Source: Candidatus Zhuqueibacterota bacterium (GTDB lineage: Bacteria > Zhuqueibacterota > Zhuqueibacteria > Thermofontimicrobiales > Thermofontimicrobiaceae). Taken from it: DNA of 64,000 nt. The notes under the pieces were generated by a model, which saw only the letters and a list, made by a program, of their open reading frames with translations, searched no databases and had not been told where the DNA came from. Below are positions 1 through 64,000 of the stretch, one piece after another. The number at the start of each line of letters is the position of its first letter. Positions within the stretch are counted from its first letter, which is position 1. The stretch lies in contig JBMOPW010000012.1 in the NCBI GenBank assembly GCA_049322915.1, positions 65,888 through 129,887 on the forward strand, in the 5' to 3' direction. A program made the position numbers and the translations under genes.

Positions 1-58
1 GCCCGGGATCGAGTCTGGATTTTCGGCCCATAAAAATTAACAAAAATTAATTTTGTAC

Positions 59-87
59 TTGACTCTTTACAAAAAAATTATTATACT
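59..87 (+). promoter_or_regulatory. sigma70-type promoter upstream of RRM gene
   Basis: TTGACT-N17-TATACT. Confidence 0.6.
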
Positions 88-322
88 TCGAGTTATTTTT
101 ACACGAACCAGTAATTTTTCGACCGGGGTTCTTTTCCTGTTCATGACATAACGGAAGTGATACGTTGTTGAATGCGCACCAACCAGGAAAATTCCAATGC
201 AGCATCTTGCTACGACAGGAATTCAGCCGAAACAGGAATCGGTACAACCGATAGAAAAATGAATTATTAGTTCATTTCAAATTTATGTCATAGTCACTTG
301 TCTTATTCAGGAGGGAGATAAG

Positions 323-604
323 ATGCGCATTTACGTTGGAAATTTGCCCAAAGACACCGACGAAGACGATCTTCTCGAAATGTTCGAAGAATACGGCAGC
401 GTAAAGAATATCAAAATAATCCGGGATAGATATTCCAAAAGCTGTCGTGGTTATGGTTTCTTAGAACTGCCGGATGAAAACGCCGCCCGGCAAGCGATTG
501 AGGACTGGGATCAGGGTTCAATTGATGACAATGTCATCAGGGTTGATATTGCCAAAGCCTCGGTTAAAAGCCGGCGAAGTCCATTTTCAGATACATGCGC
601 GTAA
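323..604 (+). CDS. RNA recognition motif (RRM) RNA-binding protein
   Basis: RNP2 IYVGNL and RNP1 RGYGFLEL; AGGAGG RBS upstream. Confidence 0.93.
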   Translation: MRIYVGNLPKDTDEDDLLEMFEEYGSVKNIKIIRDRYSKSCRGYGFLELPDENAARQAIEDWDQGSIDDNVIRVDIAKASVKSRRSPFSDTCA

Positions 605-905
605 TAATTTGAAGCCAGCAGATTGCTTTGAAACAGTAATTCAGGATTATTAATCCAATCGTACAGTTGATTACGCAGCATAATCTCACTGCCTGCACCC
701 CATTCTTCCAGTTTAGAATTGCCGCATTCTATTCATCGGGATTGTTCGCTTGATGTGAATCGATGCGCGCGTCCTATTGCTGCCGTTTCCTTCATTTAAT
801 TTTAATTTTCTTATAAATCGAATAAACACATGTGCCGTCATTGTCGCTGCGCAGATTTTTTATTTCTTCCGGCGATAAAAGAAAAGCACCCTCTCATTTT
901 TTTGA

Positions 906-934
906 TTGACTATTTTAAAAAAATTAAGTATAAT
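906..934 (+). promoter_or_regulatory. sigma70-type promoter for sugar ABC operon
   Basis: TTGACT-N17-TATAAT. Confidence 0.7.
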
Positions 935-1144
935 TGGACTCAAATTCTTAAACAAAATTAAACATTGGTTTAAGCTCAAATTCATGTCGATCATTGATCA
1001 GCAAAATGGCAGGAATGGATAGCGTCACCGCCGATGCACTGAAATTTCAACCTGACTGATTTGACTACAACGGAGCTCTCTTTTTTCGGGCAGCCGATAG
1101 CTGAGACATTAGCGCCTCTGAAAAACAATCCGATTTGAATTACG

Positions 1145-2383
1145 ATGAAAAATAAACTCATTCCCATCTTCTCTATTTTAATCATCTTCATCTTTCTGAC
1201 CTGCGCCGGCCAGCGAGAAAAAAGCATCATGATCTGGCATTCGATGCGGCCTCTGGCTACGAAAATTTTGCAGGACAAGCTGGATGAATTTTCCGAACGA
1301 CACCCGGGCTGGAAATTCAGCCAGCTTTTTTACGAGCCGGAAACAGCCCGAACCAATTACATCATCTCTGCCATGGGCGGCAGCGGCCCGGATCTCTTCT
1401 GGGGCGCCAGCGATAATATCGGTCCGTTTGTCGAGCTCAATGTCATTCAGCCTCTGGAATCAATCTTCAACCCAGCCTTTCTGGATAGCTTCATCGCTGA
1501 GCCTATCCCGGCGAACATCTGGTTTCAGAATCATCTCTACCAAATTGCGGATCAGATCGGGAATCATCTGTGTCTGGTGTACAATAAAGACCTTGTGCCC
1601 GTTCCACCCCGGACTATCGGCGAATTGATCCGTTTGGGGAAACAATTGACCAGAGACCTGGACGGCGACGGCAAACCGGATCGCTATGCATTGGCCTGGA
1701 ATTACACGGAGCCTTTCTTTGCAGTGCCGTTCATCAGTGGCTATGGCGGATGGATAATGGATTCCGATAATCATCCCACGTTGAACACCGATGCAGTGGT
1801 CAAGGCCGCACAGCTCATTTTTGATCTGGCAAATAAAGAAAAAATCATTCCAATGGAATGCGATTACGAGATTGCCAACGCCCTTTTCCTCGACGGCTAT
1901 GCCGCAATGATCATCAACGGGCCGTGGTCGTGGGGCACTTACCTGGAAAATAAAATCAATTTGGGGATCGCCCGAATTCCCAAAATCGATGAGACAGGGC
2001 TGTGGCCTGCCCCACTGGTCTCCTCCATGGGCTACTCAGTCAATATCAATGTGAAGGATGAAAAGCTGGCCATTGCCACAGAACTGGTTGAATTTTTAAC
2101 GTCAGACTCGATGCAGCTCACGTTCTCGCGGGCCATGGGCACAGTGCCCTCGCGCAAGGCGGCGTTCAGCGACACGCTCATCACCCGAAATCAAATTGTG
2201 CAGAGCTCCATTGACCAGATGCAGGTCGCCCGAGTGATGCCGGTTGTGACGGAACTGCGCTGGATCTGGGACGCCATGCGGCCGAGTTATCAATCCATTT
2301 TCACAGGGGGAATGAACCCGAAACAGGCCGCTGAAGCGATGCAGGCGCTGGCCGAAAAATTAATCAAGGAAAATCGGGAGTGA
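1145..2383 (+). CDS. Sugar ABC transporter substrate-binding lipoprotein (MalE/CycB-like, CUT1)
   Basis: Signal peptide ending FLTC; GPDLF, LVYNKDLV and MIINGPW motifs; followed by CUT1 permeases. Confidence 0.9.
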   Translation: MKNKLIPIFSILIIFIFLTCAGQREKSIMIWHSMRPLATKILQDKLDEFSERHPGWKFSQLFYEPETARTNYIISAMGGSGPDLFWGASDNIGPFVELNVIQPLESIFNPAFLDSFIAEPIPANIWFQNHLYQIADQIGNHLCLVYNKDLVPVPPRTIGELIRLGKQLTRDLDGDGKPDRYALAWNYTEPFFAVPFISGYGGWIMDSDNHPTLNTDAVVKAAQLIFDLANKEKIIPMECDYEIANALFLDGYAAMIINGPWSWGTYLENKINLGIARIPKIDETGLWPAPLVSSMGYSVNINVKDEKLAIATELVEFLTSDSMQLTFSRAMGTVPSRKAAFSDTLITRNQIVQSSIDQMQVARVMPVVTELRWIWDAMRPSYQSIFTGGMNPKQAAEAMQALAEKLIKENRE

Positions 2384-2384
2384 T

Positions 2385-3278
2385 ATGGCTTCTGGTATCG
2401 GAAATATCGAGAACAACCGTCTTGCCTACCTGTACACGGTGCCGGCCTTCGTGGTCATGGGGCTGGTTGTGCTGTACCCGTTTGTCTATAACATCATCCT
2501 GTCTTTTTCCAACATGAATCTGAGCCATTTCAACAACTGGCGACTCACAGGTTTTGAAAATTATTCTGCCGTCTTCCGGGAACGCACATTCTGGTATTTT
2601 TTAGGCAAGACTTTTTTGTGGACGGCGGTCAATGTATTTTTCCACGTGACCATCGGCGTCGCGCTGGCGCTCATTTTGAACAAAGACATCAAAGGGAAAT
2701 CGTTTTTCCGCACCCTGCTCATTCTGCCGTGGGCTGTCCCGCAGTACATCACCGCCCTCACCTGGCGCGGTCTGTTCAACTCCGAATACGGCGCGGTGAG
2801 CCTCATGCTGGATCAGGCTTTCGGCGTGCAGATTCCCTGGCTCACCACCGAATGGGGCGCGTTCACTGCCTGCGTCATCACCAATGTCTGGCTGGGCTTC
2901 CCGTTTATGATGGTCATTGCCCTGGGCGGATTGCAGAGCATCCCGGAAGAATTGTACGAAGCCTCGGACATCGACGGCGCTTCCTGGTACCACAAGCTGA
3001 AACATATCACACTGCCGCTGCTCAAGCCGGTGATGATCCCGGCCATCACGCTCGGCATTATCTGGACGTTCAATAATTTCAACGTGGTGTGGCTGGTGAG
3101 CAACGGCGGCGAGCCGGCGGATACGACGCATATTCTGGTCTCCTGGGTCTACAAGTCAGGATTCCGCTATTTCCGCATGGGCTACGCCGCTGCGTTCTCC
3201 ATGATCATCTTCATCTTCCTGCTCACGTTCAGTTGGAATTTCATCAAAAAGACGCGGGCGACCGAGGCGGTGTATTAG
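2385..3278 (+). CDS. Sugar ABC transporter permease (MalF-like)
   Basis: Hydrophobic helices; EAA loop LYEASDIDGAS; LPWAVP motif. Confidence 0.93.
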   Translation: MASGIGNIENNRLAYLYTVPAFVVMGLVVLYPFVYNIILSFSNMNLSHFNNWRLTGFENYSAVFRERTFWYFLGKTFLWTAVNVFFHVTIGVALALILNKDIKGKSFFRTLLILPWAVPQYITALTWRGLFNSEYGAVSLMLDQAFGVQIPWLTTEWGAFTACVITNVWLGFPFMMVIALGGLQSIPEELYEASDIDGASWYHKLKHITLPLLKPVMIPAITLGIIWTFNNFNVVWLVSNGGEPADTTHILVSWVYKSGFRYFRMGYAAAFSMIIFIFLLTFSWNFIKKTRATEAVY

Positions 3279-3346
3279 CTTTTTTTTGACCTGAATTATT
3301 TGTATATTTTCCACTGTTTTCATTTCCCAATATTCAGAGTACATCG

Positions 3347-3367
3347 GTTAAGATATCTGATCTTAAC
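3347..3367. promoter_or_regulatory. Inverted repeat upstream of TA module, candidate autoregulatory operator
   Basis: GTTAAGAT-N5-ATCTTAAC; function inferred from position only. Confidence 0.35.
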
Positions 3368-3442
3368 GATTCGATTTAACATGCTGTTCAACATATCAGC
3401 AATGTCAATAAAAAGATGAATCAAACGCAGCAGGGACTCACG

Positions 3443-3687
3443 ATGTACGAAATAAAATTTAAGAAAAATGCAGTTTAGGAATTACAAAAGCTACCTCAAA
3501 AAGATGGTCAAAAAATTATAGAAAGATTTCACTGCTGGCAAATGGTCTAACTGGTGATATTAAAAAACTGACAGATTTTACACCTGAGTATCGGCTTAGG
3601 GCTGGTGGTTATCGCGTTCTGTTTGAAATAGAAGAAAATGGTATCATAATTTATCATATAAAGCAAAGAGGAGAGGCATACACATGA
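3443..3687 (+). pseudogene. RelE/ParE-family toxin pseudogene
   Basis: Manual translation MYEIKFKKNAV*ELQKLPQKDGQKIIER, then a frameshift into LANGLTGDIKKLTDFTPEYRLRAGGYRVLFEIEENGIIIYHIKQRGEAYT*; in-frame TAG at 3476-3478; RelE-type YRLR.G.YRV motif; TGA overlaps the next ATG. Confidence 0.88.
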
Positions 3688-3884
3688 TAGCAATTAACCC
3701 AGAAATTTTAAAAAGAGACAATAAGGCTGACTTTGCAATTCTTGATTATAATGAGTATCATAAGTTGCCCGAATATATTCAAGATATTGAAGACCTTGTA
3801 GACTTACGAAACGCAAAAGCGGATACTAAAGATGAAGCAACAATTTCGCTTGATAAAGTAAAAGAAACTTTAGGCATTGATTGA
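3684..3884 (+). CDS. Putative type II antitoxin (Phd/RelB-like), intact
   Basis: 66 aa, acidic; ATGA overlap with relE pseudogene; FAILDYNEY...EDLVDL...SLDKVKETLG pattern typical of such antitoxins. Confidence 0.75.
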   Translation: MIAINPEILKRDNKADFAILDYNEYHKLPEYIQDIEDLVDLRNAKADTKDEATISLDKVKETLGID

Positions 3885-3903
3885 AAATCAACTTCAATCG
3901 ATA

Positions 3904-4076
3904 GTGACAGCAATTAAGCCGAAGAAAAAATTCACCGCAAATATCAGGAAAATTGATAATACAGCATTCACTATCGGCAGTCTTCACGACGATGGGGATG
4001 AAAAGCAAAACCGGTCAACCAAAACATATCAATAAAAAATACAAGCTCTTGAAATGCTGAGACAAATAATCTATGG
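3904..4076 (+). pseudogene. 5' part of small ORF interrupted by the cassette
   Basis: Frame reads VTAIKPKKKFTANIRKIDNTAFTIGSLHDDGDEKQNRSTKTYQ*KIQALEMLRQIIYG (internal TAA 4033-4035) and continues in frame at 6655. Confidence 0.7.
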
Positions 4077-6654
4077 TTAGCCGTGTATACAAATACAATA
4101 TTGTGATAAAATTATGATAACACAAATTAATAAATTAAAAGAGATCGGTATTTTCAAAGATTTCAATTGGAACAATGACATTCCTGATTTTAATAAAAAA
4201 AATATAATATTTGGATATAACGGATGTGGAAAGACGACATTAACTAATATTTTTAATTTGTTTTCCCAAATAGACAAAATTGAAAAAGATGAGTTATTTG
4301 CGGACATAGTGAATGATAAAGACATTTCTGAAATTGAATTAGTTTTCGATGGGAAAAAAGTTAAATACAATAAAGATTTAGCTAATGAAAAAATATGGAT
4401 CTTTAATACAGGATTTATTACAGGTCATATTTATGATGGTTCTTCATCAAATATTAAACAGTTTGATTCAAAGGTTGTAACAAAAGAACAACTCAAAAAT
4501 CCAGAAATAAAAAAAATTGAAGTAACTATTACGGTGAAAAAAGATACCTTTGCTAATTTTAAAACAGATAAAGAGAAATACGAAAATGAATTTGAAAAAA
4601 TTAAGAAGAAATATCAAATTGATTTTAATAATAAAATTTCTAATAAAAGATTAACGGGTTGGAATTTACCCAGCCATGCAACCCAGATCGATCTTAATAA
4701 AATCGATCAAGAGCTTGATGGATATTATAAGAAATACGAGCTTTCCCAAAAACAGGATGAATTTGCTAATGATATAGTCGAAATCGAAAAAATATTCATA
4801 AAATCAATTAAGCTTGATTTTGAAAATCTAACGATTGCATTTTTAAAAAGTATCTCAGAAACTGCAAGAGAGAAAGTTGAACAAAAAATAGCAACCTTAT
4901 CTGAAGTTCAATTAAAAAATTATAAAAGTTTGAGTGAATGGTTTGAAGATGGACTCCAGCTTTTAAAGAGAAATGATTCAAGTAAATTTTATAAATGCCC
5001 ACTCTGTGATAGCGATATAAAATTGAAAATTAATTCGTTAATTGGTGATTATGAAAGCTATTTTAATGATGAGTATAAAATTCTTATTAAAGACCTAAAT
5101 ACTCAATCAGAACAAATCGACATTATTAAAGAAATTTTGAAAGATAATATAATTTCCATTGAAAAAATAAAAACATTTGATAGTAAGTATTCTTATCTCA
5201 TTGATACAGACAAAAAAATAAATTATGAATATTCATTGGAGACCTGTGAAAAGGAATTAGAAAATTTACAGAAGCTGATTTCAGATAAAAAGGAAAATGT
5301 ATCATCCAAAGTACAGGCAGATAGTCTATTAAAAAACTTGAAGAATTTAGTTAATGATTATAATGTTAATTTCTTAAAACCTATCCATGAACAGAAAACT
5401 CTTATTTTTCAAGAATTGAAGAATCAAACTTTAAATGAATCTGTAATCGCTGATAAAATAAAAAATTTAATACAACAGAAGGGCAATTATGATTTTGATA
5501 CTTTTGATACTGGTAATTTAATAAGCGTATATTGGCAGAATGAAAATAATATAAAAAACATCAAAGATGACTTGTCGAAATTAGAAAGACAATTAGAATC
5601 TTCATTGGCTAAACTAAAAAATGAATCCAAATATGTTAATTTTTTTCTGAAACGATTGGGGATATTTCATTTTGAAATAAACATTGACAACACGAAGCCA
5701 AAAGAGAATATTTCAATACTTTATGAAAGCGGATGCACCAAAAATAAATTAAAAAATTCAATCAGCGAAAGTGAAAAATCAGCCTTAGCATTTGCTTACT
5801 TCTTAAGCAAATTACAATATGAAGTAATTGATAATACAACAACCAAATTGTCAGAATGTATCGTTATACTTGACGATCCAGTTTCAAGCTTAGACGAAAG
5901 GCGGCTTTATTCTACAGCTTTTTTAATAAATGATTTGTTAAAAGATGCAGGTCAATTATTTGTTATTAGTCATAATCTTATATTCTTAAAATATTATGGT
6001 AATATTCTTAGTGGCGATGATAGAAATGACTATTTTTTAAATGTAAGAAATAATCTTCCACTACTTCAATCCCTTCCTAAATCACTCTCAAATTATAAGA
6101 CAGCTTATTTTCAAAAATTAGATGATATTTTATCATATATAAATAATGACATTGATTACGAACAAGCTAAAAAGTCTATACCAGGTTGTATTCGTGTTGT
6201 CTTAGAAACATTTTTAAGTTTTAAGCTCTATATTTTAAAACAAGGTAGTAGCACTAATAAATATTTGTCGCCTGGATTAGATAAATTGATAAAAACTTTG
6301 AGCGGCCATATCGGATTATTTAAGAAATATGAAAAAGTCGAAGATATTGATCATGAAAATATTATCTCAAAATTGGAATTTATAAAAAAGACGACTGATC
6401 CCCAATGTCATGGTAGTCCGCAAAATATTGATGAATTCAATTTTATTGATGAAGCTGAATTGAAATTAATTTCTCGTGACGCTTTAAATATCATTAAATT
6501 TTTTGATAACGTTCATTATAATCAAATACAAAACGGCTAACAATCGGCTGCACCTGACAAAACTGCGGTGTTTCAAATCGGGTTAAGTGCAAAGTTTTAC
6601 AGTCATTTCGTTGTGTTAAATATAGTGTAGCAGTTTTGCAGGTGAGCCGGGTCG
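4077..6654 (+). mobile_element. Integron gene cassette (solitary, no intI in window)
   Basis: Left end G|TTAGCCGT (4076-4084) is the exact reverse complement of ACGGCTAAC (6533-6541); single ORF with short leader whose stop codon lies in the R'' box; ends at G|TTATGA. Confidence 0.88.
4114..6540 (+). CDS. AAA_13 / RloC-like SMC-type ABC ATPase with zinc hook and HEPN-like C-terminus
   Basis: Walker A GYNGCGKTT, coiled coil with CPLC hook, signature SESEK, Walker B/D-loop ILDDPVSSLD, H-loop SHN, C-terminal RVVLETFLSFK...DPQCHG. Confidence 0.85.
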   Translation: MITQINKLKEIGIFKDFNWNNDIPDFNKKNIIFGYNGCGKTTLTNIFNLFSQIDKIEKDELFADIVNDKDISEIELVFDGKKVKYNKDLANEKIWIFNTGFITGHIYDGSSSNIKQFDSKVVTKEQLKNPEIKKIEVTITVKKDTFANFKTDKEKYENEFEKIKKKYQIDFNNKISNKRLTGWNLPSHATQIDLNKIDQELDGYYKKYELSQKQDEFANDIVEIEKIFIKSIKLDFENLTIAFLKSISETAREKVEQKIATLSEVQLKNYKSLSEWFEDGLQLLKRNDSSKFYKCPLCDSDIKLKINSLIGDYESYFNDEYKILIKDLNTQSEQIDIIKEILKDNIISIEKIKTFDSKYSYLIDTDKKINYEYSLETCEKELENLQKLISDKKENVSSKVQADSLLKNLKNLVNDYNVNFLKPIHEQKTLIFQELKNQTLNESVIADKIKNLIQQKGNYDFDTFDTGNLISVYWQNENNIKNIKDDLSKLERQLESSLAKLKNESKYVNFFLKRLGIFHFEINIDNTKPKENISILYESGCTKNKLKNSISESEKSALAFAYFLSKLQYEVIDNTTTKLSECIVILDDPVSSLDERRLYSTAFLINDLLKDAGQLFVISHNLIFLKYYGNILSGDDRNDYFLNVRNNLPLLQSLPKSLSNYKTAYFQKLDDILSYINNDIDYEQAKKSIPGCIRVVLETFLSFKLYILKQGSSTNKYLSPGLDKLIKTLSGHIGLFKKYEKVEDIDHENIISKLEFIKKTTDPQCHGSPQNIDEFNFIDEAELKLISRDALNIIKFFDNVHYNQIQNG

Positions 6655-6660
6655 TTATGA
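6535..6660 (+). repeat. attC recombination site (126 bp)
   Basis: R'' GGCTAAC; left arm CGGCT[G]CACCTG[A]CAAAACTGC pairs with right arm GCAGTTTTGCAGGTGAGCCG with two extrahelical bases; R' GTTATGA. Confidence 0.9.
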
Positions 6661-6709
6661 TTCGTCAACCGAACGGATTAATAAATATTTTAAAATGGTA
6701 ATGGGTTGA
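6655..6709 (+). pseudogene. 3' part of the interrupted small ORF
   Basis: Joined to 4076 it reads G-YDSSTERINKYFKMVMG*, stopping 3 nt before the malG-like ATG. Confidence 0.65.
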
Positions 6710-6712
6710 ACT

Positions 6713-7555
6713 ATGCGAAAACCACGAGACCTATCTCTCACAGGAAAAATCGGCGCGTACTCGGTGCTGACGCTGTTCACACTGTTCTCTGTCTACCCCA
6801 TCCTTCGCGTCTTCACGATCTCGATTCGGCCCGGGGACAGGCTGTTGAGCAAATCGCTGGCGCTCATTCCCGAGAACGCCACGCTGGACACCTACGTTCG
6901 TCTGTTCACAAACGAACCCTTTCTCACATGGATGGGCAACAGCCTCATCATTTCATTGGTGGTTATGATTGTGGGCGTGGGATTGGCCGCCACTGCCGGC
7001 TATGCCTTTTCGCGGTACAAATTTGTCGGCAAGGATGCAGCCATGTTCAGCCTCATCACCACGCAAATGTTCCCCATGACCATGTTGCTGCTGCCTTTGT
7101 TCATTATGCTGATCAAATTAAAACTTTACGATTCATACATCGGACTCATCGTTGCCTATTCCGCCACGGCATTGCCCTTTACCACGTGGCAGATGAAAGG
7201 CTACTACGACACCATACCGTACAGTCTGGAAGAGGCCGCGTCCATTGATGGCTGCTCCCAGTTCGCCACCTTCTGGCGGATTGTCCTTCCCCTTGCCGCG
7301 CCGGCGCTGGTCATCACCGCGCTGTTCTCGTTCATGGCCGCCTGGTCTGAATATCTCGTTGCAGCGGTGCTCATTCAGGACCAGAGCCTGTTCACGCTGC
7401 CGCTGGGATTGAAGACATTCCAGTCCGCCATGGAAACATCCTGGGGATTGTATTCTGCCGGGGCAATCATTGTAAGTCTGCCAGTCGTCATTCTGTTTCT
7501 CTTTCTCAGTCGTTGGTTAATTTCCGGTCTCACTCTCGGAAGCGTTAAAGGTTAA
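6713..7555 (+). CDS. Sugar ABC transporter permease (MalG-like)
   Basis: MGNSLIIS, AGYAFSR, EAA loop LEEAASIDGCS, C-terminal GLTLGSVKG. Confidence 0.94.
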   Translation: MRKPRDLSLTGKIGAYSVLTLFTLFSVYPILRVFTISIRPGDRLLSKSLALIPENATLDTYVRLFTNEPFLTWMGNSLIISLVVMIVGVGLAATAGYAFSRYKFVGKDAAMFSLITTQMFPMTMLLLPLFIMLIKLKLYDSYIGLIVAYSATALPFTTWQMKGYYDTIPYSLEEAASIDGCSQFATFWRIVLPLAAPALVITALFSFMAAWSEYLVAAVLIQDQSLFTLPLGLKTFQSAMETSWGLYSAGAIIVSLPVVILFLFLSRWLISGLTLGSVKG

Positions 7556-7568
7556 TTGGAGGAAATCA

Positions 7569-7727
7569 ATGAGCAAATTATCGATTTTAGCTGAACTGTG
7601 GGAATTCTTAAAAGTGAGAAAAAAGTGGTGGCTCGGTCCCATCATCTTTTTCCTGTTACTCCTGGGATTACTCATTGTGCTCACCGAAGGTTCAGCATTG
7701 GCGCCGTTCATTTACGCCATATTTTAG
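7569..7727 (+). CDS. DUF5989-family small membrane protein (52 aa, below ORF-track cutoff)
   Basis: MSKLSILAELWEFLKVRKKWWLGPIIFFLLLLGLLIVLTEGSALAPFIYAIF; GGAGG RBS; RKKWWL.P...APFIY signature. Confidence 0.88.
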   Translation: MSKLSILAELWEFLKVRKKWWLGPIIFFLLLLGLLIVLTEGSALAPFIYAIF

Positions 7728-7978
7728 CTGTCGTTTTCATCCGTTGGAATCGTTGATTGCGGCGTAATGGATGGGTTGAGAATGTATGGGCTTAACCACT
7801 CAGGTTGGCTGGTCCAGCGTTCAGGGTTCAAGGTTAGATTCATTTCATTATGAATATTTTATAAATGAATATTCGTTACTGTTCAGCTACAAAGCGCATC
7901 AAAGCCTTTTAAGGCATTTTTGAGTCGCCCCATAATTCACTGAAAATTATCCAACACCCCAAAGTTTTTATCGGTTGA

Positions 7979-9991
7979 ATGACTGTTATCTCTAAGAAAA
8001 GCATCTTCTCCGGCATCATGGTACTGTTGCCGTTTCTGTTTCTTTTCCTATTCGAAATCAGTCTCAGGGTTTTTCGCTACGGTGATGATTTAAACCTCGT
8101 CCTTGTCAGGGAGGCGAACGGCGAAAAATTTTACCAGCTCAACGAAAATGTCGCCAAACGATATTTCATCCGGACGCCGGCCCACCTCATTCCCCAGCTC
8201 TATCCGCAAAAATTCGAGTATAACAAATCACCGCGCACCGTGCGAATTTTCTTGCTGGGCGGATCGACCATGGCAGGCTTCCCGTTCGAGCTCAATGCCC
8301 GAATCAACAGCCTGCTGCGCGATCGCTTGTTTCATTTTTACCCGGGCAAAGAATTCGAGGTGATCAATGTTGGATTGTCGGCGATCAACAGTTACACAGT
8401 GATGGAATTTGTCGATGAACTGGTGAAGTATGAACCGGACCTGTTCATTTTCTATCTGGGGCACAATGAATTTTACGGCGCGTTTGGCGCTGGCTCTGTG
8501 GAAAGGCTTGGCAAAATCCCGGCAATCACCCGCACCTATCTGAACCTGCGCAAGCTGAGGACATTTCACCTGCTCAGGAATATCTACGCAGCCATTTCAG
8601 CGTCAACCAGGAGCGCGCCGGACCAGCCCTCAAATCGGACATTGATGGCGTCCATGGCCGACAAAAAATCTATCGCTTTTGGCAGCAGCGATTACCGGCT
8701 GGCTCACGCCAATTTTGAGAAAAACATGTCGCGCATCTTTGCCACCTGCCAATCGAATGACGTGCCCGTCCTGATGAGCACCATTACCAGCAATCTCCGC
8801 GGACAGCCGCCGTTCATTTCCCTGTTCAGCGATTCGCTCTCCGAGGCATCCAAAGCCCGCTGGAACACGTTTTTCAGATACGGAGGGACGTATAAAAAAG
8901 AAGGCCGATGGGTCCTGGCGCTTTCATCATTCGAAGACGCAAAAGCCATCGACGCCATGCCGGCGCAGCTTCATTTTGAAATGGGCGAATGCGTTCTCGG
9001 GTTGGGCGATAGTGCAACAGTCAGAGAGTATTTCGTCCGCGCGCGGGATCTGGATGGGCTCCGTTTTCGCGCCTCCTCGGATATCAATGCCATCATCAGA
9101 AAGCTATGCACGCAGCGCAAAATTCCTCTCGTGGACACGGATGCTGCTTTTGCCGGCCAATCGCCGCGCGGCATCATCGGCAATGAGCTGATTAGCGAGC
9201 ATTTGCATCCCAATTTCAACGGCTATTTTCTGATGGCAAAAACATTGGCTCAGGCGATTGATGAATTCAATTTCTTCGGGACGCAGGCTCAAAACCTGCA
9301 TCTCACCGATGATTTTTTTGCGGACTATTCGCGGGTCACGCTGATTGACAGGGCTATTGGGGACAAGAAGATCGAGCAACTCACCTCCGGATGGCCGTAT
9401 TCAAAAAAGGTGACAGCGACGATTCCAGCCGATCCGCAGACAGCAACGATGGTGGAACTGCTTGTGTCACAATACTCCAGTCAGCAGATTTCGTGGAATG
9501 AAGCCCATAACCGTCTGGCCGGATACTATGGGGATCGAGGCATGTTTCCGCAGGCTGTGAATGAATATCAGGCCGTTATCAAGGTTGTGCCGGAGAATTA
9601 CTTCCCGTATTTCAAAATTGGCAATCTGTTTTTCATTCAGAATCAACACGACCTGGCGGAGCAATGGTTCAATCTTGCGTTCAAATTGAACAGTGGAGGA
9701 GCGTTCATCCCGGCGAAATTGGGCATGGTGTATCTGATGAAAAAAGATTATGCCAGCGCCGTCTCGAACTTTCAACAGGCGCTGTCACTGGACAAAAAGC
9801 AGAATCAGCTTTCCAACGATGAAAAAATTTTAGCCCATTATTATCTGGCTGTGAGTTACGTGAGCACGAAGCAACCGGCCCTGGCCAAAGCCGAACTGGA
9901 ACAGGTGCTTCGCCTGGATCCCAGCCACGCCAATGCCCGGCAGTTATCCGGTTTGTTAGCCCAAAATAAAGAAATAAAAATCCAATTTTAA
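7979..9991 (+). CDS. Membrane-anchored SGNH/GDSL hydrolase-domain protein with TPR repeats
   Basis: N-terminal TM; block I LGGST, block III YLGHNE, block V EHLHPN; C-terminal TPRs. Confidence 0.85.
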   Translation: MTVISKKSIFSGIMVLLPFLFLFLFEISLRVFRYGDDLNLVLVREANGEKFYQLNENVAKRYFIRTPAHLIPQLYPQKFEYNKSPRTVRIFLLGGSTMAGFPFELNARINSLLRDRLFHFYPGKEFEVINVGLSAINSYTVMEFVDELVKYEPDLFIFYLGHNEFYGAFGAGSVERLGKIPAITRTYLNLRKLRTFHLLRNIYAAISASTRSAPDQPSNRTLMASMADKKSIAFGSSDYRLAHANFEKNMSRIFATCQSNDVPVLMSTITSNLRGQPPFISLFSDSLSEASKARWNTFFRYGGTYKKEGRWVLALSSFEDAKAIDAMPAQLHFEMGECVLGLGDSATVREYFVRARDLDGLRFRASSDINAIIRKLCTQRKIPLVDTDAAFAGQSPRGIIGNELISEHLHPNFNGYFLMAKTLAQAIDEFNFFGTQAQNLHLTDDFFADYSRVTLIDRAIGDKKIEQLTSGWPYSKKVTATIPADPQTATMVELLVSQYSSQQISWNEAHNRLAGYYGDRGMFPQAVNEYQAVIKVVPENYFPYFKIGNLFFIQNQHDLAEQWFNLAFKLNSGGAFIPAKLGMVYLMKKDYASAVSNFQQALSLDKKQNQLSNDEKILAHYYLAVSYVSTKQPALAKAELEQVLRLDPSHANARQLSGLLAQNKEIKIQF

Positions 9992-10280
9992 AGCCCGGGT
10001 CTCAGTTCTCAAATCGATTCTTTGAAAGAACATAACCTGAACACGCCATGACTAAAATGAGATAGAACGCTGATTACGCGGATGATCCTCCAAAAAGATC
10101 GGTAGACGTTCCGCGCTGATCTTCACGGATTCTTAATCAGTGTAAATGCACCGAAGGACGCATCTGCCTCTGGCATGATCTATGCGGATCGTCCGCCATT
10201 TTTTAAGTCGATCATCATCGTCATCAGTTTTCTATAATATAATCTGCCAAAAAAAGTTTGAAAATTATTTGTCAGGTACT

Positions 10281-11228
10281 ATGGACATAAAAAAAATCTT
10301 TTTCCACTTCCGAAAATTGGCCTCTGTGCTCAGTCTCCTTCTCATCATGATCGTTCTGACCATTCTCTCGCCGCATTTTTTGACCACGGATAACTTTCTG
10401 TCCATTGGGCTGCAAATGGCGGTGATCGCCATTATGTCCATCGGCCAGGTGTGGATTATCATCGCCGGCGGCATCGATTTATCGGTCGGATCGATCATGG
10501 CCATTTCCGGCGTGGTGACCACGTTGCTCATCGCGGACGGCATCGACCTGTTTCTCGCATCGGCTGTGGGCATTCTGGTCGGTGCGCTGTGCGGTTTCAT
10601 CAATGGATTTCTGACCGCGGTTGGCAAGCTGCCGCCATTCATTTCCACGCTGGGCATGATGGGGATTGCCCGCGGATTGGCGCTCATCATCACAAAGGGT
10701 GTGCCGGTCTTCGGCCTGCCGCCGGAGTTCTCTCTGATCGGCAACGGCCGATTTGCCGGCCTCTTCCCCATTCCGGTGCTAATCACCCTCGTGCTCGCCG
10801 TCATCGGGCACATTGTCTTGTCGAAAACACCGTTCGGCCGTTACACCTACGCCATCGGCAGCAATTTTGAGGCGGCGCGGCTGGCCGGCATACGAACCAC
10901 GCCAATGGTCATTTATATTTATCTGCTGGCTGGATTTCTGTACGGATTGGGCGGCATCATTCTGGCGTCGCGGCTGAGTACGGGACAGCCCACTTCCGGC
11001 ATGGGCTACGAACTCGATGTCATTGCAGCCTGCGTCATCGGCGGCGCCAGCCTGAGCGGCGGCAGTGGCACAATCTGGGGCGCTATTCTGGGCGCTCTGC
11101 TCATTGGCGTTCTGCGCAATGGCTCCAATTTGCTCGACATCTCCGCGTTCTGGCAGCAGGTGGCCATTGGAACGATCATCGTCTTTGCCGTATTCATTGA
11201 CCAGCATCAAAAAGCAAAAAAGTCCTGA
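10281..11228 (+). CDS. Monosaccharide ABC transporter permease (RbsC-like)
   Basis: GGIDLSVGS, LPPFISTLG, FGRYTYAIGSN, YELDVIAACVIGGASL; start moved to MDIKK. Confidence 0.93.
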   Translation: MDIKKIFFHFRKLASVLSLLLIMIVLTILSPHFLTTDNFLSIGLQMAVIAIMSIGQVWIIIAGGIDLSVGSIMAISGVVTTLLIADGIDLFLASAVGILVGALCGFINGFLTAVGKLPPFISTLGMMGIARGLALIITKGVPVFGLPPEFSLIGNGRFAGLFPIPVLITLVLAVIGHIVLSKTPFGRYTYAIGSNFEAARLAGIRTTPMVIYIYLLAGFLYGLGGIILASRLSTGQPTSGMGYELDVIAACVIGGASLSGGSGTIWGAILGALLIGVLRNGSNLLDISAFWQQVAIGTIIVFAVFIDQHQKAKKS

Positions 11229-11381
11229 TGGCCTAGCTGGGAGCGCCTGATCCTTTGATGGCCAGGTTCGTTGATTTCGCTGAGTGAGGCGCTGGATCCG
11301 CGCTGCTCACTGAATCTTTCAAATAATTAAACGGGATAAAAACTCAGTCAGGAAACTGACCTTTGTGAAGGAGGTATTTCT

Positions 11382-12332
11382 ATGAAACGTCGGCTGCTTG
11401 TAATTTCCATAATTTTGGGAGCGCTGTTTTTCACCCACTGCTCCACCGATTCTCAAAAGGCGACCACCCGAAAAATTCTCGTCTCGCCCAAAGGCCTGGT
11501 GCATTCATTCTGGACAACGGTGAAGGCGGGCGCAGATTCTGCGGGAAAAGAATTCGGCGCTGACGTGATCTGGAAGGGCCCCACTCAGGAGACCGACATC
11601 GCCAGCCAGATCGCCATTGTCGAAGATTATATCAACAAAGGGATCGACGCCATTGTCCTTGCCGCCTGCGACGCCCAGGGTCTGATCCCTGTCATTCAAC
11701 AGGCAGCGGAGAAAAATATACCGATCATCACCATCGACTCCGGAGTCGATTCCGATATCCCGAAGAGCTTCATCGCCACGGACAATAGTGTCGCTGCTCA
11801 AAAGGGCGCACAGGCATTGGCCAGACTGATTGGCGAACAGGGCAAAGTTGCCTGTATTCCGTTTGTGCCTGGCGCTGCTACATCCAACTGGCGCGAACAG
11901 GGATTTGTCGAAGAGATCAAAAAATATCCGAACATTGAACTGCTTCCCATCCGTTACTCGCAGAGCGAAGTGGCCGTTGGCATGGCAGTGACGGAAGATA
12001 TTTTAACCGGCCACCCGGACATCAAGGGAATTTTCGCCGCCAATGAAGCCGGGACAATCGGCGTCGTTCAGGCGCTGAAGACAAAAAATAAATTGGGCCA
12101 GGTGAAGGTCGTTGGATTCGACGCTGCACCCAACGAAGTGGAAGCCCTGACCTCCGGCTCCCTGGATGCGCTCATTGTTCAGGATCCGTTCAAGATGGGG
12201 TACGAAGGCGTGAAAAGCGCTGTGGCTGTTCTGAACGGTCAGCACATTCCAGAGAGAATAGACACCGGCGTTTATGTAGTGACCCGGGATAATTTGAATC
12301 AGCCGGAAATAGTCCGGCTCCTTTCCAAATAA
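11382..12332 (+). CDS. Monosaccharide ABC transporter substrate-binding lipoprotein (RbsB-like)
   Basis: Lipobox-like FTHC; FIATDN, VVGFD, QDPFKMGY; AGGAGG RBS. Confidence 0.92.
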   Translation: MKRRLLVISIILGALFFTHCSTDSQKATTRKILVSPKGLVHSFWTTVKAGADSAGKEFGADVIWKGPTQETDIASQIAIVEDYINKGIDAIVLAACDAQGLIPVIQQAAEKNIPIITIDSGVDSDIPKSFIATDNSVAAQKGAQALARLIGEQGKVACIPFVPGAATSNWREQGFVEEIKKYPNIELLPIRYSQSEVAVGMAVTEDILTGHPDIKGIFAANEAGTIGVVQALKTKNKLGQVKVVGFDAAPNEVEALTSGSLDALIVQDPFKMGYEGVKSAVAVLNGQHIPERIDTGVYVVTRDNLNQPEIVRLLSK

Positions 12333-12531
12333 GGTGATGCGTTTTGAGACGTCCGGCAAATCGTGTCGATTGCGGAGACACTTTAATCCGCTGGAATGAA
12401 TCGGCAGCGGCTCGGTATGGGAAAACACGATCCTTGCGGCTTGAATCCGTCTCTTTCCCACGGGAAGACGGGCTCATGCATTCCTTTATTTGCAATGGAC
12501 GTACGCTTTTCTGAGACCGGCCAAAAACAGC

Positions 12532-12560
12532 TTGACAATTGGTAATTTATATAGTATATT
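12532..12560 (+). promoter_or_regulatory. sigma70-type promoter for DksA/TraR gene
   Basis: TTGACA-N17-TATATT. Confidence 0.7.
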
Positions 12561-12630
12561 TATGTCACTTTTCAGAACACCTGCGCTCAGAATCGGAGGG
12601 AACGCTTCGTAATAACTACGAGAGTGGAAG

Positions 12631-12999
12631 ATGGATAAAAAAGATTTAGAGTATTTTAAACAACTCCTGTTGCAGAAGCGCGAAGAAATCCTCCATGAAT
12701 TAGGTTATTACAAAGAGACAGCGAGCGATACGTCAAAGCAGATTTCCGGCACAGATACAACCTACGCAACGCACATGGCGGATCATGGCACGGACGAGAG
12801 GGAGAGGGAAAAATCATTTTACTATGCTTCCCGGGAAAATAAGTACCTTCTCTACCTGAATGAAGCGCTGCAACGGATTGAAGATGGCACCTATGGCATT
12901 TGCATTTCCTGCCATCAGGAAATCCCGAGAGAACGGTTAGAAGCAGTGCCGCACACTCAACTCTGTGTTCCATGTAAGCTTGCTGACAAAAAAGAATAA
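12631..12999 (+). CDS. TraR/DksA C4-type zinc finger protein
   Basis: Coiled coil with HMAD tip; ALQRIEDGTYGICISC...RLEAVP...LCVPC. Confidence 0.92.
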   Translation: MDKKDLEYFKQLLLQKREEILHELGYYKETASDTSKQISGTDTTYATHMADHGTDEREREKSFYYASRENKYLLYLNEALQRIEDGTYGICISCHQEIPRERLEAVPHTQLCVPCKLADKKE

Positions 13000-13108
13000 C
13001 CTGTCATCGAGTTCCCAATGTAATTCGCTGGCTCCAGCGAATGAAGGTTCCCAATCTTTGTCTTCATTCGTAAAATTGAGCATGACGGTTTGGCATAAAA
13101 AATTTAAT

Positions 13109-13147
13109 CCCCAATCTCCCCTCATCATCGAGATTGGGGTTTTTTTT
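13109..13147 (+). terminator. Intrinsic terminator after DksA gene
   Basis: CCCCAATCTC-N11-GAGATTGGGG then T8. Confidence 0.8.
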
Positions 13148-13188
13148 ACTGAACCAGAGCATTCCTGATGAGCTCGTTCGGATCCTGT

Positions 13189-13288
13189 TCGCGCTGGATA
13201 TCCATCCAGCGCAGGTAATAGCTGGGACGTGTCGTATCCCCGAACAGGCGAATGGTTCTGGAAAAATATCCCGAACGATCAGGTGGCA
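13189..13288. repeat. REP/REPIN-like intergenic repeat, copy 1 of 3
   Basis: TCGCGCTGGATATCCATCCAGCGC...AATATCCCGAACGATC; matches 42651 and 54950. Confidence 0.75.
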
Positions 13289-13409
13289 GTCTTTGTGTTC
13301 CATAAATGACTGCACCATGACGTTTTAATTAAAAAATTCTTTCCACTGGTAATTCCCCTATCTTCAAAATTTTCAATTTTATTAATAGTTACCACTGCGT
13401 TCACTGCAC

Positions 13410-13436
13410 TAAAGTCTCTATAAATCAAGTCGATAT
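13410..13436 (+). promoter_or_regulatory. sigma28 (FliA/SigD)-like promoter upstream of NtrC-family regulator
   Basis: TAAA-N15-GTCGATAT (consensus TAAA-N15-GCCGATAA). Confidence 0.65.
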
Positions 13437-13488
13437 TTTAGGTAAGTTACAAAATTAAAATTCAATTCGACTTTGCATAGAGGAATTC

Positions 13489-14910
13489 ATGGACAATTTC
13501 AATTCGACGAAGGGCAACATCTTAATCATTGACGACGATACCGACATTTCGAACATTTTCAGAATAAATTTCGAACGTCAGGGGCATGTCGTCCATCTGC
13601 TCCAGCGACCGCGGGGATTTTTGGACATCATTCGCGACCGCGATGTGGACACGGTGCTGCTGGATATTATGATGCCGGAATCGAGCGGATTTGAAGTGCT
13701 GAAGCAGATCCGGCTGCAATTTCCTCATGTGCCGGTGATTATGATAACAGCCCTTCAGTCCATCGACCCGGCCGTGGCAGCGATGAAATTGGGCGCTTAT
13801 GATTACATTTTAAAACCCGAGGGTATTTCAGATTTTGACCATCTGAATTTGATCATTCGAAATAGCATTGCCATTTGCCAGTCTGTGAAGGAATTGAATT
13901 CACTGCGAGAGAACATCACGAAAAAGTACCGGTTCGAGAATATTATTGGCACAAGCGAGCACATGAAAAATATTTTCGAGCAGATCAAGAAAGTCGCTGA
14001 TAGCAATATTAACGTGCTCATTTACGGGGAGAGCGGCACAGGCAAAGAGCTCGTGGCCCGCGCCATTCATTACAACAGCGGCCGCAGAGAGGCCCCATTT
14101 GCGGATATGAACTGCGCAGCCGTGCCTGAAAATTTGATCGAAAGCGAACTGTTCGGGCACGAAAAAGGCGCATTCACAGGGGCGCATATTCGGAAGATCG
14201 GTAAATTCGAACACGCCCATACCGGCACCCTGTTTCTGGATGAAATCGGCGACATGCCCCTGACCACCCAGGCCAAGATTCTGCGGGTCACTCAGGAATT
14301 GGCGTTTGAGCGACTCGGCGGCCGCGAAAAAATTAAGGTCGACGTCAGGATCCTTTCGGCGACGAATAAAAATTTGCAGGACGAGGTGAAGGAAAAAAAA
14401 TTCAGGGAAGACCTGTACTATCGGCTATCCGCCTTCCCCATTTATTTGCCGCCTCTCCGCGAACGAGTGGAAGATATTCCGGCGTTGGCGTCCCACTTCA
14501 TCCTCAAATTCGCAAAAGAGATGAACAAGCAGATCGAGGAACCGACGGCTGAGACGCTGCTGGCGCTGAAAACCTACTACTGGCCGGGCAATATCCGCGA
14601 ACTGGAAAATGTCATTCAGCGCGCCGTGGTGCTGGCGGACCGATACGATAAAAAATTGAATCAGGAATACCTGCCATTGGAAATTCAAAAGACATTAATG
14701 GAAACCGATTTCTATGAAAAGCACAATGGACTGTCTTCGCTCACCATTCGCTCGGATAAGATACTGTCGTTCGAAGAAATCGAAAAGCGGGTACTGACTG
14801 AGGCGTTGATGTTCACCAACGGCAATGTCTCACAGGCTGCCGAGGAGTTGAAGATTGGCCGTGCCACCATCTATCGGAAGATTGAGAAATATGGATTAAA
14901 ACATAAATAG
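13489..14910 (+). CDS. sigma54-dependent response regulator (NtrC/AtoC/PilR family)
   Basis: REC domain (IIDDD, LDIMMP), [31 protein letters not shown], Fis-type HTH. Confidence 0.96.
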
Positions 14911-14999
14911 TCAAAACTCATGCATTCAATTATTTGAACAGGAAAAATCGATGAAAAAACTGAGACTTACAAACAGACTTATTTACGGAGGAACCTGAT

Positions 15000-15182
15000 A
15001 TGAATCCATTGCCTATTTGTTGCTATTGTCAAAAACAAATCACAGGCAAAGCATTTATTCCTGTCAATAGCGCACAACCGTATCACTGGAAATGCTACAT
15101 TAGCAAAATTAAAAAAAATGAAGAGTATGAAACTGAAATTGTCGAAGAGTACGAGGTAGAAAAAGTAGAAATGATCGAATAG
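15000..15182 (+). CDS. Small putative zinc-finger protein (CxxC-x18-HxxC) with acidic tail
   Basis: GGAGG RBS; followed by a terminator; LIM-like ligand spacing. Confidence 0.65.
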   Translation: MNPLPICCYCQKQITGKAFIPVNSAQPYHWKCYISKIKKNEEYETEIVEEYEVEKVEMIE

Positions 15183-15202
15183 ATAACAGTTCATCGCACG
15201 GT

Positions 15203-15239
15203 AAAAACCTCTGGAATTTTCCAGAGGTTTTTCTTTTTT
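15203..15239 (+). terminator. Intrinsic terminator
   Basis: AAAAACCTCTGGAA-TT-TTCCAGAGGTTTTT plus T-run. Confidence 0.85.
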
Positions 15240-15427
15240 GTAGCGGTTCAAATTTCACTTTGAAATCAGTGAATCGGCCGCACTCGATGGTTTTTGTTTT
15301 CAGGCCAGCAATGGTCGCCGAAAAGAAGAGCCACTCCAGCACCCTCCAGTTTACTCATAGGAAAGGCTGTTTCTGCAGGCCGAATTGGTCACCGCAGGCT
15401 CCTTATACCCGACCGGTCTGTCAAAGC

Positions 15428-15498
15428 AAAAAAAAAAGCAGCCTTAAATCATAATGGGAAGAAAGGAGGTAAAACCCAAAAGAATTAAGGCTGCTAAA
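15428..15498 (-). ncRNA. Candidate sRNA or terminator hairpin with anti-SD loop
   Basis: 11-bp stem AGCAGCCTTAA/TTAAGGCTGCT, U10 tail on the minus strand, loop contains ACCUCCUUUCU. Confidence 0.45.
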
Positions 15499-15729
15499 AT
15501 TCGACTCAATTTGTTCTATTCAATGTAACAATTGTTGTCTGAAAAACTTGCTCTTTTTTTACTATCAGAACAAGGTGTCAACTTCGTTTTAATTTTCGGG
15601 ATATTGTACTTTGAAAAAAAAGAGAAGTTCCCAAATTTCCCGGCATTATAAATTTTTTTTTGGCCAGTTTAATTTATTGATTTTTTGTTAATTGATCAGG
15701 CCGATAAATTTTGATTCAGTATTTTTTTC

Positions 15730-17064
15730 TCACTTGAATTTTTTCTCCGCCCGCTTTTTTATATCAAAATCCTCCATTAATTTTTCATAGGACCCGATCT
15801 TTGAATCATCGAGAATGATGGGAGTTAAAAATATCGCCAGTTCCGTCTTCTCATTCGATTTGATATCGCTTCGAAATAGATAGCCGAGGAGCGGAATTGA
15901 GCCCAGGATTGGGACTTTGTTCCGCGTGGATGTTTCGGCATTGCGAATGAGTCCGCCGATAACGATGGTGGAGCCATTCTTCACCACGACACTGGTTTTC
16001 GCTTTACGCATGGCGATGATGGGCGTCCCATCCGGCGTGATGCCATTCTGATAGTCCGCATTCGGTTCCAGGTACACGGTGATCGTTTGGTCATTGTTGA
16101 TATGGGGCTTGACTAACAATTTGATTGTGGCGTTTTTGAATTCGTACGAAGTGATACCAAATTCATTCAGCACTTTGTACGGGATTTGATCGCCGACTTC
16201 GATGGTTGCTTCTTCATTGTCCAACGTGATCAGCCGGGGACGGGAGAGCAGATTCATTTCATAATTCGTCTTCAGCGCGTGAAGTACCACATCCACATGG
16301 GCATTCATGAGCCCAACGCCCAGACCATTCCCCAGCGACAATCCTTCACTGATCGAGTTTTCATTCGCATTTTGGTCTTCTCCACTGCCAGATTGCAGCC
16401 CAAAATCCGTCTTGACCGTCCCTGTGACATTGCCGCTTTTTGGGTCCTTCCAAAACCACTCCACACCGGTTTCCAGATTGTTGTTGAGTGAAATTTCAAC
16501 GATGGCTGCCTGAATATAGACCTGCGGTGTGGGCTGGTCCAGTTTCTCGAGCAACGCTTCGATGTCCCGAATGACCTCGGGGCTGTCCCGAACAATCAGT
16601 GTATTTGTACGTTCATCCGCAAACGCGGAGCCGACCCCCGGCGTGGTAATTTTGGTCAGAAGTTCGACCAGCTTCGTCGCTTCGGCATATTCGAGCCGAA
16701 TGCTTTTTATGGACGTCACTTTCATGATTGTGGCGATCTCGTCAACCAGATACACATTCGTCCCTTCCTGCTGCCGATAGCCCAATTTGTTCGTCTCCAT
16801 AAACAGCGTCACTGCGTCATCGACGGTCACGTTGTCGAGATTGATATTGATTTTGTGATGCGCGATGCCGGCATTTGCCGGCATAAAATTCAAACCGGTC
16901 TTGGCGCTGAGCACTTCCAGCGCCTTGTCCAACTGCGCTCCCCGAAGACTTATGGTCAGTTTCGGCTTCTCTTCAATCGATTCTTGCTGGGCGAATCCTG
17001 CCACGCTGAAAATGTTTATGAATGCAAAACAAATGCACATCCGTGTTGCGCGTTTCAATTTCAT
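15730..17064 (-). CDS. Secretin (PilQ/GspD family)
   Basis: Signal peptide, N domains (DERTNTLIVRD), secretin core QVYIQAAIVE...LSRPRLITLDNEEA...IVIGGL...KVPILGSIPLLGYLF. Confidence 0.94.
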   Translation of the reverse strand: MKLKRATRMCICFAFINIFSVAGFAQQESIEEKPKLTISLRGAQLDKALEVLSAKTGLNFMPANAGIAHHKININLDNVTVDDAVTLFMETNKLGYRQQEGTNVYLVDEIATIMKVTSIKSIRLEYAEATKLVELLTKITTPGVGSAFADERTNTLIVRDSPEVIRDIEALLEKLDQPTPQVYIQAAIVEISLNNNLETGVEWFWKDPKSGNVTGTVKTDFGLQSGSGEDQNANENSISEGLSLGNGLGVGLMNAHVDVVLHALKTNYEMNLLSRPRLITLDNEEATIEVGDQIPYKVLNEFGITSYEFKNATIKLLVKPHINNDQTITVYLEPNADYQNGITPDGTPIIAMRKAKTSVVVKNGSTIVIGGLIRNAETSTRNKVPILGSIPLLGYLFRSDIKSNEKTELAIFLTPIILDDSKIGSYEKLMEDFDIKKRAEKKFK

Positions 17065-17270
17065 GCTGTTCGGTCCTTTTTATTCTGGTTATTTGAAATA
17101 CCGGCAGATAAGTAGAAATGGGAGCGACATCGCGCTAATCCAGCAACCTCTTGGCGTCCCTCCCCCTGTTCAATGCAATCTGGCAATGACTCCCGAAAAG
17201 GATTAGCGCATGCGGGAATAGCGCATCAGCGAGCATTCCACCGGCGCATCGCTGCGGCTGTTTCCTTCTC

Positions 17271-17801
17271 TCACGGCTCCCAGAGAACCAGTTGCCTGCC
17301 GTTCCTGGAAAGCACCACCCGGTCTTTTTTCACGTCGTCCACGCGATAGCCCAGGATTGAATCGCCCTTTCCAACGATTTCCCCGTTGATCAAAGCAGTC
17401 GGCGCGCGCTCGTCCCAGATGATTCCCTGCAACGTCAAGGCCGGCGCCTTCTCTTTTTTCACCTGACTCGAACTGCCGGATGGAGATGATCGGGGCGCAT
17501 CATTTTCAGCTATTTTGAACGGGTCCCGGTGCTCCAGCACATCCGCCATGGTGATTTTCAGCAGCGGTTCATAGTCCCGTAAATCGAGATGCTGCGTCGA
17601 TTTTTTATGGTACCGGGTCAGAATGATTCTCACAGTTTCGTCGCTCAAAATGCCATATTTATTCTTTTCGCCGGAAACGTCCTGTTTATTTTTGGACTTA
17701 TGGGAAAATAAAAAGTCAGGCGAACCCAGGGCGATATACCACACCGCCGCCATGAGAAATGTCAGAACGCCCAATGTGATTTGCTTCTTTTTGTCGCTCA
17801 T
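17271..17801 (-). CDS. PilP/GspC-like type IV filament alignment protein
   Basis: N-terminal TM, RDPF motif, LTLQGIIW...ALING; position between PilO-like gene and secretin. Confidence 0.7.
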   Translation of the reverse strand: MSDKKKQITLGVLTFLMAAVWYIALGSPDFLFSHKSKNKQDVSGEKNKYGILSDETVRIILTRYHKKSTQHLDLRDYEPLLKITMADVLEHRDPFKIAENDAPRSSPSGSSSQVKKEKAPALTLQGIIWDERAPTALINGEIVGKGDSILGYRVDDVKKDRVVLSRNGRQLVLWEP

Positions 17802-17811
17802 GGTCCGCGGT

Positions 17812-18390
17812 TCATTTTTCCGAAATATAAATGAAAATAGCTAAATCCACGATCAGGTTGTTTTTCGTGTCATGGGGGTTGACAATTTTAAAACTATGCA
17901 ACCGGGCCAGATAGCGAAACTCATCCAGCTCCAGCAAAAAATTGACAAGATTATAGAACTGGCCGTTCAATTTCAACTGAAGAAATTGCTTTGTTATATT
18001 GAGCAGTTTCTGGTCTCTGTCCTCCGGATTGGCGAACGAAAGAACGGTCAGGTCATTTTTTCTGGCAAGATTTTGTATCTCTGACCAGACGATTTTTTTT
18101 TCAATCGCCGGCACCAGCCGACTTTCAATGCCCTCCATCCGATAGATCAGGTCTTCCCGCTGAAACGATAATTTCTGAATGAGCTCGTCGAGATCAATGG
18201 CGCGGGTGTCCACATACAGGTCTTCAATCGCCTTTTTCCGCTTTTTCAATTCGCGGGAGTTGTCGATCATCGGTTGCAGCACAGCGAAATTGTAAATGAC
18301 GACCACGGCAATGTACGCCAAAATCCCGAACAGCAGGCGATTCAATTTTAATGAACGCTTCACCTGGCTATATTCAGATTTCCAACCCAT
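17812..18390 (-). CDS. PilO/GspM-like protein
   Basis: Single TM, coiled coil, GQFYNLVNFLLEL; gene order. Confidence 0.75.
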   Translation of the reverse strand: MGWKSEYSQVKRSLKLNRLLFGILAYIAVVVIYNFAVLQPMIDNSRELKKRKKAIEDLYVDTRAIDLDELIQKLSFQREDLIYRMEGIESRLVPAIEKKIVWSEIQNLARKNDLTVLSFANPEDRDQKLLNITKQFLQLKLNGQFYNLVNFLLELDEFRYLARLHSFKIVNPHDTKNNLIVDLAIFIYISEK

Positions 18391-18394
18391 CCTG

Positions 18395-19033
18395 TCAGTA
18401 CCCCGCAGTTGAATTGGCGTAAATCCAGTTGCCTTCCATTTGAAAACTCACGGCTGGTTGATTCCTTACATTGGAAATTTCAGAACTGACAATACTCAGG
18501 TTTTCAACATAGTCAGAGAAAACGCCGCGCTGCTGCAACAGATCATTGAAGGCATTTAAATAATGCAAATCAGGATGGGACGACTGCAAGAAATACGCCC
18601 CCCGAATCGTGAACTTCCGAACGGCCGACTGCGCCTTTGCTGCCTGCTTTTTGGGCTTCTCCCCCTCCAATGACATCTCTTCCAGCCATATCCGCTCCGG
18701 CACTATTTTGGCAACCGAAAAAAGCTTGTCCGCCAGAACCAACGGCGACATTGTATTTTCCTCAATGGCTTGCAATCCCTGTTTGTATTCCTGGATTGTC
18801 AAAAACAGATTTTTCAGTCGCTCCATGTTCGGCTGAATTTTCCGAATATCTCTTTCAATTCGGGATGCATCCTGCTCATAGGTCACTTTGATGAATCTGT
18901 TCACCTGATACGACTGGAAGATCATGTACAAAGAAAAAAGCCAAATGCAGATGTAGCTGATTGTGATGATCAGTTTGATCCGTTTGCTTTTCTTTTTCAG
19001 CGATTGCTTTTGCAGAAAATTTATCTTAATCAT
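18395..19033 (-). CDS. PilN-like protein
   Basis: N-terminal INFL motif, TM, coiled coil, VPERIWL. Confidence 0.8.
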   Translation of the reverse strand: MIKINFLQKQSLKKKSKRIKLIITISYICIWLFSLYMIFQSYQVNRFIKVTYEQDASRIERDIRKIQPNMERLKNLFLTIQEYKQGLQAIEENTMSPLVLADKLFSVAKIVPERIWLEEMSLEGEKPKKQAAKAQSAVRKFTIRGAYFLQSSHPDLHYLNAFNDLLQQRGVFSDYVENLSIVSSEISNVRNQPAVSFQMEGNWIYANSTAGY

Positions 19034-19259
19034 TTTCGTTTTTGAAAAATAATTCAGCCTGGACTATCCGACTCTACTAAATAGTCAGGGAAAGAATCCT
19101 CAATCTGGGTTGCCGTTTACCTATTGTTGCCATTTTTAAATATGGTCAACGCGGCGACCGAGGAACGCTGCCCGGGCGCATGAACAGAATCCGATTGACT
19201 TTTCGAATCCGTCAGGATTGTTCACACCCCATTGCAAAAAGTCCCGGCCAGCAGCGTGA

Positions 19260-20339
19260 TCATGCCCAATCATCGCGAAGCGCCGTCCCCAGGCAGACCG
19301 GTAGCTGGTACTTAAATTTTTCTATCACATCGGCGTTGTTACGCGCCCAATTCACGTTCAGGTATTTCAACGGAGTCCAGTGATTGATTGGGAATTCCAA
19401 ATACTCGCGCATGATTGAGAGCATACTCTGCAATTTCGTGCTGCCGCCGGTTAAATAGATCGCGTCGATCTGCTCCGCATTTGTCTTTGTCTGAAAAAAC
19501 TTGATGAACTGATCCAGCTCGCTGCAAAAACGTTTGAATGCTTCGAGCAAATTATCGCGCAGAGTGTACCACTGCTGAACCTGAAATTTTTTAATAAGTT
19601 GGGATAGGTTAGTCGACCGCTTAATATGCTCCGCCTCCAGATAGGACAGGTTCAAATTTTCCTGCATCGTTTTATTGATTGTCGATCCGCCGAACTCCAG
19701 GTTTCGGAAGTAAATATTGCCATCCGGATGGAACGCCACGCAATTAGTCGAATAGGCGCCCACGTTGACAAGTATACTGGACGTCGATTTTTTGGTATCA
19801 TTAAAAAATTCATAACAATTGTAGAGCGAGAGGCAATCCAGTTCCACGATACCCGGCTCCATGCCGGCATTGGAAAAGATGCTGAGGTATTTGCCTAACC
19901 GATCCCGTTCCGCTACCGCCAGAATGATTTGCCGCTGGCGTTGAGCGCTATTTTTTAGAGGAATGGGATAATAATCCAGCTCGACTTTCTCCAGTTCCCA
20001 GGGCACAATTGCTTTGAGCTGCCACTGAATTGCCCGCATTATTTCGCTGTGCGATACATCTGGAATTTCCAGGTTGTAGAGATAGGTCGATGGTCCGGAC
20101 AGGCTAACATTGATTTTTTCTTTTTTAATATCAAGCTCATACTTCAATTCTAAAAGGATATCGCTGATAATGGTATTGTTAAGCTCATCCGGATGCCGGA
20201 TATGGCCTTCATCGTACAAATCAATCGCCCGGAAAAATTCCAGAACCGGGGATTTCATGGTCTGTTTTATCCCAACAATTTTGATCGAGCTGGAACCGAT
20301 ATCAACTCCAATATTCAATTTGTTTTTGAAAATAGACAA
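19260..20339 (-). CDS. pilM: PilM actin-like pilus assembly protein
   Basis: IGVDIGSSSIK, VNVGAYSTN, IYLTGG, GTALR. Confidence 0.88.
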   Translation of the reverse strand: MSIFKNKLNIGVDIGSSSIKIVGIKQTMKSPVLEFFRAIDLYDEGHIRHPDELNNTIISDILLELKYELDIKKEKINVSLSGPSTYLYNLEIPDVSHSEIMRAIQWQLKAIVPWELEKVELDYYPIPLKNSAQRQRQIILAVAERDRLGKYLSIFSNAGMEPGIVELDCLSLYNCYEFFNDTKKSTSSILVNVGAYSTNCVAFHPDGNIYFRNLEFGGSTINKTMQENLNLSYLEAEHIKRSTNLSQLIKKFQVQQWYTLRDNLLEAFKRFCSELDQFIKFFQTKTNAEQIDAIYLTGGSTKLQSMLSIMREYLEFPINHWTPLKYLNVNWARNNADVIEKFKYQLPVCLGTALRDDWA

Positions 20340-20349
20340 CGTCTTCGCC

Positions 20350-21366
20350 TTAATTTATCATTCGCCAGGTCCCATATTTTTCAATCTGATACCAATCTTT
20401 ATCCTCGGCTGACTCGAAACCAGGGGGATAGGAATAATATTTTCTTGACCCTAAATCCCAGATAAGCGTCAGCGACTTTAAACTTATGGTCGGCGCGACC
20501 AACGGCCCTGTTGAATAATTGGTTTTGAGCTCCAGAAACGACGATGCATAAATTGCCCCGAACACAGCGACTCCGGATAACAATCCTTCGCTCTGGGAAT
20601 ATACCGAATCGCCAGCAACAATCGCCGGATAGTAACTGGCGCATGACGGCATGAGCGCCGAGGAAACAATGGCAGTCCCGGTCAGCCGGACGCTCCCTGT
20701 GGCGATGATAGTGCCATTCACCAACGCAGCATTGCTCACGATGGCGTCGCCATCGACATAATGAATGCCGGAAGCAACCGTCCCCTGAAATATTTTGTCG
20801 CCGGAATAATGGTAATTGGCGATGGTGTTCCAATAGTTGAAATCGACGGTCGGGAAGTCCGAACAGCGTTGTGCGCTGTGACCATTGGTGCAAATCGTGA
20901 TCGTCCCCCAGCCGCTGCTCATATTGTCGTAACTGATGATATGCCGGAAAGGATGATCATGCTCCAAAACGACTTCAATGGTTCGCTCCATATCGCCGCT
21001 GTAGCCTGTGGCAGTGAGTTGGTACGTCGTTGAATCGTACGTCACTGCATGCTCCTGAGAGGTGAACGTTCCGGCCCAGTCGCCAGCATGGTTGATCCGC
21101 CAGATAGCCAGCTTGATTCCTCCCTGGGCCAGGTAAAACGCCTGACTGCGTTGTTCGAAATGGATTGTTTGAATCCCTTCGAGGGAAGCCAGATGCAGAA
21201 TGGCAATTCCCAGAATTGTCATGATGAAGAAAAAGACCATCACCATCTGCAGGATGTATCCGGATTCATTGCTGCAGATGGTTTTTAAACGAAATCCGGC
21301 TGGCGGATTATTTCGATTCAACTGCTTCATCGGACCAATCCAATCATGCAAGTCACTTTCGTCCAT
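20350..21366 (-). CDS. PilX/GspK-like minor pilin
   Basis: G|YILQM prepilin site lacking E5; QAFYLAQGGI motif; true start may be downstream. Confidence 0.75.
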   Translation of the reverse strand: MDESDLHDWIGPMKQLNRNNPPAGFRLKTICSNESGYILQMVMVFFFIMTILGIAILHLASLEGIQTIHFEQRSQAFYLAQGGIKLAIWRINHAGDWAGTFTSQEHAVTYDSTTYQLTATGYSGDMERTIEVVLEHDHPFRHIISYDNMSSGWGTITICTNGHSAQRCSDFPTVDFNYWNTIANYHYSGDKIFQGTVASGIHYVDGDAIVSNAALVNGTIIATGSVRLTGTAIVSSALMPSCASYYPAIVAGDSVYSQSEGLLSGVAVFGAIYASSFLELKTNYSTGPLVAPTISLKSLTLIWDLGSRKYYSYPPGFESAEDKDWYQIEKYGTWRMIN

Positions 21367-21864
21367 CTAATTTCTGAAACGATACTGACAGGAATTCGAA
21401 AGTGTGTACCCACCGAGATAGCCTGTCATGCTCACCTGAATGACATTGCTGCTATTGGAAAAAGTCAGGCCGGACACCATATCGGTCAATAAAACCTGGG
21501 CTGTCTCCGTTTTCTTTTTAACTAACAGACTGCTGCTCTGTTTATAAATATAGTAGCCCTCTGTTGCCGAGTATTCTACATAAATACAGGACCCGGAGCC
21601 ACTGATGATGCCTCCGTATTGCGTATAAATAGCATAGCGGCTCAAGTCGCTCTCGCGGATCCGCTTCCCGATCAATTCGAACGCGAAATTCATCTCCTGC
21701 TGAAGCACCGCTTTTTGAGTCGCTTTCTCGAAGAAACGGTACGAGCTCACAAGGATTATCCCGGCGCCAATGGCGATAATTGAGGAAATAACCATCACAT
21801 TCATCAACTCGATGAGCGTAAATCCGGCCTCATTCCTCTGCCTGCTTTGTTCAATGCATGTCAT
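21367..21864 (-). CDS. Minor pilin (PilW-like)
   Basis: G|FTLIEL class III signal peptide. Confidence 0.85.
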   Translation of the reverse strand: MTCIEQSRQRNEAGFTLIELMNVMVISSIIAIGAGIILVSSYRFFEKATQKAVLQQEMNFAFELIGKRIRESDLSRYAIYTQYGGIISGSGSCIYVEYSATEGYYIYKQSSSLLVKKKTETAQVLLTDMVSGLTFSNSSNVIQVSMTGYLGGYTLSNSCQYRFRN

Positions 21865-22358
21865 GATGCTAAGAATAACCGATTTGGATAAAAGATTGTC
21901 TCAAGCACGACCGATTGGGTATCCGATTTAATCCAAAAAATTTCAACTGTCACACGTTTATAATCGATGAGATTCAGGTCGTCGTCGTTCACGCCCAGGC
22001 CATCCAATGAATCATCCACTGAGATCATCGCTGTCGTTCGAAACGCAGCAGTCGATCCCAGCAGAATCGATGTGGCCGTTTCTGCCTGTCCGCTCAACTG
22101 GTCGTAGTTCAACCCGGTCAGGTATTCCATCCGCTCGATGGCTTTATTGACAGCCAATCGTCTGACTGTTGCCCGGTCAGTTTTCATGTTTCCACCATAA
22201 AAAAAAGCGCCACCGGCAACCATGACGACAAAGAAAATGAACATGGCAATCGTTGCTTCAATGAGCGTCGCACCGCTCTGGAGTTTCAGTCGATTCCAGA
22301 AGATGGACATGTCCGCATTTTCAATGAATTTCGACCAGGCGCCCTTCAAAATCCACAT
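21861..22358 (-). CDS. Minor pilin (PilV-like)
   Basis: G|ATLIE prepilin motif; KRVTVEIFW; start could be 22310. Confidence 0.78.
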   Translation of the reverse strand: MWILKGAWSKFIENADMSIFWNRLKLQSGATLIEATIAMFIFFVVMVAGGAFFYGGNMKTDRATVRRLAVNKAIERMEYLTGLNYDQLSGQAETATSILLGSTAAFRTTAMISVDDSLDGLGVNDDDLNLIDYKRVTVEIFWIKSDTQSVVLETIFYPNRLFLAS

Positions 22359-22563
22359 GACTTTATTCCGGTTGTAACATGTATGTTTTATCTAACTTGT
22401 TCGAATCGAATACAATAAAGTCTTGAATAACATTGCATACCGAAAACGTTGACGCGAAGATAATCCGGTCCCAAGTAACTCCAGGCATCCGAACGACATA
22501 TTGGGCATTGAGCCTGTTTATCCCACGCCAATCAACACAAGGCAGATGCCTATTGATGAAACA

Positions 22564-22636
22564 GTAATTCAGGCTCTGCAAATGTACATAATATTTTGAG
22601 TTCTGTCTTGTACATATTATCCGCAGAGCCTGTTAC
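22564..22636. terminator. Long hairpin downstream of major pilin gene
   Basis: CAGGCTCTGC/GCAGAGCCTG outer stem and ATGTACA/TGTACAT inner stem; no U-tract. Confidence 0.45.
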
Positions 22637-22760
22637 ACTTCAATCAACACAGCACCCCCTTTCAGATGAAAGTATACTGAGCCGAATTACCTCATGCAGG
22701 TTGCGCATGCAACGCCGATGGTTCTCGGGCGAGATTGGTTCGCATAAAATATTTTAATAA

Positions 22761-23180
22761 TTATTCCGATGCTAACACTGAATCCGCCATGACACCACTG
22801 GTATTCATTGAACGAATTGGAAGAGTCCCGGCGCCATCATCGGCTTTGATAATATAACCAACTCCGGCAGCGCTTTTGTAATAATAATATGAATCGTCAT
22901 AATATTTACCAGTCAAATCCGTTATATCCAGATCGATGCCGCTGATGCTTGTAACATTCGCAAAAGACGCGCTCGTCGGATACGTGGAGTTTGCTGCATA
23001 ATAAACTCTCAGTGAAGTTCTGATTGTGCCCAGGGTTGCTTCCGCCTCACTTGCTTTGGCTTTATTCACATTCGCCTGGTAAATTGGAACGGCTACAGCA
23101 GCCAGAATTCCAACAATGACGACCACAATCATCAACTCCACCAATGTGAAGCCTTGTTCACTTTCCTTTGTTTTACGCAT
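22761..23180 (-). CDS. Major type IV pilin (PilA/PilE-like)
   Basis: MRKTKESEQG|FTLVELMIVVVIVGILAAVAVP; GGAGGT RBS before 23180 (start corrected from ORF track). Confidence 0.93.
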   Translation of the reverse strand: MRKTKESEQGFTLVELMIVVVIVGILAAVAVPIYQANVNKAKASEAEATLGTIRTSLRVYYAANSTYPTSASFANVTSISGIDLDITDLTGKYYDDSYYYYKSAAGVGYIIKADDGAGTLPIRSMNTSGVMADSVLASE

Positions 23181-23253
23181 TGAAGATACCTCCAATAAAT
23201 TAATAATAGATAATTGAATTATACCTGGATTAACTATAACAATCGAAACGCTT

Positions 23254-24498
23254 TCATCGCACGGCCCCGGACATCTGGAAAATTGGCAGGTACAGCGCAA
23301 TGACAACCACTAGCGCCAGGATGCCCAGTCCGATCATCATCGCCGGTTCAATAATGGAAGTGAGGCTGGATATGGTCGATGAAAATTGTCGGTCATAAAA
23401 TTCCGATACCTTGCCCAGCATCTTATCCAGCGCCCCGGATTCCTCTCCCACAGCGACCATCTTGATCACAATTCTGGGAAAGAGCTGCTGTTCATTGAGC
23501 ATGTCCGAGATACGCGCCCCTTCCATAACCCCTTTTCGCACGCGCTGAATGGCCTCCTGTACAACAATATTATCGGCAGTTTCTCCCGCAATCTGAAGTG
23601 CTTCGATGATGGCAACGCGGCTCATTGTTAAAGTTTTTAACGTTTTGCAGAATCGGGAAATGAGCGATTTGAGCATCAGTTTGCCAACGACCGGAATGCC
23701 AAGCTTCAATCGGTCGATAAAAAATCGGCCATTGGGCGTTTTCACAGCATATTTGTAAAGGGCAACCAATAACGCAATCACAGCTAGTTCGTAAAATCCA
23801 TTCCGCTTGATCGCATCGCTCGCATCGAGCAGAATTTGCGTTGGTCGCGGGAGTTCGTTACCCAGGCTGGCGAAAATAGCTTTGAACTTGGGCATCAACC
23901 CAAAAATCACGGATAGCACCACTGCGCCAAAAAACAGAAAGGCAAATTTTGGGTAGGCCATGGCCGATTTTATTTGCTTTTTGATCTGATCTTCTTCTTC
24001 CAGGTAATCCGAAAGCTGCGCCAACAATGGCGCCAGGCCTCCGCCGCTCTCTGCCGCTTTCGACATGGCTACCGCCAATCGGGGGAAAGTCCGGGGATGC
24101 CGACCCAGTCCATCTGAAAAAGTCATCCCGCCCTGAATGTCAGTTTTAATCGTCCGAATGATGCCTTTGAATGACTGATTTTCGATCTGATCTTCCAGAA
24201 TATCCAGGGCGTCGACTAACTGAATGCCCGCATCGATCATGGTCGAGAGTTCCCGGAAAAAAATGATGATATCATCGTTCTTCACCCTCTTATTGGATTC
24301 CGATTTTTCCTTGCTCGCCTTCAATTGATCCGGGCGCGCTTTTTCCGCCCAGATGATTCGGATTCCTTTCTGCTCCAGCACTCGGGTGAGAATGAATCGA
24401 TTGTCCGCGAACTCAATGCCCTTGACATTGCGGCCATTTCGGTCGATCCCTTTATATTGAAATGCTTCCATCCATGCCCTGCTATTAGAAAATATCAC
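23254..24498 (-). CDS. Inner-membrane platform protein PilC/GspF
   Basis: FFRELSTMIDAG, AAESGG, VGEESGALD, IIEP; start may be 24471. Confidence 0.94.
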   Translation of the reverse strand: MIFSNSRAWMEAFQYKGIDRNGRNVKGIEFADNRFILTRVLEQKGIRIIWAEKARPDQLKASKEKSESNKRVKNDDIIIFFRELSTMIDAGIQLVDALDILEDQIENQSFKGIIRTIKTDIQGGMTFSDGLGRHPRTFPRLAVAMSKAAESGGGLAPLLAQLSDYLEEEDQIKKQIKSAMAYPKFAFLFFGAVVLSVIFGLMPKFKAIFASLGNELPRPTQILLDASDAIKRNGFYELAVIALLVALYKYAVKTPNGRFFIDRLKLGIPVVGKLMLKSLISRFCKTLKTLTMSRVAIIEALQIAGETADNIVVQEAIQRVRKGVMEGARISDMLNEQQLFPRIVIKMVAVGEESGALDKMLGKVSEFYDRQFSSTISSLTSIIEPAMMIGLGILALVVVIALYLPIFQMSGAVR

Positions 24499-26161
24499 TG
24501 AACGAAGTGAACGCGACCCGGAAGACCTCCTCCAGCGTTGTCACGCCCTCACTCACTTTTTCGAGGCCATTTTCCACAAGGGATTTCATCCCCATTCGGC
24601 GCACTTCCTTGCGTAGCTCGTTTTCTTCAACATCCTTAGAGATCAATGTTTTCAATTGATCTGTCAAAAATACAAATTCATAAATAGCAATTCGCCGTTT
24701 GTAGCCGGTATTGCCGCATAGCCGGCAACCGGTCCCCCTATAAAATCGAATAGTTTCATCCAGGTCAGCATTCAGCCGATGGTAGCGAGCCATAACCTCA
24801 TTCGAGGGAGTGTATTCTATTTTGCACTGGGGACAAATCTTGCGCACCAGCCGCTGACTCAGGACCATCCGTATGGATGCGGTCAATAGAAATTTGTCGA
24901 TACCCATATCCACCAGCCGCATGATGGATGCGACCGCATCATTTGTATGCAGCGTGCTCAAAACCAAATGTCCGGTGAGCGAAGCGCGGATGGCAATTTC
25001 AGCCGTTTCAAGGTCGCGAATCTCGCCCACCATCACAATATCCGGGTCCTGGCGCAAAATCGACCGCAGCCCGGAGGCGAACGTCAACCCGATTTGCGGC
25101 TTCACCTGCACCTGATTGATCCCGTGCAGCCGGTACTCCACCGGGTCTTCCACGGTGATAATATTCAAATGCGGGCGACTGATGTATTTCAGCGCTGAAT
25201 AAAGGGTGGTGGTTTTACCGCTGCCAGTGGGGCCGGTCACCAGCACCATGCCGTTGGGCATCTCCAGAATTCGTTTGAAGTTGTCCCGCATTTGCTCTGA
25301 AAAACCGAGATCATCGATATTCAAGAAATTGCCGCTCTGGTCCAGCAATCGCAGCACGACTTTTTCGCCGTAGATCGTGGGCAGCGTCGAAATGCGAATA
25401 TCCACACTGCGGCCCAGCATTTTAATTTTGCAGCGACCATCCTGCGGGACTCTTCGCTCCGCAATATCAAGATCGCCCAATATTTTTATTCTTGAAATGA
25501 TACCATTCTGCATCTTCTTCGGCGGCGGTGGAACGATTTCCCGCAGCATGCCATCGATTCGATACCGCACACAAATCGTGTTTTCCTGAGGTTCGATATG
25601 AATATCACTGGCGCCATCCCGAATCGCCTGCAGCAGCGTGAGATTGACGAACCGAATGGCCGGAGCGTCGTTGGCCTGTATCCGCAGCATTTCCACATCG
25701 GACTCGTCCTCCTGCAGATCATCTTCCACCTCAAAATCAACAATCTCCTGGAGGCTCTGCTCAATGGAGCCTTTGTGGCTATACAATCGCTCCAGGCAGT
25801 CGTTTATCCCCTTTGCCGGATAAAAAAACGGATTGACGTCGCAGCCGGTCTTTCGTTTGACCACATCCCTCGCCTCGAGATCAAAAGGATTCGCCATGGC
25901 CAGATCAAGCACATTGTCATTTCGCTCCATGGGAATGACCGACAACTGGAAAGCGATCTCCTCTGAAATTAAATTCAGCAGATTCTGGTCGATCGCCTTG
26001 TCATCGATATAATCGATTTGCGGGATTTTCGCCTGTTTCACCAGCTTCTCTAAAAACGCAGCCTGTTCTTCTTCAGGCACAACCACGACAGAATGATTTT
26101 CGGTTGCTTTGTTCTTAGGCGCGGAACGAGGCGTCAATGCTTTTCTGAAAAATTGGGCCAT
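24485..26161 (-). CDS. Assembly ATPase PilB/GspE
   Basis: ASDIHIEP, PQDGR, GPTGSGKTTT, EDPVE, LRQDPD, TGHLVLSTLHTN, tetracysteine motif. Confidence 0.96.
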   Translation of the reverse strand: MAQFFRKALTPRSAPKNKATENHSVVVVPEEEQAAFLEKLVKQAKIPQIDYIDDKAIDQNLLNLISEEIAFQLSVIPMERNDNVLDLAMANPFDLEARDVVKRKTGCDVNPFFYPAKGINDCLERLYSHKGSIEQSLQEIVDFEVEDDLQEDESDVEMLRIQANDAPAIRFVNLTLLQAIRDGASDIHIEPQENTICVRYRIDGMLREIVPPPPKKMQNGIISRIKILGDLDIAERRVPQDGRCKIKMLGRSVDIRISTLPTIYGEKVVLRLLDQSGNFLNIDDLGFSEQMRDNFKRILEMPNGMVLVTGPTGSGKTTTLYSALKYISRPHLNIITVEDPVEYRLHGINQVQVKPQIGLTFASGLRSILRQDPDIVMVGEIRDLETAEIAIRASLTGHLVLSTLHTNDAVASIMRLVDMGIDKFLLTASIRMVLSQRLVRKICPQCKIEYTPSNEVMARYHRLNADLDETIRFYRGTGCRLCGNTGYKRRIAIYEFVFLTDQLKTLISKDVEENELRKEVRRMGMKSLVENGLEKVSEGVTTLEEVFRVAFTSFSDIF

Positions 26162-26230
26162 AAAATTATATAGCTCGGAATTGAAGGATAGTGTTCTTCC
26201 AGGTAAAATTGAAGGAGCTCATCAGTATCT

Positions 26231-26257
26231 ATATCGGAAGATATTTATTAAAATTTA
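26231..26257 (-). promoter_or_regulatory. sigma28-like promoter for type IV filament operon
   Basis: Minus strand TAAA-N15-TCCGATAT, 70 nt upstream of the ATPase start. Confidence 0.65.
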
Positions 26258-26448
26258 GAAAAAAAGCAGCCTGTGGGGAAATTTTCTTGGCGTGTGAGGA
26301 GAAAACTCACAGTGCAAAAACGGATTCACCGGGTAACTATCAACGGAATGCAGCTCGCTTTGATGAAAGCGTTCTTTGTGGAAAATGGATGGTGGAATGG
26401 CGATACCAGAATCGGCAGAGTCTGAAAAATAGCGTCAACGACAGCGAC

Positions 26449-27072
26449 TCAAAACAACGGAAGCCACGGCCGCGGGATAATTTTTATCGAAACGCCCATG
26501 TATTCACGGATGTAATTTCGGCGATTGGGGAATGAATATCTGTATTCAATCTCGCTCTCAAAATGGCTGCGCGGCCGTCTGAACCAACGGACACTTACGA
26601 ACGGCGCTGGCCGCCAGTAGCTCTTTTGTCGTACCGGATTATCAGTGTGGTCACCATTCGAATCACCCGAATCGATGACTTCAATGCCAAAATATCTTCT
26701 CAGATTCATCGAAAGGCCAACGTCCTCCAGAAATCGAAGCGCGGGACTGTAATAAAAAGCGCGCGCCCTGGCTTTAATGATGCCCAACTGAGGATGGTTG
26801 AATTCGACGTCCACAAAAGCGCCATCCCGAAGCCACGGCCCCATTCGACGAAAATCTTTTTTTGGTAATACGATTGCATTTCGGTGGTCATACTTTCTGC
26901 TTTGCTTGAGCTGGTCGAAAATCTTTCTATCAAAAATATTACATGAGGTGTAATACAGCTCGTGCGAGAAGAGTGAAATCGCGGCCCGCATTACGAAAAA
27001 TGCGAAGGCAGCCGCCGCAATGACCAGAAATACTATTTCCAAAAAGTTTTTAATTGTGTAAACCGGTTCCAT
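26449..27072 (-). CDS. Hypothetical membrane-anchored protein (possible double-psi beta-barrel)
   Basis: 207-aa ORF, N-terminal TM; pattern resembling the CDC48 N-domain. Confidence 0.6.
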   Translation of the reverse strand: MEPVYTIKNFLEIVFLVIAAAAFAFFVMRAAISLFSHELYYTSCNIFDRKIFDQLKQSRKYDHRNAIVLPKKDFRRMGPWLRDGAFVDVEFNHPQLGIIKARARAFYYSPALRFLEDVGLSMNLRRYFGIEVIDSGDSNGDHTDNPVRQKSYWRPAPFVSVRWFRRPRSHFESEIEYRYSFPNRRNYIREYMGVSIKIIPRPWLPLF

Positions 27073-27269
27073 CGGGTCAATCGAAATTTTAATTCAGTTT
27101 TATTCGCTGAAAAACACCATGATGTTCTTAATGGCAGGGTGAGGCATCATGGCTTTTTTCTGTTACGCGGCAGGTACGTGGAGCGATTTCTACTCATGTC
27201 GCCCCAGCATGCCCGATGATTCGTGAATTGTCGAGCCAATATACTAATTTACTCCCTATTAGTCAATAA

Positions 27270-27308
27270 AAAAAAGCGGCACCTTATCAAGTAGTGTGCC
27301 GCTTTTTT
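27270..27308. terminator. Intrinsic (bidirectional-type) terminator after second pilin
   Basis: AAAAAAGCGGCAC...GTGCCGCTTTTTT. Confidence 0.85.
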
Positions 27309-27330
27309 GAACGAGGGAGAAAACAAAGAT

Positions 27331-27762
27331 TTAAATCACGGAGCACGCTAACACAACACCATCTTGACGAATTTCACGGTTCAGGGAACTCTCTTTTTCA
27401 TTGGAAACGATCGCTTTTAAAATATACTTTTGACCATCGTCTGTGCTTCGGTAAATATAATCCGTTGAATGATAATTTTTCCCATCCAGTTCCATCGGGT
27501 CAATCTCTAATTCGGGTATCAAACAGACGCATGTAAATTTTTCGACGACTGGAAATTTTCCGTTCTCTTCGTAGTAGGAATTCAGCAGACTTTGTATGGT
27601 CTTTAACGTTACTTCAGCTTCATACGCTTTGGCTTTTTTCATATTACTATTGTACGCTGGCAGCGCTACTGACGCCAGTATTCCGATGATGACAAACAGG
27701 ATAAATAAATCAAGCAGTGAAAAACCCCCATTGAAAAAAGTTTGACGTTTCATTGCAATCAC
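27331..27762 (-). CDS. Stand-alone type IV pilin paralogue (Asp at +5)
   Basis: G|FSLLDL...GILASVALPAY...KAKAYEAE; aligns by eye with the pilin at 22761-23180; GAGG RBS. Confidence 0.85.
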   Translation of the reverse strand: MIAMKRQTFFNGGFSLLDLFILFVIIGILASVALPAYNSNMKKAKAYEAEVTLKTIQSLLNSYYEENGKFPVVEKFTCVCLIPELEIDPMELDGKNYHSTDYIYRSTDDGQKYILKAIVSNEKESSLNREIRQDGVVLACSVI

Positions 27763-27861
27763 CTCGCTCTTTCAATGTTTCATTTGCTACTCTAATAATA
27801 CATTTTCAGAGAATTGGCATCGTGATCTATCTCACATCGGACAGGTATCAACATTCATTCT

Positions 27862-27878
27862 ATCAAGTTTCATTCCAG
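27862..27878 (-). promoter_or_regulatory. Possible sigma54 promoter for second pilin (imperfect -12)
   Basis: CTGGAATGAAACTTGAT = GG-N10-GA instead of GC. Confidence 0.4.
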
Positions 27879-28243
27879 TTCAATGGCGCGGAATGATCGG
27901 GATTAATTCATTGAAAAACAGTCGATCAACTTTTTGCCATCAGTACCGAAATATGGGAAAGATTCATCAGTTATGGAGAAGATACTATGGAGTGAATTCC
28001 AGTTGAGTTCCTCTCACGAATCTTTCAGGATAAAAACCAATTCCATTATTATGGTATACCTGGTCCGAATGAAGGTTGTCATGAATCCCTGGTATATCAA
28101 AATTTACATTTGTTTTACATTCAGCTATTGACATTGTAACATTATTTCATCAAATTGGTTGTTGAATTTTATTATTTTTAAAGTACAATTCGCACCATTA
28201 ATTCACCCTCATTCTCAATCCAAATTTTAAAAGGAAAAGTAGC

Positions 28244-29035
28244 ATGGCTGAGGAAAACGTTAGTGTTGTTTCTCCGTCTCCTTTTTCACTGGATGTTAAT
28301 AATTTTCAAATCAAGATTGCCGAGACTGACGAAGAAATCCTGTCTGCTCTGCGGCTGCGGTTTGAAGTGTTTAACATCGAAATGAATGAAGGTTTGGCGT
28401 CATCATGGGAAACCGGATTGGACCAGGACAAATACGATGCACATGCCGATCACCTCATCGTTATCGACAAACAGACTCAAGCGATTGTCGGGACGTATCG
28501 ATTGATTCGGAAATCGCGGGTCATTTCCAATGGCGGTTTTTACTCAGAAGGCGAATTTAATCTGGATAGCTTGAAAATTTTGCCCGAAGAGATTTTAGAA
28601 CTGGGCCGGTCGTGCGTTCATAAAGACTACCGATCGACCGGGGTGATCAATTTGCTATGGGTGGGAATTGCCAAATATGTCGAAGTTACCAACTCCCGCT
28701 ACCTCATCGGCTGCGGCAGCTTGCACACGCACGACGTGAATGAAATAAGCGAGATTTACAGCTACTTGAAATTGAATTTCTTCTCCGATCACCGTTTCCG
28801 GGTATTCCCGGTGGAAAAGTGCGTGGTGAAAGGATTGCGCGACAATATGGCCGTCGAAGATCCACGGTCGCTGATGAAAAAAATGCCTCCACTGCTCAAA
28901 GGTTACTTCAGAGCTGGGGCAGTGATTTGCGGAGAACCGGCGTTGGACAGTGAATTCGGAACAACCGATTTCCTTATTCTTCTGACGACCGAGAATATTT
29001 CAAAACGTTATTCGCAACATTATCGTACCGCATAA
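28244..29035 (+). CDS. GNAT N-acyltransferase, ornithine-lipid OlsB-like
   Basis: LRFEVF, DQDKYD, HLIV, VGTYRL, ELGRSCVH..YR, PPLLKGY, DSEFGTTD. Confidence 0.88.
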   Translation: MAEENVSVVSPSPFSLDVNNFQIKIAETDEEILSALRLRFEVFNIEMNEGLASSWETGLDQDKYDAHADHLIVIDKQTQAIVGTYRLIRKSRVISNGGFYSEGEFNLDSLKILPEEILELGRSCVHKDYRSTGVINLLWVGIAKYVEVTNSRYLIGCGSLHTHDVNEISEIYSYLKLNFFSDHRFRVFPVEKCVVKGLRDNMAVEDPRSLMKKMPPLLKGYFRAGAVICGEPALDSEFGTTDFLILLTTENISKRYSQHYRTA

Positions 29036-29164
29036 ATTCTGATTAATTTCAGGATTGCTCTCTCCGCTAAATACCGGCGTTGTCGGTATATGAAGTGAAA
29101 TCATTTACGTTTCAACTCAGCCACATCCTGAGTCGAGTCATTCCTGTATAAATGGAGAAGCATC

Positions 29165-29977
29165 ATGCGTCGGATTTTACGTCTCATTGGATTCATCTTT
29201 GTAAATTTTCTTTTTTTGGTATTAGCCGTGTTATTGGCCCCGGTCACTTTGTTCTTTGGAAGACGCGCCCATCGAAAATTGGCCATCAAAATTACGAAAG
29301 TCTGGGCTCAATGGATGGTTGTCATCCTGGGATTCACGGTTAAACTGCGCAATGAACATCTCATCGATGAAAACCAGCACTATTTCATCGTTGGCAATCA
29401 TCTCAGCTATCTGGATATCATTCTGGTCGGATGCAAAAAACCGGGCCTTTTCGTCGCGAAAAAGGAAGTCCGCTCGTGGCCGTTATTGGGACAACTTGCA
29501 TGGCTGGGCGGGACTATTTTCGTCGATCGCAGCAAACGCGGGAAAGAGGATCGACCCTACATTGGACAAATTGCCAAATATTTACGACAGGGTCTCACCA
29601 TTCTCGTTTTTCCGGAAGGGACTTCCACCGAAGGCGATACTGTGCTGCCGTTCAAAAAGACGATTTTTTCCTCACCCATTTTAGCCGAAACGCCGATTCT
29701 GCCATTGACGGTCAAATACGTTTCAGTGAATCACCAGCCGTTCGGGCCGGGCAATCGCGACCTGGTGTGCTGGTACGCGGATATGACTTTTGTCGATCAT
29801 TTCTGGAATATGCTCAATTTGAAGGAATTCACTGTGGAGATTATCGCGAATCCACCGGTCGTCGAAAAACCTGTCGATGAAAATGTGCTGCCCCAGGCGA
29901 GGGAGCTTTCCGAAACAGTCTACAACGCAGTGCTGGAAACCTACAAACAGGGCAAAAATGAAGCAACATACGCCTGA
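29165..29977 (+). CDS. Lysophospholipid/lyso-ornithine lipid O-acyltransferase (PlsC/OlsA-like)
   Basis: NHLSYLD, FVAKKE, FPEGT; adjacent to olsB-like gene. Confidence 0.9.
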   Translation: MRRILRLIGFIFVNFLFLVLAVLLAPVTLFFGRRAHRKLAIKITKVWAQWMVVILGFTVKLRNEHLIDENQHYFIVGNHLSYLDIILVGCKKPGLFVAKKEVRSWPLLGQLAWLGGTIFVDRSKRGKEDRPYIGQIAKYLRQGLTILVFPEGTSTEGDTVLPFKKTIFSSPILAETPILPLTVKYVSVNHQPFGPGNRDLVCWYADMTFVDHFWNMLNLKEFTVEIIANPPVVEKPVDENVLPQARELSETVYNAVLETYKQGKNEATYA

Positions 29978-30130
29978 GAATTTTTTAAAAAACATGTCAC
30001 TTTCAATGCGGGACAACTATCCCGCATTTTTATTTTCAGTAAATTCGGAACAATTCAGGGCTCAGGTCGTCTCATGTAAAAAACGTAACGATTCCTTTCA
30101 CTCGTGGCAAGCGAAGGAACAATTCATTCC

Positions 30131-31108
30131 ATGTACGAAAACATCATCACCCACAACGATTTTGACGGCGTGGTGAGCGCCGCACTCTGCTCTTATATCT
30201 ATCGCGTGAACTTCATCAAATTTGCCGGGCCAGACGCCATCGAGCGATCTGAAATTACTATCACCCGCAAGGACATTGTGTGCGATTTGCCCTATCCGTT
30301 AGAATGCGGACTCTGGTTCGATCATCACGAGGGGAATCTCGGCGCGTTGAAATATCGAAAAATTAAACCTGCTTCCATCCCCGGTAAATTCGACGTTCAG
30401 CCTTCGTGCGCGCGGGTCATTTACGATTACCATCATCAGACGGCGGTTCTGCCTCCGCATTTTGAAGCTCTTGTGGCAGCGACGGACCAGATCGATTCAT
30501 TCGATTATGATTCCATCGAATCGTGGCGCAGCGAAACGCCGGCGAAAATCATCGACGCGACCATTCGTCTGCGCACCGGCACTCCCCTCGAAAAACGCGG
30601 CTATCTGAAACAGCTCACATTCTTACTGCGCGATGAGCCTCTTGAAAAAGTCGCTGCCATGCCCGAGGTGGCGCAGCGTTATCAGGAGTATCTCAACGAA
30701 GAAAGCGAAATGAGTAACATCATTCAGCAGAACAGCTATTTCCTGACAGCGGACAGCCAGCATGAAATTGTGATTCTGGATCTATCGCAATTCAATCGAC
30801 CGCCGTACGTGATCAAAAATCTGGCCTACCTGCTGTACCCGGAGGCGCTGGCGGTGCTTGAGGTGAAAAATATTTTCAGGCATGGACTGAAAACCAACGA
30901 CATCAGTTTTTCTCTCTCGCTGAGTCTTAATTTGAATCGCAAGGAAAATGTCCGCGATGTCGGCGAAATTATGCGCGAGCTCAATATTGGCGACGGCCAC
31001 AAAGGCGCGGCTGCCGGCAAAATTCCGTCCCATTCCAAACAGGAAATGCTGAAAAAGAAGGAGCACACTCTGAACGAAATTTTAGCCCTCTGGAAAACTC
31101 AGGTCTGA
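30131..31108 (+). CDS. DHH-family phosphoesterase (exopolyphosphatase-related)
   Basis: HNDFDG, DLPY, FDHH, C-terminal GDGHKGAAAG; start set at MYENI. Confidence 0.85.
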   Translation: MYENIITHNDFDGVVSAALCSYIYRVNFIKFAGPDAIERSEITITRKDIVCDLPYPLECGLWFDHHEGNLGALKYRKIKPASIPGKFDVQPSCARVIYDYHHQTAVLPPHFEALVAATDQIDSFDYDSIESWRSETPAKIIDATIRLRTGTPLEKRGYLKQLTFLLRDEPLEKVAAMPEVAQRYQEYLNEESEMSNIIQQNSYFLTADSQHEIVILDLSQFNRPPYVIKNLAYLLYPEALAVLEVKNIFRHGLKTNDISFSLSLSLNLNRKENVRDVGEIMRELNIGDGHKGAAAGKIPSHSKQEMLKKKEHTLNEILALWKTQV

Positions 31109-31155
31109 TTCCAGCTCCCGATTTTCCAGAAAATTGAATCGAACCAACGCATGTC

Positions 31156-34056
31156 ATGAGCAAAAATCCAACGACCAGACTGACGATGTTCCATTCCCCA
31201 TTTAAAAAATTACAGTTCATAATCTTCGTATTGCTGATGATTTCCCTGGTTTCAGGACAGGCGCACAGCCAATTTTCGATCTCACAAAATCACCCGGAAT
31301 TGAAGTGGATGAATTTCGAGACAGACCACTTCAAAATTATCTATCACCAGGGGATCGAAACGATCGCCCATCGCGTCGCCATCATTGCCGAACAAGTCTA
31401 TGGCCCGATCACCAGCGATCTCGGGATTGAACCGCCGCAGAAATCGTCCATCGTGGTTTCGGATTATCACGATTATTCCAATGGACTGAGCACACCTCTG
31501 GGACATTATATTTTTCTCTGGACCAAGAGCGAGACCAAATACACCACCGGCGACGAAAACTGGCTTCATGCGTTGGTGGCTCATGAATTCACTCACCTCG
31601 TGAATTTCTGGGCGTTTCGCGCTTTCCCGGGGTACTGGAGAGAACTGATCGCGCTGGGATTTGTCCCCACCTGGTTTTTGGAAGGCGTGGCTCAATTTGA
31701 AGCCGAAAAGTGGTGCGCCAACCGGGACATGCTGTTGCGAGTGGCCACCTACAGCGATCGCCTGTTGCCATACAAAAAATTAACTGGCTACATCGGGACG
31801 GACCACATTGGCTCGCGCCTGGTTTATGAACAAGGCCATTCCCTCGTGCGATTCATTACAGCGGAATTTGGCAACAGCGCTCTGCTCAAAATCATCGAAC
31901 ACTTTCGTTCATTCCCATTGAGTTTCAACCTGGCCCTGAAACGATCCATCGGTCTATCCGAAAACGAGCTCTTCGATGCGTGGGAAAAGCGCGTCGAAAG
32001 TCACTACAATGAAGTCCGCGCCAATCACGCGCCAGTCGCAGATGCAGGCCGAACAATCGCCACGCCGTTTCAGGCAAATTATGCTGCGCGCTGGTCGCCG
32101 GATGGAGCCATGATTGCCATCCTGGGCATCACGGACTACGACGAACAGGTGCCGGACCTGTACATCGCGGATGCGAATTTGAAGGAGTTCAAAAAGGTCG
32201 CTGGTCCATTTGTGAACGCATTTTTTTCATGGTCGCCGGACAGCAAATTCCTCGTGTATTCAAAAGAGCATCACGCGCCCAACGGATCGGTTTACAACGA
32301 TGTGTTCATGTATTCCATCGGGAGCGGTGCAACGCAGCAACTGACTGTTGGCGAACGGGCGACCGATCCATGCTGGTCCCCGGATGGGAAGCAGATCGCC
32401 TACTGCGTGCACCTGGGGACGAAATCCAATCTCGCCGTCTACGACGTGAAAACCCACCATCGCAATTTCATCACTGATTTTCCGGACTGGGTGGAGGTGT
32501 TCACCCCGACCTGGTCGCCGCCATCGGACACGCTCGCCTTTTCCCGTTTCGATGAACAGGGCAATCGCGATATCTGGATCGTTGCCTCGGACGGGTCATT
32601 TGCAGAGCGCCTCATCGATATTTCAAACGACGATCGCTTCCCGGCCTGGTCGCCGGACGGAAAAAAAATTGCCTTCATCTCCTACCGAAACGGAGCGCCA
32701 AATCTCCACCTGTTGCGCCTCAAAAGCGGCGAGGTCATCCAACTCACCGATACGCCGGGCGGCGTTTTTAATCCGACCTGGTTGCCTGATGGCGAGCATA
32801 TCGGAGTGACAGTTTTCGAGCAACGCGATCGGACGGATATTGTTGTTCTGCCCGAAGAGGCGCCGGGGACAGCGCCTGTCACGGTCGCGCCGTTAGCTTT
32901 TCACGCGCTGAAACAGCCGGTCCCTGTTCATCTGGCAACGCCTCCCGCCGCGGCTCAGGCAGGAGCTACCTCCGCGCCCTATCGCTCCCTGCTGAATGTG
33001 CGCTCACAAATTCTTCTGCCCTATCTTGACAGGGATGAAAATGGCTGGCAGCCCGGGCTCCTCAATCTCGCTGCAGATCCGCTGGGCATGCACATGCTGC
33101 AAACGACGTTTTCGTACCGGACGCGCCCTCATTTCTCCGTGGGTTACACCAATTACCAGTTCACCCCGACGCTTCAGATTTTTGTCTACAAAACCACCAT
33201 CGACCACGGCGATTTTCTCCGCATCAGCGACGACGAAGTCCTGCCCCTGTACGAGAACGATTGGAGCGGTTCTGTCACGCTTTCCTGGCCCGTTAATTTT
33301 GGGAAATCCCGATTGTCCAATCATCTCGTCTGGCTGCGCGGCACGGCCCGGTATCGCAGCACGATCAATGACAGCGACTACGAACGAGCGAATATTGCCC
33401 GGTGGGCGCTGCCATTTCAAGGCTGGATCAACTACGCCACAATCGGCTATAGCTGGTCTACGTATCGCCCGGACGTGAGCTACGATCTGCATCCCAAAAC
33501 TGGCGCCATGCTGAGTCTGTACGCGCATCGCGGCGACCATCGGCTGGGCAGCGATCTGGTTTTCACGCAATTCGGCAGCCAGGTATCTGTTCGCCGGGAA
33601 TGGCCATTTCCGGAGCATGTCATCGCGGCGCGGATAGGCGCCAATTTCAGAGATGGCGACCAGCCGATTCAAAGCCGAATCGCCATAGGGAATTCGGCCA
33701 TTCGCGGTCTGTCCAATTCTCAGGAAGGCGATCAACAGGTGTTTTCCAATGTGGAATACCGGTTTCCCGTGGTTCGGGATCTGGGGCTAAAAATCTGGAT
33801 TCTCTATTTCGAACGAATCACCGGCGCATTATTCGTCGATTCGGGGAAAGCCTGGGGCAGCTATTTCGCCACCTTCTATGACGGCCGCACGCTGCGTTTC
33901 GACGACGTCCGGTGGATTCACACCACGGGAGTCGAGCTTCGCCATCGATTCTATTTTCTGGGCAAAATTCCAGTTATATTTCAAGCAGGCTATGCGATGG
34001 AAGCGGCGCAACCACAGGAGCGTTCCCTGTATCTGCGCATCGGGCCCGTCTTTTAG
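31156..34056 (+). CDS. Omp85-superfamily protein: gluzincin peptidase + PD40/TolB beta-propeller + beta-barrel
   Basis: Signal peptide; HEFTH...WFLEG; multiple WSPDG repeats; NVEYRFP, ALFVDSG; C-terminal Phe. Confidence 0.85.
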   Translation: MSKNPTTRLTMFHSPFKKLQFIIFVLLMISLVSGQAHSQFSISQNHPELKWMNFETDHFKIIYHQGIETIAHRVAIIAEQVYGPITSDLGIEPPQKSSIVVSDYHDYSNGLSTPLGHYIFLWTKSETKYTTGDENWLHALVAHEFTHLVNFWAFRAFPGYWRELIALGFVPTWFLEGVAQFEAEKWCANRDMLLRVATYSDRLLPYKKLTGYIGTDHIGSRLVYEQGHSLVRFITAEFGNSALLKIIEHFRSFPLSFNLALKRSIGLSENELFDAWEKRVESHYNEVRANHAPVADAGRTIATPFQANYAARWSPDGAMIAILGITDYDEQVPDLYIADANLKEFKKVAGPFVNAFFSWSPDSKFLVYSKEHHAPNGSVYNDVFMYSIGSGATQQLTVGERATDPCWSPDGKQIAYCVHLGTKSNLAVYDVKTHHRNFITDFPDWVEVFTPTWSPPSDTLAFSRFDEQGNRDIWIVASDGSFAERLIDISNDDRFPAWSPDGKKIAFISYRNGAPNLHLLRLKSGEVIQLTDTPGGVFNPTWLPDGEHIGVTVFEQRDRTDIVVLPEEAPGTAPVTVAPLAFHALKQPVPVHLATPPAAAQAGATSAPYRSLLNVRSQILLPYLDRDENGWQPGLLNLAADPLGMHMLQTTFSYRTRPHFSVGYTNYQFTPTLQIFVYKTTIDHGDFLRISDDEVLPLYENDWSGSVTLSWPVNFGKSRLSNHLVWLRGTARYRSTINDSDYERANIARWALPFQGWINYATIGYSWSTYRPDVSYDLHPKTGAMLSLYAHRGDHRLGSDLVFTQFGSQVSVRREWPFPEHVIAARIGANFRDGDQPIQSRIAIGNSAIRGLSNSQEGDQQVFSNVEYRFPVVRDLGLKIWILYFERITGALFVDSGKAWGSYFATFYDGRTLRFDDVRWIHTTGVELRHRFYFLGKIPVIFQAGYAMEAAQPQERSLYLRIGPVF

Positions 34057-34208
34057 TCCACTCCGCAAGTCTGGTGCATTCCCCGATCCCGGGGAATTAC
34101 CAATCCCGACGTCCCTACAGGTATTTTTTTCCATCATCGGAAATATTTGTCCCCATTCTGGCTCTCGCGCGCCGCTGAACCGATCTGACACTTTTCTGGC
34201 TGAGCGAC

Positions 34209-34235
34209 TAAAGTAATTCGAAACAATTTCGATAA
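34209..34235 (+). promoter_or_regulatory. sigma28-like promoter upstream of STAS gene
   Basis: TAAA-N15-TTCGATAA. Confidence 0.65.
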
Positions 34236-34361
34236 TGATAGAAGTAGTATGAACGCGCACCATGTAGCCGTGGTTTTTCAGCTCATCTTTCAGAGAGACG
34301 AGCGAACCTGGCGCCGGCAGAATGACCGGCACGATTATCAGCGACTGTTGCGGAGGTATCC

Positions 34362-34691
34362 ATGGAAATTACCAATGAAAAATACAACGATGTGGATGTT
34401 TTGACATTCGAAGGAATTTTGAACGCTGAAAATGTGGATCAGCTTCGAAAGTTCAATGAGAAATTACTGCAAGAGAATTCGCCTTTAGTCATCCTGGATT
34501 TTGAACGGCTGGAGCAAATCGACAGTTCAGGGATTGGCGCGATTATCTCTTTGTTGAAAAAAATGCGTTCCCAAAATGGCGATGTCCGCATTATCAAACT
34601 TCGCGGCGCGGTGAAGCAATTGTTCGAATTGCTTCGCATCGACCGGGGCATCAATATCTACGACTCGCTGGACGACGCAATCATGAATTGA
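34362..34691 (+). CDS. STAS-domain anti-sigma factor antagonist (RsbV/SpoIIAA-like)
   Basis: LDFERLEQIDSSGIG phospho-Ser motif; GGAGGT RBS. Confidence 0.92.
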   Translation: MEITNEKYNDVDVLTFEGILNAENVDQLRKFNEKLLQENSPLVILDFERLEQIDSSGIGAIISLLKKMRSQNGDVRIIKLRGAVKQLFELLRIDRGINIYDSLDDAIMN

Positions 34692-34730
34692 ACATCTTCC
34701 AAACCTGTCAAAGTCTCTCCTTAATTGAAA

Positions 34731-34780
34731 AAAAGGGTCGTTTCACTCATCGCTCAAGTACGATGTGAAACGACCCTTTT
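34731..34780. terminator. Bidirectional terminator between convergent genes
   Basis: 16-bp perfect stem AAAAGGGTCGTTTCAC/GTGAAACGACCCTTTT. Confidence 0.85.
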
Positions 34781-34836
34781 CTTTATTCTGTCAAAGCCGG
34801 TGTGGCCGGGTTCGCCGACCTCAGATTGGAACTAAA

Positions 34837-35256
34837 TTATTGTAACGGAACGATGAACCGAAACCGTTTAATGCGATCATAGTTGTTTTCGATTTCCAGC
34901 TTCAGCCCCCCGGGACCGTCGTGCAATTTATACGGATTGGGGTCAATCCCATCATCGAACTTCATCCGATTCGATTCGTGCGAAAAAGGTATCTGGAAAA
35001 ATTCATAAAATAGCTTCTCAAGTTGACGACGCGAAAGGTCATTGCTGGTAGGTTCAAATTCGATGTAAAATTTCTCCAGCGTGGCGTGTACCGAAATTTT
35101 CAGTTCCTCCAGGCTCTCGATTTCAGTCGAGTCGACAATTGTCGTGATGCCTTCCAAAACATGGGGCGCGATGGAATTTCGTCCGTCCGTATTCCCCGTG
35201 TGTCCTGACAGCAGATTGGTTAATTCTGATTTAATGAGTGTCATGCGTTCGCTCAT
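34837..35256 (-). CDS. Hypothetical protein
   Basis: 139-aa ORF, AGGGG RBS, own promoter motif and shared terminator. Confidence 0.65.
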   Translation of the reverse strand: MSERMTLIKSELTNLLSGHTGNTDGRNSIAPHVLEGITTIVDSTEIESLEELKISVHATLEKFYIEFEPTSNDLSRRQLEKLFYEFFQIPFSHESNRMKFDDGIDPNPYKLHDGPGGLKLEIENNYDRIKRFRFIVPLQ

Positions 35257-35310
35257 TTCATACCCCTTTGAATAGTACGTTATTGGTTAAGTTCATTTCA
35301 TTAAAAATTA

Positions 35311-35337
35311 ATATCGGAAATTTTAGCAAAAGCTTAA
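35311..35337 (-). promoter_or_regulatory. sigma28-like promoter
   Basis: Minus strand TTAA-N15-TCCGATAT, 55 nt upstream of the 35256 start. Confidence 0.55.
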
Positions 35338-35406
35338 CATTTGACTACTCCCCTGCCGGAGCGAAATAACCTTGATGAAGGAAGATGACGCGGTTGGCGC
35401 GCGTAT

Positions 35407-35442
35407 AAAAAAATGCCCTGAATTTTGTATCCAGGACATTTT
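35407..35442 (-). terminator. Intrinsic terminator (imperfect stem)
   Basis: Minus strand AAAATGTCCTG...CAGGGCATTTTTTT. Confidence 0.65.
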
Positions 35443-35483
35443 CTGAAGAACCTAAAGGAGGAATCTTATGGTTGTTTACTGTT

Positions 35484-35756
35484 TTAATTGTTCCTATCTG
35501 CCCCAATCACCATCAAATTTTCGCGGACCATCTGCCAAATGATTTGGGTGACATGCGCCCTGTCGATGGCTGTCAACCGTCTTCCGCTGTACCTCTCCAA
35601 ACCCACTCTACTGACACTTTTCCTCTCCCGTGCAGGAAGGATATTTTTCTCAGCAGCGAGCCGTTCAACATCCGGCACCACGTCCCGAATCAGCAAATTT
35701 GGTTTTGCCTGAAACGCTTCCATCACCAGATCTTTTAAAATTCGATAGTCGATCAT
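35484..35756 (-). CDS. Small hypothetical protein (90 aa, possibly winged-helix-like)
   Basis: AGGGA RBS before MIDYR; sigma54 promoter upstream and terminator downstream. Confidence 0.6.
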   Translation of the reverse strand: MIDYRILKDLVMEAFQAKPNLLIRDVVPDVERLAAEKNILPARERKSVSRVGLERYSGRRLTAIDRAHVTQIIWQMVRENLMVIGADRNN

Positions 35757-35847
35757 TGCTACGTCCCTGTTTAGATTATTAAAATTTGTCAAAGCCCACA
35801 GATGCACGATTTATAAGAATTGCCCTGACAAATGACATAGCTTCTTT

Positions 35848-35864
35848 TGCAATATTTATACCAA
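35848..35864 (-). promoter_or_regulatory. sigma54 (-24/-12) promoter
   Basis: TTGGTATAAATATTGCA = GG-N10-GC. Confidence 0.65.
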
Positions 35865-36653
35865 TGATCGGCGCTTCCGATAAAACAACAATCATTTAAC
35901 AATTTGGGGCGAACCATGCCCTTTTCATGACTGTTACTGCTGTTCACTTTTCCAGTACAATTGGAATTGGCTGTCGCGGTTACAATGCTGCATCAGATGT
36001 GAGTGGGCTGCACAGCGTCAGTTTCGGCCTGTTTCGCGGCAACTATCCGGGATTTCTCACCGGACATTCCACATTTTTGTAATACAGGGGATGCTCAATT
36101 ACAAATATGCACAAAGCGTCCGGAGCAACGTCCCAAAATTGTGCACTGCGCGCGCATGTGCGCATTATTTGCCCAGGAGCCTGGAGTTTCGTGAGGAGCA
36201 ATTTGTGGACTGACGGAGCCATTATTTCGGGCACTGATTTCGTGCCGGATGATGCATCCAGCGCCCGAACAGGGAACGGTTCGGCGATTGCGGATCGGCA
36301 ACTCGTTTTGCAGGGACATGCCGGCGTTGAAGGACAGAGGGACATCTTTTGCCTGGTCGGTTCATCCAATTTTTGTAATTTGCTTCTTGATAAAATTGGT
36401 GCTCTCTGCCGGCGCGGCAAATTTCCTTGCGGATGGCGTTTTGAGATAACTGGATTTTTGCAATTTTCGAATCTGCCCGCATCGAGTTTGGGCGGCAGTA
36501 AAGAAGGGATCCTGCATCCGCCGTATTCAATAGGAATTGCCCCAATCATTCAGCCCGTTTTCCCTGGTTCAGGCAGGCTGTGCGCGCCGCCAGAAAGCGA
36601 ACGGAGCGAGAGGTGCCGGGGCAATGCAGAATCCGTAAATCTGTCAGCCGGGA

Positions 36654-37916
36654 TCATTTTTTTGCCAGCAGAAAATAGACAGCGTTCACTTCGGTCGCAA
36701 TGTTCCGCCACGAATACTGCATGGCTTTGCTCACCAGCAGATGTTCATTCCAGGTCTTTTGCAACCCCTGCACAATGCTGTTGGCCAGATCAAATGCATC
36801 CCGCGGATTGGAGAGCAGCCCGATTTGCGGAGAATCCAGGACTTCCGGGATACCGCCGACACGACTGGCCACGATGGGCGTCCCGCAGGCTAACGATTCC
36901 GCAATCACCGGAGGCCAGCCTTCGCTCACGCTGGGCAGTACCAGCAAATCCACAGCGTTCATCCACCGCGGCACCTTGGTCTGCGGCTTGTTGCCCAGAA
37001 AGAAAATGCGATCTTCCAGTTTGAGGTTCACCACCTTCCGCGCCAGCGCCTCGCCCAGATCGCCATCGCCGAGGATGTAAAGCGACACATCCTGATGCTG
37101 CATGGCGATGATTTCCATGGCATCGATGAGATAGTTCACGCCTTTGCCCCAATAGAGACTTCCCACGTAGAGAATGAGGCGTTTCCCCAGGGGCAGATTG
37201 AGCATGGCCCGCGCCTTTATTTTATCGCACGGAAAAAACAATCGCAGATTCACCCCGTTGGGCACCAATTTCATCGAGCCCTCGGGCCGGGCATAGTTGG
37301 TTATTTTTTGTTGAATCTCCCGGCTGGCCGCAAAAATGAAACGGGCCCGATTGAGCGTGTACGTCACAAAACGGGTGAGGATGAAATTCTTGCCCAGGTC
37401 GACATTGATGTCGCTGCCCTGACAATGAATCACCGAAGGTACTCCGAACAGCTTGCCCAGCATCGTCGCTGCAAAACCTTCCGGGAATGCGAATTGCGCA
37501 TGGATGATATCGAAACGGAATTTGGTTCGAATTTTTAAGATGACCGGCAGCAGTCTTGCCAGCAGAAATATCCCGTCGGAAAAATGGGCGAGCTTTTTGG
37601 GCAAATACCAGAGCCGGGGATAGACGACCGGCAGGCCGTGGTAAATATCGGATTGGGGTATCTGTCGCATCTGCCGGTAATACTGCCGGAGAACGGATGG
37701 CCGCCTGAACGCGCGTTTCAGCAGCGAAATGGACGGAGTTTTGGAAATTGGACACACCACCATGAACTCGTTCTCTCTGGAAAGCTCCCTCACCAGTTGA
37801 TAGACAAATAGCCCCTGCTGAAAATGAATTCGATTGGGAAACTTCGACGAGATGACAAGTATCTTGCGTCGTTCCCCCCCCTGAAAGGGATTCGTTTCAA
37901 CGATAGGCAAATCCAA
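36654..37916 (-). CDS. Glycosyltransferase family 4 (TuaC-like)
   Basis: DIIHAQF, ILYVG, KG, LPSVSEGWPPVIAESLACGTPIVAS.VGGIPE (EX7E). Confidence 0.93.
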   Translation of the reverse strand: MDLPIVETNPFQGGERRKILVISSKFPNRIHFQQGLFVYQLVRELSRENEFMVVCPISKTPSISLLKRAFRRPSVLRQYYRQMRQIPQSDIYHGLPVVYPRLWYLPKKLAHFSDGIFLLARLLPVILKIRTKFRFDIIHAQFAFPEGFAATMLGKLFGVPSVIHCQGSDINVDLGKNFILTRFVTYTLNRARFIFAASREIQQKITNYARPEGSMKLVPNGVNLRLFFPCDKIKARAMLNLPLGKRLILYVGSLYWGKGVNYLIDAMEIIAMQHQDVSLYILGDGDLGEALARKVVNLKLEDRIFFLGNKPQTKVPRWMNAVDLLVLPSVSEGWPPVIAESLACGTPIVASRVGGIPEVLDSPQIGLLSNPRDAFDLANSIVQGLQKTWNEHLLVSKAMQYSWRNIATEVNAVYFLLAKK

Positions 37917-38619
37917 TTGTGCTCCCTATTTATCTCGAGTTGAAATCATTCAGGTGATGCATGCAAGCCTGTCCTATCGGGTACAATGCGATGGATGCAC
38001 GAATCCCGGGCCATGCCGCCATTTTGAATTGGTTCAATGAAACGATCGCGTTGCTGTGTCTGAGCGCCCCCTGCGATTGGCGGGCCATTCCCGGAAATGC
38101 TGAACCCTGTCAGCCAGGCAAACTGACACCTGTTTTCATCTGCGTTTTGATTGCGGCGCGGCCCATGCCGCATCCGCGGACATCCGAATTGACTCCCCCT
38201 TGAACAAACCTCCGCTCTTTCAATATAATGAAAATGACAATACACTTCCATCTTTTTTTTGACAATTTACCGGATGACGCACTCCGGTTAGCATTGCGCA
38301 TCGGCTCTGTTGCAGCGAGTTGGTGAAAGACCCTGTCCGTGACAATTGAATCATGAAAAATGTGAAAAACAAAACCATGGTAATAATACGGGCATGGGTA
38401 TGGTTCAGACAAAAAACTTCTTCGTCTTTACCCATACAAGATCGCTGGCTCCTTGCCCTTGCCGCTATAACGACGGAGCAAATGACTGTGATTGACCAGT
38501 CATTCCAACCTGCGTAGAAAAAACTGTCGCGATTGAATTTCAACTGACAGTCCGGCCAAAGACCCATCCGGATCGATTTTAGTCGCAGAAAAACCGTTGC
38601 CCGGGGCTTTCGTGCTTTT

Positions 38620-38636
38620 TGCAAACTGCATACCAG
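38620..38636 (-). promoter_or_regulatory. sigma54 (-24/-12) promoter
   Basis: CTGGTATGCAGTTTGCA = GG-N10-GC. Confidence 0.65.
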
Positions 38637-38845
38637 GGACGCGTGCAAAATCCAATCCGCCTTTTGACGCTGATTAAAAACAAGTTACACCGACACATCG
38701 TCCGCCGGCTGCCGGCAAAAATTGTCCGGAAAGTCGACCCTGTCTCAATCAATTACAGCACATATCTGTCACATCAAAAATGGCTGACTTGTTCGTTCTC
38801 TGTTCGGATAAACCCGGTTCCATAGCCGGCCGCATCAAATTTTCC

Positions 38846-38874
38846 TTGACTTAACATTTAATTTTCGCTATCTT
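38846..38874 (+). promoter_or_regulatory. sigma70-type promoter for DUF2207 gene
   Basis: TTGACT-N17-TATCTT. Confidence 0.6.
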
Positions 38875-38974
38875 GAATCGACAAAAAATGGACGGCGCCT
38901 CACGGACTGTCCGAATATCGCCTTCATTGTCAACCGCCCTTATCTCTCAGAGAAAATAACTGAAAGGATAGTTT

Positions 38975-40798
38975 ATGAACAAAATCTTTCGGTTTAGCAT
39001 TTCACTTTTTATTATTCTTTTCGTCACCGTGCTCAGCCAAATCGATCCCGCATTTGCCGACAAATACTTCACTATCGAATCCATCAAAATCGCCGCACAG
39101 GTCGACTCCGCCGGCAGCCTTTGGATCGAGGAACATCGCACCTATGACTTCCACGGGAAATTCAGTTGGGCGGACTACGAGCTGCCGCTCGACAATTTAG
39201 GGCCAGTCACCAATTTCAGTCTCAGGGAAGATGACCGGCAGTTTCGGAACGAATCGACGCATCAGCCGGGAACGTTTGAATTCTCCCAGAATTCCGATGA
39301 GTTCAAGGTGAAGTGGTACTACAACGCCAGGAATGAACAGCGTACGTTTACTCTCCGCTACCGCATTTCCGATGCGGTCACGCGATACGACGACATCGCG
39401 GAACTCCATTTCAAATTTGTGGGCACTTATTCGAAACGAACCATTGGCCTGGTCGATGTCAGGGTGCAGCTTCCCCACGTTGCGGATACATCCACCGTCC
39501 GCGCCTGGGCGCACGGCCCTTTAAACGGCCAGTTAGCGTTTGAGAGGGAGCAAATTCATCTGTGGGCTCAACCGCTGCCGCGCAAAAATCATCTGGTTGC
39601 ACGGATCATCTTTCCCAATGAATGGGTTCCCCTTGCAAAAAAAATGATCGATAAAAATGCCCGCCAAGAGATCATGGCGAAGGAAGCGGAGTTGGTCGCT
39701 GCAAGCGATAACGCTAGAATGGAAAAACAGAGAAAAAGTGACTTTAAAAGAGAACATCAGCAGGACGCCATGGTCTTCGCCATTCTCCTTTCAGGATTCG
39801 GCTTGTTTGTGCTCGTTTTTCTGTACCAGCAATACGGCAAACCGTTCCCGACCGATACCCGCTTCAACTACACATCGGAAATTCCGGCCGGCGTTTCTCC
39901 TGCGCTGGCCAATTACATTCATTCGACAGGGCAGATGGACGCCGGCGCACTGGTCGCCACGTTATTTGACCTGGCGAGACGCGGATACATTCGCATCGAG
40001 GAAAAGAAAATTCAAAAAAAATCCATATTCGGCGTGAAAGAAAAAACGACCTATGCTGTTCTCATCAACAAAGATTTCTATCGGGCCAATACGAAAGGAC
40101 TTCTTCCCCACGAGATCGACCTGATCGATTTTTTATTCAACAAGCTGGCTGCAGGAGACGATCAAATCCTCTTCGACACGATCAGCCGGTCAGGCCAAAA
40201 ATTTGTCAAATGGTTCATTGAATGGAAGAAGGTCGTCAAACGGGATTGGGGGAGGGATTCATTCTATGATCCCCAGAGCGTGAAGGGCACTGTCTACTCC
40301 GCCCTATTTTCCCTTTTCATTTTCGCTGTCGGTTTTGCCGGCGTGGTCATCTATGGCGAGCCGGCCATCATTGCCATTATTTCTGGGCTGGTACTCTTCG
40401 GTCTGTCGTTCACGATTCTCCGCTTTCAGAAAGACGTGAAAGAGATGAAGCAGCGACTTGATGGATTGAGTGTCTATCTCAAAAAATTCCATTTCAGACG
40501 GGAACAGGACGGACTGAAATCCCGACTGGAAAGCTACTTCATCTATGGCCTCGCTCTGGGCGCCGGCAACAAGTTCATCGGTGAAATGTTGGTGGCCTTG
40601 CCGGACTGGCAGTCGACAGCCGTGTTCCCCTGGTACTTGGGCGCAACGACGCATTATTCCCCGGTGCATTTTGCCAATTCAGTTTCCTCCATGGTGACGT
40701 CCATCAGCGGCGTGATGGGGAGCGCGGCCGGCGTTGGCGGCGCGGCTACGGCAGGAGGAGCTGGCGCGGCTGGCGGCGCTTCAGGAGGAGCCGGCTAA
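38975..40798 (+). CDS. DUF2207-domain membrane protein
   Basis: Signal peptide, AWAHGPL, ATLFDLARRGYI, TM helices, Gly/Ala-rich C-terminal tail. Confidence 0.9.
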   Translation: MNKIFRFSISLFIILFVTVLSQIDPAFADKYFTIESIKIAAQVDSAGSLWIEEHRTYDFHGKFSWADYELPLDNLGPVTNFSLREDDRQFRNESTHQPGTFEFSQNSDEFKVKWYYNARNEQRTFTLRYRISDAVTRYDDIAELHFKFVGTYSKRTIGLVDVRVQLPHVADTSTVRAWAHGPLNGQLAFEREQIHLWAQPLPRKNHLVARIIFPNEWVPLAKKMIDKNARQEIMAKEAELVAASDNARMEKQRKSDFKREHQQDAMVFAILLSGFGLFVLVFLYQQYGKPFPTDTRFNYTSEIPAGVSPALANYIHSTGQMDAGALVATLFDLARRGYIRIEEKKIQKKSIFGVKEKTTYAVLINKDFYRANTKGLLPHEIDLIDFLFNKLAAGDDQILFDTISRSGQKFVKWFIEWKKVVKRDWGRDSFYDPQSVKGTVYSALFSLFIFAVGFAGVVIYGEPAIIAIISGLVLFGLSFTILRFQKDVKEMKQRLDGLSVYLKKFHFRREQDGLKSRLESYFIYGLALGAGNKFIGEMLVALPDWQSTAVFPWYLGATTHYSPVHFANSVSSMVTSISGVMGSAAGVGGAATAGGAGAAGGASGGAG

Positions 40799-40953
40799 AC
40801 TGAAGGTGTCCGGCGGAGAGCGTCGGGCGCAACAGGGTTCGCGACGACTGAATTCCCTGGCCGAAAACGCGTCGCCGGCCTGTCAATCATTGACCAACAC
40901 ACTTCGCTATTAAAAATGGCTGATAATCGAACCATACATTCAAGGAGTGTAGC

Positions 40954-42324
40954 ATGAAATCTGAAAAAATTCAGGCAGGGAAAAGCAGCCGCCTGTCCCG
41001 TCGTAACTTTGTGAAATTGGGCGGCGCTGTCATCGCCGGCGCCGGTTTAAAACTGAATCCCGGCAGTGGAATACTGCCCGACCAGCAAGAAGAATCCAAA
41101 ATTAAAGCGACCAAAATCCTCGGCAGAACCGGCTTCAGGGTTTCGGATATTGCCATGGGAACCACGCGAATCAAAGAGGCTAATGTGATTCGCTACGTGT
41201 ACGATAAAGGCGTCAATTATTTTGACACAGCCGAAGGGTACGGCGGCGGCGAAGCGGAAAAACTCATTGGTCAGAATATGCAGTTCATGGATCGCAGGAA
41301 GATTTTCATCACGTCGAAAATCCATGTCAACGACGATGAGTCCAGAGAATCCATTCTGAATCGGTTCCACAAATGCCGGGAGCGGCTGCAGACCGATTAT
41401 ATCGATGCGTTTTTCCTCCACAATCCCTCCAGCAGCGCGACGCTGAACCACAAAGAATTCCATGCCGCAACAGACCAGCTAAAAGCTGATGGCAAGCTGA
41501 AATACATTGGGCTGTCTTGCCACGGTCCGCGTCAGGGCCGCGGCGAATCCATGGAATCCATTATGCTCGCTGCCGCAGAGGATGGCCGGTTCGATCTGAT
41601 GCTATTCATCTATAATTTTATGAACAGGGACGCCGGGGAAAAAATTTTGGCCGCATGCAAGAACAAGAATATCGGAACGACAGCCATGAAAACTTCGCCG
41701 GGCGTGCTCACATTGGACACTGTGGATCCAGACCATCTCACGAAAGAGCAGATGGAATTTGTGCAACACCGAACCAATCGCGGCGATTCCCGCGAGGCAG
41801 CCATCGACCAGCTCCGACGTCGCGCGGAAGAACAATCCGTTACCTACGAAAAGACCCGGCCTTTTTTGGAAAAATACAATGTCACTACTCAGGAAAGCTT
41901 GCGGTTGAAGAGCATTCAATGGGTGCTGCAAAATCCTGACATGCACACCACCTGCGTTTCATTCAGCGATTTCGATCTCGTGGACAAGGTAATTCCGATG
42001 TCAGGCACGACATTATCCAGCGCAGACCATGAGTTATTGGAGCAGTACCGGCTGGCGCTCGATGACCAGTACTGTCGGCACGGCTGCAGCGCGTGCGCGA
42101 AAAGCTGTCCCCATGGGCTGCCGGTGAGTTCGATCATGCGTTACGCGTATTATTATCAACTCCAGGGTTTCGAAAAATTAGCCATGCAAAAATACGCCGG
42201 ACTCCAGGCGAACAACGCTCTGCTGTGCGCCGATTGTACCGCGCCATGCGAGAACGCATGTCCCTATCACCTGAGCGTTCAGGCGCAGTTGCTGCAAGCC
42301 CATTCGCTGCTGACACTGGCGTAA
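40954..42324 (+). CDS. Tat-exported aldo/keto reductase with C-terminal 4Fe-4S dicluster
   Basis: SRRNFVK Tat motif; LGRTG, NYFDTAEGY, RLQTDYID; CRHGCSAC...CP and CADC..PCE.ACP. Confidence 0.9.
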   Translation: MKSEKIQAGKSSRLSRRNFVKLGGAVIAGAGLKLNPGSGILPDQQEESKIKATKILGRTGFRVSDIAMGTTRIKEANVIRYVYDKGVNYFDTAEGYGGGEAEKLIGQNMQFMDRRKIFITSKIHVNDDESRESILNRFHKCRERLQTDYIDAFFLHNPSSSATLNHKEFHAATDQLKADGKLKYIGLSCHGPRQGRGESMESIMLAAAEDGRFDLMLFIYNFMNRDAGEKILAACKNKNIGTTAMKTSPGVLTLDTVDPDHLTKEQMEFVQHRTNRGDSREAAIDQLRRRAEEQSVTYEKTRPFLEKYNVTTQESLRLKSIQWVLQNPDMHTTCVSFSDFDLVDKVIPMSGTTLSSADHELLEQYRLALDDQYCRHGCSACAKSCPHGLPVSSIMRYAYYYQLQGFEKLAMQKYAGLQANNALLCADCTAPCENACPYHLSVQAQLLQAHSLLTLA

Positions 42325-42445
42325 TTCATATTCCGTTCTCCGTTTGGTGAAGCGGAAATAATTAACCATACCGGAGGTTGAGATCCAATCGTGTCCGAAT
42401 CGATCCCAATCTATATCATCACAACACATGAAGGAGGCAATTCGC

Positions 42446-42586
42446 ATGTTAGGAGTAGCTGAAATGTCTATGGTATTCTTATTAAGTTTGATCCCTCTCA
42501 TCGTTGGACTGGGGCTTGCAATTTACCTCATCATCCTGTTCCGACGGTTGGTCCTCGCTGTTGAAAAAATCGCTGAAAAACAATGA
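42446..42586 (+). CDS. Small single-pass membrane protein (46 aa, below ORF-track cutoff)
   Basis: AAGGAGG 8 nt before ATG; MLGVAEMSMVFLLSLIPLIVGLGLAIYLIILFRRLVLAVEKIAEKQ. Confidence 0.7.
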   Translation: MLGVAEMSMVFLLSLIPLIVGLGLAIYLIILFRRLVLAVEKIAEKQ

Positions 42587-42650
42587 GCCAGAGACTTGTA
42601 ATCAACGACTGACAGGGGCCCGATTCGCGATGGACTTTTTAGCCACATCA

Positions 42651-42755
42651 TCGCGCTGGATATTTATCCAGCGCGGTGAAGGAATTGGAACGTATGTTCC
42701 CGAATAGGTACATCGTTTGGGAAGAATATCCCGAACGATCGGTTAGCAAACATCG
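42651..42755. repeat. REP/REPIN-like intergenic repeat, copy 2 of 3
   Basis: TCGCGCTGGATATTTATCCAGCGC...TCGTTTGGGAAGAATATCCCGAACGA...GCAAACATCG. Confidence 0.8.
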
Positions 42756-42803
42756 CGTACTGCAAATGACAAAACAGTTCCCGTTTCTCGAACACAACAC
42801 ATC

Positions 42804-43619
42804 GTGAACATCATGTTACGACACCGAATCGTCTGTATTTTTTCGATATGCGCTTTGTTCTCCTTTTCTCATGCGCAACAACGCTACCAACTGGATTGCC
42901 GAAAGGACGCCTCGCTTCTCGGTCTGGGAGTGAGCACAGCAGTGCTGGGACTGGTTGCTACCGTGCAAACCTCGCCTGTGACGGATGACGAAATAAACAG
43001 GCTCTCCAGCGCCGATATAATCCCCTGCGACCGATTCGCCGCGGAGTTCTGGTCAGCCCGCAGCAGTGTAGCGAGCGATGTGCTGTTGGGCGCATTTATC
43101 CTGATGCCAGCTTCGCTCGCCCTGAGCAGCGACATTCGCAACGACATCACAACGCTCAGCGTCATGTATGCTGAAGTCGTTACCCTGACTTTTGGATTGG
43201 CTCAATTGACCCAGGGCATCAGCGGGAGAATTCGACCATTCGTCTACAATTCTGATCCCGATGTCCCCATGCTGGAAAAAAGGAAAAAGGACGCCCGGCA
43301 TGCATTTTTTTCCGGACATACCGCCATGGCATTCGGATCAGCGGTGTTCACAGCAACGATGTTCGACGCCTATTTTCCAGACTCCCAATGGAAATATCCG
43401 GTGTGGGGCATTTCCATCGCGGGCGCGACACTGACCGGCCTTCTGCGCGTTCACGCCGGCAAACACTTCCCCACGGACATCCTGACCGGGGCAGTTGTCG
43501 GTGGATTGACCGGATACCTCATTCCCCGATTGCATCGAAGCCAGAAGGCACAATCGATGCGCATTCTGCCGGCATTTCAGGACAATCATGTTCGCGTCGC
43601 GATTCACGTTTCCTTTTAA
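42804..43619 (+). CDS. PAP2-family phosphatase
   Basis: GRIRP, FFSGHT, RVHAGKHFPTD. Confidence 0.9.
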   Translation: MNIMLRHRIVCIFSICALFSFSHAQQRYQLDCRKDASLLGLGVSTAVLGLVATVQTSPVTDDEINRLSSADIIPCDRFAAEFWSARSSVASDVLLGAFILMPASLALSSDIRNDITTLSVMYAEVVTLTFGLAQLTQGISGRIRPFVYNSDPDVPMLEKRKKDARHAFFSGHTAMAFGSAVFTATMFDAYFPDSQWKYPVWGISIAGATLTGLLRVHAGKHFPTDILTGAVVGGLTGYLIPRLHRSQKAQSMRILPAFQDNHVRVAIHVSF

Positions 43620-43642
43620 TCAGTTCGAGGTGAAATTTCAAC

Positions 43643-44020
43643 ATGGCAAAACCGTTTAAGCTATCGGAGCGTTTGCATAGTTTCAAATATGCATTCCGCG
43701 GAATCTGGATCATGCTCATGTCACAGCAGAATGCCTGGATTCACGCGGCCGCCACTTTCCTGGTGATCTGCTTCGGTTTTTACTTTCATTTCAATACGTC
43801 GGAATGGTGCTGGATCGTTCTGGCCATTGTGGCAGTGTGGACAGCCGAAGCGTTCAACACAGCGTTCGAGTTTCTGGCGGATAAAATCTCCAACGAGTAC
43901 CATCCTCTCATTGGCAAGGCCAAAGACGTGGCTGCCGGCGCCGTGCTCATCACGGCCATCGGCGCGGCGATTGTCGGCCTGATCATTTTCGGCCCCCATA
44001 TCCTGCACATGCTGAAGTAG
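43643..44020 (+). CDS. dgkA: Diacylglycerol/undecaprenol kinase family protein
   Basis: SFKYAFRG, EAFNTAFE, AKDVAAGAVL. Confidence 0.9.
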   Translation: MAKPFKLSERLHSFKYAFRGIWIMLMSQQNAWIHAAATFLVICFGFYFHFNTSEWCWIVLAIVAVWTAEAFNTAFEFLADKISNEYHPLIGKAKDVAAGAVLITAIGAAIVGLIIFGPHILHMLK

Positions 44021-44255
44021 AAATCGCGCTCACCTTACTGGTCGGAGCATACCTGCTAATTTATCATTCTCGCGAGCGACGCGCCGATGCAATTCAGCGC
44101 TGCAACCGGAATCATGCGCGATGCCAATTTTTGTTCACCCCGGGATGCACTTCGAAAGATCGTCATAAAATCACTCGGTCGTGGACGGGTTGGTCTTCAG
44201 CCAACGAACCCCTCGGATTTTTTTCATAGAAATTAGCCCAAATCAAATTTTTCCC

Positions 44256-44284
44256 TTGACTTCTTTGTTTCAATTTTGTATTTT
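44256..44284 (+). promoter_or_regulatory. sigma70-type promoter
   Basis: TTGACT-N17-TATTTT. Confidence 0.55.
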
Positions 44285-44318
44285 GAATCGTGTTTCATGG
44301 TGGACCTCTATAAATACC

Positions 44319-44355
44319 TGCCGCGCGACCTGATCAGTCGGGCGGCATTTTTTTT
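44319..44355 (+). terminator. Intrinsic terminator just downstream of promoter
   Basis: TGCCGC-G-CGAC...GTCG-G-GCGGCA then T8. Confidence 0.8.
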
Positions 44356-44427
44356 GAAAATTTATGTTGTTCATGGGAAGATAATTTTGTATATTGTTTG
44401 TTCTTTGTTATATTATTATGGAATACT

Positions 44428-45384
44428 ATGAAAATCAGGAATCTGGATTTTGAGTGCTATGAAAACGCTGTCCGCGAGCAGCGACTGTTTCAGCAGGATT
44501 GGCTGAAAATCGGTTATGCGCCGCGCGGTTTTTATGTGAAAGATTTCTGCCTGTTGCAGGAAGGAACGACTTTTCACCTGTTCCATATCGCCGGGACGCC
44601 CGGAGTAACCTGCTGTCTGCCCGGGAATGAAGTCTGGTTTGGGCATGCCACTACCAATAACTTTCTGCAGTGGGCGACGCTGGAACCCTGTCTTTACATT
44701 TCCCCCGGCCAATGGGATGGCGGACATGTTTTTGCGCCTTACGTCATCAAAAAGGACGATCTTTATTACATGTTTTATACCGGCTGTCTGCCGGACAACA
44801 CACAGCGCATCGGTCTGGCGACGTCCCACGATTTGATGCACTGGGAGAAATATTCGAAAAATCCGATCATCCGCCCTGAGAATTATGACTGGGCTTTTTG
44901 TCCGAGGATAGGTGGCGCATCCTGCCGCGATCCCCACATTCACCGATGGGGCAACGAGTTTTTTCTGTACTACACAGCCGTCACCCGCGACGGAAGAGCC
45001 TGCGTTGGGCGCGCTTCGTCGAAGGACTTGCTGCACTGGACAGATCAAGGCCAGGCCTACACCTATCCGAATCTCACTCACTGCGAATCGTGCAATGTCC
45101 AGGAATTGGACGGAAAATTCCTGCTCTTCTTCGGCGGACATATTGAGTACTGGTCGTATGTGATTTCCGATAATCCATTTCACTGGCCGGACCAAACGCC
45201 GGCGCCCATCGGCAAAAATATAACGGCGATGGAGGTTGTGCGCCGCCAGGGTTCACAATGGCTGGTCGCCTATTTTGAGCTGAATTACTACCGGCTCCTC
45301 CTGGGAAAAATCGACTGGTCGCTGGCGCAACCGACGATTCAGCGGATCACCGATGAGCGGGAGCTGGGTGATTTTGGCTTTTGA
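44428..45384 (+). CDS. Five-bladed beta-propeller glycoside hydrolase (GH32/GH43-like)
   Basis: KDF, GHAT, IGLATSHDLMHW and SSKDLLHW Asp-box-like repeats, RDP, CES. Confidence 0.82.
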   Translation: MKIRNLDFECYENAVREQRLFQQDWLKIGYAPRGFYVKDFCLLQEGTTFHLFHIAGTPGVTCCLPGNEVWFGHATTNNFLQWATLEPCLYISPGQWDGGHVFAPYVIKKDDLYYMFYTGCLPDNTQRIGLATSHDLMHWEKYSKNPIIRPENYDWAFCPRIGGASCRDPHIHRWGNEFFLYYTAVTRDGRACVGRASSKDLLHWTDQGQAYTYPNLTHCESCNVQELDGKFLLFFGGHIEYWSYVISDNPFHWPDQTPAPIGKNITAMEVVRRQGSQWLVAYFELNYYRLLLGKIDWSLAQPTIQRITDERELGDFGF

Positions 45385-45628
45385 GAGGACGTCGCTCGGA
45401 CAGAGGCGCTGGCGCATACTGAGTGACTCGCCCGTGGATCGCGATCGATCCAATACAGCGACCCGTACGGGAGAGACAGCCTCATGCTGTTTCAACGGGA
45501 GTGACGTTAGTTCTGACTGATAATTCGTGACCAGAAAATGAATCCATAAACCAGGACCCTGTGCCGTTCGTGCAAGTCGGACTGCCAGGGCCAATGACAC
45601 CCATCGGCATCAGAAAAGAGAAAGCATC

Positions 45629-46765
45629 ATGACAGGTTTGGAAAAATTCATCCGTTGCATGGAATACCAATCAGGCGCTCCCCGACCCAATTACGAGGTG
45701 GGCGTTTGGGCTCAGACAAAGGCGCGCTGGCGAAAAGAGGCGCCGGATGCCGTGAAAGGATTCGGCTGGAATTGGTTCGATGGCGAGGATGCGCTGGAAC
45801 TGGATCGACGCGAATATGTTGCTGTGAATTATGGATTCATTCCCCGGTACGAACGCAAAGTATTGGAATCATCGCTGGAATATGAGATCGTCCAGGATGA
45901 AAATGGCATTGTTGCCAAATGCCTGAAAGAAGGCGAAGTGGATGGTTTTCGGCTGAGCATGGATCAGTTTCTGAAGTTCCCGATTGAAACTCCGGAGGAC
46001 TTCGCTGATGTGAAACGCCGATTGATCGCTGCCATTCCGGAACGCTACCCTTCTGATCTGGATGCCAGGATAGCCCGCTGGAAATCCCGCGACTACCCGC
46101 TCATTCTGGGCGAGAACTGTGCGGCCAACGGCTTTTACTGGCGCGCCCGGGAATTTATGGGAACAGAAAATCTCTCATTCGCCTGGTACGATTATCCCAA
46201 ACTCATGCACGAAATGATGGAATTTTTCGCGGACTTCATCATCGAGACCAGTCGGCCTGTCCTGGAAAAAATCCAGGTGGAATACTTCACCCTGAATGAA
46301 GATATGTCCATGAAAAATGGCCCGCTGCTCAGTCCAGGCACGTTCAAGGAATTCATCTTCCCCCATTTAAGACGAATGGTTGAATTTTTCAAGCGTCACG
46401 GCGTGAAATATTTCGCGCTGGACACGGACGGCAATCCCACGCTGCTCATCCCCTATCTCATGGACGCCGGCGTGGATGTCCTCTGGCCCATCGAACGCGC
46501 GTCGGATTTTGACCCCGTTGTAATTCGCAAACAGTTTGGCCGCGATCTGCGGCTATGGGGCGGCGTGGACAAACGGGCGCTGGCCATAGGAAAGAATGCG
46601 ATTCGGGAGCATCTGCGCACCATGATTCCATTGATCGAACAGGGCGGATTTATTCCCACAGTCGACCATCTCATTCCGCCCGATGTATCGTGGGATAATT
46701 TTTGCTATTACATGGAAATGAAGGCCGCTCTTCTGGTCGGGGAATTTTCCAGGCTGGAAAAATGA
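45629..46765 (+). CDS. Uroporphyrinogen decarboxylase (URO-D/MtaA)-family protein
   Basis: EDM..K.GPLLSP..F.EF, DTDGN, LWGGVD, GGFIPTVDH.IPPDV. Confidence 0.88.
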   Translation: MTGLEKFIRCMEYQSGAPRPNYEVGVWAQTKARWRKEAPDAVKGFGWNWFDGEDALELDRREYVAVNYGFIPRYERKVLESSLEYEIVQDENGIVAKCLKEGEVDGFRLSMDQFLKFPIETPEDFADVKRRLIAAIPERYPSDLDARIARWKSRDYPLILGENCAANGFYWRAREFMGTENLSFAWYDYPKLMHEMMEFFADFIIETSRPVLEKIQVEYFTLNEDMSMKNGPLLSPGTFKEFIFPHLRRMVEFFKRHGVKYFALDTDGNPTLLIPYLMDAGVDVLWPIERASDFDPVVIRKQFGRDLRLWGGVDKRALAIGKNAIREHLRTMIPLIEQGGFIPTVDHLIPPDVSWDNFCYYMEMKAALLVGEFSRLEK

Positions 46766-47244
46766 ACGGCGCGTGGGATGGGATTTGCGAGAAATGAATT
46801 TCGCCAGGTTCAGCATCGATTCGTTTCGGACGATTCCTGGCGTTTGAACTTTTTATTACAATGCAGCGTCAAAAGGAAAACTCTCGTCAGGGAAACAAAC
46901 CCGGGGGTTGGTGTGAACGTGAGCAGTGAGCCAAAAAATTGAAGCCATCGCTATCTGCAACAAGGCTGTTGACGATGGCTCGCTTCAAAACATTTTCATC
47001 TATGATTTTCGAAGGAAGTCCGGCGTCGTTGGGAGGAACGGGATTCACCAGCAAGGATGTTGCCCCTGCTGCTTCTGCAACCGCAGCGTTTTCTGGCGAA
47101 TCAGCGCTGGACAACATTGACCAGGAATTCGAGACTCGGGCAATGCCTTTTTTTCTTTATAACACTACTGATCGCGCACAATGAGTTGTCCAAGCTAATG
47201 AGTACACTGTCCGAAGTTTATTAATGAGGAGGGAGAAACTAAGG

Positions 47245-47964
47245 ATGAACGGACCGATCAAACCTATTTACCTGTTTGCGGACAGCCAGCTTTTGTTCTG
47301 GAAAAATGAGGAGACGCTATTTTTGCAGTCCCTTCGCGATGGGATTGACGCTGAGGAACCGAAAGCTGCCTACATCGGGGCTTCCAATGATGACAATCCG
47401 GAATATTATTCGATTTTCCAGGCTGCAATGGAGGGCATTCACATCCGTAACACCCGCATGATTCAATCGACTTTTTCGGAGGAAGAGAAAGAATTTTTAT
47501 CCGCGGCTGACATCATCCTGTTGGCTGGCGGCGATGTGCACAAAGGGTGGGACATCTTTGTGAACACCGAAGTCAAGAGCATCATCACCAAACGATATTA
47601 CGAAGGAGCGGCGCTCATTGGAGTATCCGCCGGGGCCGTGCAACTGGGTCTGGGTAATCTCACCCCGGGAAGCGTGTCTCCCGGCGATTTCGAGTACATG
47701 TTCAAATTTGTCCCGTTCCTGCTTGATGTGCATGACGAAGAAAAACACTGGTCAGGACTCAAACACACCGTCCGCACCATGGGCAATAACATGGTCGGAC
47801 TCGGCATCGCCAGCGGCGGCGGAATGATTTATTATCCGGATCAAACGATGGAAGCAGTACGTCATCCGGCGCATGAATTTTCCCTCAATGGAGAAAAGCT
47901 GATGTACTGTCTGGTCTATCCTCCGGAGAAGGAAATACGCGAGTGTTTTGAAGCGGCGATCTGA
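47245..47964 (+). CDS. Peptidase S51 (peptidase E/cyanophycinase-like) protein
   Basis: ILLAGG, GVSAGA nucleophile elbow, DVH; start set at MNGPIK. Confidence 0.82.
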   Translation: MNGPIKPIYLFADSQLLFWKNEETLFLQSLRDGIDAEEPKAAYIGASNDDNPEYYSIFQAAMEGIHIRNTRMIQSTFSEEEKEFLSAADIILLAGGDVHKGWDIFVNTEVKSIITKRYYEGAALIGVSAGAVQLGLGNLTPGSVSPGDFEYMFKFVPFLLDVHDEEKHWSGLKHTVRTMGNNMVGLGIASGGGMIYYPDQTMEAVRHPAHEFSLNGEKLMYCLVYPPEKEIRECFEAAI

Positions 47965-48162
47965 CCGAGCCGGAGCAAATTCGGGTCGCAACCAAAGGCA
48001 TCGTCACGATCGCCGGTTTAGCCGCTCCATCCGGCGCCTTGCATTTTGTCCCGGCAGAACGCCTGGTTTCGTTGGTCAGGCTTTTTGCGGCGCGCGATGT
48101 GAACCAAACATGATTTTCCTGCAACGGTCATTTGTATTCTTATCCATGAAAGGAGCAGTATC

Positions 48163-48879
48163 ATGACCGATCTCCTTTTTCAAAACGACAGCTACATTCG
48201 TGAATTTGAAGCCACAGTCATTGAAAGTGACGCCGCTGAAAACAAGCTTGTACTGGATAAAACAGCATTTTACCCCGGCGGTGGTGGCCAGCCCAATGAC
48301 ACAGGCGAAATCATTGCCGGATCACTGCGCTTGCCGGTGATCAGAGTGAAAAAAGAGGGCGACCGCGTCTGGCACTGGGTCGACGGATCAGCTCCGGCAG
48401 TTGGGACAAAAATCACTGGCAGGATCGATTGGGATCTGCGCCACAAATTGATGCGCACCCACTCGGCGCTCCATGTGCTCTGCGGCGTTGTATGGCGCGA
48501 CTATGGCGCTCAGGTCACCGGGGGCAATATGGAGCCGCTGAAAGGCCGGATGGATTTCGAGTTCGAGACGTTGCAACGGGAGTTGGTGTCAGAAATCGAA
48601 CAGAAAGTCAATGAGGAGATCGACATGGCGCGGGATGTGCGCGTCAAAATTCTGCCGCGCGAAGAGGCGTTCCGGATTCCGGACCTGATACGGACAAAAA
48701 TCAATCTGCTGCCGCCATTCATCACCGAAGTGCGCACCGTTGAAATCGTCGGATTGGACTTGCAGGCCGACGGCGGCACGCATGTCGCCAATACTCGGGA
48801 AATCGGCCATGTGCGCGTTACGGACTACAAGAGCAAAGGCGCCATCAATAAACGGATCCATATTGAACTCGATTCCTGA
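48163..48879 (+). CDS. AlaX (AlaXp-M type) misacylated tRNA-Ala editing protein
   Basis: TAFYPGGGGQP.D.G, MRTHSALH, QADGGTHV. Confidence 0.93.
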   Translation: MTDLLFQNDSYIREFEATVIESDAAENKLVLDKTAFYPGGGGQPNDTGEIIAGSLRLPVIRVKKEGDRVWHWVDGSAPAVGTKITGRIDWDLRHKLMRTHSALHVLCGVVWRDYGAQVTGGNMEPLKGRMDFEFETLQRELVSEIEQKVNEEIDMARDVRVKILPREEAFRIPDLIRTKINLLPPFITEVRTVEIVGLDLQADGGTHVANTREIGHVRVTDYKSKGAINKRIHIELDS

Positions 48880-48990
48880 TTCAAGGAGACGGCCGCGCCC
48901 GGCCAGCCGCTGAAATCGCGCGCTTTCGTGAAATTAATCTCTCTGCCACAAGCGCCAAATCGCTGAACTCATCACTCGCAAAGGCCCGAT

Positions 48991-49770
48991 ATGAAAATTC
49001 CACTCTACCAAGTTGATGCCTTTACCAGCACGCTCTTTGCCGGCAATCCAGCCGCCGTTTGTCCGCTTGAAAGCTGGCTTCCGGATCAACAGCTTCAGAA
49101 TATCGCCGCTGAAAACAATCTCGCGGAAACGGCATTCTTCATTCCTTCGAACGATGGCTATCATCTCCGCTGGTTCACGCCAATAGCGGAAGTCGACCTG
49201 TGCGGCCACGCAACGCTCGCCGCGGCTTTCGTTCTTTTCAACAAACTGAACGCCGGCGATGAGGCGCTGAAGTTCCAGACCCGAAGCGGATTGCTCGTGG
49301 TGCAACGACAGGCCAACCGTCTCACCCTGGATTTTCCCTCGCAACCGGCTCTCCCCTGTCCGGTTCCGGATGCGCTGATTCAGGGACTGGGGCAAAAGCC
49401 GGAGCGCGTGTTGCTGGCGCGGGATTACCTCGTTGTGTTCCAATCGGAGCAGATGGTGAAAGCGCTGCACCCGGACATGGAAAAATTCATGGAATTGAAC
49501 GCGCTGGGCGTCATTGCCACGGCTCGCGGAGAGCAGATGGACTTTGTCTCCCGATTCTTTGCCCCGAAAGTCGGCATCCCGGAAGACCCGGTGACCGGCT
49601 CTGCGCATTGCACGCTCATCCCCTACTGGTCGCGGCAATTGAACAAAACAACCCTGCACGCCCGACAGATCTCGGCGCGCGGCGGAGAATTGTTCTGCGA
49701 AGACTGCGGCGACCGGGTGAAAATCGCGGGCGAGGCTGTGCTCTATTCCGAAGGTCACATCAATCTGTAA
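48991..49770 (+). CDS. PhzF-family isomerase
   Basis: VDAF, GNPA, ETAF, EVDLCGHATLA, EDPVTGSA. Confidence 0.94.
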   Translation: MKIPLYQVDAFTSTLFAGNPAAVCPLESWLPDQQLQNIAAENNLAETAFFIPSNDGYHLRWFTPIAEVDLCGHATLAAAFVLFNKLNAGDEALKFQTRSGLLVVQRQANRLTLDFPSQPALPCPVPDALIQGLGQKPERVLLARDYLVVFQSEQMVKALHPDMEKFMELNALGVIATARGEQMDFVSRFFAPKVGIPEDPVTGSAHCTLIPYWSRQLNKTTLHARQISARGGELFCEDCGDRVKIAGEAVLYSEGHINL

Positions 49771-49910
49771 TTGCCTGGTTTCACCGCGATCCTGTTCAAA
49801 ATTTTCGCGTCCGCTCCGGAACCAGCCGGGCGGGCGCCATTTCACTGCCCTCATTTGCGGGCCGCAGCTCTCGTGGTTCTCCCCGTTGATACATCGTGCA
49901 AAAATTCCAC

Positions 49911-49939
49911 TTGCAATAAATCCAAAAGCTGATTACATT
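49911..49939 (+). promoter_or_regulatory. Possible sigma70 promoter ~300 nt upstream of SpoIIE phosphatase
   Basis: TTGCAA-N17-TACATT. Confidence 0.4.
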
Positions 49940-50239
49940 GTAGCCAAATTGACCTGCCCCGGAGAGGAAAACTCGTTGCATCCCTTATTCCCGGACCAGC
50001 GTCGCGCCAAAAAGCCAGTCCTTCGGATGCGCCAAAAGCACCTGTTTTCAGCGATGTTGTCTGAATTGCGCTTGCACCTCCATTCGTCCTGAATATACGG
50101 GGCGTGCATCTCTGGAGCTGATTCGCACCGGAATTTTCGGGCCGGGCGACCTGATCTGGATTTTCCAACGCGCAGAAAACATGCAACAAATTCGCCCATG
50201 CGCCTGTACAAAGTGACTAACATTTTAACCAAGGGACAC

Positions 50240-52207
50240 ATGAAGCCGTTGCCATTCACATTCGGTCTGAAACTTAAAATCGCCCTGTCATTCATTCTGC
50301 TGGTCATTGTCATCATGGCGACCGTCACCTACATTTTCACCATCCGCGAACTGAGCCTGCGGGTTCAGCAGGTCAAGCTGAGGATGGAACGCCTCGCCAA
50401 CAATATCGCCACCATTCGCTCCGTGGAAATGGAGGGCTGGGATATTTACCAGACCTACATTGACAATCAAATCATCCTGAATCCGGATATCGTGTACATC
50501 GCCATTTACAATGAAGCCGGCGAACTGAAAGTGCACACGCTGAACAAGGATTGGATCGACGAAGATGATTTGAAAAACCTCACTCAATTGCAACTGGTGC
50601 AACGTCTGGACCAGCGACACGTTGCCGAAGAGAGCCAACAGGATCTGGAATCCAAATCCGTCAACATCATCATTGGCGATAAAAATCTTGGCACAGTGAA
50701 AGTGGGCTTTTCCCTCGTGGACGTGAACGATGAGAAGTGGCAAAACCTGCGTCGCAATCTCATCCTGGCTGTCATCTTCATTTTTCTGTCCATCGTGGCC
50801 TCGTACGTGATGAGCAACCGCATTGTCACGCCATTAGGGCGGCTGACGCGCGCGATGGTTCGCATCTCTGAGGGCGATTTGAATCAGCATCTGGAAATCA
50901 AATCCAGGGATGAAATCGGCGAAATGGCCGCGACGTTCAATTTCATGACCAAAGGCCTGCAGGAGAAGGAAATCATCGAAGATCTGAACACACATCTGGG
51001 ATTCACATTCGAGCTCAAAAAAATTGCTGATCTGCTCACCGAGAAAATCACCCTGGCATTGAACGCCCGGAGCGGCTTTTTGCTGCTGAGAAAGACAGGA
51101 ACGGATGTCCGCGCATTCAGGCTGGCCAGCGCCTACCCGCGCTCCGGCAACTCGGATATTCCCATCGACCGCAAGCCGGAATTGTGCTCCTTCTTTTTGG
51201 CTCAACGCCGGCCACTGGACTACTCCGAACTGAAGCCGTTTCCGGATTTCATGGCCCAATTAGAAAGCCTGGACCAATTCAGCGCCCACACGCTGATCTG
51301 CCCCATCATCATCAAAGACGAAATTCTTGGCCTGTTTCTGCTGAATGAAAACAACAGCCGCCAGCCCTTTGACTCGGGGGAAAGGGATTTCCTCAGCACG
51401 CTCCTCGGCCAGGGCGGGATGGCCATTGAAAACGCCATGCTGTACGAGGAGCTCACAGAGCAGGAGCGAATCAAACACGAACTGGAAATTGCCCACAAAG
51501 TGCAACTCGGTCTTTTGCCGCGCGAAAATCCGGGCATTCACGGGCTGGACATCGATGGCGTCTGCATCCCGGCCGCGGAGGTCGGCGGTGACTATTATGA
51601 CTTCTTCAAATTGAACCAGCACACGCTGGGCATCGCCATTGCCGACGTCACAGGAAAAGGGACATCGGCGGCATTTTACATGGCCGTCGTCAAGGGAATG
51701 ATGCTCTCTCTCACGTCCATGATTCACTCGCCGAGGCAATTGCTCATTGAACTCAACCGACGGTTGTTCGGCCAGATGGATCGGAAAATTTTCATCACCA
51801 TGGTCTACGCCGTGTTCGACACGCAGCAAAACCTGGTATGGGTCTCCCGCGCCGGGCATAATGAAGTGATCAGACGAAACATACAGAACGCCGATGTCGA
51901 AAAAATCGTCCCGGCAGGAATAGGATTGGGTCTGGAAAAGGGCGAGCTGTTCGACCGAACCATCACGGAAGAGCGGATCGCCATTCAGTCCGGGGACATC
52001 TTTCTGTTCTATACCGATGGCATTTCCGACGCCATGAACGCCGAAAAAGATCAATTCGGCGAATCGAGACTGAACGAGATCATCGCAACGACGACGCAGC
52101 GTCAGTCTTCGCTGCTGCGCGGACAGATCATCCAATCGATCCAAAATTTTGTCCAGGAATCCCCGCAGCACGACGACATGACAATGGTCACCGTGATGGT
52201 GAAATAA
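50240..52207 (+). CDS. Membrane sensor PP2C phosphatase (2TM-HAMP-GAF-SpoIIE; RsbU-like)
   Basis: Two TMs, HAMP (RDEIGEMA..FN.M), GAF, VGGDYYD, ADVTGKG, RAGH, YTDG, DDMT; start at MKPL (alternative 50198). Confidence 0.93.
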   Translation: MKPLPFTFGLKLKIALSFILLVIVIMATVTYIFTIRELSLRVQQVKLRMERLANNIATIRSVEMEGWDIYQTYIDNQIILNPDIVYIAIYNEAGELKVHTLNKDWIDEDDLKNLTQLQLVQRLDQRHVAEESQQDLESKSVNIIIGDKNLGTVKVGFSLVDVNDEKWQNLRRNLILAVIFIFLSIVASYVMSNRIVTPLGRLTRAMVRISEGDLNQHLEIKSRDEIGEMAATFNFMTKGLQEKEIIEDLNTHLGFTFELKKIADLLTEKITLALNARSGFLLLRKTGTDVRAFRLASAYPRSGNSDIPIDRKPELCSFFLAQRRPLDYSELKPFPDFMAQLESLDQFSAHTLICPIIIKDEILGLFLLNENNSRQPFDSGERDFLSTLLGQGGMAIENAMLYEELTEQERIKHELEIAHKVQLGLLPRENPGIHGLDIDGVCIPAAEVGGDYYDFFKLNQHTLGIAIADVTGKGTSAAFYMAVVKGMMLSLTSMIHSPRQLLIELNRRLFGQMDRKIFITMVYAVFDTQQNLVWVSRAGHNEVIRRNIQNADVEKIVPAGIGLGLEKGELFDRTITEERIAIQSGDIFLFYTDGISDAMNAEKDQFGESRLNEIIATTTQRQSSLLRGQIIQSIQNFVQESPQHDDMTMVTVMVK

Positions 52208-52351
52208 GCAGGGCTGTTTCCTCCGGCTGACAGAAATTCAAATGCAAAGCATTTTTGGGGGCATCTATTCTCTCAGCCAACATTGTAGGTAAATTTTAAG
52301 CTCGCTGGAAGAGCGAGGCAACGTATGAACAACTCCGTCCGGAGACAGGCA

Positions 52352-54913
52352 ATGAAAAAAATGTTATTCTGGCTGTTCCTTATTCTGATTGCGGTTCAAC
52401 TCGGTTGCGATAACAATACCAAGCGCCGAAAGATAAAATTATCTGATGGCAACGCCGGCAGCACCACGAGCGCCCAGCTTTCCACGACGATTCGCTTCGC
52501 AGAAAAAGAACGCCGATCCATTGCAGTGATGTTTTTTCAAAACCACACCGGCGACCAAAACCTGCAATGGCTGCAAAAGGGGCTCACCGAAATGCTGGTT
52601 CGCGCGCTTTCTCAATCCAGGCAGCTCTCTGTGTTGAGTGTGGATATGCTCCATGAAATTTATAGCCGCTTAGGCGCCGGGGCTTCCCATGAGAATTTTG
52701 ACCTGGAAATGGCGGCCCTCGTTGGCAAAGAAGCCAATGTCGAGGCGATTCTGGTGGGACAAATCAAAAAGACCGCCACAGGATTTCAGATTCTTGTCCA
52801 GTTGCAGGAGCCGGGACAGAAGATCATTCTAAAAGAAGAGAGCGTCGAGGGGCGCGGGCTGGAAAATATCCTGACAATGGTGGATGATCTGTCCGAAAAA
52901 ATCCGCGCGGATCTTCAGATCGCCCTGAAAGAAGCGGATCGGAGCAAAGGCATTGCCGCAATTTCCACCCACTCGGTGGAGGCGTGGCAAAGCTTCACCA
53001 CCGGCCTGGACCTCGTTTTAAAAGTGATGAATAATGAGGCCATCCCCTATTTCGAGAATGCGATTCAACTGGATTCGTCCTTCGTGTTAGCCCATATTCA
53101 ATTGGCCTCGCTCTACCTTGTGACCGGCGAGTTCGGGAAGACAATGGCCCTGATTCACAGATTGCAATCATTGCGCGACAGAGCGACCGACCAGGATCGC
53201 TACCAGATTGATCTGCTGGAGGCGAACCTCACCAACGATGTCCACAAACTCATCACCACGATCGAGACCTGGGTGAATCAGTATCCGAATGACCGAAATG
53301 GATTTTTCACATTGGCTTCGTACTATTTCGCTTGGCAGAATTACGAGCGCACTATTGAAAATCTGGAGCAGGTTATTCGCATCGATCCCAATTACAAAAT
53401 CGCTTACAATCTATTTACCTATTGTTACGCCTATACCGGGGCGCTGGACAACGCCCTGCGGAGTTCCGACACTTACATCAAATTATCCCCGGATGAGGCC
53501 AATCCGTACGATACCAAAGGAGAAATTTATCTCCGCTTTGGCGACTATGACTCAGCGGAAAAATATTTCAAAATCGCGTTGCAGAAGAATGATAATTTTT
53601 TACATTCGCTCGAAATGATGGGCGACTTAAGTCTGCTTCGCGGGGATGATGAACTGGCCCTTGAGTATTTCAACCACTATCTTGAAAAGTCCTCGGACAG
53701 AATTCAACGCGCGAATGCCTACAGCAAGCTTGCCGCAGCCCATTTGAAAATGGGCCATGCCGAAAAAGCTATTGACATGAGCAAAAAATCCTTGCAGCAA
53801 CAAGCGCTCAATCAGGATCTCATTGAGATGATTTATAAACAATACATGGATCTGGGCGATACGCTGCAGGCCAAGGAAAGCTTAGCGTTCTACTATGCCA
53901 ATGCCAGAGATAGAATGGCAATTCAGGGAACGACGCCTCAGCTTGCGGCATTTTTAGCCTGGCTTTCCATCCGCTGGGATGTGAATGTGGATGAATCCCT
54001 TCAATTGCTGACCGGACTCCTGCCCCGGTTGAATGTGAGCCCGGCCGGGGAATTCAATGCGATCAATATAAAATTCCTGTTGACACTCCTGCGCATGAAG
54101 AAAAATCAATTCGAGGAAATGAACCAGCTCTGGGACCCAAAACAGGTACTGCCCGGCACTCATTGGCCAATCCTGCAGCGATTGAATAACTTCTCCTTCA
54201 CAGATACCTGGCGCGCCATTGGTTTGCTGAACCCGGCATTCTACAACTCATTGAAAAAGGGCGAAGAATATTACAACGCGCTGATCGACATGTCGCGCAC
54301 GAATCATGTTCTGGCAATCGAAATGCTCTACCGGTTGATGCTGTCCGATTTATATCTGAAACAGGGCATGCACGAATCGTTCGCAGATCAATTACGAATT
54401 GTGGGAATGCCGGCAGAAACGCAGTGGATGGTGGTCGGCCCGTTCCCTCATAAAAATGGCTTTCACACTGCGTACGCGCCTGAGAAGAAGTTCCGCGTGG
54501 ATGCGGACTATGCCGGCAAAACCGGCCGGATCCGCTGGATGCATGCGGATGATGGCCTGAACGATGGGTACGTTGAACTGAATAAAATTTATTCGGACTA
54601 CTGTTGGTCTGTGGCCTACGCCGTCATTTACATCAAATCGCCGTCTGAAAAACAGGTTCAGTTCCGCACCAGCCTCGATGATGAGCATAAAATCTGGCTC
54701 AACGATGAGGATATCTGGCGCTTTCACCCACAACAGGCAGCGACGTTCGATAGCTATCGCGTGAACGTCACACTGAAAAAGGGGCTGAATAAAGTCATGG
54801 TGAAAGTATGCAACGCCATCAACGATTGGGGGTACTTTTTCCGGGTGACCGATTCCGCGGGAATGGGCATTGCGGACATTGAGTTCGTTTCAGCGGACGC
54901 TGTCACGCAGTGA
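52352..54913 (+). CDS. Lipoprotein: TolB-N/FlgO-like domain + TPR + C-terminal beta-sandwich (paralogue 1)
   Basis: Lipobox QLGC; SIAVMFFQN...LQKGLTEML; TPRs; WMVVGPF...KIWLND...GLNKVMVKV; start at MKKML. Confidence 0.82.
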   Translation: MKKMLFWLFLILIAVQLGCDNNTKRRKIKLSDGNAGSTTSAQLSTTIRFAEKERRSIAVMFFQNHTGDQNLQWLQKGLTEMLVRALSQSRQLSVLSVDMLHEIYSRLGAGASHENFDLEMAALVGKEANVEAILVGQIKKTATGFQILVQLQEPGQKIILKEESVEGRGLENILTMVDDLSEKIRADLQIALKEADRSKGIAAISTHSVEAWQSFTTGLDLVLKVMNNEAIPYFENAIQLDSSFVLAHIQLASLYLVTGEFGKTMALIHRLQSLRDRATDQDRYQIDLLEANLTNDVHKLITTIETWVNQYPNDRNGFFTLASYYFAWQNYERTIENLEQVIRIDPNYKIAYNLFTYCYAYTGALDNALRSSDTYIKLSPDEANPYDTKGEIYLRFGDYDSAEKYFKIALQKNDNFLHSLEMMGDLSLLRGDDELALEYFNHYLEKSSDRIQRANAYSKLAAAHLKMGHAEKAIDMSKKSLQQQALNQDLIEMIYKQYMDLGDTLQAKESLAFYYANARDRMAIQGTTPQLAAFLAWLSIRWDVNVDESLQLLTGLLPRLNVSPAGEFNAINIKFLLTLLRMKKNQFEEMNQLWDPKQVLPGTHWPILQRLNNFSFTDTWRAIGLLNPAFYNSLKKGEEYYNALIDMSRTNHVLAIEMLYRLMLSDLYLKQGMHESFADQLRIVGMPAETQWMVVGPFPHKNGFHTAYAPEKKFRVDADYAGKTGRIRWMHADDGLNDGYVELNKIYSDYCWSVAYAVIYIKSPSEKQVQFRTSLDDEHKIWLNDEDIWRFHPQQAATFDSYRVNVTLKKGLNKVMVKVCNAINDWGYFFRVTDSAGMGIADIEFVSADAVTQ

Positions 54914-54949
54914 AGTCCGGCGGGCGCTTACTGTGCTGTTTAACCATGA

Positions 54950-55052
54950 TCGCGCTGGATATTCATCCAGCGCCGGAGATGGAATGAAACGTATGGCCCG
55001 AATCGGCGCATCGTTCCGGATGAATATCCCGAAAGACGGTCGGCAAACATCG
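54950..55052. repeat. REP/REPIN-like intergenic repeat, copy 3 of 3
   Basis: TCGCGCTGGATATTCATCCAGCGC...TCGTTCCGGATGAATATCCCGAAAGA...GCAAACATCG. Confidence 0.8.
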
Positions 55053-55187
55053 TCTACTTTGTCAGATTTAATAAAAACTATGACTCCGCTTGTTTTATCG
55101 CCACGAAAACACGAAGTCGCACAATGAAAAGCATTTATTTTTATTGATAAAAATATTATTTTTCGATCTGAAATTGATTTGATTAAG

Positions 55188-55277
55188 TTAAATAACATAA
55201 TCGATTAAAGCTCTTTCTTCGTGTTGCTTAGTGTCCTTCGAGTTTTAGGTAGAATCTGGTAATGTGACAAAGTCGAA
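55188..55277 (+). repeat. ~90 bp direct repeat, copy A
   Basis: TTAAATAACATAATCGATTAAAGCTCTTTCTT...GGTAATGTGACAA.GTCGAA, repeated at 55584. Confidence 0.9.
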
Positions 55278-55293
55278 TTAACAAATCAAATGA

Positions 55294-55506
55294 AACGCAG
55301 AGGTCGCGAAGGGCGCAGAGAAAAGACCAGCGTTGAATTGGCCAGAGTGATTTTAAAATTTTCAATCAACCTATGAAAATCATGTTCACCCATAGTCACA
55401 GAAGACCAAAATAACCAGAGAAGTACCTGGTTTCATGAGTTTGCAAACAGCTTTTTTTCAACACCAAAACTCTGCGTACCTCTGCGGTCTCTGCGACCTC
55501 TGCGTT
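55294..55506. repeat. MITE-like element bounded by 14-bp perfect inverted repeats
   Basis: AACGCAGAGGTCGC / GCGACCTCTGCGTT with internal CGCAGAG / CTCTGCG iterations. Confidence 0.6.
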
Positions 55507-55583
55507 AGAAAAGATATAGGTAAGGGTAAGCCTTTTCGGAGAGGGTTGGGGTGAGGTCAATATTAGCAGTTTTCGGACCGACA

Positions 55584-55675
55584 TTAAATAACATAATCGA
55601 TTAAAGCTCTTTCTTTGTATTGCTTAGTGTCCTTCGAGTTTTAGTGGTAGAATCTGGTAATGTGACAATGTCGAA
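55584..55675 (+). repeat. ~90 bp direct repeat, copy B
   Basis: Near-identical to 55188-55277 (three substitutions and a 2-nt indel by eye). Confidence 0.9.
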
Positions 55676-55710
55676 ATAGCTCACTAAAATATTTTTTTGG
55701 AGAATCCATA

Positions 55711-58248
55711 ATGCCAGGCATCAATCGAGTTCTTTGCTATGGGCTGATGGCGCTGCTCATGCTGGGTGGTTGCGGCAAGAAAACGGAGAAGCGGAAGATT
55801 AAACTGGCCGCCGCCAGCGATACCACCGAACAGCCGGATCAGCTCTCATCGACGATTTACCTGGAGCCCACGCTGCGCCGCGCCGTTGCTGTCATGTTTT
55901 TCGAGAATAAGACCGGCGACGAAAATCTGGCGTGGCTTCAAAAAGGCCTCACGGAAATGTTCATCCGTTCGCTCTCGCAATCCCAAAATATCTCGGTGAT
56001 TAGCTCCGAGCGCGTTTACGAAATTCTCGATCGGCTTGGCCGCACTGAAACCTCCAAAGAAATCAATCTGGACATGGCCGCCATTGTGGCGCGCGAAGCC
56101 AATGTGGAAACGCTCCTGACCGGCAATATTTCCAAAAACGGGGACGGCATCCGAATTAACGTTAAAGTGTTTGAAGCGGACAAAGAAAAAATTCTGAAAG
56201 AAGAAAGCGCCGAAGGCGCCGGGTTGGAACAGATTTTCAGTATGGTAGACAGCCTCACCCACAGCATCAAGAGCGAGCTGCGGCTGACGCTGGAGAAGGA
56301 CGGGACGAAAAAGAGCATCGCCGATATCACCACCACGTCTCTGGAGGCGTGGAGAAATTACATCAACGGCATCAATTTTCTCTATCAATATCGTCTGCCG
56401 GAGGCGCGGGAGCAACTGGAAAAGGCGATCCGATACGATCCCACATTCATCGCCGCTTACATAAGACTTTACAATCTGTATGCGTTGCAGGGATCGCGAT
56501 CCGAAAGCGACGCGGCATTCCAAAACCTGATTCGCTGCCGGGACAATGCCACGCCACAGGAGGCTTACCAGATCGATCTGATCGAAGCTGTACATCATGG
56601 TGATCTGCGGAAAATAATGGCTGTATCTCATGCGTGGCAGGCAGCGTTTCCCAACGACCGGGAGGCGAATTACAACCTGGCAAATACTTATTTTCAAATG
56701 GCAAATTACGATCAGGCCATTGAGTACTATGAAAATGTCCTGAGAATCGATCCTAATTTCCAAACCGCCAACAACATACTGGGCTATGCCTATGCCTACA
56801 CCGGCCAGTTCGCCAAAGCCATCTCCCGGGTGGAGAAATATAAACAACTCTCCCCGGATGAACCGAATCCATACGACAGCCTCGGCGAGATTTACCTGTT
56901 CATGGGCGATTTCGAAAAAGCTCAGGAAAATTTCAGGCAGGCCACTCAAGTCAACGAAAACTTCGTCTATAGCTGGATCCATCTCGGCGAAACCTATTTC
57001 GAGACCGGCGATTACAAAAAAGCCATGGACCACTTTCAAAAGGCAGCGCACATGGCGAAGGACAATGTCAATTCCGTGGTAGCCTACCGCGCGCTGGGCA
57101 TGACGCAACTGCGACTGGGGAATAGTGAGGCAGCGGCGGCATCTTTATCAAAATACCTGGATTATCAGACCAATTATTATACCAATTTCACCCTCATAAA
57201 CGATCTGTATTTGAGCCAGCGAGACACGGCGCGGGCCAATGAAATGATGGAAAAAAATTACCGCCGCATCATCGAGACAATTAACACCGATCCTATCCGA
57301 ATTCTGGACCTGGCCAATCTCGGCTTCTGGCACAATTATAAAATCAAAGAGACGATAGACATCATCCAACGGAGAATTCAGGAATCGGACAATGATTTCG
57401 CCAACCTGTGGGGCCGATTTGTCATTGCGCTGCTCTACCTGAAATCGGACCAGACCGACCAGTTCGAAAAAGTGTCCGATGATTTCGCCCGCGAGTTCAT
57501 TGAAATCATCAACGACGTCCGCGACATTCGTTACAACTATCTCACCTGGAAGGGCTATCTCGTGTTCAACGAATATGCCTATCGGTTCAAAGAAGAGGGC
57601 GTCGCCAAATACAATGAGCTGATCCGCTATTGCCAGCAAAATAGCCTCAACATGCCGGAGATGGTGTTCCGCTCGTTTCTGGCTGATCTGTATTTTCAGA
57701 CAGGAGAGACTGAAAAGGCCAGACTTGAGTTGAAACTCGCCGGGGTTCCGCCGGAGCATGTCTGGTGGCATCTGGGACCATTTGAGAATGAAAATGGCTT
57801 TTCGAAACAATTTCCGCCCGAGAAAAAGATCGATCTGAAACGCAGCTACAAAGGTCTCACCTCGGACATCCGTTGGGGAAAAATCAACGATGGCTTTCGC
57901 GAAGGGTATGTCAATTACAAACAGGCTTTCCCGCTCACCAACTGGGGAGTGTGTTACGCCCTTGTGTACATCAAGAGTCCGACAGCAACGTCAGCCCAAA
58001 TTCGATTGGGTTCCAATGAATCGGTGAAAGTGTGGTTGAATGACAACGAGGTCTGGCGCTGGAATGAAGTGCGCAGTTCCATTTTTGACGATGATGTGGT
58101 TCAGGTGTCCTTGCAGCCGGGGATGAATAAAGTGCTCGTCAAGATTTGCAACCGCATTGGCGAATGGGGATTCTATTTTCGCGTGACGGACGAGCAGGGC
58201 GTGGGCCTGCCGGATATCGAGTTCGTGTCTCCTCCCGAAATGAATTGA
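55711..58248 (+). CDS. Lipoprotein: TolB-N/FlgO-like domain + TPR + C-terminal beta-sandwich (paralogue 2)
   Basis: Lipobox LGGC; same collinear motifs as 52352-54913 (KRKIKL, WLQKGLTEM, SPDE.NPYD, FRVTD..G.G..DIEFVS). Confidence 0.85.
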   Translation: MPGINRVLCYGLMALLMLGGCGKKTEKRKIKLAAASDTTEQPDQLSSTIYLEPTLRRAVAVMFFENKTGDENLAWLQKGLTEMFIRSLSQSQNISVISSERVYEILDRLGRTETSKEINLDMAAIVAREANVETLLTGNISKNGDGIRINVKVFEADKEKILKEESAEGAGLEQIFSMVDSLTHSIKSELRLTLEKDGTKKSIADITTTSLEAWRNYINGINFLYQYRLPEAREQLEKAIRYDPTFIAAYIRLYNLYALQGSRSESDAAFQNLIRCRDNATPQEAYQIDLIEAVHHGDLRKIMAVSHAWQAAFPNDREANYNLANTYFQMANYDQAIEYYENVLRIDPNFQTANNILGYAYAYTGQFAKAISRVEKYKQLSPDEPNPYDSLGEIYLFMGDFEKAQENFRQATQVNENFVYSWIHLGETYFETGDYKKAMDHFQKAAHMAKDNVNSVVAYRALGMTQLRLGNSEAAAASLSKYLDYQTNYYTNFTLINDLYLSQRDTARANEMMEKNYRRIIETINTDPIRILDLANLGFWHNYKIKETIDIIQRRIQESDNDFANLWGRFVIALLYLKSDQTDQFEKVSDDFAREFIEIINDVRDIRYNYLTWKGYLVFNEYAYRFKEEGVAKYNELIRYCQQNSLNMPEMVFRSFLADLYFQTGETEKARLELKLAGVPPEHVWWHLGPFENENGFSKQFPPEKKIDLKRSYKGLTSDIRWGKINDGFREGYVNYKQAFPLTNWGVCYALVYIKSPTATSAQIRLGSNESVKVWLNDNEVWRWNEVRSSIFDDDVVQVSLQPGMNKVLVKICNRIGEWGFYFRVTDEQGVGLPDIEFVSPPEMN

Positions 58249-58267
58249 AAATGCACAAAGGCGGCGT

Positions 58268-59161
58268 ATGAATGTCATTGAAGTCAACGGTCTGACGAAA
58301 TTTTATGGCGCCATTCGCGGCGTTGAGGGAATCCGGTTTCAGGTCGGGCGCGGTGAGATTTTCGGATTTCTGGGGCCCAACGGTGCCGGCAAAACAACCA
58401 CCATCCATCTGATCATGAACCTGATCCATCCGGATCGCGGGACGATTCAGGTGTTCGGCGACAGGTTGGACAACGATCGGGTGGAATTACGCGACCGCAT
58501 GGGTTACTTGCCGGGCGACTTCAACGCCTATCGCGAAATGTCCGGCCGCAAATTTCTGAATTACATAGCCGGCTATCGCTCCCGTCCGCCAGCGCTTCGG
58601 GAGATGCTATTGGAGAAATTGAAACTGACGGCCAAAGACCTGGGCCAGATGACAAAGTATCTGTCCCACGGCACGCGACGGAAGCTGGGAATTGTCTTTG
58701 CGCTGGAACATGATCCGGATCTGGTAATTCTGGACGAACCGACACAGGGTCTCGATCCGTTGATGCAGGAAGCCTTTTACGAGATCATCCTCGATTTTCA
58801 GCAGCGGGGGAAAACCATCTTTTTTTCGTCCCACATCCTTCGGGAAGTCGAGCGAATCTGCCATCGTGTGGCCATCATCCGCGCGGGCAAAATCGTCACC
58901 GAAGAATCGATCTCGGCGCTGAAACAAAAACGCTCCCGTCGGCTCATCCTCGAATTCAACGATGAAAGCGCGGTCCAAAACATCAATGTACCGGGTGTGA
59001 AATTCATCAAAAAAATCGGCAGGCAATGGATGTACCAGGTCGAGGGCAACATCCCGGAATTGCTGGCGCAGTTATCCGCTCTGGCCATTGAGGACATCAT
59101 CTTTCCGGAGCCGAATCTGGAGGATATTTTTCTGGATTATTACACGGGAGAGAATTCTTGA
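58268..59161 (+). CDS. ABC exporter ATP-binding protein
   Basis: GPNGAGKTT, LSHG, ILDEP, SSH. Confidence 0.95.
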   Translation: MNVIEVNGLTKFYGAIRGVEGIRFQVGRGEIFGFLGPNGAGKTTTIHLIMNLIHPDRGTIQVFGDRLDNDRVELRDRMGYLPGDFNAYREMSGRKFLNYIAGYRSRPPALREMLLEKLKLTAKDLGQMTKYLSHGTRRKLGIVFALEHDPDLVILDEPTQGLDPLMQEAFYEIILDFQQRGKTIFFSSHILREVERICHRVAIIRAGKIVTEESISALKQKRSRRLILEFNDESAVQNINVPGVKFIKKIGRQWMYQVEGNIPELLAQLSALAIEDIIFPEPNLEDIFLDYYTGENS

Positions 59162-59967
59162 TCTACTGGAATTACATTCGAAAATCGCTGCGCGAGCATG
59201 CCGGCTTCATTCTGTTCTCGTGGATACTGGTCGGCATTTTTCAGTTGCTCATGGTGACGCTGGTGATCGAAGCCAATATCCTCAGCCTGGCCCAGGTCTT
59301 TTTCAATCAGTTCCCACCGATGGTGCAGCAATTTGTCAGCGAGGAATTGCTGGCTCAGTTCTCCATTGGTGGCGCTGTTGCATTTGGCTTCAACCATCCC
59401 ATTGTGCTCATTGTCCTGGCGCTCGTCGCCATCACCCTGCCGGCGAAACACATCGCCGGCGAAATCGAAAGCGGCACTCTGGAATTGATGCTTTCTCTGC
59501 CAGTAAACCGTACAAAATTGGCCGGCTCTTTGTGGGTATTTTCCGCAGCAGCCCTTCTGATCATCATCTCCGGCGCATGGATTGGTTCGCTCGTCGGTCG
59601 GTTATTTTATCCGCAATTGGGAGAAATCCCGATGCATCGCGTGATCTGGATCGGACTGCATCTCTGGCTGCTGATGCTGGTGATCAACGCCATGGCCTTT
59701 GCTGCGTCGGTTTTCTCCAGGGAACAGAGCAAGGTCGCTCAGCGCACCGCCGGCCTGGCGCTGCTGCTGTATTTTTTGTACTACGCAACAAAATTCTCGG
59801 ACAGCCTCCACCCTCTCAAATACCTCAGTCTCTTCTATTATTACCAGCCGCAGGAAATCATTTTCGGCAGAATACCTTTTTGGGGCGACATTCTGCTGCT
59901 ATCCATAACGCTGCTGTTGATGATTGGCTCGGTCTATAAATTCAAAAACCGGGGCATTCCCGGTTAA
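59158..59967 (+). CDS. ABC-2 type permease
   Basis: About 6 TMs; IAGEIESGTLELMLSLPV.R; YLSLFYYY; TTG start overlapping upstream stop. Confidence 0.88.
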   Translation: MIYWNYIRKSLREHAGFILFSWILVGIFQLLMVTLVIEANILSLAQVFFNQFPPMVQQFVSEELLAQFSIGGAVAFGFNHPIVLIVLALVAITLPAKHIAGEIESGTLELMLSLPVNRTKLAGSLWVFSAAALLIIISGAWIGSLVGRLFYPQLGEIPMHRVIWIGLHLWLLMLVINAMAFAASVFSREQSKVAQRTAGLALLLYFLYYATKFSDSLHPLKYLSLFYYYQPQEIIFGRIPFWGDILLLSITLLLMIGSVYKFKNRGIPG

Positions 59968-60243
59968 GCGGATAGCGTTAACAATCCATTTCCCTCGCAT
60001 CCGCTTTGTCAGGAGGAATCGTGCCTTCCTCCAACCACTCAAGCGCTGCCGCCATGTCAATGTCTGGCATTCTGTACATGTCGAAAGCAGAGTGCGTGAT
60101 ACATGCGCTTCGCAAGTCATTGAGCAGCTTGCGGCATCCGGTGGAAGCGACGAGTTCAGCGAATTCCGAGGCCATAGCCTTCACCAGATCGGAGTCAATA
60201 TCTCATTCGACTCTTCCCACCCCGCGCGGGTTTAGCCCGGTCA

Positions 60244-61632
60244 TCATTTCCAGTATTTGCTGATGAATTCCTGCACTTCCGGAATGCCGCCCTGGAAAAT
60301 CAAATAGCCGTTATGGGGCTCCCGCTCTGTAATTTCGCCGGCAATCGGGGTGAGCATGATATTCCGCACCTGGTCCGGATCCGAGGTTTGCCCCAATGCC
60401 CAGCCCAGTTTGACATATGCCACCTCCGGCAACATATTGGCCGCCGGAATAACGCCCAGTTCCATCATGTCGCGGCCGGTGTCGTAGACATACATCTGCA
60501 CATATCCCCACAACGTCTGCACGGTCATGTACATGGCAACGCCTTTATCGTGAGCGCGTTTCAGCGCCGGGTACAGCGGTTTGTTCACGTGTCCCAGTCC
60601 GGTGCCGGCAATGACAATGCCCTTGTATCCGTTATCAATCAGCGCATCGATGATATCCGGCTGCATGTTGGGATAATAATAAAGAATCGTCACCTTCTCT
60701 TCGAACGCGGTGTTGATGGTGACATTCCGGTCGCTGCGCCGATGTTTATAATCATCGCGCAGATGAACGAAACGGTCGCGGCTGACCATGGCCAGCGGAA
60801 TATCGCCGATGGTCCGAAAGGTCGACCGATAGCTGGAATGCATTTTGCGAACCCGCGTTCCCCGATGCAGCAAATCGTACTGGTCGCTGGTCGGGCCGAA
60901 CATGCAGACCATCACTTCAGCGATATCGCCCTCTGCCGCGCTTTTCGTCGCATTGATCAAATTCATGGCCGCATCCGAAGACGGCCGGTCGCTGGATCGC
61001 TGCGACCCGACCATCACAATCGGCACTGGCGAATTCTGCACCATGAACGACAGGATCGCCGACGTGTGGTGCATCGTGTCGGTCCCATGGCCGATCACAA
61101 TGCCGTCAACGCCCTTCTCGATTTCGCTGCCAATCGCCCGGGCCGTGCCAATCCACTGCTCCGGGCCCATGTTCTCGCTGAAAACGCCGTACAGCTTTTC
61201 GGTTTCCAGATTGCAGATATCCGCCAGCTCCGGGACCGAGCCGTACAGTTCCCCGGGCGAGAACGCCGGTATCACCGCGCCGGTGCGATAATCCAGCCGG
61301 CTGGCAATGGTGCCGCCGGTGCCAAACAGCTTGACGCGCGGCTTGTTCGGTTCGTACGGAAACGCCTTTTCCGGAATTTTGTAATGGGCCTTTTTATACC
61401 CCTTTTCCGTGATCTGCTCAATTGTCTCCACGGCAAGTCCCACATTGTACCCGTTGTGCAGTTTCAGCACGATGTGATGATCATCCGCGGTTTCGGATCT
61501 GGGGAGAATAATGCCGGAGAAGTCACCGCGCGTGGTATGCACTTCCACATCGCTCCACACCTGCACTGCGGCATTCTTCAATGCCGTGAGCGCCGGTCCC
61601 CGATAGCCTTTATATGTATCGTTGTCAGTCAT
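60244..61632 (-). CDS. gatD: Glu-tRNA(Gln) amidotransferase subunit D (archaeal-type glutaminase)
   Basis: N-terminal GIILPR...HIVLKL.NGYNVG domain; TGGTIASR.DY.TGAV, HGTDT, QRSSDRPSSDA, RKMHSS; adjacent to gatE; start at MTDND. Confidence 0.94.
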   Translation of the reverse strand: MTDNDTYKGYRGPALTALKNAAVQVWSDVEVHTTRGDFSGIILPRSETADDHHIVLKLHNGYNVGLAVETIEQITEKGYKKAHYKIPEKAFPYEPNKPRVKLFGTGGTIASRLDYRTGAVIPAFSPGELYGSVPELADICNLETEKLYGVFSENMGPEQWIGTARAIGSEIEKGVDGIVIGHGTDTMHHTSAILSFMVQNSPVPIVMVGSQRSSDRPSSDAAMNLINATKSAAEGDIAEVMVCMFGPTSDQYDLLHRGTRVRKMHSSYRSTFRTIGDIPLAMVSRDRFVHLRDDYKHRRSDRNVTINTAFEEKVTILYYYPNMQPDIIDALIDNGYKGIVIAGTGLGHVNKPLYPALKRAHDKGVAMYMTVQTLWGYVQMYVYDTGRDMMELGVIPAANMLPEVAYVKLGWALGQTSDPDQVRNIMLTPIAGEITEREPHNGYLIFQGGIPEVQEFISKYWK

Positions 61633-61651
61633 GCATTGTCCTTTTTCTCTT

Positions 61652-63580
61652 TCATTCACTGAGCCGATTGGTCACCTGAACCAGCACATCCGCGCCGGCG
61701 ACCCGGCCGCGTATTTCTTCCATCACCAGTCCCATGACGAATCGCTTCCTTCGCTCGAAATCCGGAATTGCCACCACCCGCGCTTCGGCGAGCACTTCAT
61801 CGATTTTTTCTTCAACCTGCCGCGCGGTTAATTTTTGGTAGTCCGGCGCAATCTCGTTCACCGGCAGATCCTCCTCCAGAATATCCCGGACGATGAGCGG
61901 AATCGCCTCCCGAAGGATGGCTCGCTCTTTGTACAACTGAAAAATTGATTTGATCATGTCATCGGTCAATTTCGCCACCGGCAAATTTTTCCGCTTGAGA
62001 TATTTCAAAAACTGAACGAGGAACACGGCAGCGAGTTTCGGCTCCACATTCTGCGATTGAGTCAATGCATCGAACAGATCGGCGCGGCCATTGAGCAGCA
62101 GGCCATCGATGAGCGTTTCGTCGAGACCCAGGCTCGTGTACTTTTTCCGACGCGCCCACGGCAGGGGCGGCAGCGCAGCGCGGATGCGCTCGATTCGTTC
62201 CGATGTCAATGCAATGGGCGGCAAATCGGTGTCCGGGTACATCCGATCCGGGCCGGGCAGAATGCGCTCGAAACCGGTAGTGCCGTCCGGCAAATCCTGG
62301 CGCGTCTCGCTGGGGACGCCGATGATGGCCTCCCTGGCGCGGATGGCGGCTTCATTGAGAGCGGTATCCACATCGGCCGGCGCGCCCCAGACGACAACCA
62401 GCGCATCGACCGGCTCGAAGTTGCTGACCTTTTTTATCTTCTGCCAGAACGTGCTGCCAATGGTTTCATCCTCCGTGTCCGAGTGAATCATATTGGGGAT
62501 GTTATCGAGACAGGCAATCACCCGAATGCGGTCGGAAATTTCCTTGGCAAAATTCGTCCCCGGCTGAGTCGGGAATTTCAGTATATCGCGAAAGCGCGGC
62601 AATTTCACGCACTTGATTTTTGACTCGTGGGTGATGAGATTTTTGATGGGGAGATAGCTGGTATTGCGCAGAATGTCGGTCACATCGAAGAATTCCGGCT
62701 TGAAAGAATCCGGGCTCAGACCGCGTGATTTCAGTTTCTCGCGAATATCGAGCAATGCCTTTTGCCGGCCGGCTTCGTTGTGGACCAGCCGGGGAATGAG
62801 CGGAATTCGCGACACGCCTTTAATCTCCACGCGCGTCCCGCCGCGGATGCTCACGTTGACATCCTGCCTCGCAGCGCCGATGCCGCGGTTCACCTTGCCG
62901 GTCGTCCGGGTGAGCCGTCGGATGAGCTGCGCCACATCGGCCACCTCCTGGGGTGTGCGCATGTCCGGATAGGTCACCACTTCAATCAGCGGCATGCCCA
63001 GCCTGTCGGTGCGATACGTCCGCAGATGGCCAGTGTCGCTCACTTCGCGGCAGGCATCTTCTTCCAGCCCCAATTGAATGATCCCGATTTTCCGATTGCG
63101 GTAGGGAATCACGCCGTCGATGCCCAGAATGGTCGTGCGCTGAAATCCAGTGGGGATGCTGCCATCCAGATACTGCTTTCTGGCAATGTGCAATTCGCTC
63201 ACCACATTGCATTTGAGCAGCAGGGTAATTTCCAGCGCAATGTCCAGAGCCTGCTGGTTCAACTCGAACGGCGGCGCATCATCCATCTCGTAGGTGCACA
63301 CAGTCTCATTGTTGAGCTGGTACACGATTTCCTTTTTGGTTTTGAACTCCATCAGCGCCGTGCCATCGTACTCACCCAATTCGGACAGCGTGGGACGCAT
63401 GTGCCGTAAAATTTCAGCATCATAATTTTTATCGTAATGCCCGGCAGGACAACGGCAGAACAGCTTGCGCTGCGTGTGCAATTGCTGGTGGATTTCCAGC
63501 CCTGCCTTCAGCCCCAACTCGGCATATCCATCAGGACTCATCTCTTCGAAATTATTAATCATTGTGTCGGTGTGCTCCAT
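61652..63580 (-). CDS. gatE: Glu-tRNA(Gln) amidotransferase subunit E (archaeal-type)
   Basis: LGLKAGLEIHQQL, RPTLSELGEYD, RKQYLDGSIPTGFQRT, LEEDA, DRLGMPLIE, RQDVNVSI, insertion domain, LPGPDRMYPDTD; start 63580 or 63562. Confidence 0.95.
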   Translation of the reverse strand: MEHTDTMINNFEEMSPDGYAELGLKAGLEIHQQLHTQRKLFCRCPAGHYDKNYDAEILRHMRPTLSELGEYDGTALMEFKTKKEIVYQLNNETVCTYEMDDAPPFELNQQALDIALEITLLLKCNVVSELHIARKQYLDGSIPTGFQRTTILGIDGVIPYRNRKIGIIQLGLEEDACREVSDTGHLRTYRTDRLGMPLIEVVTYPDMRTPQEVADVAQLIRRLTRTTGKVNRGIGAARQDVNVSIRGGTRVEIKGVSRIPLIPRLVHNEAGRQKALLDIREKLKSRGLSPDSFKPEFFDVTDILRNTSYLPIKNLITHESKIKCVKLPRFRDILKFPTQPGTNFAKEISDRIRVIACLDNIPNMIHSDTEDETIGSTFWQKIKKVSNFEPVDALVVVWGAPADVDTALNEAAIRAREAIIGVPSETRQDLPDGTTGFERILPGPDRMYPDTDLPPIALTSERIERIRAALPPLPWARRKKYTSLGLDETLIDGLLLNGRADLFDALTQSQNVEPKLAAVFLVQFLKYLKRKNLPVAKLTDDMIKSIFQLYKERAILREAIPLIVRDILEEDLPVNEIAPDYQKLTARQVEEKIDEVLAEARVVAIPDFERRKRFVMGLVMEEIRGRVAGADVLVQVTNRLSE

Positions 63581-63611
63581 GATTCTGTTTGATGCGAGAA
63601 TTGAACATTCA

Positions 63612-63640
63612 AAAATACAAAATTGGGCTGAGAATGTCAA
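63612..63640 (-). promoter_or_regulatory. sigma70-type promoter for gatED
   Basis: TTGACA-N17-TATTTT. Confidence 0.65.
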
Positions 63641-63911
63641 GCCTTTAAATGAATAATAAAATATTGTTTCAAAGATTGCCCTAATTTTATTATGTGAATT
63701 TTTCGCGCGCCCTAATAAAAAAACCGACATGCAGATTGCCGGTTTTTAGAATCGATATTTAAAATACAAGTGACCCGTTGAAAGTATATGCAATATATTC
63801 GATACTTTTTTATATCTGTAATGGGCAGTCGCGAGCGTCCACTACGCGTATGTCCAATAACAATATAGGGTAGTTGATCACAGGGGATCAAAAGTTGTAT
63901 TTGTTTACTTT

Positions 63912-63968
63912 GGACAGGATAACAGGATGATAATGATTTACCGGATTATTCTCTATCCGGTAATATCC
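63912..63968. repeat. Short iterated/inverted repeat remnant
   Basis: ACAGGATAACAGGAT tandem plus TTACCGGAT-N8-ATCCGGTAA palindrome. Confidence 0.4.
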
Positions 63969-64000
63969 TCACCTTTCTTTTTAGTTCTACCTTATGTGGA

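Follow-up and report, generated by a model that had tools for sequence, protein, structure and literature searches.

We propose that a single integron cassette of 2,578 bp, lying at 4077-6654 of the window (the whole stretch of 64,000 nucleotides analysed here), was very probably inserted by an integron integrase (IntI) through attC × attG recombination, at a genomic site that is not an att site. The boundaries of the cassette were taken from alignment with G001, a genome of the same genus in which this island lacks the cassette. In the proposed mechanism, IntI would recombine the folded bottom strand of the attC of a free cassette with a double-stranded genomic site of the attG type, 5'-...CTATGG↓TTATGA-3' (the arrow marks the crossover), which has no att structure and is located within an accessory gene of small size; the exchange would take place between G and TT. 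The insertion would have followed the split of the lineage from G001, and the split gene would then have decayed. The signature of the junctions, as read from the sequence, points to a dependence on IntI. The original prediction, namely insertion by IntI at a secondary, non-att site, is supported by the empty site of G001 and by cassette ends that carry the IntI signature.

Table 1. Features of the cassette, its target and the chromosomal surroundings (positions of the window)
Feature	Position	Strand	Description	Basis
ABC transporter permease 1	2385..3278	+	chromosomal flank to the left of the AT-rich islet	PF00528, 1.1e-16
ParE/RelE-type toxin pseudogene	3443..3687	+	TAG stop and frameshift (1-nt gap)	sequence, G001 comparison
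Phd/RelB-like antitoxin gene	3684..3884	+	intact, 66 aa	ORF
Target gene, 5' part	3949..4076	+	ends ...IIYG at the junction; pseudogene	sequence, G001, tblastn
Left junction	4076..4078	+	target G (4076), then the cassette's own TT (4077-4078); crossover G↓TT	G001 empty site
Inserted cassette	4077..6654	+	~25% GC vs ~50-57% in the chromosomal flanks	G001 alignment and composition
AAA_13 ATPase, RloC-like	4114..6540	+	808 aa, intact	PF13166, 1.6e-50
attC	6535..6660	+	126 bp; R'' 6535-6541, L'' 6544-6566, variable loop 6567-6629 (63 nt), L' 6630-6650, R' 6654-6660	
Target gene, 3' part	6655..6709	+	YDSSTERINKYFKMVMG then stop; frame continues from 4076	sequence, G001, tblastn
ABC transporter permease 2	6713..7555	+	right chromosomal flank; 85% identical to G001	PF00528, 5.1e-21

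As the empty site of G001 (...ATCTATGG TTATGAT...) aligns base for base, the insertion can be placed exactly at G↓TT, and it took place without duplication or loss. The occupied site reads ...CTATGG↓TTAGCCGT...GGGTCG↓TTATGATTC... and the empty site of G001 reads ...CTATGG TTATGATCC..., the alignment matching the window to 4079 and resuming at 6706. The 5' end of the cassette is its own TTAGCCGT, which pairs with R'', and the 3' end is its own ...GGGTCG, joined to TTATGAT of the target. The 9-bp complementarity that had been noticed at the outset is exact, GTTAGCCGT (4076-4084) being the reverse complement of ACGGCTAAC (6533-6541), and it ends at the ninth base, the tenth being mismatched. Between these ends the cassette consists of a 37-nt leader, one ORF and the attC directly 3' of it, all in the same orientation. 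Two further loci of this genome were compared with G001 as occupied and empty pairs; only the right flank could be matched at the cluster on C14, and at the C20 locus the intergenic region was too diverged and the attC degenerate.

An attC site is defined, among other things, by extrahelical bases and by R and L boxes that are separated by an unpaired spacer. In the attC of the cassette the two 3-nt spacers, AAT and GTC, are both unpaired, and two single-base bulges 6 bp apart (G6550 and A6557 of the top strand) fall at conserved alignment columns. R'' is GGCTAAC and includes the TAA stop of the ATPase gene (6538-6540), and R' is GTTATGA, of which bases 6655-6660 are derived from the target. 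On folding, the bottom strand gives a stem of 21 bp (z = -2.8), with none of 200 shuffles folding as well, and the site forms 21 of the 21 model pairs. A leave-one-out covariance model, R2, built from 14 sites of 11 other genomes and none of this genome, scores the site at 114.3 bits (E = 3.4e-28). A complete attC of 126 bp with the stop codon in R'' and two extrahelical bases had been predicted, with a covariance-model search of 6535-6660 suggested as the check, and both the R2 match and the fold bear it out. Among the 14 sites from other genomes 95% of the cells of the family stem are paired and 12 of the 20 pairs show compensatory changes, which none of 500 shuffles reached, and sliding the partners gave a pairing of 29-45%. 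R' begins with GTT in 11 of these related sites, the others having GAA (two) or GTA (one). Searching the 64-kb window with the custom-built models R1 and R2, filters off, gave only 6529-6667 and no second attC, both models being specific to this subfamily so that a very different attC could escape them.

The gene that received the cassette is intact in G001, where it encodes 67 aa, and belongs to a family of at least 502 proteins, 67-70 aa in length; the 'LRQIIYGYD' family, as originally suggested, does exist. The family reads through the junction, the gene of G001 being uninterrupted, and the codons TAT GGT TAT GAT encode a Y-G-Y-D motif found in 119 of the 120 family members listed; homologues that span the junction had been anticipated. 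By tblastn all nine family members match from 3940 or 3949 to 4077 (..IIYG), and four of the nine add a weak second match from 6656 (YDSSTERI.., E 0.5-2.4), this piece being very short. As the copy in the window has no ATG, due to a 9-bp deletion compared to G001, and carries an in-frame TAA at 4033-4035, it is a pseudogene, beyond a mere split gene. Accordingly, the rejoined ORF first proposed (3904-4076 plus 6655-6709) holds with respect to its frame, as G001 demonstrates, and fails with respect to its integrity. Similarly, the disruption of a chromosomal gene is upheld, with the qualification that this gene is a small accessory ORF belonging to a toxin-antitoxin islet.

The islet is itself the product of an earlier insertion, between two ABC permease genes. 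In relatives that have both permease genes on one contig these are usually ~10-60 bp apart (e.g. G002, G012, G005, G010), and wider gaps of 0.1-2 kb are found in other relatives. The C-terminal piece of the toxin (3529-3684) matches PF05016 ParE_toxin at 7.1e-05, with 23.8 bits against a cut-off of 23. The antitoxin of the window has a weak match to NF048017 (0.011), and its orthologue in G001 matches PF02604 (1.1e-05) and PF18506 (8e-04). An imperfect 25-nt inverted repeat, its arms 87 nt apart, lies at the left end of the islet (3279-3415). The islet was also considered as a reversed cassette with this repeat as its attC; R1 and R2 give no match there.

Toxin-antitoxin genes are common as integron cassettes, and it could be argued that the locus is what is left of a former integron array, in which the upstream cassettes consisted of the toxin-antitoxin genes and of the small ORF, the ATPase cassette entered by ordinary attC × attC or attC × attI recombination and the upstream site has decayed to the point of being unrecognisable. 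Clusters of attC sites that lack an integrase indeed exist in this genome (C14 at 535705, 538292 and 539131; C36 at 222349, 228993 and 230538), and the inverted repeat of the islet may be counted in favour of such an array. The repeat, however, sits 660 bp from the junction and is unmatched by R1 and R2, the junction falls inside conserved coding sequence that is uninterrupted in G001 and in the protein family, and the small gene, in its 15 copies in relatives, never shares a contig with a match to the attC family. Both flanks of the site lack hairpins and model matches, and this holds for the window as well as for G001: folding the bottom strand of 3930-4095 yields no structure (z +0.56), the site of G001 gives z -0.48 with 60 of 200 shuffles folding as well, and R1 and R2, filters off, detect no attC upstream of the cassette, nor do they match anywhere at the G001 locus. 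These results, together with a negative integrase profile search, agree with the earlier remark that no attC, attI-like structure or intI is visible upstream, and the models and folding likewise reveal no attC ending at 4076-4082, a finding that would have contradicted the prediction. As the empty site exists, origin from a decayed array is largely refuted, and we consider it very unlikely.

The polarity of the insertion is a matter of inference, as the present pair of sites would equally result if the cassette were ancestral to both G001 and the genome of the window (G000) and G001 had subsequently lost it by precise excision. It would still have been inserted at an attG site, only earlier. 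Precise excision of genome-inserted cassettes by IntI is reported in the available text of a preprint (10.1101/2022.09.11.507474), and G001 has three matches to the same attC family on its contig C84. Yet this course requires two events instead of one, and the small gene of G001 is intact whereas the copy in the window is decayed, as expected if only the latter was ever disrupted; in addition, the intact ATPase ORF and fully paired attC fit a recent event or selection. We therefore regard excision from G001 as improbable. It is hardly credible that the locus is an artefact of assembly or binning, or that something else than IntI moved the cassette, for instance a transposon or group II intron, or an event of illegitimate recombination. 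The assembly is a metagenome draft in 45 contigs, the GC content of the cassette (~25%) departs from that of its flanks (~52%), and group II introns adjoin other attC sites in the genome, all of which could be taken to favour these explanations. Nevertheless, both junctions are at G↓TT to the base and the rejoined flanks equal G001, which neither a chimera nor another element would reproduce, terminal inverted repeats and a target duplication are both lacking, and reading the sequence and ORFs of 3200-6800, by itself, gives no hint of an intron. The stretch is present, as contigs, in one sequencing run only, which is probably the source sample; the two other runs of that study cover hardly any of it. 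A 26.7-kb Logan contig, which probably comes from the source sample and hence provides a second assembler's view only, is identical over 3700-6900 and crosses both junctions at uniform depth.

Given insertion by IntI at an attG site, the most likely source of the cassette is a chromosomal integron of the related clade, as its attC family is common to the integrons of related genomes. An intI gene is present in 14 of 41 relatives, and in three of them this attC family is found alongside: G014:C108 (intI 2994-3932, attC 72-210), G018:C187 (intI 8558-9388, attC 41-188, 3880-4023 and 5559-5702) and G015:C126 (intI 58168-59112, attC 60650-60796). In all three intI is a complete gene and is oriented like the cassettes. 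The chromosome of the window's host carries related attC sites at about ten dispersed places, as single copies and small clusters, a genome-wide search for such sites having been suggested, and in this assembly of 96% completeness two attC-bearing regions reach contig ends (C36, C32). An integron integrase was found in neither of the two genomes of the genus, the best match to TIGR02249 in the assembly of the window scoring 79 bits against a cut-off of 265, and G001 likewise giving none. The lack of intI in the assembly is compatible with IntI acting in trans, as had been suggested, and a resident integron that was lost or left unassembled fits equally well. With no integrase gene detected in this assembly, the cassette is at present stranded, its stability here being due to the absence of IntI. 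The description of the cassette as probably fixed was overstated, since such cassettes are excisable when IntI is present.

The cassette carries what is probably an ABC ATPase of the RloC-like kind joined to an anticodon-nuclease module, and a role of this protein in phage defence is probable. Using PADLOC, the protein matches PDC-S06 (1.6e-55), an uncharacterised candidate defence family, as the best hit, and PrrC (1.1e-09), and a homologue that is 39% identical was named 'wobble nucleotide-excising tRNase' by its source. Across 24 aligned sequences G34/K40, S551, D587/D588, H620 and C295/C298 are invariant, and so is R694-x3-E698, downstream of which the only invariant histidine is H766, at a Glu-His spacing of 67; H732, at a spacing of 33 from the glutamate, is not conserved. 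In RloC a CxxC forms the zinc hook, within a helical region that is inserted. RloC is a wobble-nucleotide-excising anticodon nuclease with the triad Arg-X3-Glu-X36-52-His, according to the accessible part of its description (PMC2610378). The likeness to RloC, which is drawn from published features and not from alignment to a characterised RloC, includes a length of ~800 aa, ABC ATPase motifs, Pfam AAA_13 and an invariant C-terminal histidine, as well as a CxxC at 295, compared to C291 in the Geobacillus protein, and R694-x3-E698, compared to R692/E696 (same source, same part). Unlike RloC, the Glu-His spacing of the window protein lies outside the 36-52 given there, and its histidine is preceded by cysteine, where that of RloC is preceded by serine. 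An ATPase search of the genome contigs gave no related locus, and distant homologues were detected in two of 124 other genomes of the class, at 28-31% identity. No donor array was found, and the same cassette, for which a search in integron arrays elsewhere had been suggested, did not turn up, the nearest protein in a large database being 48% identical.

The promoter and terminator scan of 3200-6800 gave 24 promoter-like matches compared to 20.4 ± 4.9 expected, and thus no enrichment. Having no recognisable promoter of its own and being co-oriented with the toxin and antitoxin genes as well as with the ABC transporter operon, the cassette is probably transcribed by read-through.

The attC × attG route has been published, with a GWT consensus and cleavage between -1 and +1, by Loot et al. 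(10.1101/2022.09.11.507474), who name such isolated cassettes SALINs (single attC lacking integron-integrase) and count them in 2,469 of 21,105 genomes. In the text of that preprint available, direct insertion is argued to be the origin of isolated genomic cassettes on the basis of counts of isolated attC sites, from which the natural SALINs are inferred, and of assays of IntI1, IntI2 and IntI3 in E. coli and Vibrio (V. cholerae). The cassette of the window resembles a SALIN in that it is single, with one attC and no intI nearby, in its 5'-G↓WT-3' crossover (here GTT) at a target free of att structure, and in that it disrupts a gene and is itself co-oriented with upstream transcription. In contrast to the counts and assays in that part of the preprint, the event reported here is natural and is resolved against the empty site of a sister genome. 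It differs further in that the CRGM motif at +6 to +9, described there for the hotspots of IntI1 and defined for that integrase, is not seen, these positions being ATTC in the window and ATCC in G001, and in the co-orientation of intI with cassettes in three relatives of the host. The aadB cassette at secondary sites of the plasmids RSF1010 and pRAY, cited in the same preprint, is likewise a complete single cassette outside an integron and downstream of a resident promoter, and yet in those cases small plasmids carry a resistance cassette from class 1 integrons, whereas here a 2.6-kb cassette with a probable defence function resides on the chromosome of an uncultured lineage. With CALINs, in which attC sites are clustered and an integrase is missing, as defined by IntegronFinder (PMC9024848, in the section available), the locus shares an attC with no adjacent integrase; unlike them it offers exactly one attC within 64 kb, and it is demonstrated to have arisen by insertion, not by array decay.

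As the mechanism is already published, the locus adds a clean instance, found in nature, of a way of spreading cassettes that had been shown in the laboratory, and the known picture of integron biology is unchanged by it. What it provides is a natural before-and-after pair at base resolution from a distant uncultured lineage, displaying the exchange at G↓TT, a disrupted gene and an orientation shared with a host operon, with a cargo that is likely an anti-phage nuclease. It also offers a target of 18-40 bp and an attC, which are relevant to whether this clade's integrases make use of genomic sites in the way that those of classes 1-3 do, and the ten or so dispersed attC sites of this genome are open to the same analysis. 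It is conceivable, albeit doubtful, that this lineage is a record of the fate of integrons after integrase loss and, if so, that attG use is ancient and general among integron integrases, including those of the clade whose intI is co-oriented with the cassettes, and that this would be a main route by which defence genes of chromosomal integrons are seeded into operons of uncultured phyla.

The non-att target sequence GTTAT mimics the commonest R' box of the attC family. Some of the other attC sites of this genome are directly followed by group II introns; the loci of this genome covered with Rfam were L028, L029 and L030.

The same-genus genome G001 shares the window's toxin-antitoxin islet and the permease genes on either side of it, at 77-85% identity, and lacks the 2.6-kb segment (see table). 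Its empty site reads ...CAAATAATCTATGG TTATGATCC..., and the aligned left and right junctions of the window read ...CAAATAATCTATGG/TTAGCCGT... and ...GAGCCGGGTCG/TTATGATTC..., so that the exchange point (slash) is G/TT with no base duplicated or lost. GTTAGCCGT (4076-4084, the target G plus the cassette 5' end) pairs perfectly with its complement ACGGCTAAC (6533-6541); this 9-base complementarity, already seen in the original prediction, is what would be expected of a segment that was a circle closed via its own attC and opened at G/TT. Neither the left flank of the window (z +0.56) nor the intact site of G001 (z -0.48) folds. The insertion is precise and its target is a non-att site, as had been claimed. 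Both junctions, within 3700-6900, are covered without difference by a 26.7-kb contig that another assembler produced independently, which argues against a chimeric join, this contig being a second assembly of what is probably the same sample rather than independent data. The locus is a clean natural pair of occupied and empty sites in a distant lineage.

Features of the locus (window positions) and attC clusters elsewhere in the window's own assembly, G000
Feature	Position	Remarks
ABC-transporter permease gene, left flank	2385-3278	PF00528
ParE/RelE-type toxin gene	3443-3687	broken by TAG and frameshift; C-terminal piece matches PF05016, 23.8 bits
Phd/RelB-like antitoxin gene	3684-3884	intact, 66 aa
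Small gene, front part		ends ...LRQIIYG at 4076
Inserted segment	4077-6654	2,578 bp; one 808-aa ORF and attC
attC R'' box, GGCTAAC	6535-6541	contains the ORF's TAA stop
attC spacer, R''/L'' side		AAT
attC L''	6544-6566	
attC loop		63 nt
attC L'	6630-6650	
attC spacer, L'/R' side		GTC
attC R' box, GTTATGA	6654-6660	whole attC 126 bp
Small gene, back part	6655-6709	
ABC-transporter permease gene, right flank	6713-7555	PF00528
attC cluster, three sites	G000:C14:535705-539215	without integrase
attC cluster, three sites	G000:C36:222349-230678	without integrase

The attC of the window is a real attC, complete with a stop codon in R'' and two extrahelical bases as first described. Folding its bottom strand gives a 21-bp stem from which two single bases bulge out, 6 bp from each other (z -2.8; none of 200 shuffles folds as well), and the bulges fall at conserved columns of the family alignment. 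The same kind of site was found elsewhere in G000 and in relatives by BLAST and a first home-made covariance model (R1). To avoid circularity a second model, R2, was built on 14 sites taken from 11 genomes other than G000; with filters off it gives the window site 114.3 bits (E 3.4e-28). If a weak echo of this palindrome on the reverse strand is set aside, R2 has no further match with E < 3 in the window or the G001 locus. Across the 14 sites the stem is paired in 95% of cells, and compensatory changes are seen at 12 of 20 pairs, values reached by none of 500 shuffles; sliding the 3' partners cuts the pairing to 29-45%.

The small gene is indeed interrupted coding sequence. In G001 the empty site lies inside an intact 67-aa ORF, whose family counts 502 or more proteins (62-118 aa) and is matched by no Pfam or NCBIfam model. 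In tblastn all nine family members tested align with the window up to 4077, and for four of them a second match resumes at 6656, weak (E 0.5-2.4) owing to the shortness of the back piece. Y-G-Y-D, the motif encoded at the junction, occurs in 119 of the 120 family members listed, and the predicted rejoined ORF does span the junction. Since none of the gene's 15 copies in relatives shares a contig with an R1 match, it is not a typical cassette gene of this attC family. The description of the target as a chromosomal gene stands only in part: the gene belongs to an older inserted islet. The original prediction also missed that the window's copy has decayed further: it has an in-frame TAA at 4033-4035, and a 9-bp deletion, seen by comparison with G001, has removed its ATG. 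This fits decay after disruption.

This islet, AT-rich and 3.4 kb long, has a GC content of 22-35%, whereas its flanks have ~50-57%. Where both permease genes matched on one contig, they are close neighbours in most of the other relatives (~10-60 bp apart in G002, G012, G005 and G010), and several have wider gaps of 0.1-2 kb; the toxin-antitoxin islet holding the split gene is an older insertion between them. The short spacer (window 3279-6712) seems to have served as a landing place repeatedly. Wider gaps (~0.1-2 kb) occur in G008, G013, G009 and others, and in G011 (C729:8355-10018) a 500-aa DNA methyltransferase-like gene lies between the permease genes with no attC visible. The antitoxin gene is intact in both the window and G001, and the toxin gene of G001 (about 1900-2160 of its locus, minus strand) is broken by an in-frame TAA, read by eye; as the breaks fall at different places, this suggests that the toxin was lost independently in the two lineages and the antitoxin kept. 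The left edge of the islet falls exactly on an imperfect 25-nt inverted repeat (3279-3303/3391-3415; 72% complementary, 87 nt apart), in which one position seems, by eye, changed on both arms in G001. Neither attC model matches this repeat, which may be an operator, a terminator or the remains of a recombination site.

The anatomy of the cassette matches the attC x attG recombination described by Loot et al. (10.1101/2022.09.11.507474), in which IntI recombines the folded attC bottom strand with double-stranded genomic sites, cleaving between positions -1 and +1, with 5'-GWT-3' given as the sole consensus. Unlike hotspots of IntI1, the window target has no CRGM motif at +6 to +9. Its GTTAT is the commonest R' start of the attC family (6 of 14 sites), which hints at some sequence preference and proves nothing. 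The mechanism is already published, and natural cassettes at secondary sites are known from the aadB cases onwards, which the same source cites. It also counts isolated cassettes lacking an integrase (SALINs) in 2,469 of 21,105 genomes, and reports that nearby promoters can express inserted cassettes. The original observation is confirmed, and its interpretation, insertion of a cassette by IntI outside any integron, is supported with corrections. The G001 site and the window attC offer a ready-made substrate pair for experiments.

G000 is a draft assembly in 45 contigs, 6.25 Mb in total and 96% complete, with the window on C12. Its best match to the integron-integrase model TIGR02249 reaches 79 bits where the cut-off is 265, which is the level of XerC/D-type matches in all 14 control genomes, and no intI was found in G001. 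It is this absence of a detected intI that strands the cassette here. The suggestion that it is probably fixed for lack of a second att site is weakened, because inserted cassettes are reported to be excisable, precisely or imprecisely, once IntI is supplied (10.1101/2022.09.11.507474). IntI may have come from a resident integron later lost or unassembled, or from a transient element. Two attC-bearing regions of G000 run into contig ends; as the C36 cluster reaches to ~100 bp from its contig end, the gap beyond it could hide an integron platform.

The attC family is tied to integrons. An integrase above the TIGR02249 cut-off is present in 14 of 41 relatives, and family sites oriented like a complete intI lie 1.5-8 kb past its 3' end in G014 (C108), G018 (C187, three sites) and G015 (C126). 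In all three relatives with intI and family attC on one contig the cassettes lie beyond the intI 3' end in the same direction, which is the 'inverted' layout of Treponema-type integrons. The attC family occurs in 22 of 41 genomes, G000 included. By taxonomy, it is present in 10 of 13 genomes from the same family as G000, in all 7 from the two other families of the order and in 4 of 20 from elsewhere in the class. Among named MAG contigs, those that match the core exactly bear the labels candidate division KSB1 (two), Calditrichaceae or Calditrichia (three), Cytophagia (two, one MAG) and Phycisphaeraceae (one). Within G000, R1 finds 14 sites at E <= 1, most following a 0.8-2 kb AT-rich stretch in DNA of normal GC, with clusters of three on C14 (within 3.5 kb) and C36.

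The cargo ORF (4114-6540) is full length compared with homologues of 742-858 aa, and matches PF13166 AAA_13 (1.6e-50), the PADLOC candidate family PDC-S06 (1.6e-55) and, weakly, PrrC (1.1e-09, PADLOC). Walker A, ABC signature, Walker B, switch His, C295/C298, R694, E698 and H766 are kept across 24 aligned sequences. Compared through published motifs and residues, this is a close match to RloC, described by ABC ATPase motifs, a CxxC zinc hook and an Arg-X3-Glu-X36-52-His nuclease triad (C291, R692, E696 and H737 in Geobacillus; PMC2610378), although the Glu-to-His spacing is 67 rather than 36-52. Judged by these motifs, the product is RloC-like and probably a tRNA-cleaving defence protein. The protein is rare, as its nearest relative is 48% identical and only 2 of 124 other genomes of the class searched hold even distant homologues. 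Integron cassettes are reported in recent preprints to carry defence systems often (10.1101/2024.07.02.601686; 10.1101/2024.07.02.601719).

Elsewhere in G000 a group II intron begins directly after an attC R' box (GTTATG/GTGCGACAC...; C32:241270-242250, minus strand of locus L029, 3273-4251; Rfam RF02012 80 bits, RF00029 68 bits) and, spanning only ~840 bp, is probably ORF-less. The string GTGCGACA(C) also follows attC at C36:230538 and C19:88888, and these look like attC-targeting group IIC introns in cassette orientation. At G001:C84:25485-25624 and G014:C108:72-210 the R' position reads CGAACC(C/T)CGCAGTAA instead of GTT..., and the downstream sequence that these two sites share points either to an element common to both or to an atypical junction past the crossover G.

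Follow-up and report, generated by a model that had tools for sequence, protein, structure and literature searches.

The locus described here raises two questions: how an amidotransferase of archaeal type came to reside in a bacterial chromosome, and what it does there beside the other routes to Gln-tRNA(Gln). Reviews published up to 2021-2022 treat GatDE as confined to archaea and add a co-evolution argument, in which the A1-U72 pair of tRNA(Gln) explains the missing GlnRS of archaea (PMC9499178, PMC8007984, PMC2811023). The first-pass annotation of the window (the whole stretch of 64,000 nucleotides that was analysed) regarded a gatE-gatD pair near its end as an archaeal-type operon, GatDE being the archaeal signature route to Gln-tRNA(Gln).

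The gatE and gatD genes and their products

The pair consists of two co-directional ORFs on the minus strand, the start of gatD overlapping the stop of gatE by 8 nt (Table 1). The gatE ORF remains open upstream to 63730, which gives a first-ATG span of 61652-63730 (692 aa). The family match starts at residue 69 of this longer ORF and relatives start at about residues 52-57; since both begin downstream of the first ATG, the start given in Table 1 is considered the likely one. For gatD, an alternative ATG start is located at 61632.

Table 1. Features of the gatE-gatD region; positions are those of the window
Feature	Position	Strand	Remarks
Promoter-like site TTGACA-N17-TATTTT	63612-63640	minus	32 nt before the gatE ATG; 10 of 12 consensus matches
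gatE, kinase/transamidase subunit	61652-63580	minus	642 aa from ATG at 63580
gatD, asparaginase-type ammonia-releasing subunit	60244-61659	minus	471 aa from GTG at 61659
Terminator-like hairpin with T run	59947-59965	minus	About 280 nt past the gatD stop, where the convergent ABC-2 permease gene ends; consensus scan

The earlier assignment of the first gene to full-length gatE, not gatB, was confirmed by profile searches, which establish family membership at the level of sequence. GatE scored 583 bits against NF003107, an NCBI curated equivalog profile with a cut-off of 456, and 492 bits against TIGR00134 (cut-off 319.55), whereas all the cut-offs of the GatB models (314.8-680) were failed, the best GatB score being 179 bits against a required 338. 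The protein was also aligned over its full length to the GatE structures 1zq1 (408 bits) and 2d6f (343 bits). In the 692-aa ORF, positions 2-277 of the 277-position GatB_N profile were stretched over residues 75-514, and on this alignment the stretched match corresponds to the large inserted domain of GatE, the central insertion already noticed in the first reading. A GatB_Yqey tail (46.6 bits) follows the inserted and cradle region. Among 89 bacterial GatE sequences, at least 80-95% retain the cradle motifs GLEIHQQL, ARKQYLDGS..GFQRT, LEEDA, DRLGMPLIE and RQDVNVS.

The archaeal GatE tail binds the tRNA D-loop. In the window protein the tail sequence RGRVAGAD was aligned to RGKADGKL of 1zq1, and the Lys-rich GatB motif KxGKxK, as defined in PMC2811023, was not found in the tail by this alignment. 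A short loop that adjoins the tRNA pair 1-72, according to the same paper, reads KVNRGIG in the window protein and KVKRGLG in both 2d6f and 1zq1, and is of the GatE type. As a side observation that provides a lead only, a GAD domain is listed for 35-95% of the members of atlas clusters.

The GatD protein scored 523 bits against TIGR02153 (cut-off 324) and 518 bits against NF003217 (cut-off 310); plain asparaginase models scored lower, at 394 bits for type I and 165 bits for type II. A GatD_N domain (54 bits) is followed by the asparaginase N and C domains, and the protein was aligned end to end with the archaeal structures 2d6f_A (421 bits) and 1zq1_A (407 bits). Both Thr motifs that had been reported together with the GatD N-terminal domain are present: TGGTIAS and HGTDTM, as well as RVRKMH, were aligned to 2d6f_A and 1zq1_A. 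These motifs, which we take to contain the catalytic Thr, Asp and Lys residues of GatD, are intact, and they were invariant in all 12 GatD proteins compared within the phylum, with a mean column identity of 81%.

Residence of the operon in a bacterial genome

The host is an uncultured sediment-type bacterium. Its bacterial nature was observed at several levels. The neighbours of the operon in the window are bacterial, as had been recognised before (secretin, PilM, T2SS E and F, sigma-54 activator, DksA, SpoIIE, STAS), and a search with the bacterial SSU model gave 1620 bits for the 16S sequence of the host genome. In the host's bacterial phylum, gatE was over the cut-off in 51 of the 167 genomes. 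With such a host, such neighbours and so many carriers, the description of GatDE as occurring in archaea alone does not hold here. Among the window neighbours, no tRNA gene, glnA or passenger gene was found adjoining gatED.

The TTGACA-N17 site before the pair was found again; its first base is 63640, the start coordinate given in the first reading. However, 12 promoter-like sites were present in the region, with 3.9 expected from shuffles, and therefore a bare match to the promoter consensus is weak evidence; the TTGACA-type motif upstream of gatE is kept in four of nine aligned family genomes (that of the window, G124, G130 and G131). The hairpin in Table 1 is likewise weak evidence, since the region holds two terminator-like sites where shuffles give an expectation of 4.1.

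It was considered whether gatED could be a recent foreign island or an assembly or binning artefact, that is, archaeal DNA or a fresh import at a contig end. The operon lies within the final 3.8 kb of contig C12, with a high-depth repeat (63881-64000) beginning about 300 nt upstream of gatE. None of seven flanking window proteins was found within about 20 kb of gatED in four family genomes, the same-genus genome included, and a bridge over the gatD/ABC-permease junction was not found in a second sample, X2 and X3 yielding short pieces only. Against these points, one Logan contig of 14,743 nt, which comes from the probable source sample and represents a second assembler rather than a second sample, covers positions 56000-63903 with 0 differences and spans the junction; its depth is even, at 67.5, over the neighbours and the operon. 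Low-depth pieces of X2, a sample from a second study, differ by 1-3% and cover the TPR gene, the ABC genes and gatE. The GC content of the operon (0.55 and 0.52) falls inside the range across the window (0.26-0.56), so that the earlier remark on a composition like that of the neighbours holds, and the promoter motif is common to three other family genomes. In addition, 11 of the 13 other members of the host family carry a gatE over the cut-off, and gatD of two same-genus genomes is 82.9% identical as DNA and 93% identical as protein. An island or artefact is thus highly improbable, and gatED is, as these sequences indicate, resident in the host and not chimeric.

Amide routes in the host and its phylum

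The host genome encodes GlnRS, AsnRS, GatA and GatB, with gatB located at C44:58520-59935 (529 bits) and gatA alongside on contig C44. Because all four are encoded, GatDE is not the signature route of the host to Gln-tRNA(Gln). Across the phylum, GlnRS was over the cut-off in 146 of 167 genomes and AsnRS in 149; among the 51 gatE-positive genomes the figures were 50 and 48, respectively. With both synthetases near-universal, GatDE is not the sole route to Gln-tRNA in the phylum, and since they are so widespread, no amidotransferase is required on gene content.

The distribution of gatB shows that GatDE partly substitutes for GatCAB within the phylum. The gatB gene was missing in 16 of 51 gatE-positive and in 15 of 116 gatE-negative genomes; these counts come from related, non-independent genomes, and the pattern may reflect few events. 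Four of the 15 genomes with neither gene are at least 90% complete. In family f21, gatB was missing in 5/6 gatE-positive and present in 5/6 gatE-negative genomes, while families f25 and f26 comprise five genomes, each of them gatE-positive and gatB-negative. In five examined genomes with gatE and without gatB (94-99% complete), gatA was over the cut-off in none.

Both tRNA(Gln) genes of the host (anticodons CTG and TTG) have the U1-A72 pair and G73, and a third was not found by ARAGORN among the 47 tRNA genes of the genome. The host has two GluRS genes, both of bacterial type. One of them, located 35 nt before tRNA-Gln(CTG), is closer to T. maritima GluRS2 (366 bits) than to GluRS1 (340 bits); the other is closer to GluRS1 (460 bits, with 391 bits to GluRS2). 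These genes lend no support to the earlier idea that tRNA(Gln) and GluRS have co-adapted. A module of GluRS2 plus GatDE was also considered and rejected: copies of gltX do not follow gatE, the 51 gatE-positive genomes comprising 24 with two copies, 26 with one and 1 with none.

The reading that we favour, with somewhat better than even confidence, is that the resident operon encodes a heterodimeric tRNA-dependent amidotransferase of a bacterial GatDE clade that converts Glu-tRNA(Gln) to Gln-tRNA(Gln). The substrate, chemistry and expression we infer. GluRS would charge tRNA(Gln) with glutamate, and the two bacterial GluRS genes of the host are a possible source of this Glu-tRNA(Gln). GatD, through its asparaginase fold, would free ammonia from Gln or Asn, and GatE would phosphorylate the side-chain carboxyl of the glutamate on tRNA(Gln) and then amidate it. 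The enzyme most likely acts on the ordinary bacterial U1-A72 tRNA(Gln). As archaeal GatDE is reported to read the A1-U72 pair and the D-loop (PMC9499178, PMC2943598), recognition by the bacterial enzyme must differ or be relaxed. In the host, GatDE would serve as a second amidotransferase beside GlnRS and GatCAB, whereas certain sister lineages within the phylum retain no other amidotransferase. Several observations sit poorly with this reading, namely, GlnRS and AsnRS, which make an amidotransferase dispensable on gene content, the genomes with neither gatB nor gatE, the U1-A72 tRNA, the poorly conserved GatE tail and a second GluRS that does not track GatDE.

Alternatively, bacterial GatDE could have become an amidotransferase for Asp-tRNA(Asn), or for both Glu and Asp, and replace GatCAB in its entire role, tRNA-dependent Asn synthesis included. 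This would fit the high-quality genomes of the phylum in which GatDE stands alone, with neither gatB nor gatA, and the long stem of the bacterial GatD tree followed by short branches (see below), as expected for a burst of change and then fixation. It would also fit the GatE tail, which is the least conserved part of the 89 bacterial GatE proteins and which in archaea is reported to contribute to keeping tRNA(Asn) out (PMC2811023). However, the catalytic cradle is of GatE type throughout, AsnRS accompanies gatE in nearly all carriers, and four AsnB-type genes were over the cut-off in the host genome, which makes tRNA-dependent Asn synthesis unneeded there. A changed or widened substrate is thus unlikely, albeit the strongest of the alternatives. 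For the host itself, tRNA-dependent Asn synthesis as a reason for keeping GatDE was rejected as unsupported in view of these AsnB-type genes and AsnRS; asnA was not found in the genome.

The bacterial GatDE clade and its relation to known systems

The pair occurs widely. Within the phylum, gatD was located downstream of gatE, on the same strand and within 1.6 kb, in 26 of 31 loci, and in 73 of 80 loci from named MAGs the two genes share a strand, with gatE first. These MAGs carry the labels Ignavibacteriota, Bacteroidota, Aminicenantes, Fermentibacterota, Planctomycetota and Gemmatimonadota, among others. Of 46 loci from a metagenome scan, 44 resemble the window GatD more by identity than they do P0001, which is the closest representative at the 50%-identity level and itself falls within the Planctomycetota-labelled part of the bacterial GatD clade. 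The exceptions were L177 (44% to P0001, 43% to the window GatD) and L178, with no GatD match. In two archaeal MAGs carrying the bacterial-type operon, domain-diagnostic genes were not found around it. By these comparisons the window operon is no one-off import; it is an ordinary representative of a bacterial GatDE group of very large size. The group is named in databases and overlooked by reviews. Of the earlier alternatives on origin, the "unrecognised bacterial clade" describes it better, apart from the databases that do name it.

The neighbour scan took 120 of 125 flanking ORFs from 73 loci, leaving out L058:5408-8698, L068:5409-8612, L082:5426-8659 and both ORFs of L092. In these 120 ORFs no conserved functional neighbour or third partner was found, and neighbours vary by lineage. 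Lineage-specific synteny was detected as PIN-PhoH upstream of the operon in seven loci. Among Fermentibacteria-type loci, three (L049, L076, L105) have a sigma-54 response regulator upstream, and in six (L049, L050, L080, L096, L105, L113) the operon is followed by a hibernation factor. The glnA gene directly adjoins gatE in L048, L054 and G169, and it lies upstream in two loci of the 73-locus scan. The flanking glnA, sigma-54 regulator and hibernation-factor genes, together with the redundancy on gene content with GlnRS, AsnRS and GatCAB in the host, would suit a GatDE kept outside translation, in nitrogen-linked amide transfer, in ammonia release or as a decaying relic. We regard this as improbable, since the frames are intact, conservation of the tRNA-amidotransferase core is strong from phylum to phylum, gatE and gatD invariably occur together, and the variable neighbours include no constant partner.

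In the GatD tree, rooted on one distant asparaginase with a risk of long-branch attraction, the bacterial sequences formed one clade with a long stem (0.45-0.6 changes per column) and then very short branches. Bacterial GatD may be nested in archaeal GatD or sister to it, and this rooting does not tell the two apart. The simplest account compatible with the trees would be that bacteria long ago acquired GatDE from an archaeal lineage and then passed it on among themselves, giving a single clade across many phyla; the archaeal origin proposed in the first-pass annotation is compatible to this extent, and is not demonstrated. Bacterial GatDE could also be no recent gift from archaea but an ancient lineage in its own right, the sister group of every archaeal GatD sampled, which would put GatDE earlier than the domain split; it would then have been retooled for U1-A72 tRNAs and as a stand-in for GatCAB, possibly with a specificity widened to Glu and Asp. 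This account is weakened because members of the bacterial clade have diverged very little from one another by comparison with the archaeal representatives and because the only outgroup is far. In its favour, a tree that keeps the archaeal GatD representatives together as one clade was not rejected and even scored higher, and GatDE is the sole amidotransferase in several near-complete genomes. We consider it distinctly doubtful.

The new elements of this work are the near-universal GlnRS and AsnRS in the phylum, the partial substitution for GatCAB and the single long-stemmed bacterial GatD clade. The bacterial carriers lower the standing of the archaea-only statement and leave membership in the GatE and GatD families unaffected. 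The clade also does not fit the co-evolution arguments: it stands beside GlnRS, would act on U1-A72 tRNA(Gln) if active, and replaces GatCAB in places. How GatE reads a bacterial acceptor stem, why bacteria with both GlnRS and AsnRS keep an amidotransferase, and whether GatDE was present before the domain split are questions that it raises. The value lies in the bacterial clade rather than in the window copy, which is one more ordinary example.

Compared with the archaeal GatDE of Methanothermobacter thermautotrophicus (2d6f) and Pyrococcus abyssi (1zq1), the window pair has the same two subunits and the same domain order, aligns over the full length, and shares the Thr motifs of the asparaginase fold as well as the cradle motifs of GatE. 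It differs in gene order, which is gatE followed by gatD in the window and the reverse in all six archaeal loci with both genes in view. The window GatD also has a conserved tail of about 20 residues past the end of both solved archaeal GatD proteins; judged by alignment range, this tail is common to a Sigynarchaeota-labelled relative. The tRNA(Gln) pair is A1-U72 in archaea and U1-A72 in the bacterial host, and the window GatDE coexists with GlnRS, whereas archaea lack GlnRS according to the 2022 review (PMC9499178). As for bacterial GatCAB, its GatB shares the catalytic cradle and the YqeY-type tail with GatE (Pfam GatB_N and GatB_Yqey). The solved GatDE complexes contain no GatC, unlike GatCAB, and the large inserted domain of GatE distinguishes it from GatB. 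The ammonia-releasing subunit has an asparaginase fold in GatDE, whereas in GatCAB it is the amidase GatA.

Identity and genomic setting of the gatE-gatD pair

The window ends where the 129,887-bp contig C12 ends, and this end carries two overlapping ORFs on the minus strand. The host genome comprises 6.25 Mb in 45 contigs (96% complete, 2.5% contaminated). According to the analysis with curated models, the upstream product is GatE, scoring 583 bits on NF003107 (cut-off 456) and 492 on TIGR00134 (cut-off 319.55), while it remained under the cut-off on every GatB model (top score 179 versus 338). The downstream product scored 523 bits on TIGR02153 (cut-off 324), and its score of 394 on the plain type I asparaginase model is well below this value. 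Pfam analysis showed the expected domains in each protein: a GatB/E cradle interrupted by a large insertion and followed by a YqeY-type tail in GatE, and a GatD N-domain followed by both asparaginase domains in GatD, where both Thr motifs are present. In addition, the proteins align end-to-end with those of two solved archaeal GatDE complexes (421 and 407 bits for GatD, 343 and 408 bits for GatE). The proposal of an archaeal-type GatDE pair, distinct from GatB plus an ordinary asparaginase, was thus confirmed for both proteins.

Features of the window and of the host genome (G000)
Feature	Position	Strand	Remarks
gatE	61652-63580 (from the likeliest ATG)	minus	upstream ORF; curated GatE models
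gatD	60244-61659	minus	downstream ORF; TIGR02153
Promoter-like site	begins at 63640		TTGACA-N17-TATTTT
Multi-copy repeat	begins at 63881		
ABC permease genes	2385-3278; 6713-7555		
AT-rich stretch	4001-6540		GC 0.26 (0.42-0.56 elsewhere)
AAA_13 ATPase gene	4114-6540		808 aa
AlaX-type gene	48163-48879		free-standing editing protein
Second GluRS gene (locus L126)	G000:C32:58703-60191		contig C32

The promoter-like site, which the first-pass annotation had placed ahead of the pair and taken as its start, lies 32 nt 5′ of the gatE ATG. The motif is conserved 5′ of gatE in 4/9 aligned genomes of the family; since 12 such sites were seen in the region versus 3.9 expected from shuffles, this conservation is stronger evidence than the match to the consensus.

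The bacterial setting of the operon was likewise upheld. The 16S of the host genome scored 1620 bits on the bacterial SSU model, and the window codes for a secretin, PilM, T2SS E and F, a sigma-54 activator, DksA, SpoIIE and STAS proteins. One relative was deposited as 'candidate division KSB1', and its GatD falls inside the clade of the window's family. A Logan contig from the probable source run (second assembler, same sample; 14,743 nt, depth 67.5) spans positions 56000-63903 with 0 differences, linking the ABC-transporter genes with gatD and gatE across the junction where a chimera had been considered. At 63881-64000 the depth in this second assembly rises from 67.5 to about 790-900. A multi-copy repeat begins here, approximately 300 nt upstream of gatE, and therefore the end of C12 is formed by a repeat rather than by a foreign junction.

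Two further features of the contig were noted. A very AT-rich stretch bearing an AAA_13 ATPase gene is flanked by an ABC permease gene on either side and has the appearance of an insertion in the transporter operon. The AlaX-type protein, composed of the end of the alanyl-tRNA synthetase core and tRNA_SAD, represents another tRNA quality-control gene on C12, unlinked to gatE-gatD.

Routes to Gln-tRNA and the relation to GatCAB

The genome was searched for gatA, gatB, glnS, asnS and the type of GluRS. GlnRS (753 bits, cut-off 426), AsnRS (492 bits, cut-off 343), adjacent gatA and gatB, two bacterial-type GluRS genes and four AsnB-type genes were detected; given GlnRS, AsnRS and gatA/gatB, GatDE is not the sole route to Gln-tRNA. 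Inspection of the 1-72 pair showed U1-A72, together with G73, in both tRNA(Gln) genes, so the archaeal-style tRNA(Gln) that the operon had been thought to imply was not found in this host.

The second GluRS gene is located in a tRNA gene cluster and ends 35 nt before tRNA-Gln(CTG). Its product scores higher with T. maritima GluRS2 than with GluRS1, the copy on contig C7 showing the reverse, and it is possibly a tRNA(Gln)-charging paralogue. Across the phylum, no tracking of a second GluRS with GatDE was seen.

GlnRS and AsnRS exceeded the cut-off in 146/167 and 149/167 genomes of the phylum, respectively, and in 50 and 48 of the 51 genomes that are gatE-positive. GatCAB tracks GatDE inversely: gatB, counted as present at E <= 1e-70, is present in 35 and absent in 16 of the gatE-positive genomes, and present in 101 and absent in 15 of the 116 gatE-negative ones. 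In family f21, gatB is missing in 5/6 gatE-positive genomes and present in 5/6 gatE-negative genomes, and in families f25 and f26 all 5/5 genomes are gatE-positive and gatB-negative. No gatA exceeded the cut-off in five gatE-positive, gatB-negative genomes (94-99% complete). The pattern says that GatDE is able to stand in for GatCAB and is the best functional evidence short of an assay. It may reflect only a few events, because related genomes do not count as independent cases and the GatDs of families f21, f25 and f26 group with one another.

Four genomes that are at least 90% complete (G140, G146, G147 and G066) contain GlnRS and AsnRS without gatB and gatE; an amidotransferase is usual in the phylum, not obligatory.

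Judging from the family to which the proteins belong, from conservation and from the way GatCAB is replaced, the most likely role of GatDE would be amidation of Glu-tRNA(Gln) in parallel to GatCAB, which it would replace in some relatives.

Distribution and origin of bacterial GatDE

Every observed detail of the first-pass annotation was borne out, and the interpretation of an archaeal-type GatDE in a bacterium stands; the idea of a singular event does not, just as that of an archaeal-style tRNA(Gln). The window GatDE is resident and belongs to a very large bacterial clade. gatE exceeded the curated cut-off in 51/167 genomes of the phylum and in 11/13 other genomes of the window's family; in 26/31 phylum loci, gatE is followed by gatD in the same orientation and at a distance of no more than 1.6 kb. 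Identity to the window copy across the phylum is 71-93% for GatD and 45-80% for GatE. A scan of GTDB species genomes seeded by two GatD motifs yielded at least 599 stretches, 598 of which were confirmed. Among the best 80 of at least 598 matches, GatD is 76-93% identical to that of the window and gatE adjoins gatD in 74/80 loci. The carriers are MAGs deposited as Ignavibacteria/Melioribacter, Bacteroidota, Aminicenantes, Fermentibacteria/Aegiribacteria, Zixibacteria, Calditrichia, KSB1, Cloacimonetes, Neomarinimicrobiota and others, some of these depositor labels being plainly unreliable. In a large protein collection, searched with a divergent member, at least 7991 clusters were matched at E <= 1e-100 (8000 candidates scored); named members include Phycisphaerae/Planctomycetota (contigs of 5.3 and 5.7 Mb) and Gemmatimonas.

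Some loci depart from the common arrangement. A gap of about 1.5 kb between gatE and gatD, space for one inserted gene, occurs at loci L031, L034 and L057; at L048 and L054, gatE is directly preceded by a co-oriented glutamine synthetase gene, and at L104 a divergent GlnRS-type gene lies upstream of gatE. In the protein P0002 (943 aa, 12.8-kb contig), a complete GatD is joined to the N-terminal part of a GatE cradle (GatB_N, residues 24-304); the fusion may be natural or may stem from a frame shift in the gene call.

A literature search judged from titles and abstracts found no paper reporting bacterial GatDE. The abstract of PMC2811023 places GatDE 'exclusively in archaea', and the word 'amidotransferase' is absent from the main text of the Melioribacter (PMC3534657) and Zhuqueibacterota (PMC11683472) genome papers. 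The large bacterial clade is named in databases and has not been taken up by the literature.

GatD trees were constructed from the bacterial loci, 50%-identity representatives, a few of them labelled from their clusters (Sigynarchaeota, Thermococcus, Bathyarchaeia, Nitrososphaerota, Desulfurococcaceae), and one distant outgroup, the host's own asparaginase (28% identical). In the FastTree tree (221 rows), 100/100 rows from bacterial-labelled loci formed a single clade. The finished IQ-TREE search (LG+G4, 72 rows) gave a 43-row group (support 100/100, stem 0.6) comprising all bacterial rows, four unlabelled representatives and the pair of a Sigynarchaeota-labelled representative and P0006, with unresolved inner branching and representative P0007 as sister (97/90). 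Under a site-heterogeneous model (quick search, 36 rows), the bacterial rows were supported at 100 (stem 0.45), and the Sigynarchaeota/P0006 pair was their sister (96), within the archaeal representatives.

Bacterial GatDE could instead be an old sister lineage of the archaeal representatives: a tree constraining the other archaeal representatives to one clade, with the root between these and the bacterial group, was not rejected and had the higher likelihood under both models (+62.9, AU p 0.96, LG+G4; +8.2, p 0.63, mixture model). In this constrained tree long-branch attraction is a real risk, as the single outgroup branch and the stem are both long. The bacterial clade shows far less internal divergence than the archaeal representatives do. 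For the latter reason we favour, as probably correct, the reading that GatDE was acquired long ago from an archaeal lineage close to Asgard/TACK-type sequences.

The phylum's own GatDs occupy at least four places of the bacterial clade, beside sequences of other phyla, which points to probable transfer of GatDE among bacteria; GatD is highly conserved and many nodes inside the clade are weak.

Bacterial-clade GatD was also found in MAGs G169 (loci L110, L197 and L209) and G172 (L202 and L210), 76% and 74% identical to that of the window, respectively. G169 was deposited as a Thermoplasmatales archaeon and carries ribosomal protein S28e, which marks it as archaeal; G172 was sampled as belonging to the same class. 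gatD occurs in 37/41 sampled genomes of the class, and 28 of 30 loci fetched from it are archaeal-type (GatD 40-45% identical to the window). In both MAGs gatE is divergent from gatD, and the search showed no second gatD of archaeal type; glnA immediately follows gatE in G169. This is either a transfer back into archaea or, as the genes around the operons are not domain-diagnostic, possibly mis-binning. Should the placement hold, the clade has crossed between domains more than once.

Comparison with archaeal GatDE

In a comparison of 89 bacterial GatEs, conservation is lowest in the tail and in much of the inserted domain, and the cradle is nearly invariant. The bacterial gene order is gatE-gatD, whereas gatD-gatE was observed in 6/6 archaeal loci with both genes in view. 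In addition, bacterial GatD extends approximately 20 residues further than the solved archaeal GatDs, with a conserved tail. As in archaeal GatE, the loop of bacterial GatE next to base pair 1-72 is still GatE-type.
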